From assembly GCA_043733485.1 (NCBI GenBank), contig JAYTGN010000107.1:7284-71283 (forward strand): a stretch of 64,000 nt of DNA. The letters are read 5' to 3'. The notes beneath the pieces are model-generated. The model was not told the origin of the DNA and did not search any database. It saw only the letters and a list, made by a program, of their open reading frames with translations. Source of the DNA: Gemmataceae bacterium. GTDB taxonomy: Bacteria; Planctomycetota; Planctomycetia; Gemmatales; Gemmataceae. How positions within the stretch are numbered: position 1 is the stretch's first letter; every line of letters begins with the position of its first letter. Positions 1 through 64,000 of this stretch are shown piece by piece. Both the position numbers and the translations under genes were made by a program.

Positions 1-450
1 GCCGTGGAAGTGGCCGCGAAACTTGAGGAACTTCGGGCGGCCCGTGGAGAGCCGCGAGAGTCGCAGTGCCATCAGCGTGGCTTCGGTGCCGCTGCCCGTG
101 AAGCGGACCTTCTCCGCGGAGGGAACGAGCTTCTGAACGAGTTGGCCCCATTCGATCTCGAGGTCGTGGCACGAACCGTAGTGCGTGCCTTTCGCCATCT
201 GTTCGCGCACGGCTTCGACGACATCCGGCGGCGAGTGCCCGAGGAGCAGGGCACCATGGCCGACGAAGTAATCGACGAGCTTGTGGCCGTCCACGTCCCA
301 CTTGTACGCCCCTTGTGCGTGCGTGACGTACGGCGGGAACGGCTCCATCATCCGGGTGTCGTGCGTGACGCCCGTGGGGAAGATGCTCTTCGCCGTTTCA
401 AATCGCTTTTGGGAGCCCGGGAAGGCCGCGATGTACCGATCGACGAGCAT
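1..450 (-). CDS. Class-III PLP aminotransferase, glutamate-1-semialdehyde 2,1-aminomutase-like (runs off the window's left edge)
   Basis: Not in the ORF track; translated by hand from ATG at 450: MLVDRYIAAFPGSQKRFETAKSIFPTGVTHDTRMMEPFPPYVTHAQGAYKWDVDGHKLVDYFVGHGALLLGH...KVRFTGSGTEATLMALRLSR...KFRGHFHG. The GAYKWDVDG, LLLGH, SGTEA and FxGHFHG motifs are those of the HemL/class-III family. Confidence 0.87.
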   Translation of the reverse strand, partial: MLVDRYIAAFPGSQKRFETAKSIFPTGVTHDTRMMEPFPPYVTHAQGAYKWDVDGHKLVDYFVGHGALLLGHSPPDVVEAVREQMAKGTHYGSCHDLEIEWGQLVQKLVPSAEKVRFTGSGTEATLMALRLSRLSTGRPKFLKFRGHFHG

Positions 451-689
451 GGCAACGGTCTCGGGTTACGAAGGCAGGGGAACTCCCTTCAAAAGTGTAT
501 CCCGCCTTTGCGCCATCGACTTCGCTTAGTACAGCTCCCCATAAGTGAGGGAACGGGTTGCAGTCTACAGCTCAGGAGGGATTCCTCGATCAAGGATGAT
601 CCTCTGGCGATCGTACCGAAGCAACGAGCCGTGGTCGTGTCCGTGGCGCAACGTCGAGAACTCGAAGCTTTGCTGCGTCGGACGAACGT

Positions 690-1140
690 GGCTGCGGGAC
701 GGGCCCGACGGGCGCGGGCACTTTTGCTTTTGGCCGGTGGAAGTTCAGCGAGTTGGATAAACCGTTCTCGAATCGCCTTCAGTGCCAACGGGCCAAACGA
801 TGATGCGGGTGTGTCCCCTCGTTGAGGTAATTTCAGACCCCTCTGACGGCCGCAATCTCACCCGTCGGGTTCCGAGCGCGTCGCGGTAGTGCCGCACGGC
901 GTGGTCGATGTAGGCCGCGATCACGTCGGCTACGAATGGCTCGCGGGCGTGAAGTGGTTTCTGCCACGGCTGGGCTTCCAGCTCAAGGAGCAACCGGGCG
1001 AAAGCTTTTCGAAATTCTTCCGACCCATGCGGACCGGGCCGTGCGACGAAGTGCCTTTGGTGTTTTAGATCCGTCCAAACGGCGCGGGCGTTCCCGCGAT
1101 GCTGCTGATACTGGGGAATTGCTTTGCGAGGCCTACCCAG
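690..1140 (-). pseudogene. Degenerate tyrosine integrase N-terminal fragment (planctomycete type), frameshifted and truncated
   Basis: Minus-strand pieces in different frames: LGRPRKAIPQYQQHRGNARAVWTD...PGPHGSEEFRKAFARLLLELEA...VADVIAAYIDHAVRHYRD; then NPTGEIAAVRG; then TPASSFGPLALKAIRERFI; then KAKVPAPVGPVP. These resemble successive motifs of planctomycete tRNA-targeting integrases. No catalytic R-H-R-Y domain is present. It lies directly 3' of tRNA-Gly. Confidence 0.72.
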
Positions 1141-1252
1141 GACGGAACCCTCGTGGATTCCATCAAGATGAGAAATGCCGGTTCAGAGCACAGCGTACAC
1201 TAAAAGCCGGTCGATTTTTCTTCGGGGCTCTCGAAAAGCCCTTGTTTTCTAG

Positions 1253-1324
1253 AGCGGGTGATGGGGCTCGAACCCACGACAACCTCGTTGGCAACGAGGT
1301 ACTCTACCACTGAGTTACACCCGC
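1253..1324 (-). tRNA. tRNA-Gly (GCC)
   Basis: Reverse complement GCGGGTGTAACTCAGTGGTAGAGTACCTCGTTGCCAACGAGGTTGTCGTGGGTTCGAGCCCCATCACCCGCT folds into a cloverleaf: anticodon arm CCTCG-TTGCCAA-CGAGG, T-loop GTTCGAG. CCA is not encoded. Confidence 0.97.
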
Positions 1325-1339
1325 AATTCCGCTGAGTGA

Positions 1340-1368
1340 AGTTTAGGGATCGACTGCCGGGCGGTCAA
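1340..1368 (-). promoter_or_regulatory. sigma70-type promoter of tRNA-Gly
   Basis: Minus strand TTGACC-17 bp-TAAACT, ending 15 bp before the mature tRNA 5' end. Confidence 0.7.
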
Positions 1369-1388
1369 TGGCCAAAAATCGGTACTCG

Positions 1389-2639
1389 TCACGCGGGCTT
1401 CGCGTTCATCAGTCTTAACCGCACCATGTTCAACGCCAACTTCGCGGTGCGGCTCATCACTTCTTGCCGCGTGCCCAGCCAGCCGTACCGCGTGACGTCC
1501 GTTCCGTCGGCGTGGGCCAGGGCCACGTACGCCGTGCCGATGGGGTTCTCTTCGGTGCCGCCGCCGGGGCCCGCGAAGCCGGTCGTCGCCACCGCGAGGT
1601 CCGTTCCAAAACGTTCCCGCACGCCCTCGGCCATCGCCCGCGCCACTGGATCGCTCACCGCCCCGAAGCGTTCGAGCAAGTCGCGGGGCACGCCGAGTTC
1701 GCGGTGCTTCACGTCGTTCGTATAACTCACGATCCCGCCTTGAAAGTAATCGCTGGCACCGGGCACCTGACAAATGCGATGCGCGACGAGCCCACCCGTG
1801 ATGCTCTCGGCCGAAGCCAGCGTTTGTCGCTTTTCGTGGAGCAGTTGCACGACAATGTCCTGAAGCTCCTCGGTTCCGGTTCCGAAGACGAGGTCGCCGA
1901 GCCGTTCGCGAATGGTCTGTTCCACCGGCGCGATTTGTTCCTCCGCATCATCCAGCGTCCGGGCTCTTGCAAGAATTCGCAGCGAGATCACGGCATCGCT
2001 GACGGTGATGCCGACCTCGGGCACGTGCCCGCGGCGGGTGAGGTCGAGCAAGCGTTCCTCGACGAGCGATTCTCCCGCTCCAAAGGTGTTGATCTTTCTC
2101 TGGATGAAGACGCCGCCGCCGAGCCCGGCTTCGAGCAGCCGAGGCCGAACCTGTTCGTCGAACATGCGGAACATTTCGCTCGGCACGCCGGGCATGGCGA
2201 TGAACAGGGCCCGGCCGATTTTCATCCAGACGCCGGGGGCCGTGCCCGAGACGTTGAAGATGGCGTGGGCACCGATGGGAAAGTGGGCCTGCACGCGGTT
2301 GCGGTCCGGCATTACTCGGCCGCGCGCCGCGAACATCATGCGAATGTGGTCGAGCGAGATGGGGTCTTCTTCCAAGTCCACGCGGGCCACGGCGGCGAGC
2401 GCTTCCCGCGTGAGGTCGTCTTGCGTCGGGCCGAGGCCGCCGGTGGAAATGACGAGGTCGGCCCGCTCGCACGCCAGGCGGATGCACTCGATGTTGTCCG
2501 CGAGGTCGTCGGCAACGGTGGTGTGGAAGCCGACCGGGATGCCGATGGCCGCGAGTTGCTGGCTGAGCCAGTGGCCGTTCGTGTCGAGGTTTTGTCCGCT
2601 GGTGATCTCGCTGCCGATCGAGAGGATTTCGGCTTTCAT
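1389..2639 (-). CDS. cinA: Competence/damage-inducible protein A (MoCF-like N-domain + PncC-like NMN deamidase C-domain)
   Basis: [50 protein letters not shown]...[26 protein letters not shown]. Confidence 0.95.
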
Positions 2640-2660
2640 TCCGTCTGCCTAACCGGTGAT

Positions 2661-2705
2661 CCCAGGGCTTCCGCCCTGGGCTAAGAAAGACGGCCGCTCC
2701 GCGGC
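2661..2705. repeat. REP-like palindrome (CCCAGGGC-TTCC-GCCCTGGG followed by a second short hairpin)
   Basis: Perfect 8-bp stem cccagggc/gccctggg followed by ...gacggccgctccgcggc. The layout resembles CCCAGGG-type REP elements I recall from planctomycetes. Intergenic. Confidence 0.55.
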
Positions 2706-2743
2706 GAAGACATCCGACCCCGGACAAGCTCGTTGTAGCCCAA

Positions 2744-3868
2744 CTACGAAACGGCTTCCACCTCGACACTCTCCTCGGGCACCTCCGCTTCCGGCTTCAC
2801 GGCCACGAGCTTCGCGTCGTCGATCTTGTACTGCTCGATCTTCTTGTGGAGCGTGTTGCGGTTGATGCCCAGCCGCTCGGCAGCCTTGATCTGCGTTCCC
2901 CCGAATTGCCGCATCACTTCCTCGATCAGTTCGCGTTCGAGGCCATCGACGAGAAACGGATGGAAGCCCTTGATCCCTGCGGAGAGCGGCGACTGAAGCC
3001 CGGCGCGAACGAGGTTGCGAATCAGCGAGCGTACGTCGTTGCCGCCACCGTTGCCGTTGGAGTTCTTGACGGGGCGAAGGGCATAGCGCGGCCGGCCGAA
3101 GCGGAGCATCTCCATCCCAATCGCGCCGCCATCCGCCATCACCACGAGGCGTTCGAGCGTGTTCTCCAACTCGCGGACGTTCCCCGGCCAATCGTGGGCC
3201 CGCAGCGAGTCCAGCACCGCCGGCGTGAGTTCCGGCACCGCGCACTTCTGCATCTCGCCGTAGCGTTTCAAGAAGAACTGCGCCAGCGGCGCGATGTCGT
3301 CGCGGCGTTCCCGCAACGGCGGCAGCACCACCGGGATCACGTTCAGCCGGTAGTACAGGTCTTCGCGAAAGCTGCCGTCCTCAACGAGTTCTTCGAGCGA
3401 AGCGTTGGTCGCGGCAATGACCCGTACATCGACGCGGATCGTCTTGCTGTCGCCGACGCGTTCGAGTTCGCGTTCTTGGAGAACGCGCAGCAGTTTGAGT
3501 TGAAGCTGCGGCGAAGTGCTGTTGATCTCGTCGAGGAAAATGGTGCCACCGTGAGCCGCCTCGAAGCGGCCAACCTTATCCGCGACCGCACCGGTGAACG
3601 ATCCTTTGATGTGGCCGAAGAGTTCGCTTTCGAGCAGGTTCTCGTGCAGAGCTCCGCAGTTGACGCGCACGAAAGGGCCGCTCGCCCGGCGACTCAACTT
3701 GTGAATCGCCTTGGCAATCACTTCCTTTCCGGTGCCGGTTTCGCCCACGAGCAAGACGGTGGTCGGCCTCGGCGCGGTCAGCCGCACGAGGCGATAAACG
3801 TCTTGCATGGCGGGAGCCGTGCCCACGATCTCGGGCAGAGGCGGCTCGGCATGCTCGTTTTTGGGCAT
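2744..3868 (-). CDS. sigma54-dependent enhancer-binding protein (AAA+ + Fis-type HTH), no receiver/sensor domain
   Basis: Walker A GETGTGKE, ESELFGHIKGSFTGA (GAFTGA-loop variant), Walker B IFLDEI, FREDLYYRLNV, WPGNVRELEN, C-terminal AAERLGINRNTLHKKI. Start placed at MPKNEHA (3868); the track starts at 3928. Confidence 0.92.
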   Translation of the reverse strand: MPKNEHAEPPLPEIVGTAPAMQDVYRLVRLTAPRPTTVLLVGETGTGKEVIAKAIHKLSRRASGPFVRVNCGALHENLLESELFGHIKGSFTGAVADKVGRFEAAHGGTIFLDEINSTSPQLQLKLLRVLQERELERVGDSKTIRVDVRVIAATNASLEELVEDGSFREDLYYRLNVIPVVLPPLRERRDDIAPLAQFFLKRYGEMQKCAVPELTPAVLDSLRAHDWPGNVRELENTLERLVVMADGGAIGMEMLRFGRPRYALRPVKNSNGNGGGNDVRSLIRNLVRAGLQSPLSAGIKGFHPFLVDGLERELIEEVMRQFGGTQIKAAERLGINRNTLHKKIEQYKIDDAKLVAVKPEAEVPEESVEVEAVS

Positions 3869-3997
3869 TGTCTCGTCGCTTCCGGGAGAGGAAGCCAGGA
3901 TTCGTCCGTAAAGTCCGAGAGGCATCACTTAGTATACTGAGGCGTGCCCGCGTTCGCCACACGATTCGCCCGGAATATGGGCAGTAAGCGGATGAGT

Positions 3998-4123
3998 AAC
4001 CACGGAACCCACGGAACACACGGAAACAAAAATGAAGAATGAAGCAGGGGTATTCGGTTGTCTGCAACTAGAATCGCTCTAACACCACCTGCTTTATTCC
4101 GTGTCTTCCGTGTATTCCGTGGT
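3998..4123. repeat. Long REP/MITE-like hairpin with (CACGGAA)x3 arms
   Basis: Left arm aaccacggaacccacggaacacacggaa (3998-4025) pairs with right arm ttccgtgtcttccgtgtattccgtggt (4097-4123). An inner stem aagcagg/cctgctt is also present. Confidence 0.8.
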
Positions 4124-4145
4124 GAATCATTCTAACAGGTGACTC

Positions 4146-5081
4146 ATGCCCGAACCGATCGTCATTGCGACCTGGCCATTCGGGACCGCCGCGACCGATG
4201 CCGCGATGAAGCGGCTCGCCAAGGGCGATGCGGCACTCGATGCCGCGCTCGCTGGGGCTGAAGCCGTCGAAACCGACATGAGCATTCGCAACTCGGTCGG
4301 GTTCGGCAGCCTGCCCGATCGCATCGGCCGGCTCACGCTCGACGCCTGCCTCATGGAAGGCAAGACGCTGTCGTGCGGGGCCGTGGCCGGGCTCGAACAC
4401 ATTCGCCATCCCGCGGCCGTGGCCCGTAAGGTCATGGAGAAGACGCCGCACATTCTGCTCGTGGGTGAAGGGGCCAAGTGGTTCGCCCTGCAAAACGGCT
4501 TCCCCCTCGAATTCCCGTACACTGCCGAATCGATCAAGGAGTGGATCGACGGCCACCCGAGCAAGAAGAAGAAGGACGACAAGCCGGTCCGCATCGAGAA
4601 CCCCTCGGACATCAACGTCGAGATCGACGAGAACAATCACGACACGGTGACGGTGCTGGCGTTGGACAAGAAGGGGAGCCTCGGCGGGGTGTGTACGACG
4701 AGCGGGTTGGCGTACAAGTTGCCGGGCCGCGTGGGCGATTCTCCGATCATCGGCGCGGGCCTTTACGTGGACGATCTCGCCGGCGCGGCCGGGGCCACCG
4801 GAGTGGGCGAAGAGATCATCCGCATCAACGGCAGCGCCTTCGTCGTGGAACTGATGCGAAGTGGGAAGTCGCCGCAGGAGGCGTGCGAACTGGCCTGCAA
4901 GCGCGTGAACGCGACGGCCGTTCGTCGCGGCGTGCATCCGGCTCAGGTCGCGTTCCTGGCTCTCGACCCGAAGGGTCGCGTCGGGGCCGCGAGTACCGCG
5001 CGAACCAACTTCAAGTACGCGGTGAACAAGGGCGACAAGAGCGAACTGCTCACGGCTAAGGAAGTACCGCCCGAAGCGTGA
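4146..5081 (+). CDS. Isoaspartyl peptidase / N(4)-(beta-N-acetylglucosaminyl)-L-asparaginase (type-2 Ntn hydrolase)
   Basis: LDACLMEG, CGAVAGLEHIRHP, autocleavage site NHD/TVTVLALD, TTSGLAYKLPGRVGDSPIIGAG, ATGVGEEIIR. Confidence 0.9.
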   Translation: MPEPIVIATWPFGTAATDAAMKRLAKGDAALDAALAGAEAVETDMSIRNSVGFGSLPDRIGRLTLDACLMEGKTLSCGAVAGLEHIRHPAAVARKVMEKTPHILLVGEGAKWFALQNGFPLEFPYTAESIKEWIDGHPSKKKKDDKPVRIENPSDINVEIDENNHDTVTVLALDKKGSLGGVCTTSGLAYKLPGRVGDSPIIGAGLYVDDLAGAAGATGVGEEIIRINGSAFVVELMRSGKSPQEACELACKRVNATAVRRGVHPAQVAFLALDPKGRVGAASTARTNFKYAVNKGDKSELLTAKEVPPEA

Positions 5082-5254
5082 ATCGCATTGGCTTTGAAGG
5101 GAGTGCCCCTCACCTGCCGGGCTGTCCTTATGGGGTTCGTCCTTTCCGCCGCTCAGTTCCTATAATCCCGGAATCGAAATGTTGGCCGTCGGCTGGCGAA
5201 TTCACTGTCGGCACGGGTTGTACGGTCGCGTTCATTCCGGATGAGATTCCGCCG

Positions 5255-6001
5255 ATGTCTTCCGCTCCTCCGTTTCCCCCGCCTCCGCCCCTCCCGCTGG
5301 CGGCAGCGGACCCGCTTCCTCCTTCCCCCTCTAGCGAAGTTCCCACGGCTCTCACTTCGCCGGAGCTTCCCGCGCCGCTCGCGCCGACGCCCGATTCGAC
5401 TCCCCAGGAACCCGAGCTTCCGCCGTTGCCCCCCGTGAAGTTCGACTGGATCGGCGGGCTGCTGAGCTACCTGATCCCCGGGTTGGGGCAGGTCTATCAG
5501 GGCCGAATCGGGAAGGGATTGCTGTTCTTCTTCGGGTTGTACGCGCTCTTCTTTTACGGGATGGGGATGGGGAACTGGTGCAACGTGTGGATGCCGGATG
5601 TCGAGGACATGCCGCCGCTGGAAGTGGCGGGCAACAAGATCGCGGGCGTTCCCAGTTCCCTCTACTATCGACCGCAGTTCCTCGGCCAATTCTGGATCGG
5701 AGTCGCGGCATGGCCCTCGCTGGTGCAGTATCACTACTTCGATAAGACCAAGGAATCCGGACCGCTGTTCGGCACGTTTCAGCGCATGCCGCCGGAAGGT
5801 GCCGCGAACGATCCGCCCGATAAGATCACGCTGAACAAGTTGCAGCGTGAAGGGAACAAGCGTTGGGACTTGGGCTGGGTCTACACGGTGATTGCAGGCG
5901 TGCTGAACCTGTTGGTGATCTACGACGCGCTGGCCGGGCCGATGTTCCGGGAGCCGCCGCCGGGCTGGGGCAAAAAGGAAGACGAACCGTCGACGTGGTG
6001 A
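5255..6001 (+). CDS. Membrane protein with Pro-rich N-terminus (DUF6677-like)
   Basis: Pro-rich tail, then LSYLIPGLGQVYQGRIGKGLLFF and C-terminal GWVYTVIAGVLNLLVIYDAL hydrophobic segments. Start placed at MSSAPP. Confidence 0.75.
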   Translation: MSSAPPFPPPPPLPLAAADPLPPSPSSEVPTALTSPELPAPLAPTPDSTPQEPELPPLPPVKFDWIGGLLSYLIPGLGQVYQGRIGKGLLFFFGLYALFFYGMGMGNWCNVWMPDVEDMPPLEVAGNKIAGVPSSLYYRPQFLGQFWIGVAAWPSLVQYHYFDKTKESGPLFGTFQRMPPEGAANDPPDKITLNKLQREGNKRWDLGWVYTVIAGVLNLLVIYDALAGPMFREPPPGWGKKEDEPSTW

Positions 6002-6046
6002 AGGCGGAAGAAGCGGGCGGGTCGCCCGCGCACCCAGGGAGAGTCG

Positions 6047-6244
6047 ATGACGCTTGCTCTATTGGCTGCGAGTATTTATTGGGATCTGCCCGTGCTGCTG
6101 GTCGTCGTGAGCCTCGTGTATGCGGCCACGCGCCACGACCGCTGGGACAAGATTCTGCGCGAAGGGTTCGGCTGGGGCGTCCGCATCGCGGGGTTCCTCT
6201 TCGCCATCGGCCTCGTGCTCTACCTCATGAGTACGTACATCTAA
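6047..6244 (+). CDS. Small 2-3 TM membrane protein
   Basis: GGAGAG SD upstream; 65 aa almost entirely hydrophobic (LLVVVSLVYAATRHDRW...GFLFAIGLVLY). Confidence 0.7.
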   Translation: MTLALLAASIYWDLPVLLVVVSLVYAATRHDRWDKILREGFGWGVRIAGFLFAIGLVLYLMSTYI

Positions 6245-6250
6245 TCGGAA

Positions 6251-7123
6251 TCAAGCTTCGCCGAACTGCGACGTCTGCACGGTGCCCGCCGGCCATTCCA
6301 GCCGCACGAGCCGCTTGAAGTGGTAATCGCCGCCGATGTTGATTCCCCGAATGCTCCCGAACTGCGATTCGCGCGCGAAATGCGTGTGCCCGCAAAATGC
6401 GAACGGTATGCGTTCGCCCAGCGATTCGAGAAGCCGTTCGAGTTCCACGTTCCCGGAGAAGGCCTCCCAGAGCAGGCCGTCCAATTCCAGCGGTTCCTTC
6501 TTCGGATAGTTCAACCCGCGGAACGGCGGATGGTGGGTGACCACCAGTGCCGCGGGCACCCACTTCAAGGCCCGTTCCAGGTGCTCGGCTAGGGTCGCCA
6601 CCACTTCGCGCGTAAACGTTTCGTCGTCGATGTTCCACCGCACGTAGTTGGCGTCGTTGTGCCGCCCGCGGAGGAAGCGCTTCGTCCGCAGGCGGTCTTG
6701 CCAATCCTCGGCCATTGCGGGCAAGCGGTCGAGGGCCCACGAGTAGTCGTACCAGTTGATGGAGCCGGCCACGGCGAGGCCTACCTCCGGAAGCACGAGC
6801 GGCTCGCGATCGAGGAAGTGAAACCCGTGCTCGGCCGCGACGCGCGGAAGGTACTCGCGATAAACGGCCAGCGAGTCGCCGCGCGGGTCGTCGTAGCGCA
6901 CCCAGATGTCGTGGTTCCCAGGAACGAGGGCTTTTTGGCAGTGAAGCCCGTCGAAGAGTGCGAGGCAGCGTTCGAACTCGTCGCCGGCACCGATGTCGCC
7001 GGCCAGGACGAGCAAGTCGGGAGGGGTTGCGAACAGGTCCGCGATGAGTGCTCGAGTGGCCTCCGTTCCGGACGGATGACGCGTTCCATAGTGGAGGTCG
7101 GCGGTGAGCGCGATGGTGAACAT
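6251..7123 (-). CDS. Calcineurin-like metallophosphoesterase
   Basis: All five motifs present: DLHYG, GDI, GNHD, THH, GHTH. Confidence 0.88.
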   Translation of the reverse strand: MFTIALTADLHYGTRHPSGTEATRALIADLFATPPDLLVLAGDIGAGDEFERCLALFDGLHCQKALVPGNHDIWVRYDDPRGDSLAVYREYLPRVAAEHGFHFLDREPLVLPEVGLAVAGSINWYDYSWALDRLPAMAEDWQDRLRTKRFLRGRHNDANYVRWNIDDETFTREVVATLAEHLERALKWVPAALVVTHHPPFRGLNYPKKEPLELDGLLWEAFSGNVELERLLESLGERIPFAFCGHTHFARESQFGSIRGINIGGDYHFKRLVRLEWPAGTVQTSQFGEA

Positions 7124-7251
7124 GGTTGCGAATTCGTCGGGCGAGACTCGAGGGCTTCTCCCACTCCCCTCACGTTACCGCAAAATCGCCGAGGCGTGTG
7201 CTTCTCAACGTGCCGAAGTTCGCGAGGCGGTTCGCCGGATGTGCGGCCTAT

Positions 7252-9138
7252 TCAGCCTTTGCCGTCGAGGATGGGAATCGCGAACTCCACTTTCCCAATG
7301 CGTACTTCCTCGTACCCGATCGAGACAACGCCGAGGGCGGGGCCGACGGGCGCTTCCCACGGAACCACGAGATCGAACGTGAGGCGGTGCGGTTGGCCCT
7401 TCCATTTGAACGCACCCAACGGATTCGTCACCGACGTGTGAGCGAGGGTGACGTGAACGTCCAAGTGCGAACCGCGAATCAATTCCCGGGCCAGCGGTGC
7501 CGTGCCGAGCAGGATCGCATCGTGGTGAAAGGCGCGCACCAGCGTTCCTACGCTATCCGCAACCGAAGGCGAATGGAGGAACACCGTGAGTTTCGGAGTC
7601 TGCGTGTGAGCGGCACCTGCAGGCCCGAACACGCTCACCTGAACTTGGTCCCCCGGCGTTTGCCAGAAGAGCACTTTGCGCTTCATCTTTTTCCAAATGT
7701 ACGTTCCCGACGGTCGTTCGGAGCTCGGCATCACCGAGACCAACTTCGCAGTCGCGGCGTTCCACTGCCCCGAGGATGGGCTTTTCGTTGGAAGAGGCGG
7801 CAGAGGAGCGGCGGGAAGTTCGGGGGGGGGCAGCAGGCCGAGGTTCTTTCGCACCTCGGGTGGAGCAGCCGCGAGGGGGCGATTCGTTACGGTCGAGGTG
7901 GCCCACTGCGCGGGCCGCGGCGTCTCGACCGATTCGGGAGAAGGTACGGCGACAATCGGTTCTGGAGATTCGTCGGGTAGCTCGAAGTGAACGGAAGCTT
8001 CGGTCCCGTCGCGTTCGGCTGGCCGGAGCAGTGCCGCCGGTGGAACCCAGGACACACCGGACTGTGCCGAATCGGAACCGCTTCCGGAGCGCCGAGACGT
8101 TGGCTCGAGCTCGAACGAGGCTTCCGACCCCGGCACTGCGACCATTCCCACCAGTTCCGCCAGCACTTCGCGCGCTTCGTCCATGCACGAGAATCGTGCC
8201 GCGGGGTCTGGATTGAGCATCCGCGCGATGACGGCCGCGAGACCGGCTGGGATCGTGCTGCGTTCTAGCTCCCGACTCGCATTCGCAGTCAAGGACGGAG
8301 GCAACCCCGTGAGGGCGAAGAACCCAATGGCTCCGAGCGAATACTGATCCGAGGCCGGCATCGGATTGGCGGGGTCCGCGACCCACTCCGGTGCCGAGAA
8401 ATCGAACGCGCCGGCCACGGCCAGTGAGGACGACATCGTATCGAAGAGCGATTCCTCGACCGCCAGGTTCCGCGCCAGCAACAGGCCCGCGCCGAACTCC
8501 AACAAGCGCGGCAACTCGTTCGGATTCCAAACGATGGTCTGAGGCGTGAGCAGCCCGTGAACGACTTGCCGTGCGTGGCACTCGGCCAGCGCCCCGGCCA
8601 GATACGCCAACAACTGAGCGGTGGCGGTCGGCGAAAGCAGCGAACCCGGAGCCACGCGATCCGCCAACAGCTCGCCGTCGACCAACGGCCAAACTAAGTA
8701 GTGGAAGCCGTTCGCCGAATCGGCATCCACGAGCGGAACGATCGAGGGATTCGCACTGAGTCCGGAGAGCGTTCGAACGAGCTGCTTGGCTTGCTTCGCT
8801 TGCCAGAGGCTGCGCAACGGCAGCACGCGAATCGCGAATTGCTGCTTCCCCTTGCTCGCCCGAAAGATCGGCCCGAACGCTCCGACGTGATGCGGTTCCA
8901 GCAGCCGATAGGGTCCGACCGCCAGCGAGCGCGCTTGCCCGGAGAGCGCCCGTTCGGCCTGATAGGCCGTCAGTTCTCCCCGCGCCACGAGGAATTGCGC
9001 CAAGCCGGTCGCGCCACCGCCCGGGAATTCCGATGCTAACTCGTTGAACCGTTGGTGCTTGAGCAGGTGGAAACGATCGAGCTCGTCCGCCAGTCCGGCG
9101 GCATCCAGGATCGTCGCGGCAAACGGGAGGGACATCAT
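7252..9138 (-). CDS. Ser/Thr protein kinase-fold protein with degenerate catalytic motifs (pseudokinase) + Pro-rich linker + C-terminal beta domain
   Basis: Planctomycete kinase N-terminus LVARGELTAYQAE...GPYRLLE; subdomain II FAIRV; VIb HGLLTPQT; VII LLEFGAG; VIII FSAPEW; IX SDQYSLG. Start placed at MMSLPF; the track starts at 9246. Confidence 0.8.
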   Translation of the reverse strand: MMSLPFAATILDAAGLADELDRFHLLKHQRFNELASEFPGGGATGLAQFLVARGELTAYQAERALSGQARSLAVGPYRLLEPHHVGAFGPIFRASKGKQQFAIRVLPLRSLWQAKQAKQLVRTLSGLSANPSIVPLVDADSANGFHYLVWPLVDGELLADRVAPGSLLSPTATAQLLAYLAGALAECHARQVVHGLLTPQTIVWNPNELPRLLEFGAGLLLARNLAVEESLFDTMSSSLAVAGAFDFSAPEWVADPANPMPASDQYSLGAIGFFALTGLPPSLTANASRELERSTIPAGLAAVIARMLNPDPAARFSCMDEAREVLAELVGMVAVPGSEASFELEPTSRRSGSGSDSAQSGVSWVPPAALLRPAERDGTEASVHFELPDESPEPIVAVPSPESVETPRPAQWATSTVTNRPLAAAPPEVRKNLGLLPPPELPAAPLPPLPTKSPSSGQWNAATAKLVSVMPSSERPSGTYIWKKMKRKVLFWQTPGDQVQVSVFGPAGAAHTQTPKLTVFLHSPSVADSVGTLVRAFHHDAILLGTAPLARELIRGSHLDVHVTLAHTSVTNPLGAFKWKGQPHRLTFDLVVPWEAPVGPALGVVSIGYEEVRIGKVEFAIPILDGKG

Positions 9139-9242
9139 GGCGGATTCGGCCGTACGAACGGAGCGGCACCCGTACGAGCATAGAACGCGTTCCCTGCGAA
9201 GGGCTGCGATTTCCGCTTCGATTGAGGGCTCGGTTGGAATGC

Positions 9243-10529
9243 TCAACGATCGAGCAGCGGCAATTGAGCCTTCAAGGCCGCCAGCCCTTCAGGAGTGCAA
9301 CGGTTGCCGTAGAGGTGGAGTTTGCGAAGTTCCTTGAGCCCCTCAAGATGCTTCAGACCCTCATCCGTTATGCCGGAGAACGACAAGGACAACGTTTGGA
9401 GATTGGACATCTTGCTTAAATGCTTCAGACCGTCATCGGTGATGTGCTGGCCTTGGAGGTTGAGGTACTCGAGTTTTTTCAGACCCGCGAGGTGTTTGAG
9501 ACCGGCATCGGTGATGCGTGGTGCTTTCGGCTCCGTCGCTGTGAATTTCTCATTCCGCAAATCGAGGTTCTTGAGATTCGTTAGCCCTTGGAAGTGCGAC
9601 AATCCCTTGTCGGAGATTCCTCGGCACCCGAAGAACGACATCAATGCCATCTGAGCCGAGTCCTTCACGCACGCCAATCCTTCGTCGTCAATCTCGCAAT
9701 CGTTGAAGCTCAGCGACTTCAACGACGGCATTCGTCGGAGGCATTTCAACCCTTCTGGACGGAGCCGACCGCCGCGAAAGTAAAGAGACAGTAAGTGCTC
9801 GAATCCCTGCAAAGGCAAATCCAATTCGACGATGTCTTCGGCTTCTGGGAAGTAAAGAAACGTCACTGCATTCTTCAACTCCAGTCGAAAGCGAAATGAG
9901 TAACCGATGGCCTTACGAAGTTCGGCGATGGAATTCTGTTCTTGAGGAGTAGCCGAGGCCAACTTCGGACCCAAGTCTTCATGTTCCTGCCGATCGGGAT
10001 CGACCATTGGATAAGTACCGACAACTCGTTCCCCTTCGCGGATGAGCAACTGATGCATCCCGGCCTCGTTCGGAGCGAGGATCAAAGAATAACGTCGCGC
10101 TCGTTCTCCCGTTTCGGGGACGATGTCGAAGACCTTTCTGCCTCGACCTTCCGGATCGGGGCGGTCGACCGCTTCGATCCGGACAGCTATCGGGGGAGCG
10201 TCCATTAACGTACTCCCCGTGATCCTTCCTGCTGCATTCAGGGTCAGATGGTTGGGATTGAGTTCGAGAGACCCGGGTCCGTTCAATGTCCCCCGGATAT
10301 CGAATTCGCGCGGATGATCTTTCCCCTCCGCATAGTGAATGGCGTTGAAGCGAATCTTCGACCCGAGTGGGCGACTTTTCAGGAACGCGGTGCGGTTTTC
10401 CGGAGGAGCGGGTTGATCCTTCGGAGGAGCGGGTTGATCTTCTGCGACAACAGGGCTTTCGACGATCGGAGCGGGCGGCTTCTCGCATCCGATGCAACCG
10501 AGCAACGCAATCAGGCAACTGCCGCGCAT
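9243..10529 (-). CDS. Leucine-rich-repeat lipoprotein
   Basis: Lipobox-like LLGCIGC. C-terminal 24-aa LRRs (ITDAGLKHLAGLKKLEYLNLQGQH / ITDDGLKHLSKMSNLQTLSLSFSG / ITDEGLKHLEGLKELRKLHLYGNR). Visibly more AT-rich than flanking genes. Confidence 0.85.
   Translation of the reverse strand: MRGSCLIALLGCIGCEKPPAPIVESPVVAEDQPAPPKDQPAPPENRTAFLKSRPLGSKIRFNAIHYAEGKDHPREFDIRGTLNGPGSLELNPNHLTLNAAGRITGSTLMDAPPIAVRIEAVDRPDPEGRGRKVFDIVPETGERARRYSLILAPNEAGMHQLLIREGERVVGTYPMVDPDRQEHEDLGPKLASATPQEQNSIAELRKAIGYSFRFRLELKNAVTFLYFPEAEDIVELDLPLQGFEHLLSLYFRGGRLRPEGLKCLRRMPSLKSLSFNDCEIDDEGLACVKDSAQMALMSFFGCRGISDKGLSHFQGLTNLKNLDLRNEKFTATEPKAPRITDAGLKHLAGLKKLEYLNLQGQHITDDGLKHLSKMSNLQTLSLSFSGITDEGLKHLEGLKELRKLHLYGNRCTPEGLAALKAQLPLLDR
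10401..10440. repeat. 21-bp tandem duplication in the LRR gene (DQPAPPx x2)
   Basis: cggaggagcgggttgatcctt / cggaggagcgggttgatct. Confidence 0.85.
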
Positions 10530-10687
10530 TTGGTAGCTTCCATGTTGAATGCGGTCGGCCAGAACGCGAGCGTTGCCGTGGCCGCTTCATAGCGAGTGGC
10601 ACCATAAGCCATAACTCGGGGAAGCTCATCGACGACTCCGAACCATCTGCCGTCGTCTTCTTGTTCGAGTTCAATTGGCAGAGTCAT
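10511..10687 (-). pseudogene. Frameshifted HicB-like antitoxin
   Basis: MTLPIELEQEDDGRWFGVVDELPRVMAYGATRYEA matches the short HicB family. The family continuation RVLADRIQHG is in the -1 frame. No hicA is adjacent. Confidence 0.7.
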
Positions 10688-10798
10688 GTGGCACCTCGTC
10701 TCGTCGAAAACCGATTCTACCAGCACGACATGTTGAACTGCAAGGTCCTGAATCGGAAGTCGCAATCGCGAACCCACAGGCGACGGCTCCCCTCCGGC

Positions 10799-10831
10799 AA
10801 AAAAACACGGGAGGCTTTCGCCTCCCGTGTT
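10799..10831 (-). terminator. Rho-independent terminator of pnp
   Basis: Minus strand ACACGGGAGGC-GAAA-GCCTCCCGTGT then a T-run, about 10 bp after the pnp stop. Confidence 0.9.
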
Positions 10832-10840
10832 CGTTTCATC

Positions 10841-13120
10841 TCAGTTGCGGTAACCGCCGCCGCCACCGCCTCCACCACCGCGGGGGCCACCGCGGCCACC
10901 GCCGCCGCCGCCGCGGGGACCGCGGTCGCCGCCGCGATCTCCGCCTCGGTCGCCTCCACGATCACTGCCGCGATCGTCGCGCGGAGGGCGGTCGCCCATC
11001 GGCTCGCCGCCACCTTCGCCTTCCGGCGGAGGAGGAAGCAGCGCCTTGCGGGAGAGCTTCACGCGGTCCTGGTCGTCGATCCCGATCACCTTCACCGTGA
11101 CCTTGTCGCCGATCTGAACCACCTCCTCGACGCGGCCGACGTAGCCGTTGTCGAGTTCCGAAATGTGGCAGAGCCCATCGCGGCCCGGAGCGATCTCGAT
11201 GAACGCGCCGAATTCCTTGATCGAGATCACCTTGCCCTCGTAAATCGACCCAACCTTCACCTCGGCACAGAGCGCCTCGACCGTGCGGCGAGCGGATTCG
11301 ACGCCTTCGCCGATCAGGCCCGATATGGAGACGGTGCCGTCGTCCTCGACGTCGATCTTGGCACCGGTCTGTTCCTGAATGGAACGGATCATCTTGCCGC
11401 CGGGGCCGATGAGCTTGCCGATCAGTTCGGGGTTGATCTTGAGGCTGACGATGCGCGGGGCGTTGGGGTTGATCTCCTTGCGGGGCGCGTTGAGCGTGCC
11501 GAGCATGGTTTTGAGAATCGCGAGTCGGCCTTCGCGGGCCTGCTCCAGTGCCCCCCGCACGATGTGATCCGGGATGCCGTCCAGCTTGATGTCGAGCTGA
11601 ATCCCGGTGACGCCCTTCTGAGTGCCAGCGACTTTGAAGTCCATGTCGCCGTAGTGGTCTTCATCGCCCTGAATGTCGCTGATGAGGACGTGATGATCCT
11701 TCTCCATGACGAGGCCGATGGAGACGCCGGCGACGGGGCGCTTGATGGGAACGCCCGCGTCCATGAGGGCGAGCGTGCCGCCGCACACCGAGGCCATCGA
11801 ACTCGACCCGTTCGACTCGAGAATTTCCGAGACGAGGCGGATCGTGTAGGGGAACTTGGCGGCAGGAGGAATCACGGCCTTGAGCGACCGCTCGGCGAGC
11901 ATGCCGTGACCGATTTCGCGGCGGCCCGGCCCGCGGATCGGCTTGCACTCGCCCACCGAGTACGAGGGGAAGTTGTAATCGAGCCAGAACTTCTTCGAGA
12001 ACTCTTCCTGAATCCCCTCGACCCGTTGCTCGTCGCCCACGGTGCCCAGCGTCGCGACGACGAGTGCCTGCGTTTCACCGCGTTGGAACACGGCGGAACC
12101 GTGCGTTCGCGGGAGTACCGCGACCTCGGCCCAGACGTTGCGAACGTCCTTCGGAGCCCGGCCATCGATGCGGGTGCCCGAGAGGGTGATCTCGCGGAAG
12201 ATGCGTTCGCGAATCGCGCCGATGGAAGCGCTCACCTGAGCCGCCGTGTACTTCGGCTTCGTCTCGCCTTCGGGGGCGTATTCCTTCTTGATCCGATCCT
12301 TGAACACGTCGAGCGCGGCGTTGCGCTCTTTCTTGCCGGTCGTGAGGTAGCGTTCGCGGAACTCGGTGCCGTGCTTCTTGTACAGCTCTTCGGCCAACGG
12401 ATCCGCGGGGACCTGCGGAGGCAGCACCTTCGGACCCTGACCCGTCCTGCGGCGCAATTCTTCGATGCCTTGAATCACGAGCTTGCACGCTTGGTGGGCT
12501 TCGAGAATCGCATCGCCCATCTCGGCTTCCGGCATCTCCCGGGCAAAGCCCTCAATCGTCACGATGGCTTCGTCGGTACCGGCCACGATGAGGTCGAGGT
12601 CGCTTTCTTCCATCTGGCCGAACGTGGGCAGCACGACCAGTTTTCCGTCGACGCGGCCGAGGCGAACCGCTCCGTAGGGCTTCAAGAACGGGATGTGCGA
12701 CACGTGCAGTGCCGCACTCGCGCCGATGAGGCCGAGGACGTCCGAATCGTTGTCGCGATCCGCGGAGATCACGGTGACGTGGATCTGGACTTCGTTGACG
12801 TAGCCGACCGGGAAGAGCGGACGGGTGGGCCGATCGATGAGCCGCGAGGTAAGCGTTTCCTTGGTGCTCGGGCGGGTTTCGCGCTTGATGAAGCCGCCCG
12901 GGAACTTGCCCGCCGCGTAGGTCCGCTCGCGGTATTCGACTTGAAGCGGGAAGAAATCGCGGCCGGGGATGACGTTGCCTTCCACGACGGCGACGAGAAC
13001 GACGGTGCCCTCATAGCGCACGAGCACGGCCCCATGGGCCTGCTTGGCGAGCTTTCCGGTTTCCAGGATGAGGGTTCCACTACCAAACGGGATTTCCACA
13101 GATGCAGGTGCGACCGCCAC
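10841..13120 (-). CDS. pnp: Polyribonucleotide nucleotidyltransferase (PNPase) with RGG-rich C-terminal tail
   Basis: FFPLQVEYRE, SRLIDRPTRPLF, RTHGSAVFQRGETQ, RREIGHGMLA, ESNGSSSMASVC, GDMDFKVAGT, KH (LIGPGGKMIRSI) and S1 domains. Confidence 0.98.
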   Translation of the reverse strand: MAVAPASVEIPFGSGTLILETGKLAKQAHGAVLVRYEGTVVLVAVVEGNVIPGRDFFPLQVEYRERTYAAGKFPGGFIKRETRPSTKETLTSRLIDRPTRPLFPVGYVNEVQIHVTVISADRDNDSDVLGLIGASAALHVSHIPFLKPYGAVRLGRVDGKLVVLPTFGQMEESDLDLIVAGTDEAIVTIEGFAREMPEAEMGDAILEAHQACKLVIQGIEELRRRTGQGPKVLPPQVPADPLAEELYKKHGTEFRERYLTTGKKERNAALDVFKDRIKKEYAPEGETKPKYTAAQVSASIGAIRERIFREITLSGTRIDGRAPKDVRNVWAEVAVLPRTHGSAVFQRGETQALVVATLGTVGDEQRVEGIQEEFSKKFWLDYNFPSYSVGECKPIRGPGRREIGHGMLAERSLKAVIPPAAKFPYTIRLVSEILESNGSSSMASVCGGTLALMDAGVPIKRPVAGVSIGLVMEKDHHVLISDIQGDEDHYGDMDFKVAGTQKGVTGIQLDIKLDGIPDHIVRGALEQAREGRLAILKTMLGTLNAPRKEINPNAPRIVSLKINPELIGKLIGPGGKMIRSIQEQTGAKIDVEDDGTVSISGLIGEGVESARRTVEALCAEVKVGSIYEGKVISIKEFGAFIEIAPGRDGLCHISELDNGYVGRVEEVVQIGDKVTVKVIGIDDQDRVKLSRKALLPPPPEGEGGGEPMGDRPPRDDRGSDRGGDRGGDRGGDRGPRGGGGGGRGGPRGGGGGGGGGYRN

Positions 13121-13259
13121 GGAGGTGATCCTTTCGGTTTACCCCTGTTGAGGGGACCGGCAGGAGTGCGAAGCGAGCGGATATGCGGAACAAAACCGGA
13201 AGCAACCATCTCGACTCAGGCCGCGAATGCGCATTCCATCTTCAATCCGCGAATGTCTT

Positions 13260-13311
13260 GGTGGCACAGGCATTCCTGCCGTGTAACGACGACACGGGCA
13301 GGGATGCCACC
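13260..13311. repeat. REP-like imperfect palindrome between rpsO and pnp
   Basis: ggtggcacaggcattcctgccgtgt ... acacgggcagggatgccacc. Resembles the GGTGGCACAGGCATTCCTGCC-type planctomycete repeat as I recall it. Confidence 0.6.
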
Positions 13312-13317
13312 AAATGT

Positions 13318-13587
13318 TTACTTGCGCAGCCCGAGCTTGCCAATGATCGACAGATACAGCTCTCGGTTGGTTTCCCGGAGGTACTTCAGGAGGTCGGCGC
13401 GCTGGCTGACGAGTTTGAGCAGCCCGCGCCGACTCGCGAAGTCCTTCTTGTGTGTCCGCATGTGCTCGGTCAGGTAGTTAATACGGGCCGTACACAAGGC
13501 GATCTGTACCTCGGGCGAGCCACTATCGTGCTCGTCCCGTCGGAACTGAGAAATGAGTTCGGTCTTCTTTTCCTTCGTGATCGCCAT
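13318..13587 (-). CDS. rpsO: 30S ribosomal protein S15
   Basis: [15 protein letters not shown]...[43 protein letters not shown]...LGLRK; canonical rpsO-pnp order. Confidence 0.98.
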
Positions 13588-13902
13588 CGTCCCGGTACTC
13601 CGCTACCCGCCGCGTCGCACTCCAGCCAAACAGTTACGATACGACGTCAGTTAAAACACGTGACTTCGATTTACGCAGTCGCGTGAGGAACGGACAGGGG
13701 CAAATGGGAAAAGAATCGGAGATTGGAAGAGAGCGGCGACCGGGCAACGTCGATCGACTGAGAGCGACTTCCACGAGAGGCGGTCGGCCGGTTGTGTGGC
13801 GGGTTAGGCGAGCCAGCCTACCTGTTCGCCCACCGACCTGCTCATTCCGAAATGCGGGCATTAAACTGACATCTACGATGGTTCCGGCATTGCATTATTG
13901 GA

Positions 13903-15153
13903 GTGCGTCAGTTGCCGACTTTGGACGACATTCGCTCGATGCTCGACGGGCTTTACCGCTCCGAATCCCGGCGCATTTTTTCTACCCTCGTCCGCCTGCT
14001 CCGGGACTTCGACGTCGCCGAAGAAGCCATGCACGAAGCGTTCGCGGAGGCGATCGAAGCGTGGACGCGCGACGGAATCCCGGACCACCCGCGCACCTGG
14101 CTCGTCTCCACCGGCCGGTTCAAGGCGATCGATTCGCTCCGTCGCCGCGGGCGATTCGAGTCGCTTCAGCCGGCGATAGCCAACCGGCTGGCCGAGATCG
14201 CCGCAACGAATGACGCCCGGGCGGACCAAACCATCGAGGACGATCGGCTGCGCCTCGTCTTCGCCTGCTGCCACCCCTCGATCGACCGCTCCGTGCAGGT
14301 ACCACTCACCCTGCGGGAGGTGTGTGGACTGACGACGGACGAAATCGCCGGGGCGTTTCTGATCGCACCGGCAACGATGGCGCAGCGAATCGTGCGAGGT
14401 AAGGCGAAGATTCGCGATGCGGGTATTCCTTTCGCCGTCCCGGCCGCCGCCGAACTGCCCGAGAGGCTCGGGTCCGTCCTCGCGGTCGTCTACCTCGTCT
14501 TCAACGAGGGATATTCCGCCACTTCCGGAACGACGTTGACGCGGGCCGATCTCTCGGGCGAGGCCATTCGCCTCGGACGGTTGTTGGTGGAATTGCAGCC
14601 CGACGCGGAATCCCTCGGCCTGCTCGCGCTCATGTTGCTTCACGAATCGCGTCGCCTGGCGCGGACGACTCCGGAAGGGGACATCGTCCTCCTCGACGAT
14701 CAGAATCGCGCGGATTGGAATGCCGAATTGATTGCCGAAGGCCGGGCACTGGTTCAACGGGCACTCGCGACGAGAACGTTCGGGGCGTACGCGCTTCAAG
14801 CGGCGATAGGCGCCGTTCATGCGGCAAGCCCCACGCCCGCAGACACCGACTGGGGCCGGATCGCCGAATTGTATGCTGCCTTGCACGATCTGAATCCGTC
14901 CCCGGTCATCGAATTGAACCGTGCGGTTGCGGTTGGAATGCGGGATGGCCCCGCGGTCGGGCTCGACCTCATCGACCGGATTCGCGACCGCGGGGAACTG
15001 GCCGAGTACCACCTCCTCCACGCCGCCCGCGCGGATTTTCTCCGCAGACTCGACAAACGCGACGAGGCCCGCCAGGCGTACGAAAGCGCCCTCGAACTGG
15101 CGCGGCAGGAACCCGAACGACGATTCCTGATGAAGCGGCTCGCACAACTTTGA
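13903..15153 (+). CDS. ECF sigma factor with ~200-aa TPR-like C-terminal extension (ECF42 type, DUF6596)
   Basis: Region 2 [29 protein letters not shown]; [13 protein letters not shown]; region 4 [15 protein letters not shown]...[11 protein letters not shown]; YLVFNEGY; [11 protein letters not shown]; [15 protein letters not shown] genes are adjacent. Confidence 0.9.
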
Positions 15154-15169
15154 AAACTTTTGCAGTTCG

Positions 15170-15196
15170 TGTCGATCCGCGAGTCCGTCGTTCGAC
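15170..15196 (+). promoter_or_regulatory. Putative ECF42-dependent promoter (TGTCGA-N17-CGAC)
   Basis: TGTCGA at 15170-15175 and CGAC at 15193-15196, upstream of the VOC-DGPF genes. The same motif recurs at 16498. Confidence 0.7.
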
Positions 15197-15232
15197 TACA
15201 CCGCGAATGCCCCTCCGAAACGAGCAAAAATC

Positions 15233-15694
15233 ATGGCCAGTCAGAAGATCAAGCCGTTCCTCTGGTTCGACGACAAGGCGGAAGAAGCCGCGAATTTTTA
15301 CGTCTCGCTGTTCCGAGACTCCGCGATCACCGGTTCCACGCCGGGGCCGAGCGGTGTGCCTCTCGTCGTCGAGTTCCGCCTCGCCGGGGTTCAATTCCTG
15401 GCGCTGAACGGCGGACCGCACTTCAAGTTCAACGAGGCGGTGTCGCTCTCCATCGATTGCCACTCGCAGGAAGAGGTGGACGAACTCTGGGAGAAGCTCT
15501 CCGCCGGCGGGTCGAAGAGCCAATGCGGCTGGCTGAAGGACAAGTACGGCTTGTCGTGGCAGGTGGTGCCCACCGTGCTCAAGAAACTTCTCGGCTCCGC
15601 GGATCGCGAGAAGGCCGGGCGGGTCATGAACGCGATGAGGAAGATGACCAAGTTGGAGATTCAGGCGCTTCAGGATGCGGCAGACGGTAAGTGA
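15233..15694 (+). CDS. VOC family protein (3-dmu-9_3-mt / PhnB-like)
   Basis: KPFLWFDDKAEEAANFY, ALNGGPHFKFNEAVS, QEEVDELWEKL, CGWLKDKYGLSWQVVP. Confidence 0.9.
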   Translation: MASQKIKPFLWFDDKAEEAANFYVSLFRDSAITGSTPGPSGVPLVVEFRLAGVQFLALNGGPHFKFNEAVSLSIDCHSQEEVDELWEKLSAGGSKSQCGWLKDKYGLSWQVVPTVLKKLLGSADREKAGRVMNAMRKMTKLEIQALQDAADGK

Positions 15695-15724
15695 CGTGCA
15701 ACCACCCGAACCCAAGGAGAAGAC

Positions 15725-16492
15725 GTGAAATACATGATGCTCATGTACGGGACCGAGAATCTGTGGACTCCGGACGAGCGCGAAGAGTGCATGGCCGAAT
15801 GCCTTCGGGTCTGCGATGAACTCGCGGCGGAGGGCAAGTTTCTCGATACGGCTCCGCTTCAATCGGCGACGAGGGCCTCGACGGTCCGCGTGCGAGAGGG
15901 CCGTCCGTTCATCACCGATGGCCCGTTCGCCGAGACGACCGAGCAACTCGGCGGATACTTCCTGTTGGAACTCGAAGATCTCGACGAGGCGATCGCGGTC
16001 GCCAGCCGCCTCCCGCCGCTGACGAAGGGGACCGCCAAGATTCGCCCGCTGCTCGCAATGGAGGGTCTGCCTCCAGCCCGACCCCGACCCGATGGTCCAT
16101 TCGATGCCGGCGCCGCACCGTACATGCTGCTCTGCTACCACGACGAAGCCGCGTTGAGCGAAGCCGGCCCGGCCGCACTCGAACGGGCCAAGACTGAGGT
16201 GGTCGTAAAAGTCGGGAAGTTGAATGACTCGGGACGATACCTGAACGCCTCGCCGCTCCACCCGGTCGCGACGGCCACGTGCGTGCGGATGCGGGACGGG
16301 AAGCGGCAGATCACCGACGGCCCCTTCGCCGAAACCAAAGAAGTGCTCGGCGGCTTCTACCTGATCCTGGCCGGTTCGCGCGACGAGGCACTGAAGATCG
16401 CGGTCGAGCAGATCGGTGCCGGCCTCGGCGCGATCGAGGTCCGCCCGCTCTTCGATTTCTCCGCCATTCGGAAAGCGATGGAAAATTCCTGA
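15725..16492 (+). CDS. Tandem YciI/DGPF-domain protein (two domains)
   Basis: GGAGA SD; two copies of the motif TDGPFAET(T/K)ExLGG(Y/F); KYMMLMY and PYMLLCY domain starts. Confidence 0.9.
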   Translation: MKYMMLMYGTENLWTPDEREECMAECLRVCDELAAEGKFLDTAPLQSATRASTVRVREGRPFITDGPFAETTEQLGGYFLLELEDLDEAIAVASRLPPLTKGTAKIRPLLAMEGLPPARPRPDGPFDAGAAPYMLLCYHDEAALSEAGPAALERAKTEVVVKVGKLNDSGRYLNASPLHPVATATCVRMRDGKRQITDGPFAETKEVLGGFYLILAGSRDEALKIAVEQIGAGLGAIEVRPLFDFSAIRKAMENS

Positions 16493-16497
16493 GTCGC

Positions 16498-16524
16498 TGT
16501 CGATTCGCCGTTCGCCCGTTCGAT
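16498..16524 (+). promoter_or_regulatory. Putative ECF42-dependent promoter (TGTCGA-N17-CGAT)
   Basis: TGTCGA at 16498-16503 and CGAT at 16521-16524; shares TGTCGAT...CGTTCGA with the 15170 site. Confidence 0.7.
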
Positions 16525-16561
16525 TAGTTCCTGAACCCACCAACCGACAAGGAGCAGAGAC

Positions 16562-16993
16562 ATGGCAGGCACCACGATTACACCGTACCTGATGTTCGGC
16601 GGCCGCTGCGAAGAGGCCATCGCCTTCTACCGCAAGGCGCTCGGCGCCGAAGTCGAGATGCTGATGCGGTTCGACGAAAGCCCGGAGCCGACCCCGCCCG
16701 GAATGCTGCAGGCCGGATTCGAGAAGAAGGTGATGCACGCCACGATCCGCATCCGCGGGATCCAACTGATGGCGTCCGACGGGTGCAGCGACAAATCGAA
16801 GTTCGGCGGCTTCCGGCTCGCCCTCGCCGTTCCCACCGAGTCGGACGCGAGGCAGGCCTTCGACGCTCTCGCCGACGGCGGGAGCGTGGACATGCCGCTG
16901 AACAAAACGTTCTGGTCGCCCTGCTACGGCATGGTGACGGACCGATTCGGGCTGGGCTGGATGGTCATGGTTCCGGGAGCCGTGTCTTGCTGA
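16562..16993 (+). CDS. VOC family protein (PhnB/YjdN-like)
   Basis: AAGGAG SD; ITPYLMFGGRCEEAIAFY, VMHATIRI, MASDG, TFWSPCYGMVTDRFGLGWMV. Confidence 0.9.
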   Translation: MAGTTITPYLMFGGRCEEAIAFYRKALGAEVEMLMRFDESPEPTPPGMLQAGFEKKVMHATIRIRGIQLMASDGCSDKSKFGGFRLALAVPTESDARQAFDALADGGSVDMPLNKTFWSPCYGMVTDRFGLGWMVMVPGAVSC

Positions 16994-17062
16994 GAGCTGG
17001 ACGTACAACCCCCGCATTCGCGGGAAGCCGATTTCGCCCTTTCACCCCAACGGGAGTTCGAG

Positions 17063-17599
17063 ATGACGACGCAATTGTTGATCGCCGCACTGCTGCTGTT
17101 TTCCATGTTCGCAGGACGCGGGGACGATACGCCCGCCAAGGCGCCGCCGGTCCATCCGGGACTCGAGCGGATGAAGAAACTGGCCGGGACGTGGGTCGAA
17201 GCCGACAAGGACGGCAAGCCGACCGACAAGGTGATGTCCGTGGTGAAGGTGACGGCCGGCGGGTCGACCGTCCACGAAACGCTCTTCCCCGGCCAGGCGC
17301 AGGAGATGGTCTCGGTGTACCACTTGGACAAGGGCGAACTGGTCATGACGCACTACTGCGCCCTGGGCAACCAGCCGCGCATGAAGGCGGACCCGGCCTC
17401 GCCGAAGAACAAGATCCGCTTCGCCTTCGCGGGCGGCACCAACCTGGACCCCGCGAAGGACATGCACATGCACGAGTCCACACTGACATTCGTGGACGAC
17501 GACCACATCGAGATCGCCGGGGTGGCATGGGTGGCATGGGTGGACGGCAAGCCATCTGAGAGCCACTGCGGGCAGTTGAAGCTCGTTCGTAAGAAGTAA
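17063..17599 (+). CDS. Secreted hypothetical protein (beta-barrel-like)
   Basis: GGGAG SD; signal peptide; LAGTWV, ETLFPG, EMVSVYH, MTHYCALGNQPRM. Confidence 0.8.
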   Translation: MTTQLLIAALLLFSMFAGRGDDTPAKAPPVHPGLERMKKLAGTWVEADKDGKPTDKVMSVVKVTAGGSTVHETLFPGQAQEMVSVYHLDKGELVMTHYCALGNQPRMKADPASPKNKIRFAFAGGTNLDPAKDMHMHESTLTFVDDDHIEIAGVAWVAWVDGKPSESHCGQLKLVRKK

Positions 17600-17620
17600 C
17601 CACGTCGCGGCCTTGAAGGC

Positions 17621-18931
17621 TCACTTCTTGCCGAATTCGATGGCCTTGACGAGCGCCAGATCGCGCGAACCGAGCACTTTGATTTTCTCGGGCTTCATCG
17701 CGAAGGTGATCGCCACCTGATCGCCCTGCGGCCCGGCGAGCATGTGGAAGCCCTGCACGGCGGGTTGATCCTCCATCTTTCCCTCGGCCGCGAGCCGGTA
17801 GAGCCAGCGGCCGCCCTCGAGCGGAATCTCGCCTTCCTCCAGAACTCGCGTCGGCACCCAACCGGGCGAATCACCGACCGCCTTCTTGAACTCTTCGACC
17901 GTCGCATGCTTGCCGGGTTCGGCCTTCTTCCATGCGGTGATCGTGCCCTGGGAAACGAGTTCGCCCCGGTCCAAGAGTCGCATCACGAGGTGGTCGTCGG
18001 TCTGCCCCGTGATGTGCCACTCGCGCGGATACGCGAACTGGTAGCGACCCTTCGCATCGGCAAACTTCAAGTAAGTTGCCGAGAGCGGCGGGTCGCCCAT
18101 CGGCACGCCGGCGAGTACGGACTCGCCGAGTTCCTTCGGCGTCTCGGCCAGCACCTCGCGCTTGAGCACCACCGTTGCTTCGAGCTTGGACGCGGGGTTC
18201 GCCGGTCCTTGTTCGCGCTCGTCCGATTGCTTCCACACCACTTCGATCACGCGGCTCGTCGCCACGTGAAACTTGCCCATCGCATTCACGGTGAGGGCCA
18301 CCTTCGCGCCGTTCTCAATCCCTTCGGCCGTACCTGTGATGCTGAACGCCGCGATTCCGTCTTTCACTTCCACGAGTTTGCCGGTGAGCGCGTTCTTCAC
18401 GAGGCCATCGAAGAGGCACGCGGTCTGGGTCGCTTCGTTTCGCACGGCCCAGGTATCGCCGGCGTTCACGACCTTGCCCGGAAGCAGACCCGCGAGGCAG
18501 TGGGGGTCGAAGTGCTCGGAAACGAGATCGAGTTCTTCGCGCGTGACCGGTCCGGCGGGGCAGAAGCAGAACAACCCATCGGCGGTTCGCGCCGCGACGA
18601 ACAGCCTGCGATCCGCGGGGAGCGCGTGATCGTCCTTGTCGCTGCCGACTACGGCGGAGGCCGCGGCTTCTTCGAAGTGCCGCGCCGACCGCAGCGGCAT
18701 GCCCTCCGCGACGGCTAGCGTTTTCTCGAAGAACTTGTGGCGGGCCTTCGCATCGAGCTTGATCTCGAGTTTCTTCCCGTCCTGATTCACGATGAGGTTG
18801 CCGGTCACGTTCAGTTCCACGACGAAGCGCGAAACGTCCCCCGCCTTCGGCGATTCGGTCAGGTTCACGGTTTGAGCGAGGACGTGTGAAGCGGATGCGA
18901 GCGCGAGAACCGCGGGCAGGATGAAGCGCAT
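17621..18931 (-). CDS. Secreted hypothetical protein
   Basis: Signal peptide MRFILPAVLALASASHVLAQ (start 18931; the track starts at 19075); strong GC3 bias; C-terminal GRYQFAYPREWH segment. Confidence 0.8.
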   Translation of the reverse strand: MRFILPAVLALASASHVLAQTVNLTESPKAGDVSRFVVELNVTGNLIVNQDGKKLEIKLDAKARHKFFEKTLAVAEGMPLRSARHFEEAAASAVVGSDKDDHALPADRRLFVAARTADGLFCFCPAGPVTREELDLVSEHFDPHCLAGLLPGKVVNAGDTWAVRNEATQTACLFDGLVKNALTGKLVEVKDGIAAFSITGTAEGIENGAKVALTVNAMGKFHVATSRVIEVVWKQSDEREQGPANPASKLEATVVLKREVLAETPKELGESVLAGVPMGDPPLSATYLKFADAKGRYQFAYPREWHITGQTDDHLVMRLLDRGELVSQGTITAWKKAEPGKHATVEEFKKAVGDSPGWVPTRVLEEGEIPLEGGRWLYRLAAEGKMEDQPAVQGFHMLAGPQGDQVAITFAMKPEKIKVLGSRDLALVKAIEFGKK

Positions 18932-19039
18932 GGGTAGTTCCACACCAGGAGGGGTACTCGGCCATACTGAGGAGTGCCTTCGGAGGTCAAGGTCATCACC
19001 TTTCTCGAATTTGCCGATGGACAGGGTCTGTAACCGGGC

Positions 19040-19068
19040 TTGCCGTGCTTGCCGAGCTCCGCTATCGT
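19040..19068 (+). promoter_or_regulatory. sigma70-type promoter candidate
   Basis: TTGCCG-17 bp-TATCGT, 60 bp upstream of the 19129 start. Confidence 0.5.
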
Positions 19069-19128
19069 CCGCCATGTGCGGGCGCGGTTGCGCCCGGGAT
19101 CCGATTCACACGCACGGACGCCGCGACC

Positions 19129-20232
19129 ATGACCCGTCGCTTCGCGCTACTCGCTCTCGCGTTCCTGCTCGTCGGTTGCGAACGCTACCGTTCGCGGGCG
19201 CAGGGTCCATTTCCAAGGCATTCGAGCCCGAGTTCGGGCCTGAATCCGCCGAGCCGCATCCCGCTGGCGATGAACGGCCCCACGCCGCCGTTGCCGCCTG
19301 GCGCACGCGATGAGATGGCACTGGTTCCACCTCGGCCTCCTGAGCCCGGAGCACTCCCGAACGCCGTGGCACCGCCGCAACCTCCAAAGCCGCCGACGGT
19401 AGAAGAAGAACGAGTCGTTCCCGCAGGCGGAACGCTGCCACCGAGGAAGACGACTCCTCAACCCACTCAGCCGCAGCCGCCACCGCCACCTGTCGCCGCG
19501 CAACCGACCGCACCAGCCGCCAACTTCGCGCCGCTCAAAAAGCTCGCACAAGGTGCTTCGGATAAGTTGAAGATGCTCGATAACTATGAGGCTCGCTTCA
19601 CGCGCCGCGAGAACATGGACGGCAACGCCGGCCCCCTCGAAGAAGTGATCTTCCGCTATCGCCAAGAGCCGATGGCCGTGTACATGAAGAACGTGAGCGA
19701 GGCCGGCAAAGGCCGGGAAGTGCTGTACAACCCCAGCCAGTACGGCGACAAAATTCACGTGGTCGTCGGCGACGGAGACACGCGATTCTTAAAGGCGGGC
19801 AGCAAGGGGCCATCGCTCTCGCCCGACAACCCGCAGGTGCGATCGAAGAGCCGGCACAGCATCCGCGAGAGCGGTGTCGCGATCAGCGCCGGCCGATACG
19901 TGGCAGTCGTGGCCAAGATCGAAGCGGGGAAGATGCCGGCCGACGTGCTGAAATATGCGGGAGCCTTGAAGCGCGAAGAATTCGGCGACTACCCCCTCGA
20001 AGGAGTCGAGCAGACTCTCCGTAAGGGAGACGAAGAAATGGTTCCGGGCGGCGGCAAGCGGCACTGGTTCTTCGACGCCAAGCCCGAGTCGCCGAGCTAC
20101 GGCCTGCCCGTGCTGGTGATCCTCTACGACGCCGCCGGCAAGGAACTCGAATACTACCGCTACACGCAGTTCAAGATTCCCGGCAACCTCACCAACGCGG
20201 ACTTCGACCCGGCCAAACTCGGGAAGAAGTAA
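19129..20232 (+). CDS. Lipoprotein, DUF1571-like, with Pro-rich linker
   Basis: MTRRFALLALAFLLVGC lipobox; YEARFTRRE, YMKNV, SRHSIRESG, ELEYYRY. Confidence 0.75.
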   Translation: MTRRFALLALAFLLVGCERYRSRAQGPFPRHSSPSSGLNPPSRIPLAMNGPTPPLPPGARDEMALVPPRPPEPGALPNAVAPPQPPKPPTVEEERVVPAGGTLPPRKTTPQPTQPQPPPPPVAAQPTAPAANFAPLKKLAQGASDKLKMLDNYEARFTRRENMDGNAGPLEEVIFRYRQEPMAVYMKNVSEAGKGREVLYNPSQYGDKIHVVVGDGDTRFLKAGSKGPSLSPDNPQVRSKSRHSIRESGVAISAGRYVAVVAKIEAGKMPADVLKYAGALKREEFGDYPLEGVEQTLRKGDEEMVPGGGKRHWFFDAKPESPSYGLPVLVILYDAAGKELEYYRYTQFKIPGNLTNADFDPAKLGKK

Positions 20233-20283
20233 TTCACCACGGTCCGGATTACTCACCACGGAATAACAATTCCTTCGCGGTGG
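20232..20283. repeat. Degenerate copy of the CACGGAA-arm repeat
   Basis: tcaccacggaata (20253-20265) is the exact reverse complement of 4113-4125; attcaccacgg is repeated at 20232. Confidence 0.45.
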
Positions 20284-20290
20284 CGTCACT

Positions 20291-21049
20291 GTGACTCGCA
20301 AACTGACATCCGCACTCGGTCTGATTCTCGGCATCGCCGGGTTCGTGGCATTCATCGGTATCGGCGTCGGAGTTTGGATTGGAAAGCGCGAAGCGGATCG
20401 CCAACTCGCCTCGAACGTCGAAAAAGCCCATCGCGCCGGCGACATTGCTTCCAACGTCGTCACGCTGGTCCGGCAAATCATTTCCCGCGCCAAGGAATCC
20501 CTGGCCGCAGCGCGAGCGGAATCGCTTTTACCTCCGGGCGACGAACAAGATCCATTCGTGCGCCTGGCCGTGTGGAAGGCGAAGCGCGAACTGCCCGGAC
20601 AGGTGGATAAAGCCCGCGACGCCGTGAGCATGGCCTCCGATGCCGTGGTCGTGGCCGGGGCCGTTTTGGATGTCTTCGACGAGCGCAAGCCGGACGAAGT
20701 CGTACTCGGAGTGAAGCAACAGGACCTGAAAGCCGCGCGAACGCAACTCGACTCCGCTTCCTCGGAACTGAGGAACGCACGCGGCATCCTCGGGCTTCAG
20801 ATTCCCGGCGCGACGGCCGAACAACTCAATCAGGTGGATCGGGCACTGGCCACCGCAACCGATGTGACGAATCAGGTGGATCGGGCGGTGACCGAGGCGC
20901 GGAACAAGGTGGACGAACTCCGCAACAAGGCCGAGAAGTGGTCGCTGAGGGCGGCGATCGGAACGACGTGCCTCGCGGCACTGGCCGCGCTCGGACAAGT
21001 GTTTTTAGTCCGCGCGTGTTGGCGCGGGCTGGCTCGGAAGCCCGCGTGA
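20291..21049 (+). CDS. Two-TM protein with long helical/coiled-coil extracytoplasmic region
   Basis: N- and C-terminal hydrophobic helices flank an Ala/Leu heptad-rich core; GTG start. Confidence 0.75.
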   Translation: MTRKLTSALGLILGIAGFVAFIGIGVGVWIGKREADRQLASNVEKAHRAGDIASNVVTLVRQIISRAKESLAAARAESLLPPGDEQDPFVRLAVWKAKRELPGQVDKARDAVSMASDAVVVAGAVLDVFDERKPDEVVLGVKQQDLKAARTQLDSASSELRNARGILGLQIPGATAEQLNQVDRALATATDVTNQVDRAVTEARNKVDELRNKAEKWSLRAAIGTTCLAALAALGQVFLVRACWRGLARKPA

Positions 21050-21121
21050 GCGCTTCACCCCACCTCGTGCCGGAATCAATTTTGTGAGACGGTCTCGACG
21101 CAAGATTCGTATGATTTCTCG

Positions 21122-21631
21122 GTGAAACGTAACAGTGCCACTCGGATACCTTCGTCTCGCACCTTCTTCGTACTCGCCTGCGGGTTCGCTGTCGCCTTAC
21201 TGGGTTCGGAGCGGGCGTTCGCGCACGATCTGCGGGCCAAGGTGAGCCCGGACTCGAATCCGATTCGGGTCGAAGCCTGGTTCGACGACGACGAGCCAGC
21301 AGCCGAGGCCCGCGTCGTCGTGAACGATACCGAAGGGCGTACGATCGCTTCCGGAGTGCTCGACGAAAAGGGAGTGTGGAGTTTCCCAAAGCCCAGTCCG
21401 GGGTCGTACCTGATCGTGGTCGAATTGGCCGGACACCGCGACCGCATTCGGCTCGAGATTCCGGAAGCCGCTGCTCCGGAGGTCGCCGAAACGTGGCGGC
21501 TCGACAAGAATCTCGGGCTCGTCATCGGGCTCGGCCTGCTCCTCGGTGGAAGCCTGTCGTTTGCCTGGCTTCGCCGGTCGCGCCGGCGCGGAGAAGTTGC
21601 ACCGTCCGCCGCACCGCCTCCCGCGAGTTAG
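21122..21631 (+). CDS. Secreted, C-terminally anchored protein resembling Ni/Co transporter accessory subunits (carboxypeptidase-regulatory-like fold)
   Basis: Signal peptide ending AFA-H; VEAWFDDDEPAAEARVVV, GVLDEKGVWSF, GSYLIVVELAGH; C-terminal TM followed by RRSRRR. Confidence 0.68.
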   Translation: MKRNSATRIPSSRTFFVLACGFAVALLGSERAFAHDLRAKVSPDSNPIRVEAWFDDDEPAAEARVVVNDTEGRTIASGVLDEKGVWSFPKPSPGSYLIVVELAGHRDRIRLEIPEAAAPEVAETWRLDKNLGLVIGLGLLLGGSLSFAWLRRSRRRGEVAPSAAPPPAS

Positions 21632-21920
21632 CCGACGCGAGTTCCGCGATCTCGCGCGGGCACTTCCTCTGATACAGCACGCAGCACATCATCGCGATGC
21701 TGAGATTTTCATCCGGTTCGCATTCCACCAAACGAACGAGTGCCCGGCATTCGTCCGCGGTCAGGGGTGCCCGCTCCTCGCAGAAGTCGCGGAAGGCCAA
21801 CCACCGCCAGTGCCGTGCCGACTTTGCGGGATCTTTCACCGCGTACGCCTCGAACTCCGGGATGGTGGCGCATGTGACGACACCGGATTCGATCCAATCC
21901 GGGGTGAAGCCGAGGTCCAT
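21522..21920 (-). CDS. Hypothetical protein
   Basis: MDLGFTPDWIESGVVT... ATG lies 2 bp after the GNAT stop. Overlaps the convergent 21122 gene by 110 bp. Confidence 0.62.
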   Translation of the reverse strand: MDLGFTPDWIESGVVTCATIPEFEAYAVKDPAKSARHWRWLAFRDFCEERAPLTADECRALVRLVECEPDENLSIAMMCCVLYQRKCPREIAELASANSREAVRRTVQLLRAGATGEARQTTGFHRGAGRAR

Positions 21921-21922
21921 CG

Positions 21923-22417
21923 TCAGGCCTCGGGTTTGGTGCGGATGTAACCGGGGCGGCCGGGCAGGGGGTAGAGCGCCATCATCAGGTAGTGTTCGTC
22001 CGCGAGCCCGAGTGCTTGGTACGTGGCCTGCGCTCGGGCGTTGTCCTTCTCGACGTAAAGCCGGATGCCGATAACGGCGGGATCGGAAGTGGCCTCGGCT
22101 TCGAGGTGCCGATAGATCGCGGTGAAGACACCCTGCCGCCTCGCATCCTCGCGAACGTAGACGCTCTGAATCCACCAGTACCACCCGTTGCGCCAGTCGC
22201 TCCATTCGTAAGTGATCGCGGTCATTCCGATGCTTTCGCCCGCGCGCTCGGCCATCACGTAGAAGCCCTTGACGGGGTCGGTGAGCGCCGCGATCACGCC
22301 GCCGCGAACCACCGTTTCGTCCAGCACTTTCGCTTCGCTTTCCCAAGCGAGGGCCAGGTTGTACGTCACGATCGTTTCGACATCGGCGGATGTCGCACGG
22401 CGAATGGAGAAGGTCAT
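21923..22417 (-). CDS. GNAT family N-acetyltransferase
   Basis: MTFSIRRAT..., YEWSDWRNGWYWWIQSVYVREDARRQGVF, RLYVEKDNARAQATYQALG. Start overlaps the RND stop (ATGA). Confidence 0.9.
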   Translation of the reverse strand: MTFSIRRATSADVETIVTYNLALAWESEAKVLDETVVRGGVIAALTDPVKGFYVMAERAGESIGMTAITYEWSDWRNGWYWWIQSVYVREDARRQGVFTAIYRHLEAEATSDPAVIGIRLYVEKDNARAQATYQALGLADEHYLMMALYPLPGRPGYIRTKPEA

Positions 22418-25400
22418 GGGGCGTTCCAAGTCGAGTACCAGTCTTTGAGGCGTTGAACCGTCACGAAGAAGACCGGAGTGAGGAAGATGCCGAAGGCCGT
22501 GACTCCGATCATACCGGCAAAGACCGCGGTGCCCAGGGCGTGCCGCATTTCCGCGCCGGCCCCCTCGGCAACCACGAGCGGTAGCACGCCGATGATGAAC
22601 GCGACCGAGGTCATGATGATGGGGCGCAGCCGAACCTTGCACGCTTCGAGTGCCGCGGTGGTGCGGTCGGCCCCGGCCTCGCGGCGCTGCTTCGCGAACT
22701 CGACGATCAGAATCGCGTTCTTGCAGGCGAGGCCGACCAGCACGATGAACCCGACCTGCGTGAAGATGTTGATCTCGAGCCCGGCGGCGCGCACGCCGAT
22801 CGTCGCGCTCAGCAGGCACATCGGCACCACGAGGATCACGGCCAACGGCAGCGCCCACGATTCGTACTGCGCCGCCAACACCAGGAACACGAGGACGACG
22901 GAGAGCAAGAATGCCGTCGTCGCGGTATCCTTGGTTTGAAGCTGAAGGAAGGCGAGTTCGGTCCACTCCGGGTGCATGTGCGGAGGCAGCGACTCTGCGG
23001 CCGCGCGTTCCATCGCACTGATGGCCTGGCCGGAACTCACGCCGGGCGCTCCCGTCGCATTCACGGTCAACGCGGGATAGAGATTGTACCGCTGAATCAT
23101 CACCGGCCCTTGAACTTCCTTGACGGAAAGGAAGACGCCCATCGGAACCATGGCGTTTGAAGCGTCGAGCGCTTTCGGGTTCTTCACGCGGATGTGCTTC
23201 AGGTCCGCGACGTGCTGGCGGAACTTCGAACTGGCTTGAACGTTCACCTGCCAGGTGCGGCCGAAGCGGTTGAAATCGTTCACGTAAAGCGAGCCGAAGT
23301 AGACTTGCAGCGCGTTGACGATCTCGCTCACGGGGATGCCCATGACCTGCGCCGCGAGGCGATTGATCTCGAGGAAGAGCCACGGCGTATCGGCGCGGAA
23401 GCCGGTGAAGACATCGCGGAGTTCGGGTTCCTCGGAGGCTCGGCGCGTCAGGCTCCGGCCCGCGGCTTCCAGTTCGGCCGGCTCCGAAGCACCGGGGTCT
23501 TCGATCACCATCTTGAAGCCACCGGCCGTACCGAGGCCGTCCACCGGCGGGGCACCGAACACGTTCACCGTGGCACCCGGCAGTTCCTCGTTGAACGCAA
23601 TCTGCAACTTCGCGGCAATCGCATCCGCGCTGCGATCCGAAGCCCGGCGAGCCGGAAAATCCTCGAGCATGACGTACAGCGTTCCGAAGTTCGGAGCGTT
23701 CGCGCTGAGGAGAATCGACTGCCCCGAGACCGAGACCGTGTGTTTAACGCCGGGCGTGCGGCGGGCAACTTCGTCCAGGTGGTTCATCTCGATCGCGGTC
23801 CGACCGAGCGAAGATGCGTCCGGCAACTGCACGTTCACGAGCAGGTAGCCTTTGTCTTGAGGCGGAATGAACCCGCTCGGCGTGGTCTTCATCGTGTAGT
23901 ACGTGAGGTAAAGCAACCCGGCGTAAGCGAGCAACACGATGGCGGCGACCCGGAACGAAGCGCGCACGGTCTTGATGTACCCGAGGGTCAACGTCCCGAA
24001 GGCGACGTTGAAGCCGGCGAACGCCCAGCCGAGCGTGCGGTTCAGAACGATGCGAAGCACGTAGCCGCCGATGAAACCGGTCGGGATCGCAATGGCTGAG
24101 ATCATCCACGGATGCGAGCGGAAGAACCAGAATGCGACTCCCGCTCCGAGAAGTGGAAACGCGATTCGCGGCAGCGGTTCGCGCGATTCGCCTTCGACTT
24201 TCGGCTTCAACAGCAAGGCGCAGAGAGCTGGGCTGAGCGTGAGTGAGTTGAACGCGGAGAGCAGCGTGCTGATTGCGATTGTGACGGCGAACTGACGGTA
24301 GAACTCGCCGATGATGCCGCCGATGAACACGCACGGCACGAACACGGCCGAGAGTACGAGCCCCACCGCGATCACAGGCCCGGCAACCTGATCCATCGCC
24401 AGCAGCGTCGCCTCGCGCGGCAACAAGCCTTCCTCAATGTGGTGCTGCACCGCTTCGACCACGACGATTGCGTCGTCCACGACGATGCCCACCGCGAGCA
24501 CGAGGCCGAACAGCGTGAGGTTGTTCACGGTATACCCGAGCAGGGCCATGGCCGCGAAGGTGCCGAAGATGGCCACCGGAACGGCGGCCAGTGGAATGAC
24601 CGCGGCTCGCCACGATTGCAGGAAGACGAGCATCACCAGCGCCACCAATACCACGGCGTAAATCAGCGTGAGGTAGACCTCGTTGATCGATTCGTCGATG
24701 AACGGTGTCGTGTCGTACACGATTGCGTAGTCGAGGCCGTCGGGGAACCGCTGCTTGAGTTCCTCCATTTTGTCTTTCACGGCGCGGGCCGTATCGAGGG
24801 CGTTGGTTCCGGGAAGCTGATAAACGGAAAGTGCGACGGAAGCCTTGCCGTCCAGCGTGCAGATTTGGTCGTAGCTCAAGGCACCGAGTTCGGACTCGGC
24901 CACATCGCGCATGCGAACGATGCGCCCCTCGGCATCCGCTTTCAGAATCATGTCCGAGAACTGTTCGGGGATGGCGAGGCGGCCGAGCGTGTTGATCGTG
25001 TACTGAAACGATTGCCCCGTCGGAGCCGGCGGCTGACCGACCTGCCCCGCGGCCACTTGTGTGTTCTGCTGCTGGACGGCACGCACCACGTCTTCGGCGG
25101 AGAGCCCCTTCGCGGCGAGCTTGTTCGGGTCGAGCCAGAGCCTCATCGAATAATCGCGCTGGCCGAGATACGTGATGTCGCCGACGCCGGGCAATCGCGA
25201 GAGTTCGTCGCGGAGCCGGATCGTGGCGTAGTTGCTCAGATAGAGCATCACGGCTTGCTGCCGGGCCTCGATGGCATCGCGTTCCTTGCGGCTCGCGGTT
25301 GCCGCAGGATCGGGAATCGTTTCCGTGGAATAGAGGTTCACAATCATCAACTGGCTCGGCGATTTCTTCTTGACGAGCACGCCACGACGCGACACCTCGG

Positions 25401-25761
25401 ACGGCAATTTCGGCGCGGCGAGGTTCACGCGATTCTGCACGAGAACCTGAGCGATGTTGAGGTCGACGCCCGGCTTGAACGTGACCGTCAGCGTGTACGT
25501 GCCGTCGTTCGCGCACGTGGACGACATGTACATCATGTCTTCGACGCCGTTGACCTGCTCTTCGATCGGCGACGCGACCGTATCCGCGACGATGCGGGCA
25601 TTCGCACCCGTATACACGGCGGAGACTTCGACTGTCGGCGGCGTGATGTTTGGATATTGGGCGACCGGCAGCGACGAAAGCGCGACGAACCCGGAGAGCA
25701 TCACCAGCACCGAGAGTACGGTGGCGAAGATCGGCCGATCGATGAAGAAGCGTGTGAACAT
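22414..25761 (-). CDS. RND efflux transporter permease (HAE1 family), copy 2
   Basis: FFIDRPIFATV, PVAQYPNITPPTV, TM4 GIVVDDAIVVVE, TM10 GLACKNAILIVEFAK, RLRPIIMTS. Confidence 0.97.
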   Translation of the reverse strand: MFTRFFIDRPIFATVLSVLVMLSGFVALSSLPVAQYPNITPPTVEVSAVYTGANARIVADTVASPIEEQVNGVEDMMYMSSTCANDGTYTLTVTFKPGVDLNIAQVLVQNRVNLAAPKLPSEVSRRGVLVKKKSPSQLMIVNLYSTETIPDPAATASRKERDAIEARQQAVMLYLSNYATIRLRDELSRLPGVGDITYLGQRDYSMRLWLDPNKLAAKGLSAEDVVRAVQQQNTQVAAGQVGQPPAPTGQSFQYTINTLGRLAIPEQFSDMILKADAEGRIVRMRDVAESELGALSYDQICTLDGKASVALSVYQLPGTNALDTARAVKDKMEELKQRFPDGLDYAIVYDTTPFIDESINEVYLTLIYAVVLVALVMLVFLQSWRAAVIPLAAVPVAIFGTFAAMALLGYTVNNLTLFGLVLAVGIVVDDAIVVVEAVQHHIEEGLLPREATLLAMDQVAGPVIAVGLVLSAVFVPCVFIGGIIGEFYRQFAVTIAISTLLSAFNSLTLSPALCALLLKPKVEGESREPLPRIAFPLLGAGVAFWFFRSHPWMISAIAIPTGFIGGYVLRIVLNRTLGWAFAGFNVAFGTLTLGYIKTVRASFRVAAIVLLAYAGLLYLTYYTMKTTPSGFIPPQDKGYLLVNVQLPDASSLGRTAIEMNHLDEVARRTPGVKHTVSVSGQSILLSANAPNFGTLYVMLEDFPARRASDRSADAIAAKLQIAFNEELPGATVNVFGAPPVDGLGTAGGFKMVIEDPGASEPAELEAAGRSLTRRASEEPELRDVFTGFRADTPWLFLEINRLAAQVMGIPVSEIVNALQVYFGSLYVNDFNRFGRTWQVNVQASSKFRQHVADLKHIRVKNPKALDASNAMVPMGVFLSVKEVQGPVMIQRYNLYPALTVNATGAPGVSSGQAISAMERAAAESLPPHMHPEWTELAFLQLQTKDTATTAFLLSVVLVFLVLAAQYESWALPLAVILVVPMCLLSATIGVRAAGLEINIFTQVGFIVLVGLACKNAILIVEFAKQRREAGADRTTAALEACKVRLRPIIMTSVAFIIGVLPLVVAEGAGAEMRHALGTAVFAGMIGVTAFGIFLTPVFFVTVQRLKDWYSTWNAP

Positions 25762-25769
25762 GAAGAATT

Positions 25770-25927
25770 AACCACAGAGGCACAGAGACACAGAGAAAAA
25801 AAGGAGACTGAGACAGCATTACAGGATCAATTCGGATTCAATCACGATCATGCCCTCCCTTAGGTGCCGTCTATTTCTCAGGTGTACTCGGAATTGTTCT
25901 TCTCTGTGTCTCTGTGCCTCTGTGGTT
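25770..25927. repeat. REP/MITE-like element: perfect 27-bp terminal inverted repeats (CACAGAG x3) around a 104-bp spacer
   Basis: aaccacagaggcacagagacacagaga (25770-25796) is the exact reverse complement of 25901-25927. Confidence 0.9.
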
Positions 25928-25936
25928 CGTTCTGAA

Positions 25937-28900
25937 TTAGGCACCGAATTTTCGTCCGGTCGCTTTCCGAATGCCCGCTTGCATCGCACCGGCCATCGGC
26001 TTCACGAAGCGAAATCGGAGCACGTCCATGGCCGCGCGGCTCGCCGCGAGTACCCACGGATGCGTCGCGATGCGGCTGTGCGTCAGGTGATCGACGAGGG
26101 CGAAGAAGATCGGCGTGAGGAAGACGCCGAAGAGGGTGACGCCGACCATGCCGCCGAGTACGGCGATGCCCAACGCTTGCCGCATTTCCGCACCGGCCCC
26201 CGTGGCCATGGCCAGAGGCGCGACGCCGAGAATGAACGCGACCGACGTCATCATGATCGGGCGGAAGCGGAGGGTGCAGGCTTCGAGAACCGCGGTGCGT
26301 AAATCCGCGCCCTTATCGCGGGCCACCTTCGCGAACTCGACGATGAGGATCGCATTCTTGCAAGCGAGGCCGATGAGCACCACGAATCCGACCTGAGTGA
26401 AGATGTTGATGTCTTGCTTGAAGATGCCGGCCTTCGCCATCGGTGCGTTGATTGCCTTGATGACGTCGCGATCGAGCCAGCCGGCGGCTTGGAATACATT
26501 CTCGCCGCCGCCCCAAAATTGCTCGGGAGTCAGACCCCAGAGCCGGAGCATTTCAACGGCGGAGCCGGGGTCGGTGAGCCAGACGCCCACGAGCGACGAC
26601 GCCACGCAAACCGGCACCACGAGTATGACGGCGAGCGGGAACGCCCAGCTTTCGTAGAGCGCGGCGAGAATGAGGAAGACGAACGCGACCGAGAGCGTGA
26701 AGACCATCACGGTGGTATCGCCTCGGAAGGTGTATCCGCCGGGCAGGCGCAGTTCGGAACGGCCAGCCTTCTCCTCGAGGTAGGTCAGTTCGGTCCATTC
26801 GTAGGTCATGGTCTGGGCGGGGAGTTCCTGTTCGGCGAGTCGTTCCATGGCGAGGCGGAGGTCGCCGTTGCTCACGCCGGGTGCGACGTTCCCGTTCACG
26901 GCAGCGGCCGGATAAGTGTTGTAGCGCGTGATGACTTGCGGCCCACCGCGTTCGCGCACGGCCGTCACGGCGGCGAGCGGCACCATGTCGCCATGCTTGT
27001 TCCGCACCTTGATCTTGCGAATGTCGTCCACGCGGTCGCGGTGGCTCTGATCGGCTTGCACGTTCACTTGCCACGTGCGACCGAAGCGGTTGAAGTCGTT
27101 GACGTACTTGCTGCCCATGCTGCCTTGCAGGGCCGAGGAGACGTCGGTGACTTCGACGCCGCGAGCGAGGCACGCCGCCCGGTCGATGTCGAGGTAAATC
27201 TGCGGCGTGTTCGTTTTGAAGACCGTGAACATGCCGCCGGCCTGGGGGAGGAGATTGGCCTTGTCCACGAAGTTGCGGGTTTGCATTTCGAGGGCGACGG
27301 CCCCGGCGTCGCCGCGATCCTCGATCATGATGCGGAATCCGCCGGCGCGGCCGAGCCCGGACACGGCGGGTGCGCCGAACACATTCACCTGAGCGCCGGG
27401 AACCCGAGCCGCGAGTTGGGCCTGCAACCCTTGAATGATCTTCGCGGCATACAAGTCCGGATGCCGGCGCTCGGGGAAGTCTTTCAGGATGATGAACATC
27501 GACCCGAAGTTCGAGCCGTAGGCGCTGAGCACGAACGAGTTGCCGCCTATTCCGTTCGTGTGTGCGACCGGTCGCGCGCGGCGAATCCACACGCGTTCGC
27601 CCTTGCGTTCCACCTCCTCGGCACCCTCCTCGCCCGGCTTCGCGGGGATCTCCACCTCGTATTCGATGGCGACCTTGGCAATTTCCTGGAGCGTCTCGAT
27701 GGTGCGTTCGGCGGAAGCGGAATCGGGAAGCTGGATGCTCGCGATGAGGTAGCCTTTGTCTTGGGACGGGATGAAGCCGGTGGGGAGCGATCGATAGCCG
27801 TAGGTGCCCGCCACCAGGAGCCCGGCGTAGCCCGCGAGTACGAAGAGCGGCACGCGCAATCCCATGCCGACGATGCGAACGTAGACCCGCCCCGTCCAAG
27901 AGAACGCGCGGTTGAATGCGTCTGAGAAGAGCGTAAACGGCGAGAACGCGATTCCGACGATGCGACCGAGGAGGCTCGCCCTTCGTTCGCTCGAATGCTT
28001 CGGCTTCAAGAGCAAGGCCGCGAGCGCGGGGCTGAGCGTGAGTGAGTTCATCGTCGAGATCAAGGTCGAGATGGCAATCGTGAGCGCGAACTGGCGGAAG
28101 AACGAACCGACGAGGCCGGAGAGGAACGCACACGGAATGAAGACGGCGGAGAGTACGATGCCGACGGCCACGACGGGCCCCGCGACGTCTTCCATGGCGC
28201 GGATCGTGGCTTCGCGCGGCGCGAACCCGAGATCGAGTTTATGCTGCACGGCCTCGACCACCACGATGGCATCGTCCACGACGATACCGACCGCGAGAAC
28301 GAGGCCGAAGAGCGTGAGGTTGTTGATGCTGAAACCGGCGACGTACATTGCCGCGAACGTCCCGATGATGGCGACCGGCACGGCCAAGAGGGGAATGACC
28401 GCGGCCCGCCAAGAGCCGAGGAACACGAGTACCACGAGTGCCACGAGCACGATCGCATCGCGGAGCGAGTAGAAGACCTCTTGAATCGAAGCGATAATGA
28501 AAGGAGCGGTGTCGTAGCCGATCTCCCACTTCACACCGGGCGGGAAGTCTTTTTCCAACTCCCGCATCTTGTCTTGGATGGCCGCGGAGGTCTCGACGGC
28601 GTTGGCATTCGAGAGCAGGAAGATGCCGAGGCCGGTGGTGGGCTTGCGATCGAAGCGCGAGGTGACGTCCGAATTCTTGGAGCCGAGTACGACGCGGGCC
28701 ACATCCTTGATGCGAACCAGTTGTCCTTCACTTCCCACCTTGAGCACGATGTCGCGGAACTCCTCCTCGGTGGTGAGCCGGCCGATGCCGCTGAGGGTGA
28801 CCTGGAATGCTTGTTCGCGAGCGCCGCCGGTACTCTGTCCGATTTGCCCGGCAACGATCTGCGCGTTCTGGGTGCGGACCGCGGCAACCACGTCGCCGGG

Positions 28901-29503
28901 AGTGAGGCCGAGTTCCGCGAGTTTGTCGGGGTTCACCCAGATCCGCATCGAGTAGTCGCGCTGGCCGAAAATCGTCACGTCGCTGATGCCGGGAATGCGA
29001 GCAATCTCTTCCTTCAGATGGAGCGAGGCGTAGTTGCTGAGGTACAACTGGTCGTAGCTTCCGTCGGGGCTGTTGAAGCTCACGGTGAGCAAGAGTTCCG
29101 GTGAACGCTTGCGCGTGGTGAGGCCCGTTTGGCGAACTTCGGGTGGAAGTTGCGGCATCGCCAGCGCGACGCGGTTCAGCACGCGAACCTGGCACATGTT
29201 CAAGTCGGTGCCGGGTCGAAATGTGACCGTGAGCGTATAGCTGCCGTCGTTCGTACATTGCGAAGTCATGTACATCATGTCTTCGACGCCGTTCACCTGC
29301 TGCTCGATCGGCGAGGCGATCGTGTCCGAAACGGTCTTCGCATCCGCACCCGGAAAGTTGCAATCGACTTGAATCGTGGGGGGGGTAACCTGCGGGTACT
29401 GAGCGATGGGAAGCTTGAAGACGGCGAGCGCGCCGGCGAGCAGCACCACGGCCGAGAGCACCGTGGCGAAGATCGGACGGTCGATGAAGTAACGAGGTAT
29501 CAT
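25937..29503 (-). CDS. RND efflux transporter permease (HAE1 family), copy 1
   Basis: YFIDRPIFATV, PIAQYPQVTPPTI, GIVVDDAIVVVE, GLACKNAILIVEFAK, RFRPIMMTS. Confidence 0.97.
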   Translation of the reverse strand: MIPRYFIDRPIFATVLSAVVLLAGALAVFKLPIAQYPQVTPPTIQVDCNFPGADAKTVSDTIASPIEQQVNGVEDMMYMTSQCTNDGSYTLTVTFRPGTDLNMCQVRVLNRVALAMPQLPPEVRQTGLTTRKRSPELLLTVSFNSPDGSYDQLYLSNYASLHLKEEIARIPGISDVTIFGQRDYSMRIWVNPDKLAELGLTPGDVVAAVRTQNAQIVAGQIGQSTGGAREQAFQVTLSGIGRLTTEEEFRDIVLKVGSEGQLVRIKDVARVVLGSKNSDVTSRFDRKPTTGLGIFLLSNANAVETSAAIQDKMRELEKDFPPGVKWEIGYDTAPFIIASIQEVFYSLRDAIVLVALVVLVFLGSWRAAVIPLLAVPVAIIGTFAAMYVAGFSINNLTLFGLVLAVGIVVDDAIVVVEAVQHKLDLGFAPREATIRAMEDVAGPVVAVGIVLSAVFIPCAFLSGLVGSFFRQFALTIAISTLISTMNSLTLSPALAALLLKPKHSSERRASLLGRIVGIAFSPFTLFSDAFNRAFSWTGRVYVRIVGMGLRVPLFVLAGYAGLLVAGTYGYRSLPTGFIPSQDKGYLIASIQLPDSASAERTIETLQEIAKVAIEYEVEIPAKPGEEGAEEVERKGERVWIRRARPVAHTNGIGGNSFVLSAYGSNFGSMFIILKDFPERRHPDLYAAKIIQGLQAQLAARVPGAQVNVFGAPAVSGLGRAGGFRIMIEDRGDAGAVALEMQTRNFVDKANLLPQAGGMFTVFKTNTPQIYLDIDRAACLARGVEVTDVSSALQGSMGSKYVNDFNRFGRTWQVNVQADQSHRDRVDDIRKIKVRNKHGDMVPLAAVTAVRERGGPQVITRYNTYPAAAVNGNVAPGVSNGDLRLAMERLAEQELPAQTMTYEWTELTYLEEKAGRSELRLPGGYTFRGDTTVMVFTLSVAFVFLILAALYESWAFPLAVILVVPVCVASSLVGVWLTDPGSAVEMLRLWGLTPEQFWGGGENVFQAAGWLDRDVIKAINAPMAKAGIFKQDINIFTQVGFVVLIGLACKNAILIVEFAKVARDKGADLRTAVLEACTLRFRPIMMTSVAFILGVAPLAMATGAGAEMRQALGIAVLGGMVGVTLFGVFLTPIFFALVDHLTHSRIATHPWVLAASRAAMDVLRFRFVKPMAGAMQAGIRKATGRKFGA

Positions 29504-29532
29504 AAAGGCCCGAAGTCCAGCGGCGAGGATCG

Positions 29533-30819
29533 TTACTTCTTCGAGTCGTTACCAGGCATCGCGAGTTTCTTATCGGAGGTGGTGCTGGCTTTGGGGTTCA
29601 CCTTCATCCCGGCTCGCACGCGCTGGAGGCCGCTCACGATGATGCGTTCGCCTGCCGCGAGGCCTTCATCGATGACGCGGAGCTTGCCGTCTTGCGGGCC
29701 GAGCTTCACGCGGCGATAGATCGCCTCGTCTTTCTCGTTCACCACATAAACGAACCGCTGACCTTGGTCCGAACCAAGAGCCTCCTCGGGAATCAACATG
29801 CCGGGGTGTTCCTTGCCGACGGGCAATCGCACGCGCACGAACATGCCGGGCGAAAGGAGCTTCAAGCCCTTTTGTTCCGCACCCACGGCCGCAGCCGAGC
29901 CCACGAGCGCGGGAAGCGGAGCGAACTGGAGGCTCGGGTTCTTCATCTCCGCGCGGAACCTTAGCGTGCCGGTGTTCAGATCGAGTTGATTGTCCGCGAA
30001 CGTGAGTGGAGCGGAGAACGAGTGCCCCTCTTCGTCGGCGAGCCCGATGAGTACGTCGAGACGGGCGTCGCGCGACGACGTGATCTTCCCGGCGGCGATC
30101 AATTTGCGAAACATGAGGACGGTGCGTTCGTCGATGTCGAAGGAGACGTAGATGGGATCGAGGACAACGAGCCGCGTGAGCACGGTGTCGTTCGCTTTCA
30201 CGACGTTGCCGGGATCGACCATGTGTCGGCTGATGCGGCCCGTGTAGGGGGCGGCGATTTTCGTGTAGCTCAGTTGAATGTTCGCCGTATCGACCGCCGC
30301 GGAGGCAGCGTCCTTTTGGGCTTCCGAAGCGGCGAGCTGTGCGGTGTTCACATCCAAGGTCGCGCGGGCTTTATCGACATCGGTCTGCGCCGCGGCCGAT
30401 TCTTCGGCGGCCTTGGCGGCGCGACGAAGCTCCGCCTTCGCCAGCAAGATCTGCGCCTTCCAGTTCGAGATGTCGGCCTTCGACTTTTCCAGATCGGCCG
30501 ACACCTTCTTGGTCGCGGCCCGGTACAGTTCATCCTCGATGTCGAAGAGCGCCGCACCGGCGGTCACGAACTCGCCGTCCCGAAAGTACACCGACTTCAG
30601 TCGACCGGTGATCTCCGGCCGAACATCCACCATCCGGTAAGCTTCCGTACGGCCCGTGAAATCTTCGTAATCGGTGACGCCGCGACTGATGGGCACTTCC
30701 ACGAACACATCGGGCGGTGCCGGTTTTAAGGCCGGTGCCACCGGCTTCGCGCACCCCGCGATTGCGAGAACCTGCGTTAGGAGAAGGAACGTGAACGGAA
30801 AGCGAGAAGCAATGGTCAT
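29533..30819 (-). CDS. RND periplasmic adaptor (membrane fusion protein), lipoprotein
   Basis: LAIAGC lipobox; EDFTGRTEA, VDVRPEITG, IAAPYTGRIS, VDPGNVV, TGTLRFRA, LSPGMFVRVRL, SGLQRVRAG. Start placed at MTIASR. Confidence 0.95.
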   Translation of the reverse strand: MTIASRFPFTFLLLTQVLAIAGCAKPVAPALKPAPPDVFVEVPISRGVTDYEDFTGRTEAYRMVDVRPEITGRLKSVYFRDGEFVTAGAALFDIEDELYRAATKKVSADLEKSKADISNWKAQILLAKAELRRAAKAAEESAAAQTDVDKARATLDVNTAQLAASEAQKDAASAAVDTANIQLSYTKIAAPYTGRISRHMVDPGNVVKANDTVLTRLVVLDPIYVSFDIDERTVLMFRKLIAAGKITSSRDARLDVLIGLADEEGHSFSAPLTFADNQLDLNTGTLRFRAEMKNPSLQFAPLPALVGSAAAVGAEQKGLKLLSPGMFVRVRLPVGKEHPGMLIPEEALGSDQGQRFVYVVNEKDEAIYRRVKLGPQDGKLRVIDEGLAAGERIIVSGLQRVRAGMKVNPKASTTSDKKLAMPGNDSKK

Positions 30820-30954
30820 GGTCGGGTGTCGTCGGCTGGAGGGCAAGGCAGTGGGCAACCGGGGATACACACGGCTTGCCGCGGGTCTTACAGGAGCCAG
30901 TAGCAATGGTATCGCACGCGACGGACGAATGGCAGATGGAGTTCGGCTTGGGAG

Positions 30955-30982
30955 TTGCATCCGACCGCGTGCTGCTCATAAT
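30955..30982 (+). promoter_or_regulatory. sigma70-type promoter candidate for the kinase-WD40 gene
   Basis: TTGCAT-16 bp-CATAAT, 40 bp upstream of the 31023 ATG. Confidence 0.5.
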
Positions 30983-31022
30983 CATTCTTAGTAGTCAACC
31001 TGTGATTGTTCAGGTCCGTCCA

Positions 31023-33344
<2,322 letters not shown>

Positions 33345-33357
33345 TCCAACTCACCCC

Positions 33358-34758
33358 TTACGCCAGGATGGGCTTCACGATCTTGCCGTGAACATCCGTC
33401 AAGCGGTAGTCGCGGCCTTGGAAGCGGAACGTCAGCCGTTCGTGGTCGACGCCGAGCAAGTGCAGCATGGTGGCGTGGAGGTCGAAGACCTCGACGACGT
33501 TCTCCGCGGCATGGTAGCCGAAGTCGTCGGTGGCTCCATGCGTGACGCCACCCTTGATGCCGCCGCCGGCCATCCACAACGAGAAGCCCTTCATGTGGTG
33601 GTCGCGGCCGCTGCCGCCCTGCGACATCGGCGTGCGCCCGAACTCGCCGGTGCACACGATCAGCGTGTCCTCGAACATGCCGAGTCGCTTCAGATCCTTG
33701 ATCAGTGCCGCGCACGGTTGGTCGATCTCGGCGATCTTCTGCTTGATGCCGTCTTTCACGCCGCCGTGGTGATCCCAGTCGCGGTTGTAGAGTTGGATGA
33801 AGCGAACGCCCTTCTGGGCCAGGCGACGCGCGAGCAGGCAGTTCGCGCCGAACGAGCCGTCGGAACCCTTGACGCCGTAGCTTTCGAGGACGGCCTTCGG
33901 TTCTTGCGAAATGTCCATGAGAGCGGGCACGCTCGCCTGCATCTTGAACGCGAGTTCGTACTGCGAAATCCGCGTTGCGATCTCGGGGTCGTCCACGACG
34001 CCGTTCTGAAGTTGGTTCAATCGGGAAACGGCGTCGATGACGTCCTTCTGTTTCGCGCGGTCGACGCCGGGCGGATTGGTGAGGTAAAGAACGGGGTCGC
34101 CTTGGCCGCGGAGGTGGACGCCCTGGAATTTGCCCGGCAGGAAGCCGGCGCTCCATTGCCGCGACGCGATCGGCTGCATCTGCCCACCGCGGCTCGACGT
34201 GAGCACCACGAATCCCGGCAAATCTTCCGTCTCCGAGCCCAAGCCGTACGTGATCCACGAACCCATGCTCGGGCGACCGGAGACGCTCGACCCGGAGTTC
34301 ATGAAGGTGTGGGCCGGATCGTGGTTGATCGCTTCCGTTTTCATCGAACGGATCATGCAGAGGTCGTCGGCCACGGTAGGGAGGTGCGTGAACAGTTCGT
34401 TCATCTCGATGCCGCCGGCGCCGTGCTTCTTGAAGCCCCATTGCGGGCCGAGGCAAGTCAGCTTCGCGCCTTGAAGCTGCGCGATCGGCTGGCCCTTGGT
34501 GATGGAGTCGGGCATCGGCTGGCCGTCGTTCTTCGCGAGCACCGGCTTGTTGTCGTACAGTTCGAGGTGGCTCGGCCCGCCGGCCATCACGAGGAAGATG
34601 ACTCGCTTCGCCTTCGGCTTCACATGCGACTTCGTGATGACGCCCTTGGTGCCCGCGGCCTGCGCCTGTTGGAACAACGAGGCGAGCGCCATCGCACCCA
34701 GCCCACGGCACGATTGACCGAGGAAGGTGCGGCGCTGTTGCTGAGTGATCGGATTCAT
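33358..34758 (-). CDS. DUF1501 domain protein (Tat-like signal)
   Basis: RRTFL signal; KAKRVIFLVMAGGPSHLELYDNKP, EAINHDPA, DWDHHG, TGEFGRTP, GRDHH, DLHATMLHLLGVDH. Confidence 0.92.
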   Translation of the reverse strand: MNPITQQQRRTFLGQSCRGLGAMALASLFQQAQAAGTKGVITKSHVKPKAKRVIFLVMAGGPSHLELYDNKPVLAKNDGQPMPDSITKGQPIAQLQGAKLTCLGPQWGFKKHGAGGIEMNELFTHLPTVADDLCMIRSMKTEAINHDPAHTFMNSGSSVSGRPSMGSWITYGLGSETEDLPGFVVLTSSRGGQMQPIASRQWSAGFLPGKFQGVHLRGQGDPVLYLTNPPGVDRAKQKDVIDAVSRLNQLQNGVVDDPEIATRISQYELAFKMQASVPALMDISQEPKAVLESYGVKGSDGSFGANCLLARRLAQKGVRFIQLYNRDWDHHGGVKDGIKQKIAEIDQPCAALIKDLKRLGMFEDTLIVCTGEFGRTPMSQGGSGRDHHMKGFSLWMAGGGIKGGVTHGATDDFGYHAAENVVEVFDLHATMLHLLGVDHERLTFRFQGRDYRLTDVHGKIVKPILA

Positions 34759-34809
34759 GATGAACTCCAAGTAGCTTCAGCCAACACGGTGAATCGGTAC
34801 AACGCTCCG

Positions 34810-35325
34810 TCAATTCACTCTACCGAACATCCACAATAGACCAGCGTCAGGGTAAGTAACGATTTCGTCTCCATCCACGAATGATGCAACTGTGATCCAG
34901 TTGTGTATCGGCGATTGCTCCTCAAAGTCGAGGCTCCCTCGGTTCACATTAAGCCGTGGATCATGCTTATCATCCAGGAACTCACGAACCACTTGACCGC
35001 GACGAACCACGATTAATTGCCCGTACGGAACCGAGTCGTTGTATCCTGCGAAAACTAACTCCTCACGGCCGGCAAGTGCTTTCCACATTTCAGCCGAAAT
35101 CGATGCAAGATATCCCGTTTGGTCGTTGAAGACGGTCCATTCACCAGATTCGTGGATGAAGAGCGCCACTCGACTGCGCCACTTTCCATTTGTTGTTGCA
35201 GCGTCAATAGCTTCGTTCCACTTCACTTTCATTGGCGGTCCCAACTCGGCGAGTCCGATGCAATCCGAAAAGCGCTGCATGGCTTCGGCAATGGGTAGCC
35301 GGATTCGAGCGTAGCTCGGGCACAT
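34810..35325 (-). CDS. Low-GC orphan hypothetical protein inserted between the PSD1 and DUF1501 genes
   Basis: Open frame of about 172 codons filling the gap. ATG is 5 bp after the PSD1 stop; many A/T-ending codons. Start uncertain. Confidence 0.7.
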   Translation of the reverse strand: MCPSYARIRLPIAEAMQRFSDCIGLAELGPPMKVKWNEAIDAATTNGKWRSRVALFIHESGEWTVFNDQTGYLASISAEMWKALAGREELVFAGYNDSVPYGQLIVVRRGQVVREFLDDKHDPRLNVNRGSLDFEEQSPIHNWITVASFVDGDEIVTYPDAGLLWMFGRVN

Positions 35326-35330
35326 ACGAT

Positions 35331-37682
35331 TCACTGCCTCGTAATCGTTTCGTGTAGGTTCAGCACCACGCGGCAAACGCTGGTCCACGCGGCAAGTTCG
35401 GCCAGGTTCATGTCGGCGGGCACCTTCACCTCGCCGACCGCGAGTAACTTCTTCGCCTCGTCGGGCTTCTCCGCGTACTCCTTGCGGTGCTTCGCCAACA
35501 TGCCGAGGAGAATCTTCGCCTCAGCGTCCTTCGGCAAACGGCCCGTGGCACGCGCGAACATCGAGGCGATGCGTGCCTCGTCCTGGCCGCCATCGGCAAG
35601 CAACTTCACGGCGAACGCCTTCGCGGCTTCCACGAACTCGGGATCGTTCAAGAGCACGAGTGCCTGCTGCGGGATGTTGGAACGCGGCCGCTCGGCCGTG
35701 CATTCCTCGCGGCTCGTGGCATCGAAGGCAACCATCGCCGGATGCGGGAAGCTCCGCTGCCAGTGGGTGTACATGCCGCGACGATAGGTCTTCTCGCCGG
35801 CGTCCTTCTGCCATTCTCGCGTGGGGAAGTTCAGGGCCGCCCAGTAGCCGAGGGGTTGGTACGGCTTCACGCTTTCGCCGCCAATCTTCGGGCTGAGCAG
35901 ACCGGCGATGGAGAGCGCGTTATCGCGGACGAACTCGGCTTCGAGCCGCCATCGCGATTGCCGGGCGAAGAGCTTGTTGAACGGATCGCGTTCGCGCGAC
36001 ACCGGCGTCTCGACCGACGATTGCTTGTACGTTTGCGACGTGACCATGAGCCGCACGATGTGTTTCACGTCCCATTCATGCCCGACTTCCTTCGGGTGCA
36101 AGCTTTGAAACTCCATTGCCAGCCAATCCAGCAACTCGGGGTGCGTGGGAAGTTGACCCTGGGTGCCTGTTTCCTCCAGCGATCGGGCGATGCCGTAGCC
36201 GAAGAAGAGCTTCCATAGGCGGTTCGCGGCGACGCGAGCCGTAAGCGGGTTCTCGGGCGCGACCGTCCACTTCGCCAAGTCGAGGCGATTGTAGCGACCG
36301 TTCTTTAAGGGAAGCGGCGGCAAAAATCCCGGCGTGTTCGGAAGCATGACTTCGCCGGACTTGTCTTGCCAGTTGCCGCGAGCCAGGATGCGCACCACCC
36401 GCGGCGTCGTCGCCGTTGTGACCAGCGTCTTCGGGATTGTGGCCTCGAAGTCCGTCTTCGCCTTCGTTGCCGCGGCGACCGCATCGCGCTCCCGCTTGAG
36501 GATGGCCTGCGGCAACACCGTCGAACGAACCGCGAGTTGGGTCTGGGCGACTGCGACGGCATCCGTCAGTTCCTTCAATCGCGCGTCCTGCTCGGGCGTA
36601 CTCACGACAAGGCCCGGCTCTCGCCGGCCAATCGGAGACTCCTGTACGTCCGCGAAGAACGCCGCGGTGGCGTAGAAGTCTTTCTGCGTGTACGGGTCGA
36701 ACTTGTGGTTGTGGCACTCGGCACACATGATCGTGCCGCCGAGCCAGACCTGGCCGTAGTTGCGAACGCGATCGGAAGAGTACTTCGCGATGTATTCTTC
36801 CGCCTGGGCCCCGCCTTCCTCCGTCGTTTGAAGCAAGCGGTTGTAGGCGGTGGCCACCCGCTGCGAACGAGTCGGGTTCGGCAACAGATCCCCGGCCAAT
36901 TGTTCGACTGTGAATTGGTCGAACGGCCGATTCGCATTGAACGAGTCGATCACCCACTCGCGGTAGGGTGCGACGTTGATCTCGTTATCGCTGTGGTAGC
37001 CGGCCGAGTCCGCGAAGCGAACGAGGTCGAGCCACCAGACGGCCATTCGTTCGCCGTAGTGCGGCGAGGCCAGCAAGCGGTCCACGAGCTTCTCGTAAGC
37101 ATCGGGTGCTTTGTCGTTCGCGAAAGCCTTCACCTCGCCGGGCGTCGGCGGGAGGCCGGTGAGATCGAGCGCGAGCCGGCGAATGAGCGTGGCGCGATCC
37201 GCCTCCGCACTTGGAGCAACGCCTTCTTGCTTCAAGCGGTACTGGAGGAACGCGTCGATGGGGTGGCGAATGGCGTCCACTTTCGGAACGTCGGGGCGCG
37301 TCAACTTTGCGAACGACCAATGTTCCGAGTACTTTCCACCTTCTGCGATCCACTGCTTGAAGAGGCCAATCTGTTCCGGCGTGAGCGGCGGCTTCTTCGA
37401 CTTCGTCGGCGGCATCACTTCCTCCGCATCTTTCGAGGTGATCCGTGCGAGAAGTTTGCTGGCCTCCGGTTTGCCGGGCTCGATCGCGCCGCTCTTGACT
37501 GCGACATCGCGAAGGTCGAGCCGCAGGTCGGCCTTGCGAGCTTTTTCGTCCGGGCCGTGGCAGGCGTAGCATTGCGTGGCGAGAATCGGGCGGATGTCCC
37601 GGTTGAAGTCCACCGGGGCAGCAATCGTTGCCGAGTCGGTGAGCAGGAAGAGTACACACGCGATCGTGATCGTTTTTCGCAT
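35331..37682 (-). CDS. PSCyt1/PSD1 (DUF1549 + DUF1553) planctomycete cytochrome c domain protein
   Basis: Signal peptide; VDFNRDIRPILATQCYACHGPD; LIRRLALDLTGLPPT; SPHYGERMA; CAECHNHKFDP; NPLTARVAANRLW; PTHPELLDWLA; PQQALVLLN. Confidence 0.93.
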   Translation of the reverse strand: MRKTITIACVLFLLTDSATIAAPVDFNRDIRPILATQCYACHGPDEKARKADLRLDLRDVAVKSGAIEPGKPEASKLLARITSKDAEEVMPPTKSKKPPLTPEQIGLFKQWIAEGGKYSEHWSFAKLTRPDVPKVDAIRHPIDAFLQYRLKQEGVAPSAEADRATLIRRLALDLTGLPPTPGEVKAFANDKAPDAYEKLVDRLLASPHYGERMAVWWLDLVRFADSAGYHSDNEINVAPYREWVIDSFNANRPFDQFTVEQLAGDLLPNPTRSQRVATAYNRLLQTTEEGGAQAEEYIAKYSSDRVRNYGQVWLGGTIMCAECHNHKFDPYTQKDFYATAAFFADVQESPIGRREPGLVVSTPEQDARLKELTDAVAVAQTQLAVRSTVLPQAILKRERDAVAAATKAKTDFEATIPKTLVTTATTPRVVRILARGNWQDKSGEVMLPNTPGFLPPLPLKNGRYNRLDLAKWTVAPENPLTARVAANRLWKLFFGYGIARSLEETGTQGQLPTHPELLDWLAMEFQSLHPKEVGHEWDVKHIVRLMVTSQTYKQSSVETPVSRERDPFNKLFARQSRWRLEAEFVRDNALSIAGLLSPKIGGESVKPYQPLGYWAALNFPTREWQKDAGEKTYRRGMYTHWQRSFPHPAMVAFDATSREECTAERPRSNIPQQALVLLNDPEFVEAAKAFAVKLLADGGQDEARIASMFARATGRLPKDAEAKILLGMLAKHRKEYAEKPDEAKKLLAVGEVKVPADMNLAELAAWTSVCRVVLNLHETITRQ

Positions 37683-37757
37683 GATCGGTACTTGCGGGCG
37701 GGAGCGTGGGGGGTGAGGTAGGAATTGTATCCGAAGTTCGCCCGAGTTCACTTTGAA

Positions 37758-37786
37758 ATGACTGCTCGGTGGCAGGCTCGTAGAAT
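37758..37786 (+). promoter_or_regulatory. sigma70-type promoter candidate for tRNA-Ile2
   Basis: ATGACT-17 bp-TAGAAT, 45 bp upstream of the tRNA. Confidence 0.55.
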
Positions 37787-37831
37787 TGCTCGAATCGAAC
37801 CTCGCTGCCCGCAGCGAACTCGGTGAACGAC

Positions 37832-37904
<73 letters not shown>

Positions 37905-38004
37905 ATGCCATCGTCAGTGACATGATTTGCAGATCAGCGAAGCGCTGGAGCGAACGGGGGTGAGGTACTTCAAATCATTCCCTCATTCCCGCGAATAGAC
38001 TCTC

Positions 38005-38033
38005 TGAAACCCCACACCCGGTTTGCGGGTATC
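38005..38033 (+). promoter_or_regulatory. Possible ECF-type autoregulatory promoter
   Basis: TGAAAC ... GGTATC about 20 bp upstream of the ECF GTG start. Confidence 0.4.
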
Positions 38034-38052
38034 TTCTGGCAGAGGCTCGTTC

Positions 38053-38604
38053 GTGTCCGATGCCGTGCTCGTACGCCGCTGTCTGACCGGGGATTCGGCC
38101 GCGACCCGCGAGCTGGTCGAACGCTTCCAGGGGGATGTGTTCGGCCTCTGCCATCGGCTCCTCGGCCACAGCCAAGATGCTGAGGACGTGTCGCAGGAAG
38201 TGTTCATCCGCATCTTTCGCAGCTTGAAACGCTGGGATGCGACGCGACCGCTAAAGCCCTGGATTCTCGGCATCACGGTGAACCGCTGCCGGACGGCCCT
38301 CGGGAAACGCGCCAAAGGGCCGGAACTCGCGGACTACTTGCACGAGATGCCGGACCACCGGCCCGTGGACGACTCGACGGAATTGACGCGCGAAATTCGA
38401 GCGGCCGTGGATGAACTGCGACCCGATTACCGGGCCGTGTTCATCTTGTTTCACGAGCAGGGGCAGGCTTACGAAGACATTGCCGAGGCCATCGAACGGC
38501 CGGTCGGCACGATCAAGACCTGGCTGCACCGCGCCCGGGTCGAGTTATTGGAACGGCTGCGTTCCAAGGGATTCGTTCCGGACGAGGAAGGTGAATCGAA
38601 ATGA
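38053..38604 (+). CDS. ECF RNA polymerase sigma factor
   Basis: DAEDVSQEVFIRIFRSL, KPWILGITVNRCR; region 4 LRPDYRAVFILFH...YEDIAEAIERPVGTIKTWLHRAR. Confidence 0.9.
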   Translation: MSDAVLVRRCLTGDSAATRELVERFQGDVFGLCHRLLGHSQDAEDVSQEVFIRIFRSLKRWDATRPLKPWILGITVNRCRTALGKRAKGPELADYLHEMPDHRPVDDSTELTREIRAAVDELRPDYRAVFILFHEQGQAYEDIAEAIERPVGTIKTWLHRARVELLERLRSKGFVPDEEGESK

Positions 38605-39296
38605 ACAGCGAACCCGATGCGATCCCGCTGGAGTGCGGCCCGACGCTCGAACGCATCCAGGCCGTTCTGGACCGCATTCATCCCGCCTCGATTCTGGCGG
38701 CCGATGCTCATCCGGCGGTTTGTCCGGCTTGCCGGGCGCGTGTTCGCGCGGCCAAACTGATGCTGAATTCGTTCGCAGAACCGAGGGAAGTCCGGGTGCC
38801 CGCGAGTCTGACGAATGCGATCCTCGCCGGTGTGCGAGCCGATCGGCGAATGCGCTCCCGGCGGCGAGCCTTCGCGCTGGTCGGCGGGTTCGCAGCCGCG
38901 GCAGCGGTCGTCTTCGCGGTCTGGTTCAACCAGCCGAAGCCGGTCGAATTCGCGAAAGGAGTTCCCGTTCAACCAGTCCCACGGGTTCCGCCACCAGTGC
39001 AGCCGATGCGTGTGAACGAGGAGCTGGCCAAGGCCGGCGAGGCACTTCGGGAATCGTCGCGAACGATCACCGAGCCGGCGGCGTCCGCACCCCGCGTCTT
39101 CGCCGCGCTGACGGATAGCCTGTTGAAAGCGCCTGCGGCTCCGGTCGGAATCGATCTCGGGCCAGCCGGCCGGTCCCTCTCCGAGATTCCCGATGCCGCG
39201 CGAAGCGGCCTCGAACCCGTGACCGGCACGGCTCAGAAGGCGTTCAACCGGCTCCTCCGCGACGTGACGTCCATGCAACCGAAGATGAAATCGTGA
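38601..39296 (+). CDS. Putative zinc-binding (ZAS) membrane anti-sigma factor
   Basis: ATGA overlap with the ECF gene; HxxxCxxC motif (HPAVCPAC); single TM (FALVGGFAAAAAVVFAVWF). Confidence 0.75.
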   Translation: MNSEPDAIPLECGPTLERIQAVLDRIHPASILAADAHPAVCPACRARVRAAKLMLNSFAEPREVRVPASLTNAILAGVRADRRMRSRRRAFALVGGFAAAAAVVFAVWFNQPKPVEFAKGVPVQPVPRVPPPVQPMRVNEELAKAGEALRESSRTITEPAASAPRVFAALTDSLLKAPAAPVGIDLGPAGRSLSEIPDAARSGLEPVTGTAQKAFNRLLRDVTSMQPKMKS

Positions 39297-39745
39297 TGGC
39301 AACGCCCCACTATTTCCAGTCTAGCGAGCTGACATGTGGACCGACCTGTCTTCGCATGCTCTTCGCGGGGCTTGGAGCGAATCACGAGGAATCTGCCATC
39401 TCGCAACATTGCGGGATGACTCCGCTAGGATGCACCCTACAAGACTTGATTGTTGGAGCGCAGTCGTTGGGGTTTCAAGCGGCGGTACTTTCCGGATTCG
39501 GTGAACCGGACGCTCTCAAATCCTTGAGGAATGAGACGCCGTTTGTTGCCATGATCGATCTGGCGAGCTTGACGAACGAGGGGCCGATGTTCCAGTGGCA
39601 CTTTGTCGTGCCCCTGAGGTTGGTAAAGGACGAGGTCACGTTTCACGATCCTGCTGATGGTCCCGACCGAGTCGTCCCGTGGGAAGATTTCTTGTCCGCC
39701 TGGGCAACAGCGGGATATCGAGGAGTGCGAGTATGGACCCCGTAA
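39293..39745 (+). CDS. Stand-alone C39-like cysteine peptidase
   Basis: QSSELTCGPTCLRM (Q-x5-C), WHFVV (His), FHDP (Asp). No signal peptide and no ABC domain. Confidence 0.8.
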   Translation: MMATPHYFQSSELTCGPTCLRMLFAGLGANHEESAISQHCGMTPLGCTLQDLIVGAQSLGFQAAVLSGFGEPDALKSLRNETPFVAMIDLASLTNEGPMFQWHFVVPLRLVKDEVTFHDPADGPDRVVPWEDFLSAWATAGYRGVRVWTP

Positions 39746-39975
39746 ACCGCGTTCGCGACTTCCTGCTCGACAACGTCGGCCACATGACCTACCCCGGACG
39801 TGCTTCCTACGAACGCGTCTCGGAGCGCTGGTTCGTGCCGATCTTTTGCCGGACCGAGCGCGGGGCCATCGTCGTCGGCGATATCGAACTCGACAAGCAC
39901 GGGCATGTCGTTTTCGCACCCAGTCGCGAGGAAATGTTGCTCCGCCTCGGTGCCCTGACACCAGCATCCGTGTAG
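39733..39975 (+). CDS. Small hypothetical protein (80 aa)
   Basis: GAGGAG SD; MDPVNRVRDFLLDNVG...WFVPIFC...VGDIELD. Start overlaps the C39 gene end by 13 bp. Confidence 0.7.
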   Translation: MDPVNRVRDFLLDNVGHMTYPGRASYERVSERWFVPIFCRTERGAIVVGDIELDKHGHVVFAPSREEMLLRLGALTPASV

Positions 39976-40001
39976 AGAACAACCCACCCCCTTTGGCCAC
40001 C

Positions 40002-41711
40002 ATGCTGCTCCGCTTCCTCACACATTTGTCCTTTCTGGTTCTCTTCGCCTTCCTGGCGAATTCGGCCTCGGCGGCGTCGCCGCGCGAGGAACTGCTGCGC
40101 GTTGCACCGCCCGATGCCGCGCTGCTCCTGCTCGTGCAAAACGCGAACGACCGCGTTCGGAACATCGAGCAATCGCCATTCGCCAAGTGGTTTCCGCAAT
40201 CCGCACTCGGCAAGCAGGTCCTTTCCGGTGTCGATTTGAAGCAGGCCCAGAGCAGCCTCGCACCCATTTTCGCGGCACTCGAGATCAAGCCCGAGGAACT
40301 GCTGGCGGACGTCTTCGGCGAAGCCGTCGCTTTCGCGTACACGCCAACTCCGAACGACGACCCGAAGGGCGAACGCGCCGTCGTGATCGTTCGCCCCCGT
40401 AAACCCGAGACGCTTGCCAGGCTCGTTGCCAAGTTGAACGAGATTCAGCTTGCCGGCGGCGAGGTGAAAGCCGTACTCAGCCGGCGGCACAACGGCGAGG
40501 AATACTTCGAACGCCAGAAGCCCGGCGGCACTTCGGACTTCTATTGCTTCCGAGGCAGCGTCTTCGCCTTCTCCGGCACCGAGCCGGACATTCAGGCCAT
40601 CATCGACCGCGACAAAGCCGACAAGCCGTCGGTGCTTCCCGCGAAACTGGCCAAGCTCGGCGTCGAGAAATCGTTCGTGGTGGCGCTCATCAACCCGCGA
40701 TCGTTCGATGCCGAGGTGAAGGCGAAGGCCGCGAAGGCGAAAGGTGCCGATCGCGTCCTGCTCGAGCGCTTCCAGGAAATCTGGCTCGCGCTCGATTCGG
40801 CGGCGATCTCCCTCGATCTGGATGCGGGTTTGGAGGCTGGTGTTTCGCTCCAGTTTCAGCCGAACAAGCTGCCGGTCGCCGCGCGAACCTGGCTCACGGG
40901 GGTGCGGCAGAACGCCGCGATCTGGCAGGCGATTCCCGAGAGTGCATTGTTCGCCTTGGCGGGTAACGTTCGCATTGCGGAAGCAATCGAGAGCCTGGGC
41001 TCGCTCGCCGCGGCCGATGGCGCAAACCCGCTCAAGACCGCAGCCGAGCAACTCCTCGGACCCGTGTTCGGCAAGGACAAACTCCCTCAGGTTCTGGCGG
41101 CGCTCGGGCCTCAATGGGCTTTCTGGATCGAACAGCCGAGCGGCAACGGGTTCCTTCCCGAGGGTGTCGCGGTCGTTCAAATCGATTCGACGGGTCCGAA
41201 AGGAAAGGCAGCGGCCCGCGAGATTAGTCGCGCCGTCGGCTTCGGATTCAACACCGCCCGCATCGCTTACAACGCGACCCACACCGACCAGATCGAAATC
41301 GACGAGCTCGACGACGGCGGGGTACTCATCACGTCGCTCGTGAACGAAAAGGGCTTTCCGGCGGGGTTTCGGCCCTCGTATGCGTTCAAGGCCGGCTACT
41401 TGCTCGTGGCCACGTCGCCCGAGGCGATCCAGCGATTCCAGGAACCGAAGCCGGGCATTGCGAAGCCCGAGGCCACGCTGGCCCGCGTTTCTGGGGCTGC
41501 GATCCGAGTGTACCTTCACACGCACCGCGAGAAACTCGCGAAGTTCCTGGCCGCTGCTGGGCAAGGGAACGAAGCCGATGTACTCAAACAGTTCGAACAG
41601 CTCGCCACCGTGCTCGAACTCGTGGATCGCCTCGAGATCGTGACGCGGGGCGACGAAGGCGGCATCCGACTCTCCGCCCGGATCCAATTCGCCAAACCGC
41701 TCCGCAAGTAG
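40002..41711 (+). CDS. Secreted hypothetical protein (DUF3352-like)
   Basis: Signal peptide MLLRFLTHLSFLVLFAFLANSASA; long GC3-biased frame. The track start at 39657 is probably too early. Confidence 0.8.
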   Translation: MLLRFLTHLSFLVLFAFLANSASAASPREELLRVAPPDAALLLLVQNANDRVRNIEQSPFAKWFPQSALGKQVLSGVDLKQAQSSLAPIFAALEIKPEELLADVFGEAVAFAYTPTPNDDPKGERAVVIVRPRKPETLARLVAKLNEIQLAGGEVKAVLSRRHNGEEYFERQKPGGTSDFYCFRGSVFAFSGTEPDIQAIIDRDKADKPSVLPAKLAKLGVEKSFVVALINPRSFDAEVKAKAAKAKGADRVLLERFQEIWLALDSAAISLDLDAGLEAGVSLQFQPNKLPVAARTWLTGVRQNAAIWQAIPESALFALAGNVRIAEAIESLGSLAAADGANPLKTAAEQLLGPVFGKDKLPQVLAALGPQWAFWIEQPSGNGFLPEGVAVVQIDSTGPKGKAAAREISRAVGFGFNTARIAYNATHTDQIEIDELDDGGVLITSLVNEKGFPAGFRPSYAFKAGYLLVATSPEAIQRFQEPKPGIAKPEATLARVSGAAIRVYLHTHREKLAKFLAAAGQGNEADVLKQFEQLATVLELVDRLEIVTRGDEGGIRLSARIQFAKPLRK

Positions 41712-41983
41712 AGGCCTTTTTTCGCTCTCGTGCCGCTCGCAACGGTTGGATCGGGTAAGGGCGCGAAACTTTACCGCCCCTTTCACGGCTCTTTCGCCAA
41801 AGCGTCGGGTATAATAGTTCGGGACTTGAACTTTTCTCACGCCCGGCGAACCCTGGAACGGGCTCGGGCGTCTGAAGTGGTGTTCGGGTCGCTCTCTGCG
41901 TCCGCAAAAAAGTTTCTCTCGGCTGAAAATAGTGCATGGATCGCCTTAACCGTCGGGCTTGCCCGATCGGGAGCGAACACGAT

Positions 41984-43585
41984 ATGAGCCGGACGATTCG
42001 CAATAAGACGCGCCTGACGCTGGACGAAACGGACGCCTCGCCCGGAGAGGAAGTCCGCACCGTCCCGGCAATTTCGGACGAAGTCGGGCTCACCGGCCTC
42101 GACGACATCGCGGATGAATTCGACGAGGCGGAGGAAGACACGGACCTGGAATCGGCCGAGGGCGAAGCGCCCGCCGATGCCGAGGCCGCCCCTGCCGAAG
42201 ACGACTACGCCTCCGGTCCGGACGACGCCCTGGGGCTGTACCTCCGCCAGATGGGCGCGATTCCACTGCTGAATCGCGAGAAGGAACTCGCTCTGGCTCG
42301 GCGGCTCGAACACCACCGCAATCGCTTCCGCAAAGCGGCACTGCTCTGCGTGCGGGTGCTGAATCGCGTCGCGGACAAATTCGAACAGATCGCCGGCGGG
42401 CACACCCCGATCGACCCGAACGTGGACGTGTATTCGTCGCCGGAACTGAAACTCACGCGACTTCAGATTCAAAGCCGCCTCGCGAAGAACCTCTTCACGA
42501 TGAAGCGTTTGCTGGGTCAGGAAGCCGAGGAATTCGCGGCCGGCGTTCGCGACGAGTTCCCCGGATCGGTGAAGTTTTGGCAGCGCGTGCGCCTGCACCG
42601 CATGAACAAGTGCGGCAAACTGGCCTCCGAACTCTCGCCGCGAACCGAACTCCTCGAACGCTGGATCGGCGACCTCGCCGACGTGGCCGACGAGCTCAAG
42701 CACTTGGTGAAGGACCACGCCCTGGCGAGTTGCCCGCACGATCGCGCCAAAACCGCCAAGTCGCTCCGCGAGGCCACCGTCCGCGCCGGCATGACTCCGG
42801 ACGAACTCACCGCCTACCTGAAGGTGGTCCGCAAGCGCCGGATCGGGTACCAGCGCGTTCGCCGCGAGCTCGCCGAAGCCAACCTGCGGCTCGTCGTGAG
42901 CATCGCCAAGAACTACCGCAACCGCGGGCTGCCGTTTGCCGACCTCATTCAAGAAGGCAATCGCGGGCTCATGCGGGCCGTGGACAAGTACGAGTGGCAG
43001 AAGGAATTCAAATTCGGAACCTACGCCACGTGGTGGATTCGCCAGGGCATTACGCGGGCGCTGCACGATCACGCCCGCACGGTTCGCGTGCCGTGCCATC
43101 AGATCAGCATGCTCGCGAAGATGGAGCGGAAGCGGAGCGAGATGTCCGCAGCAACCGGCCGCGAGCCCTCGAACGAGGAACTCGCGTTGGCACTCGGGGC
43201 CAAGCCCGAAGACACCCGCAGCCTACGCGTGGTCGGCCGGCATCCCGTCAGCCTCCACGAACCGATCGGCGGCGACGGCGAACGCGCCCTGGAAGACTTC
43301 CTCCGCGACCACCAGACCGTCAACCCCGGCGAGCAAGCCGATCAACGGCTACTCAAGGAACGGATTCACGAGGTCCTCAAGAGCCTGGCTCCGCGGGAGC
43401 GGGAAGTGATCGAACTCCGCTTCGGACTCGCTGACGGCACGCCGAAGACGCTCGATGAAGTGGCCCGGCTCTATGGCATCACGCGGGAACGTATCCGCCA
43501 GATCGAGGCCCGCGGCATCCTGAAACTGCGGCAACCGACCCGCAGCCACCGCCTCGAAGAGTTCGCCGAGACGGATGAAGTGTGA
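41984..43585 (+). CDS. RpoD/SigA-family sigma-70 factor
   Basis: Acidic N-terminus; region 1.2 DALGLYLRQMGAIPLL; region 2 EANLRLVVSIAKNY...DLIQEGNRGLMRAVDKY...KFGTYATWWIRQGITR; region 4 REREVIELRFGL...TLDEV...TRERIRQIE. Confidence 0.95.
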   Translation: MSRTIRNKTRLTLDETDASPGEEVRTVPAISDEVGLTGLDDIADEFDEAEEDTDLESAEGEAPADAEAAPAEDDYASGPDDALGLYLRQMGAIPLLNREKELALARRLEHHRNRFRKAALLCVRVLNRVADKFEQIAGGHTPIDPNVDVYSSPELKLTRLQIQSRLAKNLFTMKRLLGQEAEEFAAGVRDEFPGSVKFWQRVRLHRMNKCGKLASELSPRTELLERWIGDLADVADELKHLVKDHALASCPHDRAKTAKSLREATVRAGMTPDELTAYLKVVRKRRIGYQRVRRELAEANLRLVVSIAKNYRNRGLPFADLIQEGNRGLMRAVDKYEWQKEFKFGTYATWWIRQGITRALHDHARTVRVPCHQISMLAKMERKRSEMSAATGREPSNEELALALGAKPEDTRSLRVVGRHPVSLHEPIGGDGERALEDFLRDHQTVNPGEQADQRLLKERIHEVLKSLAPREREVIELRFGLADGTPKTLDEVARLYGITRERIRQIEARGILKLRQPTRSHRLEEFAETDEV

Positions 43586-43616
43586 TCGCTGCCGCTTGCG
43601 GCTTCGCGATAAAACT

Positions 43617-43646
43617 GCGGCCCACCCGGCATACCGGATGGGCCGC
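43617..43646. terminator. Hairpin between convergent genes (putative bidirectional terminator)
   Basis: gcggccca-cccgg-cata-ccgg-a-tgggccgc. Confidence 0.62.
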
Positions 43647-43670
43647 TGTCGTTTGTGACGGTGCAACCGA

Positions 43671-43955
43671 TTAGACGTGGTCGGGTGAAGGGCCATCGAT
43701 GAGGACTGACGCGCCGACGATACCGAATGCGACTTCGACGCGAACGAGCACCTTATGATCTCCACCGTTCTTTTTGACCTCCACGTTGCGTCGAAAGTAC
43801 ACTTTCGGTGAACCCGGTACGACGGTCATCGGAAGAGGATGATCGGGTGAAATCACACCTCCGTTGTTCTTGTGCCGAACGAGCAGGTTTACAGTCGCAC
43901 CGGTCGGCGGCACTTTGTCGAGGGTCACGATCACATCACGCGGTTTCGGCATCAT
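43671..43955 (-). CDS. Small beta-rich orphan protein (94 aa)
   Basis: AGGAG SD; alternating beta-strand pattern; no signal peptide. Confidence 0.65.
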   Translation of the reverse strand: MMPKPRDVIVTLDKVPPTGATVNLLVRHKNNGGVISPDHPLPMTVVPGSPKVYFRRNVEVKKNGGDHKVLVRVEVAFGIVGASVLIDGPSPDHV

Positions 43956-44010
43956 GGTAGGCTCCTGAGGTTAAAGAATCGTATCGAAGCGTCTCCAACA
44001 GCCTGGAAAC

Positions 44011-44415
44011 TCACGGCGGAGGCAGAATGAAAATGGTTCCACCCGGCTGCGGCTGTCCGGGAGCCGCGTTGCCGATCGTGATGTTTGCGGCAGTGTCCAC
44101 GTCTCCAGGGACAGCAGCGCCGGTGTCGTTGATGTGGGTCGCCGTAATGGTGCAGTTTTGATACGACGTGGTCCCGTCACTCGGTAAAGGCACGGAGAAA
44201 TTGCAGGTCCAGGGAAACGAGCCAGCGGCGGCGATGGGCACGTCCGTCGTGATTTGCTGATTGGAGTATGTGAGGACGCACCGGATGAGGTGTGGGCCGG
44301 TGAGAGGCCGGGGGAGGGCCACTCCGCGGTTCCAGTCGAAATCGCCACCGGCCGGGAAGGTAAATCCGACCGAGGATCCGGCCAGCGGATACTCCAGTTC
44401 GACCTTGGACGCCAT
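44011..44415 (-). CDS. Small beta-rich orphan protein (134 aa)
   Basis: GAGGAG SD 13 bp after the kinase stop; MASKVELEYPLAGSSVGFTFPAGG...; ends ILPPP. Confidence 0.7.
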   Translation of the reverse strand: MASKVELEYPLAGSSVGFTFPAGGDFDWNRGVALPRPLTGPHLIRCVLTYSNQQITTDVPIAAAGSFPWTCNFSVPLPSDGTTSYQNCTITATHINDTGAAVPGDVDTAANITIGNAAPGQPQPGGTIFILPPP

Positions 44416-44428
44416 GAGGACTCCTCGA

Positions 44429-46564
44429 TTACGGGTTACGGTCTGAAAGGGGAATTACGGTCGCGTTGCGGATCGCGACTATCGATCGTCTCGCGATGAT
44501 CCCGAACGACAATTTCGGCGACCATTCCGGCAGTATTTTCTCGGAGCCCGGCGCTTGGGCTTCAAGGTCTTTCTTTGCAAGCTCGTATTGCGTTCGAATC
44601 TGTTCGACGTTCCAGCGAGCGAGTGTCACCATTCTATCCGGATCGTTCTCATTCAGTTTGTCCGCCCGCCACTGGAGGTGTACTTCGTTGGGTGAGAATT
44701 CGGCGATGATCGGTCGCCAAATGCTCGGCTCCGGGCCATTCGCGCCTTGTCGAATCGACGAAGTGAACTTCAGCGATCCCGTCTTATATGCTGGCAATTG
44801 AAAGACGGGTATTTGGGCATCAGGATCTTGAACGAACCCCGAGCGGGTCACCTGAACGCCTCGTGTTCGCGGAGCATTCAGATCCTCCTTGGGCATCTCG
44901 AAATCCTTAAACGTAGCGATGAATAACGAGTGGACTGCCTTTCCTCCCGAGGTGGTTCCTTGGGCGTGACCGAAGTAGAACCCGATTACGTCCGTATCGA
45001 TTGCTCCAGTCGGAGCAGCGAACGCTGCACGATTGTGTTGGAGTTCGAGGCGCACTCGGTAATGTTCGAGACCCAGGTTTGGTATCAGTTCGAGCATCGA
45101 CATATCAAACGCACGAAAACTGCAGGTTCCATTCGGTTCCGTCTGGAGTACGCTTTGTTCCAGCCAAAACCGGTGATACTTCGGCAGACCCGTCTCGCCA
45201 ATCAGTGTTACTGTCTTCCCAGCGGCTAAATCCGCCTTTACGTTGGCGAGATGCGCGGCGATCGGGTCCGGAGATGGGTTGGACTTGGGGGCCGGAGCCA
45301 TCGCGAGGCCCACGATGAAAATCGTCGCGACGATGAGCACCACTCCCGTCCACGCCGCTGCCGGCTTGCGATTCCGACCCAACCAGCGTTGAGCCCTTCG
45401 GCGAGGCGAGAGCAGCGGTGCCTCTTGTTCCGCTCCCGCAAGGAATCGGCCCAAATCGGCGGAGAAAGAGTTCGCGGAAGCATAACGCGCTGCGGGATTC
45501 TTCTCCAACGCCTTCATCACGATGGCTTCGAGTCCGGGTGGGACCTCGGGTCGCAGGCTCCGCAATCGCGGCGGCTCGTCGTTCAACACCTTCTTGAGAA
45601 TCTCGTCGTTCGACTCGCCCGTGAACGGTGGCCGTCCCGCGAGCAAGTGGAACAGTGTGGCCCCGAGGCCGTAAATGTCCGTGGTCGCCGTCAGTTCCTT
45701 GGAGCGACCGGCTGCCGCCTCCGGCGACATATAACACGGCGTGCCCAAGGGGCCGGTCTTTGTCAGGTCGGCACCGCGATCTAAACGCTTCGCGAGCCCG
45801 AAGTCCGAGACGCGCGGCGTGTAGGCGAGTGGAGTTTCCGCCGAATCCGAGGCGTTCTCGAAGAGCAGAATGTTGCTCGGTTTAATGTCGCGGTGAATGA
45901 TGTCCTTGGCGTGGGCGGCCGCGATGGCGTTCGCCGCACACTGCATTAATCGCGCGGCCTCGAACGGCGTCGGCAAGCGGTCCGGCTTCGTCAGGTTCGA
46001 TAGCGTGCCGCCATTCGCGAAATCCATCGTGAAATACGGCTCGCGCCAGGTCGTTTTCACGTCCAGTACGTTGATGATGTTGTCGTGCTTCAGTTCGGCC
46101 AAGGCTCGCACTTCGATTAAAAAGCGGTCGAAGGCCGTGCCGCTGGTCGGGGAGTGCAGGAACTTGATGGCGACATTGCGTTCGGTGGCGTGCTCGTAGG
46201 CCAAGTAGACGGTGCCCATGCCGCCGGAGCCGAGGTTGCGGAGCAGGTCGTAGCCGGGGGGCGCTTCGGGCAAGTACTCCGCATCGAGCGTAAATTGTTT
46301 GGTGTCTGCGTCGGGCTGGGGCGTGGCCGTGAGATTGGCGTCGCTATGCGTGGTTTGAAACTGGACGGCGTAGGGATGATCGGCCGGCGCGATTCGCACC
46401 GGTTGCGCGGTGATCGTACCCGGTCGCTCGGCCACGGCGGACGACGCGGACGTGGAACCTGGAGTGCCACCCGTGCGGAGGCAAACTTCGCACACGTCGC
46501 TCTTGGAATCGAGAGCGATTGGACGACTGCATCGCGAGCAAGAGGAGTAACCGGGGGAGGACAC
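44429..46564 (-). CDS. Hanks-type Ser/Thr kinase with N-terminal CxxC...CxxC, TM and C-terminal beta-sandwich-like domain
   Basis: CSRC...CEVC; LGSGGMGTVY, VAIK, HRDIKPSN, DFG, GTPCYMSPE; TM WTGVVLIVATIFIVGLAM. Confidence 0.93.
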   Translation of the reverse strand: MSSPGYSSCSRCSRPIALDSKSDVCEVCLRTGGTPGSTSASSAVAERPGTITAQPVRIAPADHPYAVQFQTTHSDANLTATPQPDADTKQFTLDAEYLPEAPPGYDLLRNLGSGGMGTVYLAYEHATERNVAIKFLHSPTSGTAFDRFLIEVRALAELKHDNIINVLDVKTTWREPYFTMDFANGGTLSNLTKPDRLPTPFEAARLMQCAANAIAAAHAKDIIHRDIKPSNILLFENASDSAETPLAYTPRVSDFGLAKRLDRGADLTKTGPLGTPCYMSPEAAAGRSKELTATTDIYGLGATLFHLLAGRPPFTGESNDEILKKVLNDEPPRLRSLRPEVPPGLEAIVMKALEKNPAARYASANSFSADLGRFLAGAEQEAPLLSPRRRAQRWLGRNRKPAAAWTGVVLIVATIFIVGLAMAPAPKSNPSPDPIAAHLANVKADLAAGKTVTLIGETGLPKYHRFWLEQSVLQTEPNGTCSFRAFDMSMLELIPNLGLEHYRVRLELQHNRAAFAAPTGAIDTDVIGFYFGHAQGTTSGGKAVHSLFIATFKDFEMPKEDLNAPRTRGVQVTRSGFVQDPDAQIPVFQLPAYKTGSLKFTSSIRQGANGPEPSIWRPIIAEFSPNEVHLQWRADKLNENDPDRMVTLARWNVEQIRTQYELAKKDLEAQAPGSEKILPEWSPKLSFGIIARRSIVAIRNATVIPLSDRNP

Positions 46565-46671
46565 GTCGCACCACGGTTTGGGGTCGAAATCCTGGATGAG
46601 GATTGAGCCTAACCCAACCGTCGAACAAACGCTACCAAGAATTTAGGTGAGGTGTCGGATTTTTTGACAAT

Positions 46672-46702
46672 CCCTCGGCGCGTCTGAGCTCGCGCCGAAG
46701 GG
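46672..46702. terminator. GC-rich hairpin after the lipoprotein gene
   Basis: ccct-cggcgcg-tctgagct-cgcgccg-aaggg. Confidence 0.55.
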
Positions 46703-46712
46703 AATTCCAACA

Positions 46713-47036
46713 TCAATTCTGCTTGACGCCGCCCTTATAGCGCGAGATTTCAGCCGTTTTCGACGGCGGCGGCATCGACTTCCAATCGTACTCGAACTCG
46801 TTGGCCAACTTCTGGGCCGCGGCACTCGCGTTGTCCGAGTTCACTTCGCCGGGCACGATCAACATCGCGGGCGGAATCGGCTTCGGGGCCGAAACCGTCG
46901 CGGGCTCCGGCGCGTCCGCGTCGAGCGATCCCTTGGGCGGAAGGCTTTTCTTCCCGTGAGCGAGGGGGCCGATGGGTTGGAGGCCCGTACACCCGACGCT
47001 CCCGATCAGCAGCATTCCGAGGAGGAGATTTTTCAT
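46713..47036 (-). CDS. Small lipoprotein
   Basis: MKNLLLGMLLIGSVGC lipobox; ATGA-coupled to the upstream gene. Confidence 0.75.
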   Translation of the reverse strand: MKNLLLGMLLIGSVGCTGLQPIGPLAHGKKSLPPKGSLDADAPEPATVSAPKPIPPAMLIVPGEVNSDNASAAAQKLANEFEYDWKSMPPPSKTAEISRYKGGVKQN

Positions 47037-47578
47037 GGCCGCACCTCCCGAATCACGTCTTGGGGCGTGCGGGCCTCGGCGGTGCGCACTGCGGAATCGA
47101 TCGCGGCCGGAGTGGCCGGTGCCGTGAGTTTCTTGGCCGCGACCTTCATTTCATCGGGGCTGTCGTTCGGAGTGCTTTTCGCTTTCGGCAAGCCGAGCGA
47201 CCCCGCGCGGGCGTTGTACAGAGACGTGGCCTGCCGTTCGAGTTCGTCCACTTGCCGCATGAGCGTTTCGTCGTTCGAATCGAGGGCGACCTGGCGAAGC
47301 TTCAGGCAGACCGACATGCGCCGTTCCCAGGCTTCTTGCTCGGCGCGAAGTGCGGAGGCGAGCACGTCGGACGAGAGCGGTGCGACGATCGTCGGCGGCG
47401 TCGAGCCGCGAGCGACCGGCCCGACTTTGGGCTTCGACGGTCCGAAGTACTTGGCGAAGACCGTTGTGGGGGGGGCGGAGGAACGTTCGGGTCGGAGTGG
47501 AACATCCACGGCGAAAGCCGCGGTTCCCACGCCGAGCCAAGCCGTTGCCGCGAGCCCCCAGGCCCGAAACTGACGCAT
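47033..47578 (-). CDS. Secreted hypothetical protein
   Basis: GGGGGAG SD; signal peptide MRQFRAWGLAATAWLGVGTAAFA; helical core AEQEAWERRMSVCLKLRQVA. Confidence 0.75.
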   Translation of the reverse strand: MRQFRAWGLAATAWLGVGTAAFAVDVPLRPERSSAPPTTVFAKYFGPSKPKVGPVARGSTPPTIVAPLSSDVLASALRAEQEAWERRMSVCLKLRQVALDSNDETLMRQVDELERQATSLYNARAGSLGLPKAKSTPNDSPDEMKVAAKKLTAPATPAAIDSAVRTAEARTPQDVIREVRP

Positions 47579-48192
47579 GATGCTCCCCCCCATCCCGGCA
47601 GGACCGCCCTCGGCTCTTCCCCTGAGCCGATGCGACCAAGCGACGCGAATTTGTGGTGTGTCGGCAGGCTTATGCCGGGGAGTTCTCGCGATGTAAATGC
47701 CATTTTGAGCCGAGTGCCCGCGTTTCAGCTCAGGGCAGAAACAACTCGCTTCGAGGCGCCAACAGCCGTAAAAAGCTTCAAGTTAAGATCTTGCGTCGGA
47801 AGTGCCAGCCGATCCGCAACAGCATCAATCGGCTCCTGGAGGCCAGCTGTCGCCTTTGCCGACAGTTTGAACCTAAAAAGCGGGCGAGTTTGAAAACCGG
47901 ACAATCTCTTCAACCGGCAACTTCGTCTTAACGGTTATTGTTGCGCGCTAAGCGGGGTCCGGTCGGCTCGCGATTTGGGTCCGGAAACTGCCTCGGCGTG
48001 GCCGATTCGCACCGCACGACCATCCCTTCCGCTATTGGCGGATTTGTCGACGCCCCTTTTCGCGGGCGTCCGGCAAAATAGGTTGGTTGCGTGGGGTTGT
48101 CCTGTTATCCTTGACGAATCTCGCGGACAATCCAGCGAATCTGCGATCTCATTCCGTTAACTTTTATCCTCGTCGTTCGGGGGAGTGCGCTC

Positions 48193-51100
48193 ATGTCCAA
48201 GACCCTTCGGGGCCACCGGTGGACCGGTTGGTCGGCGCGGCGACCGTCCTTGCTGCGTCCCTTTCCGGTATTGAGGGTCGAGGAACTCGAAGAGCGAGCA
48301 ACTCCCGCCAGCTTCACCTGGAGTGGAGCCGGCGGAAACGCGAACTGGAGCAACGCCGCGAACTGGCAAGGGGGCTCGGCCCCCACGGGGAACCCGCTCG
48401 CCCTCGATGCGCTTTCGTTCCCATCGGGCGTGTCGGTTGCGGCCCACAACACGATCAACAATCTCAACAACGCCACGTTCTTCTCGATCTCGATTTCGGA
48501 CCCGAATTACACGATCTCGGGCAAATCGATCACGCTCGGTTCCGCGACCGCCTCGGGCAACATCTCGTCGACCGGCACCAACGACATCGTCGCGCTCGAC
48601 ATCGCGCTGGGTGCGGCTAACGGCAGCAAGCAGTTCTTCACGGTCGGAGCGGGCGGCGATCTCACGCTCAGCGGCAAAATCTCAGGCAACACCGGATCGA
48701 TCTTCACCAAAGACGGCATCGGAATCCTCGTCCTCGCGAACGACAACAGCAACTTCACCGGCCCGATTCAGATCGACAACACCGGCGGCGTCCTCCGCAT
48801 CACGAACAGCAAGGCGCTCGGCGACTCCGTGGGCGAGACCACGGTCGGCACCAACTCCACTTTGCAAGTGAGCAACGTCGCCGGATCGATTAACGAACCG
48901 TTGCGCCTCAACGGCCCCGGAGTCTCGAACCTCGGCGCGCTGCGTAGCTTCGCCGGTGCCAATACTTGGTCCGGAACTGTGATTCTCGACAGCGACGCCA
49001 CGTTCGGCGCGGCCGTCGGCACGAGCGTGAACCTCACCGGCCAGATCAGCGATACGGGCACGAGCCGGAACGTGACGAAGGAAGATTTCGGCGAGGTGCG
49101 GTTCAGCGGTTCGAACACTTACCGCGGGTCGACGACGATCAACAACGGCGTCCTGACGGCGGCCGACGCGAATGCGTTGGGAACGGCCGACAAGACGACC
49201 GCGACGGGCACGGTCGTCAACGAAACGCTTTCGAAGGCCGGACGACTTCAGATCGCGGGACCGGCCGGCAGCGGCTTCACCATCCTCAACGAAGCGCTCG
49301 TCCTCAACGGCGACGGGCTCGTCAGTTCCACCACGAACGCGGGATCCCAGATCCCTTACGGTTTCGACAACTACGGCAAGGGAGCGTTTTACAACTCGAC
49401 CGGCAACAACACCTGGGCTGGCCCCGTCACCCTCGGCAGCCTTGGGAAAACCAGCACCAATTACGCCGCGCTCGGGGCCGCCGACGGCACCGACATCATC
49501 GTCAGCGGCATCGTGACCGGCGGCGCGGGCTTCCTTCTGGAGAAAGTCGAACCCGGTCGCGTGATCCTCAACAACGTGAACACGTACAAGGGCAACACGC
49601 GCGTCTACGAAGGCATCTTGAACATCCGCGATTCGGGCGCGCTCGGTGCCGTGACGGCGACCACTGGCCTCGTCGACGTGGTCGACGGCGGCACGCTCGA
49701 ACTCGAAGTCGAAGCGGCCACCACGACCCCGCGCTTCGGGTACGATCAGGCGACCGGCAACTCCACGGGACGCGACCTTTGGAATGACTCGGTTACGCTC
49801 GATCCCAACGCACTCACACTCAGCAATCCCATCACGATTAACGGCCGCGGCTTCCAGAATACCGGCGCGCTCCGCAGCCGCAGCGGCATCAACACCGTCA
49901 CGGTCGACGTCAACCTCGATCGCCTGGCCTTTCCATTCGCGCTAACGGGCGACGGTTCGGATGCCTCCATCGGCGTGGATCAGGATTTGCGACCGGGGCA
50001 TCCGTCGCCGAATTCCAACTACTTCACCAGCGACTACAGCCTCACGATTCTCGGGCAGATCACGGGCGGCACGTATACGGAGTTCGTCAAACGCGGAGCC
50101 GGGCACCTCATCCTGCCCGGTGCGAACACGTATCAGGGCGTGACGCAGATCGAACAGGGCTGGGTTACGATCGAAGACAACAACGCACTCGGCGTGGATA
50201 TCGTCGGGCTCGGCGACACGGTTCAGCCCGAGGTTTACGTTCTCACCGGTGCCGCACTGCACCTCAAGGCCCCGAGCGCAGGCGCTCCGCTCGACATCAA
50301 GAAGAACATCACCATCGGCGGCACCGGCCCCACCCACAATTATTCGCTCATCAACGCCAAGGGCGCGCTGGTGAATATCGGCGGGGACAACACCTGGTCC
50401 GGCGATATCGAACTGCTTGCGGCCACCGGCATCGGCGTGGAACAGATCTTCGCCGGGCTCCCCAGCGAACTCACCGTCACGGGTTCCACGCTCGATTCGA
50501 TCAACACCCAGACCTTCACCGGCGACGGCGGCGTGAAGGAGCAGGTGTACTGGATCGACACGGGAACCACGGGCACGACCTATGCGATCAACTGGAACTT
50601 TACGCCTCCCGTCAACCCGCCGGAGCCGATCGCCGACCGGCTCACCGTTTACTATCCCCCTCGGTTCACGGGCGTCCCGGCCACGCAGATCTACAACACG
50701 GGCTACGTGTTCGGCGTAGGTTCCAAGAACCTGACGTTCGGCCCCGGTTCGAGTACGATCGCGGAATTCGTGATGAACGGAAACCCGCCGGGTGGCGGTC
50801 TCTTCTCCCTGTTCACGATCACGATTGCCTCGCCCACCGTGGCGGGTAGCCTGTACAAGTACGGTTCGCAGCGGCTCCGCCTCCAGGGCGACGGCACCTA
50901 CACCGGCGAGACGCGCGTGCTCGAAGGAACGCTCCGCGCCGAAAACGACACCGCGCTCGGTCACAAGTCCAGCGGCACCCTCATCGGCAGCCAAACCTTC
51001 TCCCAAACGATGACGACCGTTTCCACCGGGGCGGTTCTGGAGACGGCGAAGGGAATCACGACGAACAATGGCGGCATCGCCTCGGGTATTCAAATCTACG

Positions 51101-54100
51101 ACGAGCGGCTCGTGCTGAGCGGGTCCGGCTATCAGGTGGCCGTTGCCGGCGATCCGCTGAGCGCGACGTTCGTACTCAACTACACCGGGCCGACGGGAAG
51201 CACCTTCTCCACGCAGCCGCTGCCCGTCACCTCGACCGCGCTCGACCTCCAGACCGCGCTCTTCTCCGCACCGATCACGACCGATGGCGAAACCGCGACC
51301 GTCACCAAGGTCGGCAACGTCTTCTCCATCGTCTTCGGGACGGCGATCTCGAAGGATTTGCAGAACCTCTCAGCCTCCATCTTCGGCGGGGCCGAAGTCA
51401 AGATCACGGACGGGCAATCGTCGGTCATCAACGTGTCGGCCGACAACGCCTGGCGCGGGCCGATCACGCTCGCAGCCGGCTCGCGATTCCGTGCGAATGC
51501 CGACACCCGCCTCTCGGTGCTGGCGCCGATCGACGATGCGTTGAACACCCTCGGCGGCTCGCAACTCGCCAAGCGCGGCAACGGCGAACTCGTACTCGGC
51601 GGAGCGAACACCTACCGCGGCATCACGCTCATCGATGAAGGCATCGTCACGGCCGCGAACAGTCAGGCCTTCGGCTTCGGCGATGGCACCCCGGGTTCGG
51701 GCACCATCGTTTCGGGCAACGCCCAGTTGCAAATCCAAGGCAACCTCACGATCGCGAGCGAAGCCCTGAGCGTGACGGGCACAGGGCCGAACACCGGATC
51801 GGCTCCGACGAACATCCCGATTCGCTGGCTGGAAGTGGGCGGGGCCCCGATCAACAACGGGCAGACGCCGGGCGCGTTGCCGGTGACGGGGCGCGTGACG
51901 GGCACGGCCGTCGATCCGACCGATCCGAACGTGATCTACATCTCGACGGCGGGCGGCGGCGCGTGGAAGACGAAGGACGGCGGGCACACGTGGTTGCCGC
52001 TCTTCGATCTGGGCTCGCCGACGGCTCCGCTGCGGGGCGGGGCCATCGCGGTGGACCCATCGGACCCCACCAACATTTACTACGGTACGGGCGAGACCAA
52101 CAACTCGGGCGATTCGTACGCCGGCACCGGCGTCTACAACTCGAAGGACTCGGGCCGAACGTGGACGCTGATCACCGGCACGGGCGCGAACCCGAATCCG
52201 CTCTACGGGCAGTCGATCTCGAAGATCGCCGTTCAGCCGCAGTTCGTGCTCCCCAACGGCACCGTGCTTCCGCTCACGATTTATGTGGGTTCGAGCGACT
52301 ATCAGGTGAACAATTCGCCGGCCGGTGCGCCGGGCGTCTGGCGGTACAACGGCACCACTTGGTTGAACCTCACGGGCACGACGTCGGATTACCGGGCTAC
52401 TCAGAAGGGCAAAGCACCATTCGACGTTTTCCCGCCGAACACGCCGGGACCGGACGACGATTATCGCGTGACCTTCCCGCAGCAGAACGTGACTTGGACC
52501 GACCTCGCGATCGTCTACTACGATCCCGATCCATCGCAGCCGAACGGCTTCCCGCCGCAGCCAGTACCCGTGCTGTACGCCTCGCTCACGGAGCAGTTCG
52601 GCACATGGTTGCCACCGCAAGCTCCGTACAATGGTGTTACACGCATTGGTTTTCAATTCGGCGGTTACAACTCGGGCGTGTTCCGGACGGAGTCCCCGTG
52701 GACGGCCAAGCCCGCCTGGTTCGAGGGCGATTCCGGCGCGACCGCGAGCGCTCCTCCCGTGCCGGATAATCGCGCCAACAATCTGTTCCCGACGGGGCCC
52801 TGGCTGAGCTCGGGCTTCGCCGATCTGACCATGCTGCCGAACAACGGCCGCATTCAACTCACCGTTCAAGTGGACGCCACCCAACTCTGGCGGGGAACGA
52901 CGGTCTATGCCGCCGTGACCTTCCCCATCAGCGGTATCGGCTCGGCCAACGACGCCCGATTGCAAACGATTCGTAAGTCCACCGATAGCGGCAAGGCCTG
53001 GACCGTGCTCGCGATCCCGGTCTTAATGCAGGACTATCAAGGTCCCGCGTTCGGCGGGCAAGGCTGGTACGACACCGCGATCACCTCGTCCGACCCGAGG
53101 ACGGTCTACGTGGCCGGTTCGACTGGCTCGAACGTCTGGCAAACGAAGGACGGCGGCACCAACTGGAACGACCTCACGCTTTTCGCGAACAGCCCGCACG
53201 CGGACGAACATGCACTGACGCTCATCGGTTCTGGGCCCAATGCCAAGCTCATTGTTGGCGGGGACGGCGGCGTCTGGACCTTCGACCCCACCAGTAGGAC
53301 TTGGAACGACATCAACGGCACGCTCGCCATCACCACTTTCAACGGCATCGCGACCCACCCGAACGATTACAACATCGCCTACGGCGGAAGCCAGGACAAC
53401 GGTACGGAGAAGTTCACCGGCAGCCTCGCCTGGGATCACATCGACGATGGCGACGGCGGAATCGTGCAGCTCGATCAAACCAACCCGAACATCGTCTACC
53501 ACATCCTCAATGGCACGATCCGCAAGTCGATCGATGCCGGTGCGACCTGGACGACGATCTTCTTCGGCACCGGCCTCTACTATCCGTTCGTACTCGATCA
53601 GGTGAACCCGCAGCGATTGGTCACGAGCAACGGCCAACCGTCTCTTTCGGAATCACTGGACGGCGGCAACACGTGGAACGACCTGAACTACGTCCCGTTC
53701 CCGCTCTTCTCGAGTTCGCCGGTCAGCATTGCTCTCGCCCAGTTCCAGGGTCCGTTCAACGCCGACGCGAATCCCTCTACTGGCTTCCCGAACGTCGGCG
53801 ACATCGGCTCGAACACTTACGATGCCAGGACCATCTACGTCACGGACGCCTCGACCGTGTTCGTGACGAAGGACGGCGGCCTCACGTGGCAGGATCGCGG
53901 CCCGGGCGTCACGGATAACAAGTTCACGCTCGATTTCACCACGGGTGCCTTGAAGTACAAGAACATCGGCCCGATCACGGTGACCTCGAATACGGCTGGC
54001 GTCTACGTCACGGCGCGGACGCTCCGCGACGGCGACAACACCGGCAGCTTCAACCAGTTCGGCAGCGCGAAGGACGAACAGCAGACGGTCGAGGTCGTGT

Positions 54101-57100
54101 TCCCGACCGGCACCGTCGGCACGTTCAACCTCTCGTTTACCATCGCGGCCCAGGGCGCGCCGTTCAATACACCCGCCAGGACGGTGAACCTGACGAACAT
54201 CTCCAACACGATCAGCGGCGCGGGCCTCCTCGGGCTGATTAACACCGCAATCGGAGCGTACAACGGGAACGAAGTTCAACTCCTTCAGTTCTCGAACGTT
54301 GCCGCAGGTGCGACGTTTACACTGTCCGATGGCGTGAACACGACGGCCGCGATTCCGTTGCCGACGACTGCTGCGGCGATCAATGCTGCCCTCAGCATAG
54401 CGACGCCTGCCAGGATCAATGCCGTGGCTTCACCGGCACCTAACGGCGCGTTCTATCTCACGCTTACCCCGCCCGCGAATACGGCGTTGCCGCTGCTCGT
54501 GGCGGCGGGAAGTAGCGCGGAAGTGTACGTGAAGGAAGTGCAGCAAGGTGGCGCGGGAAGCGTCTCCGTGAGCCTGACCGCCGGCACCGGCCCGAGTTGG
54601 ACGCACGTGGCCGTCGACCCGAGTAATCGCGATGCGGTCTACGTCACCGCACTTTACGCCGAACATCAGAACGGGCCGACGGTCTTCCGCTCCACCGATG
54701 CCGGGCGGGCGTGGGCGGACATCTCGGGCACGGGCCTGCCCATGTCGCAGGTCGGCACCTCGCAACCCGCCTGGACGATCGTGGTCGATGCTCGCGACGG
54801 CAAGCTGTACGTCGGCACCGACGTCGGCACCTACTTCTCGAACGACGACGGCAACACCTGGGCCCCACTCGGCAGCGGCATGCCCAACGTGCAGGTCAAG
54901 GACCTCGTGTTGAACCAGACGTTGAACACGCTCTCGGCCGGCACTTATGGCCGCAGCATGTTCCAGACCTTCCTCAATTATGCGAAAGCCGACTTCGGCG
55001 CGATTCGCGCCGTCAGCGGTAACTCGGTCTGGACCGGACCCGTCACCCTCACCGGCAACGCCGAATTCCACGTGGACGGTGCCCCGAATATCCAGAACGG
55101 CATCACCTCCGCTTCGCTCAACATTCTCGGCGTGATCGGCGGCAACTTCGACATCACCAAGACCGGCCAGGGAACGCTCGTCTTTTCCGGGGCGAACACT
55201 TACGGCGGCCAGACGTTCGTGAGCGAAGGCATTCTCCAGGCCAACAACCCCAACGCGCTCGGCTCCCCGCTCGCCAACACGATCGTCGAGATCGGGGCCG
55301 CGCTCGAACTCGCGACCGACCTCTACCTCGAACCGATCACGGTCAACGGCGTCGGCTACTCGCTCAACGATCACAACACGGGCTCGCTGCGAAACATCGC
55401 GGGCTTCAACACGTACACCGGCCCGCTCACCATGGGCACCGACACCACCATCGGCGTGAATTCCGGCACCCAACTCACCATCGGCGGCATCCCCGGCAAC
55501 CCCGCCGTGGGAACCGGCTCGATCGCGGATGGTGGCCTCGCCTTCAACCTCACGAAGGAGCTCACCGGCACGCTCGTGCTCGCTTCCGCGAACACTTACG
55601 GAGGCCTCACGAACGTCGTCCAAGGCGCGCTGCGAGTCGAGGACGCGAACGCGCTCGGCGACGCCGCGAACGGCACCATCGTCTCCGACGGGGCGCAGTT
55701 GCAGATTTCGCGCAACAACGTCACGCTCGCTCCCACCGTCGTGAGTACCGAGCAACTGCTCCTCTCCGGCACCGGCATCTTCGGCACGGGAGCGATTCTG
55801 AACGTCCGCGGCGATCTCGACCCGACCGGGACGAACGACAACACCTGGCAGGGCCCGATCGTTCTGACTCGGGTGCCGAACTTCTCGCCGTCCACGACGC
55901 CGACTTCGATCGTTTCCCTCGGCTCGAGCGATTCGCGCGACACGCTCACGATCGACGTCAGCATCGCCGAAGATGTCGTCTTCGCTCCGTTCGACGTGAA
56001 CAAAGTCGGCCCGGGCCGCGTGACCTTCGCACGCGATAACTTCTACTCCGGGCAGACGAACGTAAATGGCGGATCGCTGCGGGTTCAAACGGTCGGCGGC
56101 CTCGGTACGGGAGCGCCCGGCACCGTGGTCAACTCGGGTTCGCTGGAACTGGACAGCACCGGCCTGAACTACGTGGAAATTCTGACGCTCAACGGCGATG
56201 GCGTGGTGAATGCCGGGGCCTTGAACAACGTGAGCGGGGATAACAGCTACAGCGGGCCGATCACGCTGGCGAGCAACACCAGCATCGGAGCGGTGGGCGG
56301 TACGACGCTGACGGTTCAGGGTTTGCTCCAAGATCCGACGCCGATTCCGGTGCCGGCGGCCCGGTTGCGCAAAGCCGGCGCGGGCACCGTGGTGTTCCCG
56401 AACGCCAAGGACTACGGCGGCCTCACCGTGGTCGATAACGGCATCCTGAACATCCGCACGCCCCTCGCGCTGGGTAACCTTCGAAGCGAGATTCAGAACG
56501 TGCAGGTGGTCGCGACGACCGGCACGTTCCGGCTCTCCTACCGCGGCCAAACGACTTCGCAACTGCCGTTCGACGCGACGGCACTTCAAGTGGAAACGGC
56601 CCTGAACGCGCTCTCGACCATCGGCGGCGTGGGTGGCTCCGTCACGGTGTTGCTCACCTCGGGGGCCGGGATCAACACGTACGCGGTCACCTTCGGCGGA
56701 GCGCTGGCGAATACTCAGTTGCCTCAGATCGAGGCGATCTACGTGTCGCCGGTGGTCGCGACGGTTCAAAACGGCTCCGCGACGCTGGGGGAAGTGCAGA
56801 CGGTTCGCGTGACGGCGAGCGGCGGCAACTTCGGCCTCACGTTCAACGGGTTCACCACGACCGCGATTCCCGTGAACGATCCCGCCTCGTCGCTCCAGGC
56901 CGCGTTGAACGCGCTGCCTTCGATCGGGGGCATCGGCGGATTCGTCTCCGTGTTCCGCGCCGGCAGCCTCAACGATTACACCTATACCGTCGTGTTCGGC
57001 GGCACCCTCGCCACCGGCAACCTGCCCCCGATGATCTCGGCCGTCGTCGGCGGCACGCTCGTGACCACGGGCACCAACCTCGATGGCCAGGGCGGCACCA

Positions 57101-60100
57101 CCGTGAACGCGGGCGGCACCCTGCAACTCGAAGGCAGCATGACCTTCGCCTTCCCGGCGACCGGCGAGATCATCACGCTCAACGGCCAAGGCTTCAACCC
57201 CGGTACGGGGGCTCTCGGTGCCCTGAACATTCTCAATGGCAACGTGGACTGGACCTCGCCACTGCCACTCTTGCTGGGAAGCGATGCCTCCATCGGCGTG
57301 ACCAACGCCACCGACACGCTCACGATGTTCGGCCCAATCTCCGACAGCGGCGGTCGCTTCGATCTCGACATCTACGGGCTCGGCACCACGCGGTTTGCCG
57401 GCAATGGAACCGGCAGCTACGGCGGCAACACCTACACGATTTACACGGGAACCACGACTGTCCACAGCGGCCTCGTGCTGCTCGACGTGACGGGTAGCAA
57501 CGCCATCCGCGGGCCGCTCGTCGTCGGCGACGGCATCGGAGCCCCGCTCTCCGCCGTGGTTCGCGAACTCCAGGGCAACGAAGTGGCCGATACCTCGCCG
57601 GTCACGGTGAAGTCCGACGGCCTGTTCGACCTCAACGGCTTCACCGAGACGTTCGGCAACCTCACCGTGGCGGGCGGACAAGTCGTCACCCAGGACAACG
57701 GGCACCTCACGACCGGCACGATCACCATGACGGGCGGTTCGATCCTGGTCGGGGACAATGCCTCGCTCACCGGCGGCAACACGAACATGTCTGCCGGGGC
57801 TCTGATTCAGGGCGGGCTCAACTCGACGATTTCGCTCGGCGACCTCACGATGGATGCGAGCCTGATCAACTTCTTGCCGCCGGGGCCGGCCACGTTCAGC
57901 GCGGGCAACATCACGATGACCAACGGCTCGCAGATCGTGCTGCCTCAAGGCAACTTCACGAGCCTGGACATCTACTTGGACGGTGGTACGGTTCTGCCTT
58001 ATGGGAAGATTTCGCTCGGCGACGACAGCACGCTCTCGGCTCGCAACGTCACGGTGTTGAACAACGGCAACATCGCACTGGGCCAGCGCGACACCTTCAC
58101 GGCCAGCGGCGCGGTTTCCGTTTCGAGCAACGGCATCATTCAACTGGATCAGGACGGGCTGTTCGCGATTACGGGCAACCTCACGCTCGCCGGCGGCACC
58201 GTGAAACTGGCCGATGCCACGGTTGCGAACAAGGCGAAGCTCACGGCGGCCGAGATCGCGATGACGGGAACGTCCGTGATTCAGATCGGCAACAACGGCC
58301 ACTTGAACGCTACGGGCAAGGTCTCGAATACGGGCGGGGCCATCGCGCTCGGAAGCTACACGCTCGCGGCCCCGGGCGGCGTGGTCGATTTCACGGCCGG
58401 CGGCAACGTCGCCATCGTCGATGGATCGGTCACCTTCGGCACCAGCGGCCTGTTCAACAACCAGGCCTTCGATTTGTCCTTGAACAACAGCCTGTTCCAG
58501 ATGGGCAATAACGGCACGGCGAAGACCAAGAACGTCTCGCTGAGCAATTCGTCGAACTTCACCTTCGCAAATACGGGTACGCTCGATGCGGCCGCCGGCA
58601 ACCTGACGATGACCGGTGGCTCGAACCTCACGTTTCTGAACAACGGCAATGCGACCACAAAGGACATCGCCATTACGGGCGGCTCGATTGCGTTCCTCGA
58701 TACCGGCACGCTTGCGGCCGGCAACGTGAACGATGTCGGTGCCCCAATCCGCTTCGGCAACACCGGCGTCTTCACCGCCGCCACGGTGACTGTGACCGGA
58801 GGAGGTTCCATCGGCTTCGGCACGCTGAACTACCCGGTCGATCCCTTCGTGATCGGCGGCACTAACAGCACCTTTACCGCCACCGGGGCCGTCTCGTTCA
58901 CCGACGGCGATTTGTGGATGGGCGACAGCAGTACGGCGAAAGCGAACAGCCTTTCGCTCGCCACCGGCTCCCAGGTCACGTTCAACGACTTCGGCACGCT
59001 GATCGACGCGGGCCTCCTCACCCTCACCGGTGCCTCGCAGATCATCTTCGGCGACAACGGCAAGGCCACGAGCCTCAATGCCAGCCAGACCGGCGGGCTC
59101 ATCTCGTTCCTGACGAACGGCGAACTCGACACGGCGAACTACACCGACATCGGCGGTGCCGTCTCGTTCAAGGCCTTCGGCACGTTCAACGCGGCAACCG
59201 TCTCCGTCACCAACGGCAGCATCGGCTTCACCGACAGCGGCAAGTTCACCACCACCGGCAACCTCAGCCTCGCGACCAGCAAGCTCGTCCTCGGAAACTT
59301 GGGCACCGTCTCCACCAAGGCCGTGACCACGACGGGTGCCTCCAAGATTCAGATGGGGAACGACGGTACGATCGATACCACGACCGTGACGGTGAACCCG
59401 GGCGGCACCATCCTCCTGGGCAACAACGACAAGTTCACCGCGGCCGGAACCGTGAGCATCGACGGCTCGACCGCGACCTTCGGAACCGATGGGCTCTTCA
59501 AGATCACGGGCAACCTGAGCCTGACCAACAGCACGCTCGCCCTCGGAACGAACGGCAAGGTGCAGCTACTCGGCACCGGCAACGCGACCCTCGCCACCGC
59601 CTCCAAGCTGACCTTCGCCGATAGCGGCACTCTGGCGGCCGACGGCAACCTGACCATGACCGGCACCTCGAAGCTGGCCTTCGGCAACTTCGGATCCGCG
59701 AGCGTCCGGGATTTGAAGGTCACGACCGGTTCGATTGCGATGCTCGACAACAGCAGCTTCACCGCCTACGGCCTCGCGGAGATCAAGGGTGCCACCGTCT
59801 CGCTGGGCACCACGAGCACGTTTACCGTGAACGGCGCGACCACGATTGCCGTCTCCGGACCGAACGCGGCCTCCCTCACGCTCGGGAACATCGGCACGCT
59901 TCAGACTGGCGACCTGACCCTCACGACGGCGACCGTGACGCTCGGAGCCAATAGCAAGGCCACCACGCTCGACCTCCTCGTCACGGGCACTTCGACGGTG
60001 ACGGTCGGCGACACCAGTACCTTCAACGCCAAGAACGTGACGGATACGACGGGAACCTTCGCGTTCGGGATCGACAACAAGTTCCTCATTACGGGTGCGG

Positions 60101-63100
60101 CATCGTTCACGAATGGTTCGGTGACGTTCTCGAAACTGGCCGTCGGCGGTGCCGGCGGGAAGCTGGCGGCCACCGGCGACCTGACCGCGGACAACACGCC
60201 AATCAGCTTCTACGTCACGAATGGAAGCGTGTCGGCCGACGACGTCTTCCTCACCAACAAGTCGAAGCTCACGTTCTTCGCGGATGGCGGGAGCCTCACC
60301 GCCGGCACCATCGCGGTGCCCGCCACGTTGAACCTCAGCGGCAGTGCCCTGGTCAAGTTCGCCAATAACGGCACCCTGACGGCCGGTGCCACGACTCTGA
60401 CCAACTCCACGGTCTCGGGCGGCACCAACACCACGGTCAAGCTCGGCACTCTGGCGTCGACGTCGAGCACGATCGGGTTCGGCGACAACAGCAACGCCAT
60501 CACCGGCAACATCGGCATCACCGGCGGCTCGATCGCGCTGGGTAAGAACTCCAGCCTGACGGCGGGGAACATCGTCGACAGCGGAGCCAACATCACCCTG
60601 GGGACCACGAGCACGTTCACGGCTGCGAACGTGACGGTGACCAACGGCGGAATCCTCCTCGGCAACACCGGCAACGGCGGCACGTTCGCCGCCAACGATC
60701 TCACGCTCACGAATTCCGCCTTCATCCAGGGCACCAGCGCCTTCTTCACGACTGCGGGTAACATCGTCCTCACGACTTCCTCGATCGCCATCGGAGCCGG
60801 GGGTACTGGCTCCGCTCAGAGCATCTCGCTCGTCACGAGTTCGATCTCGCTCGGGGCGGGAACCACGCTCGCCATCAGCGGCGACATCGACGGCAACTCG
60901 AGCTTCCTCGGCGGTTCCTCGATCGACGGGCAGGGCACCATCGACCTGGGCAGCGGCGTTCACTCCTCGAACGTGGGCAACGGCGATGGGATCGACAACA
61001 TCGACCTCGTCATCACGACGAAGATCGCGGCGACCTCGGCCGCCCGCTTGAACAAGAGTGGCGTCGGCCGCTTGCAACTCGCTCCGTCCTCGACCACAGC
61101 ACTCGGTCTCGGCATCTCCCAGGGCGATGTGCAGGTCGATGGAGTTTTGACGGGGCCCGTTCAAATTTCCGGCGGCACGCTGAGCGGTTCGGGTGCCGTG
61201 GGAACCCTCACCGGCACCTCTGGCGGACCCGTGATCGGAAGGGTGGCACCCGGAGCGAACTGGGCCGCGACCAAGAGCGGGATCCTCGGCAGCGCATCGG
61301 CCGTGTGGGGGCCGCAAACCACGTTCTCCGTCGATCTCTCCAGCAGCATTGCCAACAACCCGACCCCGGGCACGGACTACGATCAACTCGCGGTCGCCGG
61401 CAACATCGATCTCGGCAACGCCGTGCTCGATGCCCACTACGGCACCGGCATCCTCATCGGCGATTCGTACACGATCATCACCTACACCGGAACCCGTACC
61501 GGCAAGTTCAACAGCCAAGACATCGTGTTCGTCACCGGTCAGAAATTCTCGATCGACTACAGCGTGACGGGCAGCGTGATTCTGCACAAGATTCGGGCCG
61601 ACGCGACCATCACCATGACGGCCGTTCCGCTCACCTCGACCTTCAACCAGACCGTCACGTTCACCGCGACAATCGTTCCCGAAGCCGACTCGATGCTGAT
61701 TCCGAACACGACGACCGTGACCTTCCACATCGACGGGATCGACACGCCCCTGGTGACGGTCGGTGCGTCGAATCAGGCGGTTTACACGATCACGAGCCTG
61801 TCGGTCGGAACGCACGTGCTCACCGCCACGTTCAACGGCAACATCGATACCTTCAATCTGTCCAACACGCCGCTGCCGAACGTGATCCAGACGGTGCAGC
61901 AGCCGACAGTCGATCCGCTGATCGGCGTTCCGAGCGGCACGCCGGCCTACCTCTCGCCGAACAACGCGAGCAGCGTGGGCGTGCAGGACCAGTACGACCT
62001 CTCGAGCAACGTACACCTCGAACGCGGCACGATCGCCTGGAACATCGCGATCAAGAACAGTGCGTCGACCACGGTTCGGACCTTGAGCGGTTCCGGCAGC
62101 CCCGGTGCGGGAACGGACATCGCGATTAACGCCTCGTGGGACGGGAAGACCACGGGCGGTTCGTTCGCGATCGACGGCAACTACACCGCAACCGTCACGG
62201 TGAACGATTCGTTCGGCAACACCTTCGCTGCGGCTCCGATCCCCGTCGTCGTGGACAACACCTCGCCGACGGCATCGACGAGTACGCCGAGCCCGATCTT
62301 GATCGACCCGACGGCCGCCAGCACGCTGCCGACCCACAGCGTTCTCACCGGCACCGTCGGCGACCTCAACCTCTCCGGCTGGGTACTCGACATCAAGAAC
62401 GGCAACACCCTGCTCCGCCAGTTCAGCGGCACGGGCACGACCGTGAACGTGGACTGGGACGGCAAGTACGTCGTGGGCAACCCCACGGCCACGCCGGGTG
62501 CCTCCGATCCCTTCGCGCCGGATGCCGCTTACGCGGTCTCGATCACCGCGCTCGATCTCGCGGGTAACCGCACCACCTCGACGACCCAAACGGTGGTCGT
62601 GCTGGCGAACGGGCCGATCGTCACGGTGGATACCGGTGCCTCGACCGTTTACGGCACGACGTTCACGATCACGGCCACGGCGGACCTGCCGGCCGGTTCG
62701 CCGGCCTCGCTCTACTCGCTCCTCGCCGGCGACACCATCAACTTCTTCCAGGGTGCGGCCTCGCTCGGAACCGGAACGCTCGCACTCAACGGAACCACGG
62801 GCAAGTACCAGACCAGCATCACCAGCCCGATCTTGAACGCGGGAACGTATTCGAACTTCAAGGCCGTCTACCCGGCCACGGCGGACTTCCCGCTCGGCAA
62901 CTCGCCGCTCGCCAGCCACATCGTGACGAAGGCACTGCTCACCGTCACGGCGAACGACAAGACTCGCCTCTACGGGGCGGCGAACCCGCCGTTCACCTTC
63001 ACGGCCACGGGCCTCGTGAACGGGGATACCCTCGCCGCCGTGCTCGCGGGAACGCCAGCGACCACCGCCACGCCCGCCAGCAACGTGGGAACCTACCCGA

Positions 63101-64000
63101 TCACCGTCGGAAGCGTGACTCCGAACGGGAACTACCAGATCACCACGTTCAACAACGGCACGCTCTCGATTACTCCGGCACCGCTCACGATCAAGGTGAA
63201 CGACGCCACGCGGCCGCTCAACACCGTGAATCCGACGTTCACCTACACCGTTCTGGGGTTGTTGAACGGCGATCCGGCGTCGGTCGTGAGCAACGTGACG
63301 CTCACCACGACCGCAGTGTTCAACAGCCCGGTCGGATCGTACCCGATCACCGTGAGCGGGACGCCCACCGTGGGCTCGAACTACACGATTGCGAGCATCG
63401 TGCCCGGAGCGCTCGCGATCACGCCGAAGCTCACGAGCTTCTCGCTCGGCAGCGGGGCCGGCGGCATCGCGATCGTGAGCCTGTACAACCCGGACGGCTC
63501 GCTGGTCAAGACGCTGACGCCGTTCGGTTCGTTCTTCGGCGGCGTTCGCACCGTGACTGCCGACTTCAACGGCGACGGCGTGAACGACCTCGCGGTCGGC
63601 ACCGGCCCGGGAGCCATCGCTCAGGTCTCCGTCTTCGACGGCGTAACGGGAGCAAACCTGTTCACCGCGTTCCCGTTCGAAACGCCCGGCGTGCCGTCCT
63701 TTACCGGCGGCCTCTTCGTCGCGGCCGGCGACATCGACGGCGACGGCAAGGCGGAACTCGTCATCACCCCGGATGAAGGTGGCGGCCCGCGCGTCATCGT
63801 GCAACGCGGTGGAACCTTCGCCCCGATGCTCAGCTACTTCGGCATCAACGACCCGGCCTTCCGCGGTGGTGCCCGCGCCGCCGTGGGCGACCTCAACGGC
63901 GACGGGTTCGCGGACATCGCCGTCTCCGCCGGATTCCAGGGCGGGCCGCGCATCTCGCTCTGGGATGGCCGATCGCTCGCCAGCAACCAGTTCGTGAACC
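48193..64000 (+). CDS. Giant secreted/surface protein (>5269 aa, 3' end outside window): LEPRxLL-type N-terminus, autotransporter-associated beta-strand repeats, BNR/GH74-like propeller, long beta-helix, Ig-like (Big_3-, FlgD-, MBG-like) domains, FG-GAP repeats
   Basis: Absent from the track because it has no stop codon. ATG at 48193 follows GGGAG. Sampled lines stay in frame to the last one (WDGRSLASNQFVN), and the track shows no terminated + ORF in this frame. Motifs: LEERATPA (48286); KxGxGxLxLxGxNTYxGxTxI repeats; TGRVTGTAVDPTDPNVIY...GGGAWKTKDGG; SWDGK; LTVTANDKTRLYGAANP; ADFNGDGVNDLAVG / GDIDGDGKAEL / GDLNGDGFADI. Confidence 0.93.
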   Translation, partial: MSKTLRGHRWTGWSARRPSLLRPFPVLRVEELEERATPASFTWSGAGGNANWSNAANWQGGSAPTGNPLALDALSFPSGVSVAAHNTINNLNNATFFSISISDPNYTISGKSITLGSATASGNISSTGTNDIVALDIALGAANGSKQFFTVGAGGDLTLSGKISGNTGSIFTKDGIGILVLANDNSNFTGPIQIDNTGGVLRITNSKALGDSVGETTVGTNSTLQVSNVAGSINEPLRLNGPGVSNLGALRSFAGANTWSGTVILDSDATFGAAVGTSVNLTGQISDTGTSRNVTKEDFGEVRFSGSNTYRGSTTINNGVLTAADANALGTADKTTATGTVVNETLSKAGRLQIAGPAGSGFTILNEALVLNGDGLVSSTTNAGSQIPYGFDNYGKGAFYNSTGNNTWAGPVTLGSLGKTSTNYAALGAADGTDIIVSGIVTGGAGFLLEKVEPGRVILNNVNTYKGNTRVYEGILNIRDSGALGAVTATTGLVDVVDGGTLELEVEAATTTPRFGYDQATGNSTGRDLWNDSVTLDPNALTLSNPITINGRGFQNTGALRSRSGINTVTVDVNLDRLAFPFALTGDGSDASIGVDQDLRPGHPSPNSNYFTSDYSLTILGQITGGTYTEFVKRGAGHLILPGANTYQGVTQIEQGWVTIEDNNALGVDIVGLGDTVQPEVYVLTGAALHLKAPSAGAPLDIKKNITIGGTGPTHNYSLINAKGALVNIGGDNTWSGDIELLAATGIGVEQIFAGLPSELTVTGSTLDSINTQTFTGDGGVKEQVYWIDTGTTGTTYAINWNFTPPVNPPEPIADRLTVYYPPRFTGVPATQIYNTGYVFGVGSKNLTFGPGSSTIAEFVMNGNPPGGGLFSLFTITIASPTVAGSLYKYGSQRLRLQGDGTYTGETRVLEGTLRAENDTALGHKSSGTLIGSQTFSQTMTTVSTGAVLETAKGITTNNGGIASGIQIYDERLVLSGSGYQVAVAGDPLSATFVLNYTGPTGSTFSTQPLPVTSTALDLQTALFSAPITTDGETATVTKVGNVFSIVFGTAISKDLQNLSASIFGGAEVKITDGQSSVINVSADNAWRGPITLAAGSRFRANADTRLSVLAPIDDALNTLGGSQLAKRGNGELVLGGANTYRGITLIDEGIVTAANSQAFGFGDGTPGSGTIVSGNAQLQIQGNLTIASEALSVTGTGPNTGSAPTNIPIRWLEVGGAPINNGQTPGALPVTGRVTGTAVDPTDPNVIYISTAGGGAWKTKDGGHTWLPLFDLGSPTAPLRGGAIAVDPSDPTNIYYGTGETNNSGDSYAGTGVYNSKDSGRTWTLITGTGANPNPLYGQSISKIAVQPQFVLPNGTVLPLTIYVGSSDYQVNNSPAGAPGVWRYNGTTWLNLTGTTSDYRATQKGKAPFDVFPPNTPGPDDDYRVTFPQQNVTWTDLAIVYYDPDPSQPNGFPPQPVPVLYASLTEQFGTWLPPQAPYNGVTRIGFQFGGYNSGVFRTESPWTAKPAWFEGDSGATASAPPVPDNRANNLFPTGPWLSSGFADLTMLPNNGRIQLTVQVDATQLWRGTTVYAAVTFPISGIGSANDARLQTIRKSTDSGKAWTVLAIPVLMQDYQGPAFGGQGWYDTAITSSDPRTVYVAGSTGSNVWQTKDGGTNWNDLTLFANSPHADEHALTLIGSGPNAKLIVGGDGGVWTFDPTSRTWNDINGTLAITTFNGIATHPNDYNIAYGGSQDNGTEKFTGSLAWDHIDDGDGGIVQLDQTNPNIVYHILNGTIRKSIDAGATWTTIFFGTGLYYPFVLDQVNPQRLVTSNGQPSLSESLDGGNTWNDLNYVPFPLFSSSPVSIALAQFQGPFNADANPSTGFPNVGDIGSNTYDARTIYVTDASTVFVTKDGGLTWQDRGPGVTDNKFTLDFTTGALKYKNIGPITVTSNTAGVYVTARTLRDGDNTGSFNQFGSAKDEQQTVEVVFPTGTVGTFNLSFTIAAQGAPFNTPARTVNLTNISNTISGAGLLGLINTAIGAYNGNEVQLLQFSNVAAGATFTLSDGVNTTAAIPLPTTAAAINAALSIATPARINAVASPAPNGAFYLTLTPPANTALPLLVAAGSSAEVYVKEVQQGGAGSVSVSLTAGTGPSWTHVAVDPSNRDAVYVTALYAEHQNGPTVFRSTDAGRAWADISGTGLPMSQVGTSQPAWTIVVDARDGKLYVGTDVGTYFSNDDGNTWAPLGSGMPNVQVKDLVLNQTLNTLSAGTYGRSMFQTFLNYAKADFGAIRAVSGNSVWTGPVTLTGNAEFHVDGAPNIQNGITSASLNILGVIGGNFDITKTGQGTLVFSGANTYGGQTFVSEGILQANNPNALGSPLANTIVEIGAALELATDLYLEPITVNGVGYSLNDHNTGSLRNIAGFNTYTGPLTMGTDTTIGVNSGTQLTIGGIPGNPAVGTGSIADGGLAFNLTKELTGTLVLASANTYGGLTNVVQGALRVEDANALGDAANGTIVSDGAQLQISRNNVTLAPTVVSTEQLLLSGTGIFGTGAILNVRGDLDPTGTNDNTWQGPIVLTRVPNFSPSTTPTSIVSLGSSDSRDTLTIDVSIAEDVVFAPFDVNKVGPGRVTFARDNFYSGQTNVNGGSLRVQTVGGLGTGAPGTVVNSGSLELDSTGLNYVEILTLNGDGVVNAGALNNVSGDNSYSGPITLASNTSIGAVGGTTLTVQGLLQDPTPIPVPAARLRKAGAGTVVFPNAKDYGGLTVVDNGILNIRTPLALGNLRSEIQNVQVVATTGTFRLSYRGQTTSQLPFDATALQVETALNALSTIGGVGGSVTVLLTSGAGINTYAVTFGGALANTQLPQIEAIYVSPVVATVQNGSATLGEVQTVRVTASGGNFGLTFNGFTTTAIPVNDPASSLQAALNALPSIGGIGGFVSVFRAGSLNDYTYTVVFGGTLATGNLPPMISAVVGGTLVTTGTNLDGQGGTTVNAGGTLQLEGSMTFAFPATGEIITLNGQGFNPGTGALGALNILNGNVDWTSPLPLLLGSDASIGVTNATDTLTMFGPISDSGGRFDLDIYGLGTTRFAGNGTGSYGGNTYTIYTGTTTVHSGLVLLDVTGSNAIRGPLVVGDGIGAPLSAVVRELQGNEVADTSPVTVKSDGLFDLNGFTETFGNLTVAGGQVVTQDNGHLTTGTITMTGGSILVGDNASLTGGNTNMSAGALIQGGLNSTISLGDLTMDASLINFLPPGPATFSAGNITMTNGSQIVLPQGNFTSLDIYLDGGTVLPYGKISLGDDSTLSARNVTVLNNGNIALGQRDTFTASGAVSVSSNGIIQLDQDGLFAITGNLTLAGGTVKLADATVANKAKLTAAEIAMTGTSVIQIGNNGHLNATGKVSNTGGAIALGSYTLAAPGGVVDFTAGGNVAIVDGSVTFGTSGLFNNQAFDLSLNNSLFQMGNNGTAKTKNVSLSNSSNFTFANTGTLDAAAGNLTMTGGSNLTFLNNGNATTKDIAITGGSIAFLDTGTLAAGNVNDVGAPIRFGNTGVFTAATVTVTGGGSIGFGTLNYPVDPFVIGGTNSTFTATGAVSFTDGDLWMGDSSTAKANSLSLATGSQVTFNDFGTLIDAGLLTLTGASQIIFGDNGKATSLNASQTGGLISFLTNGELDTANYTDIGGAVSFKAFGTFNAATVSVTNGSIGFTDSGKFTTTGNLSLATSKLVLGNLGTVSTKAVTTTGASKIQMGNDGTIDTTTVTVNPGGTILLGNNDKFTAAGTVSIDGSTATFGTDGLFKITGNLSLTNSTLALGTNGKVQLLGTGNATLATASKLTFADSGTLAADGNLTMTGTSKLAFGNFGSASVRDLKVTTGSIAMLDNSSFTAYGLAEIKGATVSLGTTSTFTVNGATTIAVSGPNAASLTLGNIGTLQTGDLTLTTATVTLGANSKATTLDLLVTGTSTVTVGDTSTFNAKNVTDTTGTFAFGIDNKFLITGAASFTNGSVTFSKLAVGGAGGKLAATGDLTADNTPISFYVTNGSVSADDVFLTNKSKLTFFADGGSLTAGTIAVPATLNLSGSALVKFANNGTLTAGATTLTNSTVSGGTNTTVKLGTLASTSSTIGFGDNSNAITGNIGITGGSIALGKNSSLTAGNIVDSGANITLGTTSTFTAANVTVTNGGILLGNTGNGGTFAANDLTLTNSAFIQGTSAFFTTAGNIVLTTSSIAIGAGGTGSAQSISLVTSSISLGAGTTLAISGDIDGNSSFLGGSSIDGQGTIDLGSGVHSSNVGNGDGIDNIDLVITTKIAATSAARLNKSGVGRLQLAPSSTTALGLGISQGDVQVDGVLTGPVQISGGTLSGSGAVGTLTGTSGGPVIGRVAPGANWAATKSGILGSASAVWGPQTTFSVDLSSSIANNPTPGTDYDQLAVAGNIDLGNAVLDAHYGTGILIGDSYTIITYTGTRTGKFNSQDIVFVTGQKFSIDYSVTGSVILHKIRADATITMTAVPLTSTFNQTVTFTATIVPEADSMLIPNTTTVTFHIDGIDTPLVTVGASNQAVYTITSLSVGTHVLTATFNGNIDTFNLSNTPLPNVIQTVQQPTVDPLIGVPSGTPAYLSPNNASSVGVQDQYDLSSNVHLERGTIAWNIAIKNSASTTVRTLSGSGSPGAGTDIAINASWDGKTTGGSFAIDGNYTATVTVNDSFGNTFAAAPIPVVVDNTSPTASTSTPSPILIDPTAASTLPTHSVLTGTVGDLNLSGWVLDIKNGNTLLRQFSGTGTTVNVDWDGKYVVGNPTATPGASDPFAPDAAYAVSITALDLAGNRTTSTTQTVVVLANGPIVTVDTGASTVYGTTFTITATADLPAGSPASLYSLLAGDTINFFQGAASLGTGTLALNGTTGKYQTSITSPILNAGTYSNFKAVYPATADFPLGNSPLASHIVTKALLTVTANDKTRLYGAANPPFTFTATGLVNGDTLAAVLAGTPATTATPASNVGTYPITVGSVTPNGNYQITTFNNGTLSITPAPLTIKVNDATRPLNTVNPTFTYTVLGLLNGDPASVVSNVTLTTTAVFNSPVGSYPITVSGTPTVGSNYTIASIVPGALAITPKLTSFSLGSGAGGIAIVSLYNPDGSLVKTLTPFGSFFGGVRTVTADFNGDGVNDLAVGTGPGAIAQVSVFDGVTGANLFTAFPFETPGVPSFTGGLFVAAGDIDGDGKAELVITPDEGGGPRVIVQRGGTFAPMLSYFGINDPAFRGGARAAVGDLNGDGFADIAVSAGFQGGPRISLWDGRSLASNQFVN

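Follow-up and report, generated by a model that had tools for sequence, protein, structure and literature searches.

A free-standing C39 peptidase and its small partner form a two-gene unit in Gemmataceae and distant bacterial lineages

Family C39 cysteine peptidases are known in two roles: they form the domain of exporters that cleaves leaders, and more recent work has added antibacterial toxins that are delivered and cut GyrB and ParE. In the classical context the peptidase is the N-terminal domain of an ABC exporter and a double-glycine precursor is encoded in the same locus. Outside this family, in staphopain-staphostatin operons the gene for a secreted papain-like protease precedes that for a cytoplasmic inhibitor, a guard against misplaced protease activity, and in the CalpL-CalpT-CalpS system, in which an anti-sigma factor is under protease control, the Lon-type protease CalpL cuts the anti-sigma factor CalpT. 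Two antibacterial systems combine a C39-type cysteine peptidase toxin with a small immunity protein, namely Cpe1-Cpi1, associated with type VI secretion (PMC12136450), and the CDI pair StbD-CT-StbI, in which StbI is described as combining a five-stranded antiparallel sheet and two helices (bioRxiv 10.64898/2026.05.07.723447).

The locus considered here belongs to a Gemmataceae bacterium (GCA_043733485.1, contig JAYTGN010000107.1, positions 7,284 to 71,283 of the forward strand); this whole stretch of 64,000 nucleotides is referred to as the window, and all positions follow its numbering. Within it, a gene for a C39 peptidase and a gene for an 80-residue protein lie inside an operon for an ECF sigma factor and its anti-sigma factor. 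The first-pass annotation had proposed either that the two genes are a toxin-antitoxin-like or defence cassette inserted into the operon, or that the peptidase is dedicated to cleaving the anti-sigma factor or the small protein so as to trigger the sigma factor.

The five-gene run and its C39 peptidase

All five open reading frames lie on the plus strand (Table 1), and reading the junctions bore out the description of a tight run in which the first four genes overlap and the last follows after 26 bp. The sigma and anti-sigma genes overlap by 4 nt (ATGA), the anti-sigma and C39 genes by 1 nt (TGATG) with the ATG start of the latter at 39296, and the C39 and small genes by 13 nt; the gap of 26 nt precedes the secreted-protein gene. 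That ATG is the best choice of start, giving 149 residues as in homologues, and a GTG at 39293 is possible, which would extend the overlap with the anti-sigma gene to 4 nt. There is no terminator anywhere in the run, and nothing convincing as an own promoter for the C39/small pair was found in the window, where gene starts overlap preceding stops. Because the pair sits in the ECF operon in this species, it is probably transcribed with it.

Table 1. Genes of the five-gene run and the adjoining tRNA gene, in window numbering
Feature	Position	Strand	Description
tRNA-Met	37832..37904	+	found by ARAGORN; just 5' of the operon, context only
ECF sigma	38053..38604	+	183 aa from GTG 38053; ORF opens at TTG 38023
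ZAS anti-sigma	38601..39296	+	231 aa; HPAVCPAC motif (H-x3-C-x2-C), one transmembrane segment, Pro-rich outer part
C39 peptidase	39296..39745	+	149 aa; stand-alone, cytoplasmic, PF03412
Small gene	39733..39975	+	80 aa; start 13 nt inside the C39 gene
Secreted protein	40002..41711	+	569 aa; family without assignment; signal peptide; N-terminus MLLRFLTHLSFLVLFAFLANSASA

The first two genes have the make-up of an ECF sigma/ZAS anti-sigma operon. The sigma factor, for which gene calls on conspecific contigs also give 183 residues, contains regions 2 and 4 (Pfam Sigma70_r2, 8e-17, and r4_2, 3e-15; also NCBIfam TIGR02937), and its neighbour combines the H-x3-C-x2-C motif and membrane segment with a weak match to an NCBIfam anti-sigma model (2e-6). 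The secreted protein is without a match in Pfam, NCBIfam or PHROGs. In a conspecific strain (L061) the tRNA-Met gene has been used for integration, and an integrase-bearing insert is found there.

The third protein matches PF03412 with an E-value of 1.9e-12 (47.6 bits, curated cut-off 22). Its best sequence matches are exporter peptidase domains at 24% identity, a PDB profile search reaches PCAT1 at 1e-6, and the AlphaFold2 model (pLDDT 93.7) finds the peptidase domains of PCAT1, ComA and LahT150 (MEROPS C39) as its best Foldseek matches (TM ~0.8, E down to 7e-9). It shares with these domains the same Gln/Cys/His/Asp set: Gln9, Cys15, His103 and Asp119 vary little or not at all among 113 homologues and are kept in distant pairs. 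The complete Cys-His-Asp triad noticed at first reading is thus conserved among these homologues, and the protein lacks an N-terminal hydrophobic stretch, a signal peptide and an ABC domain. Judged by its residues and modelled fold, it looks like an active cytoplasmic cysteine peptidase.

Whereas the exporter domains are joined to a transporter, this peptidase stands alone and has a small structured protein as its partner, and neither the window nor related loci contain an ABC transporter gene or a double-glycine leader ORF; a strict regular-expression scan of the whole window in six frames bore out the absence of such an ORF. The closeness to leader-cleaving domains might suggest cytoplasmic maturation of unlinked double-glycine peptides (RiPPs, bacteriocins or signal peptides), in which the small protein would serve as chaperone or recognition element, and the sugar or polysaccharide biosynthetic neighbourhoods of the pairs outside planctomycetes would be compatible with such a role. 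It is nevertheless very improbable, as none of the loci inspected has a conserved precursor, modifying enzyme or exporter beside the pair and the small protein is unlike known recognition elements.

The model also matches C39 toxins with known immunity partners, namely 8ssk and 8ssm (StbD-CT/StbI) and 9l5u, at TM 0.69-0.71 and E 3e-6 to 1e-5. Like Cpe1 and StbD-CT, the protein is a C39/ComA-like domain of about 140-150 residues with a Cys-His-Asp triad, and a small gene for a putative binding partner lies directly 3'. Unlike them, the peptidase is here the whole protein, free of any PAAR, Rhs or CdiA delivery domain: the catalytic cysteine comes after just 14 residues and homologues measure 148-161 residues, which leaves no delivery region.

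A two-gene unit beyond the ECF operon

The two genes clearly stay together whether or not the sigma factor is nearby, as Gemmataceae loci without an ECF gene and five distant lineages carry the pair. The genes are adjacent and overlapping in every lineage inspected, by 13 nt in Gemmataceae and by 8-23 nt in the distant loci (L063-L073), whose small proteins are just ~25-38% identical. The small gene always lies directly 3' of the C39 gene or its remnant, and C39 was not seen without it among the loci inspected. With more than 220 cluster-level homologues for each protein, at 60-75% identity, the pairing is far beyond chance. The two proteins diverge in step (mean identity 69% and 70%; within-family r = 0.63, overall r = 0.94), and no fusion of the two was found among hundreds of homologues. 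The genes on either side change from locus to locus, the pair occurs in unrelated neighbourhoods, and the lineages concerned span 33% to 64% GC. The C39 and small genes are an autonomous, ancient and previously undescribed two-gene unit of several bacterial lineages.

The insertion model is therefore upheld in that the pair is an autonomous unit placed in the operon; its toxin-antitoxin or defence label is not established. Recent insertion of a mobile cassette, either a type II toxin-antitoxin system or an anti-phage one, would account for two short overlapping genes in variable neighbourhoods, for a distribution that is patchy and rare outside Gemmataceae (just 90 representatives among 1.84 billion sequences searched), and for a putative toxin gene that is often inactivated with its partner retained, in one case truncated beside a transposase fragment (L009). 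The C39 codons are, as had been noted, more AT-rich than those of the neighbours (GC 0.567 and GC3 0.627, against GC3 of 0.74-0.80); low GC3 is common to the pair in other genomes as well, and it is for that reason not a sign of recent import. Unlike type II systems, the pair is strongly conserved, has no own promoter in the window and is absent from the plasmids and phages searched: the small protein drew a blank in PADLOC, PHROGs, 72,556 plasmids and 50,697 phage records, and C39 matched ABC exporters only in the same searches. No membership of a known toxin-antitoxin or defence family was found for either protein, and neither a promoter-like site nor a DNA-binding antitoxin domain (HTH, RHH or AbrB-type, in Pfam or Foldseek) was detected for the small one. 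Partial synteny around the pair in subclades of Gemmataceae points to vertical descent, and in a locus from another genus (L006) the divergence of the pair matches that of the ECF orthologue (63% versus 63-64%). From these comparisons inheritance within Gemmataceae looks largely vertical and conservation high, and a mobile cassette in the strict sense is unlikely.

The ECF setting is a local matter. The five-gene arrangement is restricted to the species of the window and one relative at ~90% identity (L058-L062), the only loci in which the secreted-protein gene adjoins the pair. In L006 the ECF orthologue (63% identity) is followed by a 30% identical anti-sigma homologue in a separate, divergent operon ~5 kb from the pair, and one inversion of that arrangement would yield the order seen in the window. 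The position of the pair between the anti-sigma and secreted-protein genes is recent and lineage-specific, and the pair is not a conserved part of an ECF operon. As a general function, a protease dedicated to the anti-sigma factor finds no support, given the loci that carry the pair without an ECF gene and the separate operon in L006. In the window the arrangement recalls CalpL-CalpT-CalpS, in that a protease gene shares an operon with sigma and anti-sigma genes, and differs from it in the confinement of this association to one species-level lineage, in the protease family and in the lack of a sensor domain. A lineage-specific co-option, in which C39 cleaves the anti-sigma factor or the small protein and thereby releases the sigma factor, would suit the overlap of the C39 start with the anti-sigma stop, the uninterrupted run, and a gene order kept in strains at 98-99% and ~90% identity. 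Even so it is quite unlikely: all other lineages inspected have the pair without any ECF gene, the only Gly-Gly of the anti-sigma factor lies within its membrane segment, and against conspecifics C39 shows 5 amino-acid changes where sigma and anti-sigma show 0-1, a pattern that looks more like relaxed constraint than like a key regulator.

Decay of the peptidase and possible roles of the small protein

Of 47 informative Gemmataceae loci, about 27 combine an intact small gene with a C39 gene that is absent, 5'-deleted, internally deleted or interrupted by a nonsense codon or frameshift. At least 14 different deletion breakpoints can be distinguished, and L002 and L017, which are independent assemblies, share a TAG at codon 126. 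Of 55 complete cases, 54 have an intact small gene, an asymmetry inflated by the fact that most loci were found via the small gene; among the seven found via the C39 protein itself, all have an intact small gene and C39 is damaged in four to five. Frequent decay of the peptidase beside an intact partner fits a toxin/antidote-like relation. Were the small protein nothing but an antidote, loss of the toxin should lead to its decay, and the behaviour of orphan small genes counts against that simple form: they are still under purifying selection (dN/dS 0.13-0.16 over dS 0.5-0.7), among them those left by one old, shared C39 deletion (dN/dS ~0.14), and are conserved per site as much as paired ones.

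The small protein, with 223 homologues, is an alpha/beta protein of a family without described relatives, none having been found in Pfam, NCBIfam, PADLOC, PHROGs, PDB or Foldseek searches. Its AlphaFold2 model (helix, five strands, helix; pLDDT 89.8) has the same inventory of elements as StbI; the protein is without detectable resemblance to Cpi1, StbI or any other solved protein, neither sequence nor structure matching 8ssm or 9l5u, both of which were in the library searched.

The favoured explanation, put forward tentatively and at somewhat less than even likelihood, is that the unit comprises an autonomous C39 peptidase and a cognate small partner that binds and neutralises it in the manner of an antidote. 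Translational coupling would keep the small protein made in step with the peptidase, which it would bind tightly, gating or neutralising it; by analogy with Cpi1 and StbI the contact would probably be at an exosite or in the hydrophobic leader-binding groove. When free, the peptidase would cleave some cytoplasmic protein at a Gly-Gly-type site, and the cost of this to the cell is proposed as the reason why C39 is so often deleted or inactivated with the small gene kept. The conservation of orphan copies makes an additional, independent role of the small protein probable. The arrangement is reminiscent of staphopain-staphostatin operons, with a protease gene, then a small putative specific binding protein, presumably on one transcript; it differs in that the protease is cytoplasmic and of family C39, that orphan partners persist, and that the small protein has another fold than the staphostatin barrel, which Foldseek did not match. 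Unlike Cpe1 and StbD-CT, the pair is conserved, vertically inherited and not polymorphic. This high conservation and vertical look, unlike arms-race immunity genes or mobile cassettes, counts against an antidote, as do the lack of resemblance to Cpi1 and StbI, the empty PADLOC, PHROGs, plasmid and phage searches, and the fusions of the small domain described below.

A proteolytic switch is possible, though doubtful: the small protein or domain would be a functional regulator or docking element with a cellular partner of its own, and C39 a dedicated modifier that trims, activates or removes it, so that peptidase loss leaves one fixed state. The purifying selection on orphans would follow naturally, as would the presence of C39 only beside the small gene in the loci inspected and the conservation of nearly all positions from 6 to 69 in 121 sequences. 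Relatives of the small domain also occur in tandem, and they form the N-terminal part of a GGDEF cyclase and of TPR/DUF928 membrane proteins; such fusions suggest a signalling or docking domain. Against a switch, there is no conserved Gly-Gly, Gly-Ala or Gly-Ser site in those 121 sequences; Gly73 is present in 82 of them and the tail is variable, the sole family-wide invariant glycine lies at a helix end, and in the model the N-terminal helix packs against the rest of the fold (pLDDT 94) instead of standing free like a leader. A needed modifier, moreover, would not vanish from more than half of the loci.

Significance of the pair

A free-standing cytoplasmic C39 peptidase with a conserved small partner across distant lineages constitutes a third, undescribed setting for these enzymes. 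For annotation, this peptidase should not be named a bacteriocin exporter, nor should its presence in an ECF operon be taken as a general mechanism of sigma control. That the peptidase is often dead and its partner nearly always intact offers experiments an inexpensive and well-defined place to start. Should the partner prove to be an inhibitor, the two would represent a new family of protease-based toxin/antidote pairs; should it instead be a substrate or docking domain, they would be a new module of regulated proteolysis, and a function would be given to the small domain on diguanylate cyclases and membrane sensors. It is conceivable, at odds similar to those of the switch itself, that the small protein founds a new family of cytoplasmic regulatory domains, stand-alone, in tandem or fused to GGDEF or membrane-sensor proteins, which together with its dedicated C39 peptidase would make up an unrecognised proteolytic signalling switch found in several phyla and, in this species, built into an ECF stress operon.

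The operon, the peptidase and the small protein

In the window the C39 peptidase gene and the small gene sit in a tight five-gene run on the forward strand (see table), the first four genes overlapping by 4 nt (ECF/anti-sigma), 1 or 4 nt (anti-sigma/C39) and 13 nt (C39/small gene), and the last following after 26 nt. The first-pass annotation, which had described this run, is correct on every point that could be checked: the peptidase carries neither a transporter domain nor a signal peptide, the full Cys-His-Asp triad is present (Cys15, His103 and Asp119, plus Gln9), no double-glycine leader ORF occurs anywhere in the window, and the codons of the peptidase gene are more AT-rich (GC3 0.63) than those of its neighbours (0.74-0.80). 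No terminator-like site was found between window positions 37700 and 42100, and a search for RNA sequencing runs turned up sediment DNA metagenomes only. Scans of the anti-sigma factor and the 569-aa protein against Pfam, NCBIfam, PADLOC and PHROGs gave nothing useful.

Genes of the ECF operon in the window
Feature	Window positions	Strand	Evidence
ECF sigma factor	38053-38604	+	Sigma70_r2 and r4_2 matches
Anti-sigma factor	38601-39296	+	HPAVCPAC zinc-type motif, one membrane segment, weak NCBIfam anti-sigma match
C39 cysteine peptidase	39296-39745	+	PF03412, 47.6 bits against a cut-off of 22
Small gene, 80 codons	39733-39975	+	ORF
569-aa protein	40002-41711	+	ORF, signal peptide

The peptidase genuinely belongs to family C39, in a form that is unusual in being stand-alone and cytoplasmic. 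Its 273 cluster-level homologues, nearly all of 148-150 aa and 60-75% identity, were recovered from Gemmataceae MAGs and from metagenomes of soil and sediment. Across 113 homologues Gln9, Cys15, His103 and Asp119 show no or almost no variation; one homologous protein, P0096, is a 129-aa C39 without the first 21 residues. The AlphaFold2 model (pLDDT 93.7) is structurally closest to PCAT1, ComA and LahT150, all leader-cleaving peptidase domains (TM ~0.8, E down to 7e-9), followed at lower rank by the toxin StbD-CT (8ssk, 8ssm) and the papain-like toxin/immunity pair 9l5u (TM 0.69-0.71). By prediction the window enzyme is probably active as a peptidase. Compared with the conspecific contigs L058-L061 its gene shows 10 nucleotide changes, 5 of which alter an amino acid, against 11 and 1 in the anti-sigma gene and 20-23 and 0-1 in the RpoD-like sigma gene (protein identity is 99-100% for the flanking sigma, anti-sigma and RpoD-like factors), a difference in amino-acid changes suggesting that constraint on the peptidase is relaxed in this species.

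The small protein belongs to a family missing from the curated libraries searched. It has no match in Pfam, NCBIfam, PADLOC, PHROGs or PDB sequences, searches of PDB sequences with the protein alone and with the family profile returned only chance-level matches such as H-NS and RNase J, and no Foldseek hit of its model in PDB or BFVD had an E value under 0.007 or a TM above 0.5. A word-index search recovered 223 homologues, and a profile search run exhaustively on 1.84 billion representatives only 90 relatives, among them families whose proteins are about 100-125 aa long and carry an additional C-terminal element. The domain also occurs N-terminal to a GGDEF diguanylate cyclase, N-terminal to membrane proteins with DUF928/TPR or TPR, and as a tandem duplicate (P0326, P0312, P0315, P0329, P0272). 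Among 121 sequences positions 6-69 are almost invariant, and the variable tail of 7-20 residues contains much Ala, Ser, Thr and Gly; the model (pLDDT 89.8) comprises a helix at 3-14, five strands and a helix at 65-74. Two precursor readings were rejected. A ubiquitin-like or leader-type precursor cut at the C-terminal 'RLGA' is at odds with a Gly73 that is only 68% conserved, a variable tail and the absence of the motif from distant families, and an N-terminal leader-like helix ending at Gly16-His17 misfits the -4/-7/-12 hydrophobic spacing and is packed into the modelled fold.

A tRNA-Met gene (window 37832-37904) lies between a PSD1-family gene and the operon. The conspecific contig L061 carries an insert of 1.88 kb (188-2067), with two ORFs that have integrase domains, after window position 37875; the 45 bp of window 37831-37875, which make up the 5' half of tRNA-Met, are repeated at its borders. 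The stop codon of the PSD1 gene marks the exact end of homology between the window and L058 (boundary 35335); the window carries a low-GC stretch (0.50-0.53) with an ORF for 192 aa (34810-35388, reverse strand) lacking any Pfam match, and L058 has DUF1501 and DUF29 genes in its place. The spacer before the 569-aa gene is 13 nt in L059 and L060, which lack the 13 nt at window 39987-39999. Downstream are a 549-aa primary-type sigma-70 factor with regions 1.2, 2, 3 and 4 (41936-43585) and, on the reverse strand, a 711-aa Ser/Thr protein kinase (44429-46564); large kinases of this type, which are abundant in Planctomycetes, are found near the pair in other genomes too, such as at locus L008.

Distribution of the pair and its relation to the ECF genes

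The two genes travel together independently of the ECF factor. In the six GTDB genome loci found via the peptidase (L001-L006), in L008 and in a JGI contig of 34.7 kb the small gene comes after C39 in every case, starting with an ATG placed 10-13 nt within the peptidase gene. Homologues of the sigma factor, the anti-sigma factor and the 569-aa protein are not adjacent to the pair there, and the surrounding genes vary between loci. The same holds in five distant lineages whose small proteins are only ~25-38% identical to that of the window and whose loci range from 33% to 64% GC: every small gene is preceded by an overlapping stand-alone C39 gene (130-157 aa) that has the catalytic residues. 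Pairwise identities of the two proteins correlate, with r = 0.63 within Gemmataceae and 0.94 overall. The five-gene arrangement is confined to L058-L061 (98-99% identical to the window) and a relative at roughly 90%, L062. At L006, from a different genus-level lineage, an ECF orthologue (63% identical) and then an anti-sigma gene (30%) lie on the other strand, ~5 kb upstream, and a PSD1-family gene separates them from the pair; a single inversion of this layout would yield the arrangement of the window. From the occurrence of the pair without ECF elsewhere, the restricted five-gene order and the L006 layout it follows that the pair is an autonomous unit whose location in the ECF operon is recent and lineage-specific.

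These data bear on both functions proposed in the first-pass annotation. A protease that cleaves the anti-sigma factor to trigger the ECF is highly improbable as a general role, since the association is limited to one lineage; co-option may have occurred in the window's species, as the pair is probably expressed there together with the ECF regulon. The alternative proposal, a cassette inserted into the operon, stands as far as an autonomous two-gene unit is concerned, the pair being found elsewhere without ECF. It is improbable that this unit represents a mobile cassette of the classical toxin-antitoxin or defence kind, because it has no match in PADLOC, PHROGs, plasmids or phages, no DNA-binding domain and no promoter of its own.

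Outside Planctomycetes the pair lies among sugar- or polysaccharide-type genes (L063, L068, L069/L070, L071-L073), for example those for a PIG-L deacetylase, ADH and an aminotransferase; GT4 glycosyltransferases and a MurJ-like flippase; PfkB, HAD, an FGE-sulfatase and fucose pyrophosphorylase; or CapK with a GFO/IDH/MocA oxidoreductase. This setting could be meaningful or could merely reflect variable islands.

Asymmetric decay of the peptidase gene

Fifty-seven Gemmataceae-type loci were classified, and in the 47 that are informative the C39 gene is intact in ~20 and not intact in ~27. In six loci nothing is left of it but the last few codons, and in ~11 the 5' part with the catalytic Cys is missing, with differing breakpoints (in L009 the truncated gene adjoins a transposase fragment). 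L015 carries an internal deletion fusing residue 16 to residue 122. In-frame stops occur in five loci. L003 has TGA at codon 60 and L005 has TGA at codon 21, the independent assemblies L002 and L017 both have TAG at codon 126, and L057 has one stop. Four loci have frameshifts, some of which may be assembly errors. The 3' end is altered in L004 (~6420-6440) and in the homologue P0115, where a small deletion swaps the last residues for a 35-aa extension, and in L006 (6001-6678) a frameshift near codon 129 places the N-terminal part of C39 in frame with the small protein in one 225-codon ORF.

Of 55 cases, 54 have a complete small gene, a count biased by the fact that most loci were found through that gene, and the sole exception is L057, where both genes are damaged. 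Among the seven loci found via the peptidase itself, C39 is damaged in four or five and the small gene in none. Every deletion retains the last codons of C39, in which the start region of the small gene lies. L012, L028 and L032 share an old C39 deletion and have since diverged (dS 0.5-0.7), and dN/dS in the small genes of these contigs is 0.13-0.16; for the C-terminal remnants of C39 the ratio was uninformative, dS being saturated. Per-site conservation of orphan small proteins equals that of paired ones, and an interface search among them for sites relaxing after C39 loss found none.

Putative function of the pair

Strict coupling, the order of enzyme then partner, co-divergence and the lack of any fusion seen point to a putative specific protein-protein pair. 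A working precedent is provided by Cpe1-Cpi1 and StbD-CT-StbI, C39-type toxins with small immunity proteins, in which Cpi1 and StbI bind beside the active site and block substrate docking, and both toxins cleave GyrB and ParE at a Gly-Gly site (PMC12136450; bioRxiv 10.64898/2026.05.07.723447). Repeated inactivation of C39 beside an untouched small gene would be expected if the free peptidase were costly to the cell and the small protein neutralised it. A peptidase with a putative cognate neutralising partner is thus the reading tentatively favoured here, at somewhat less than even confidence.

Counting against a simple antidote are the long-term purifying selection on orphan small genes, the very high conservation, the pattern of vertical inheritance and the fusions of the small domain to signalling proteins. 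These four observations keep alive a rather unlikely second explanation, in which the small domain would be the functional element and C39 would modify or remove it as a proteolytic switch. Literature searches found no prior description of the C39/small pair. The general idea of a cysteine peptidase with a small cognate partner is already known; the proteolytic switch, if true, would be the more novel case.
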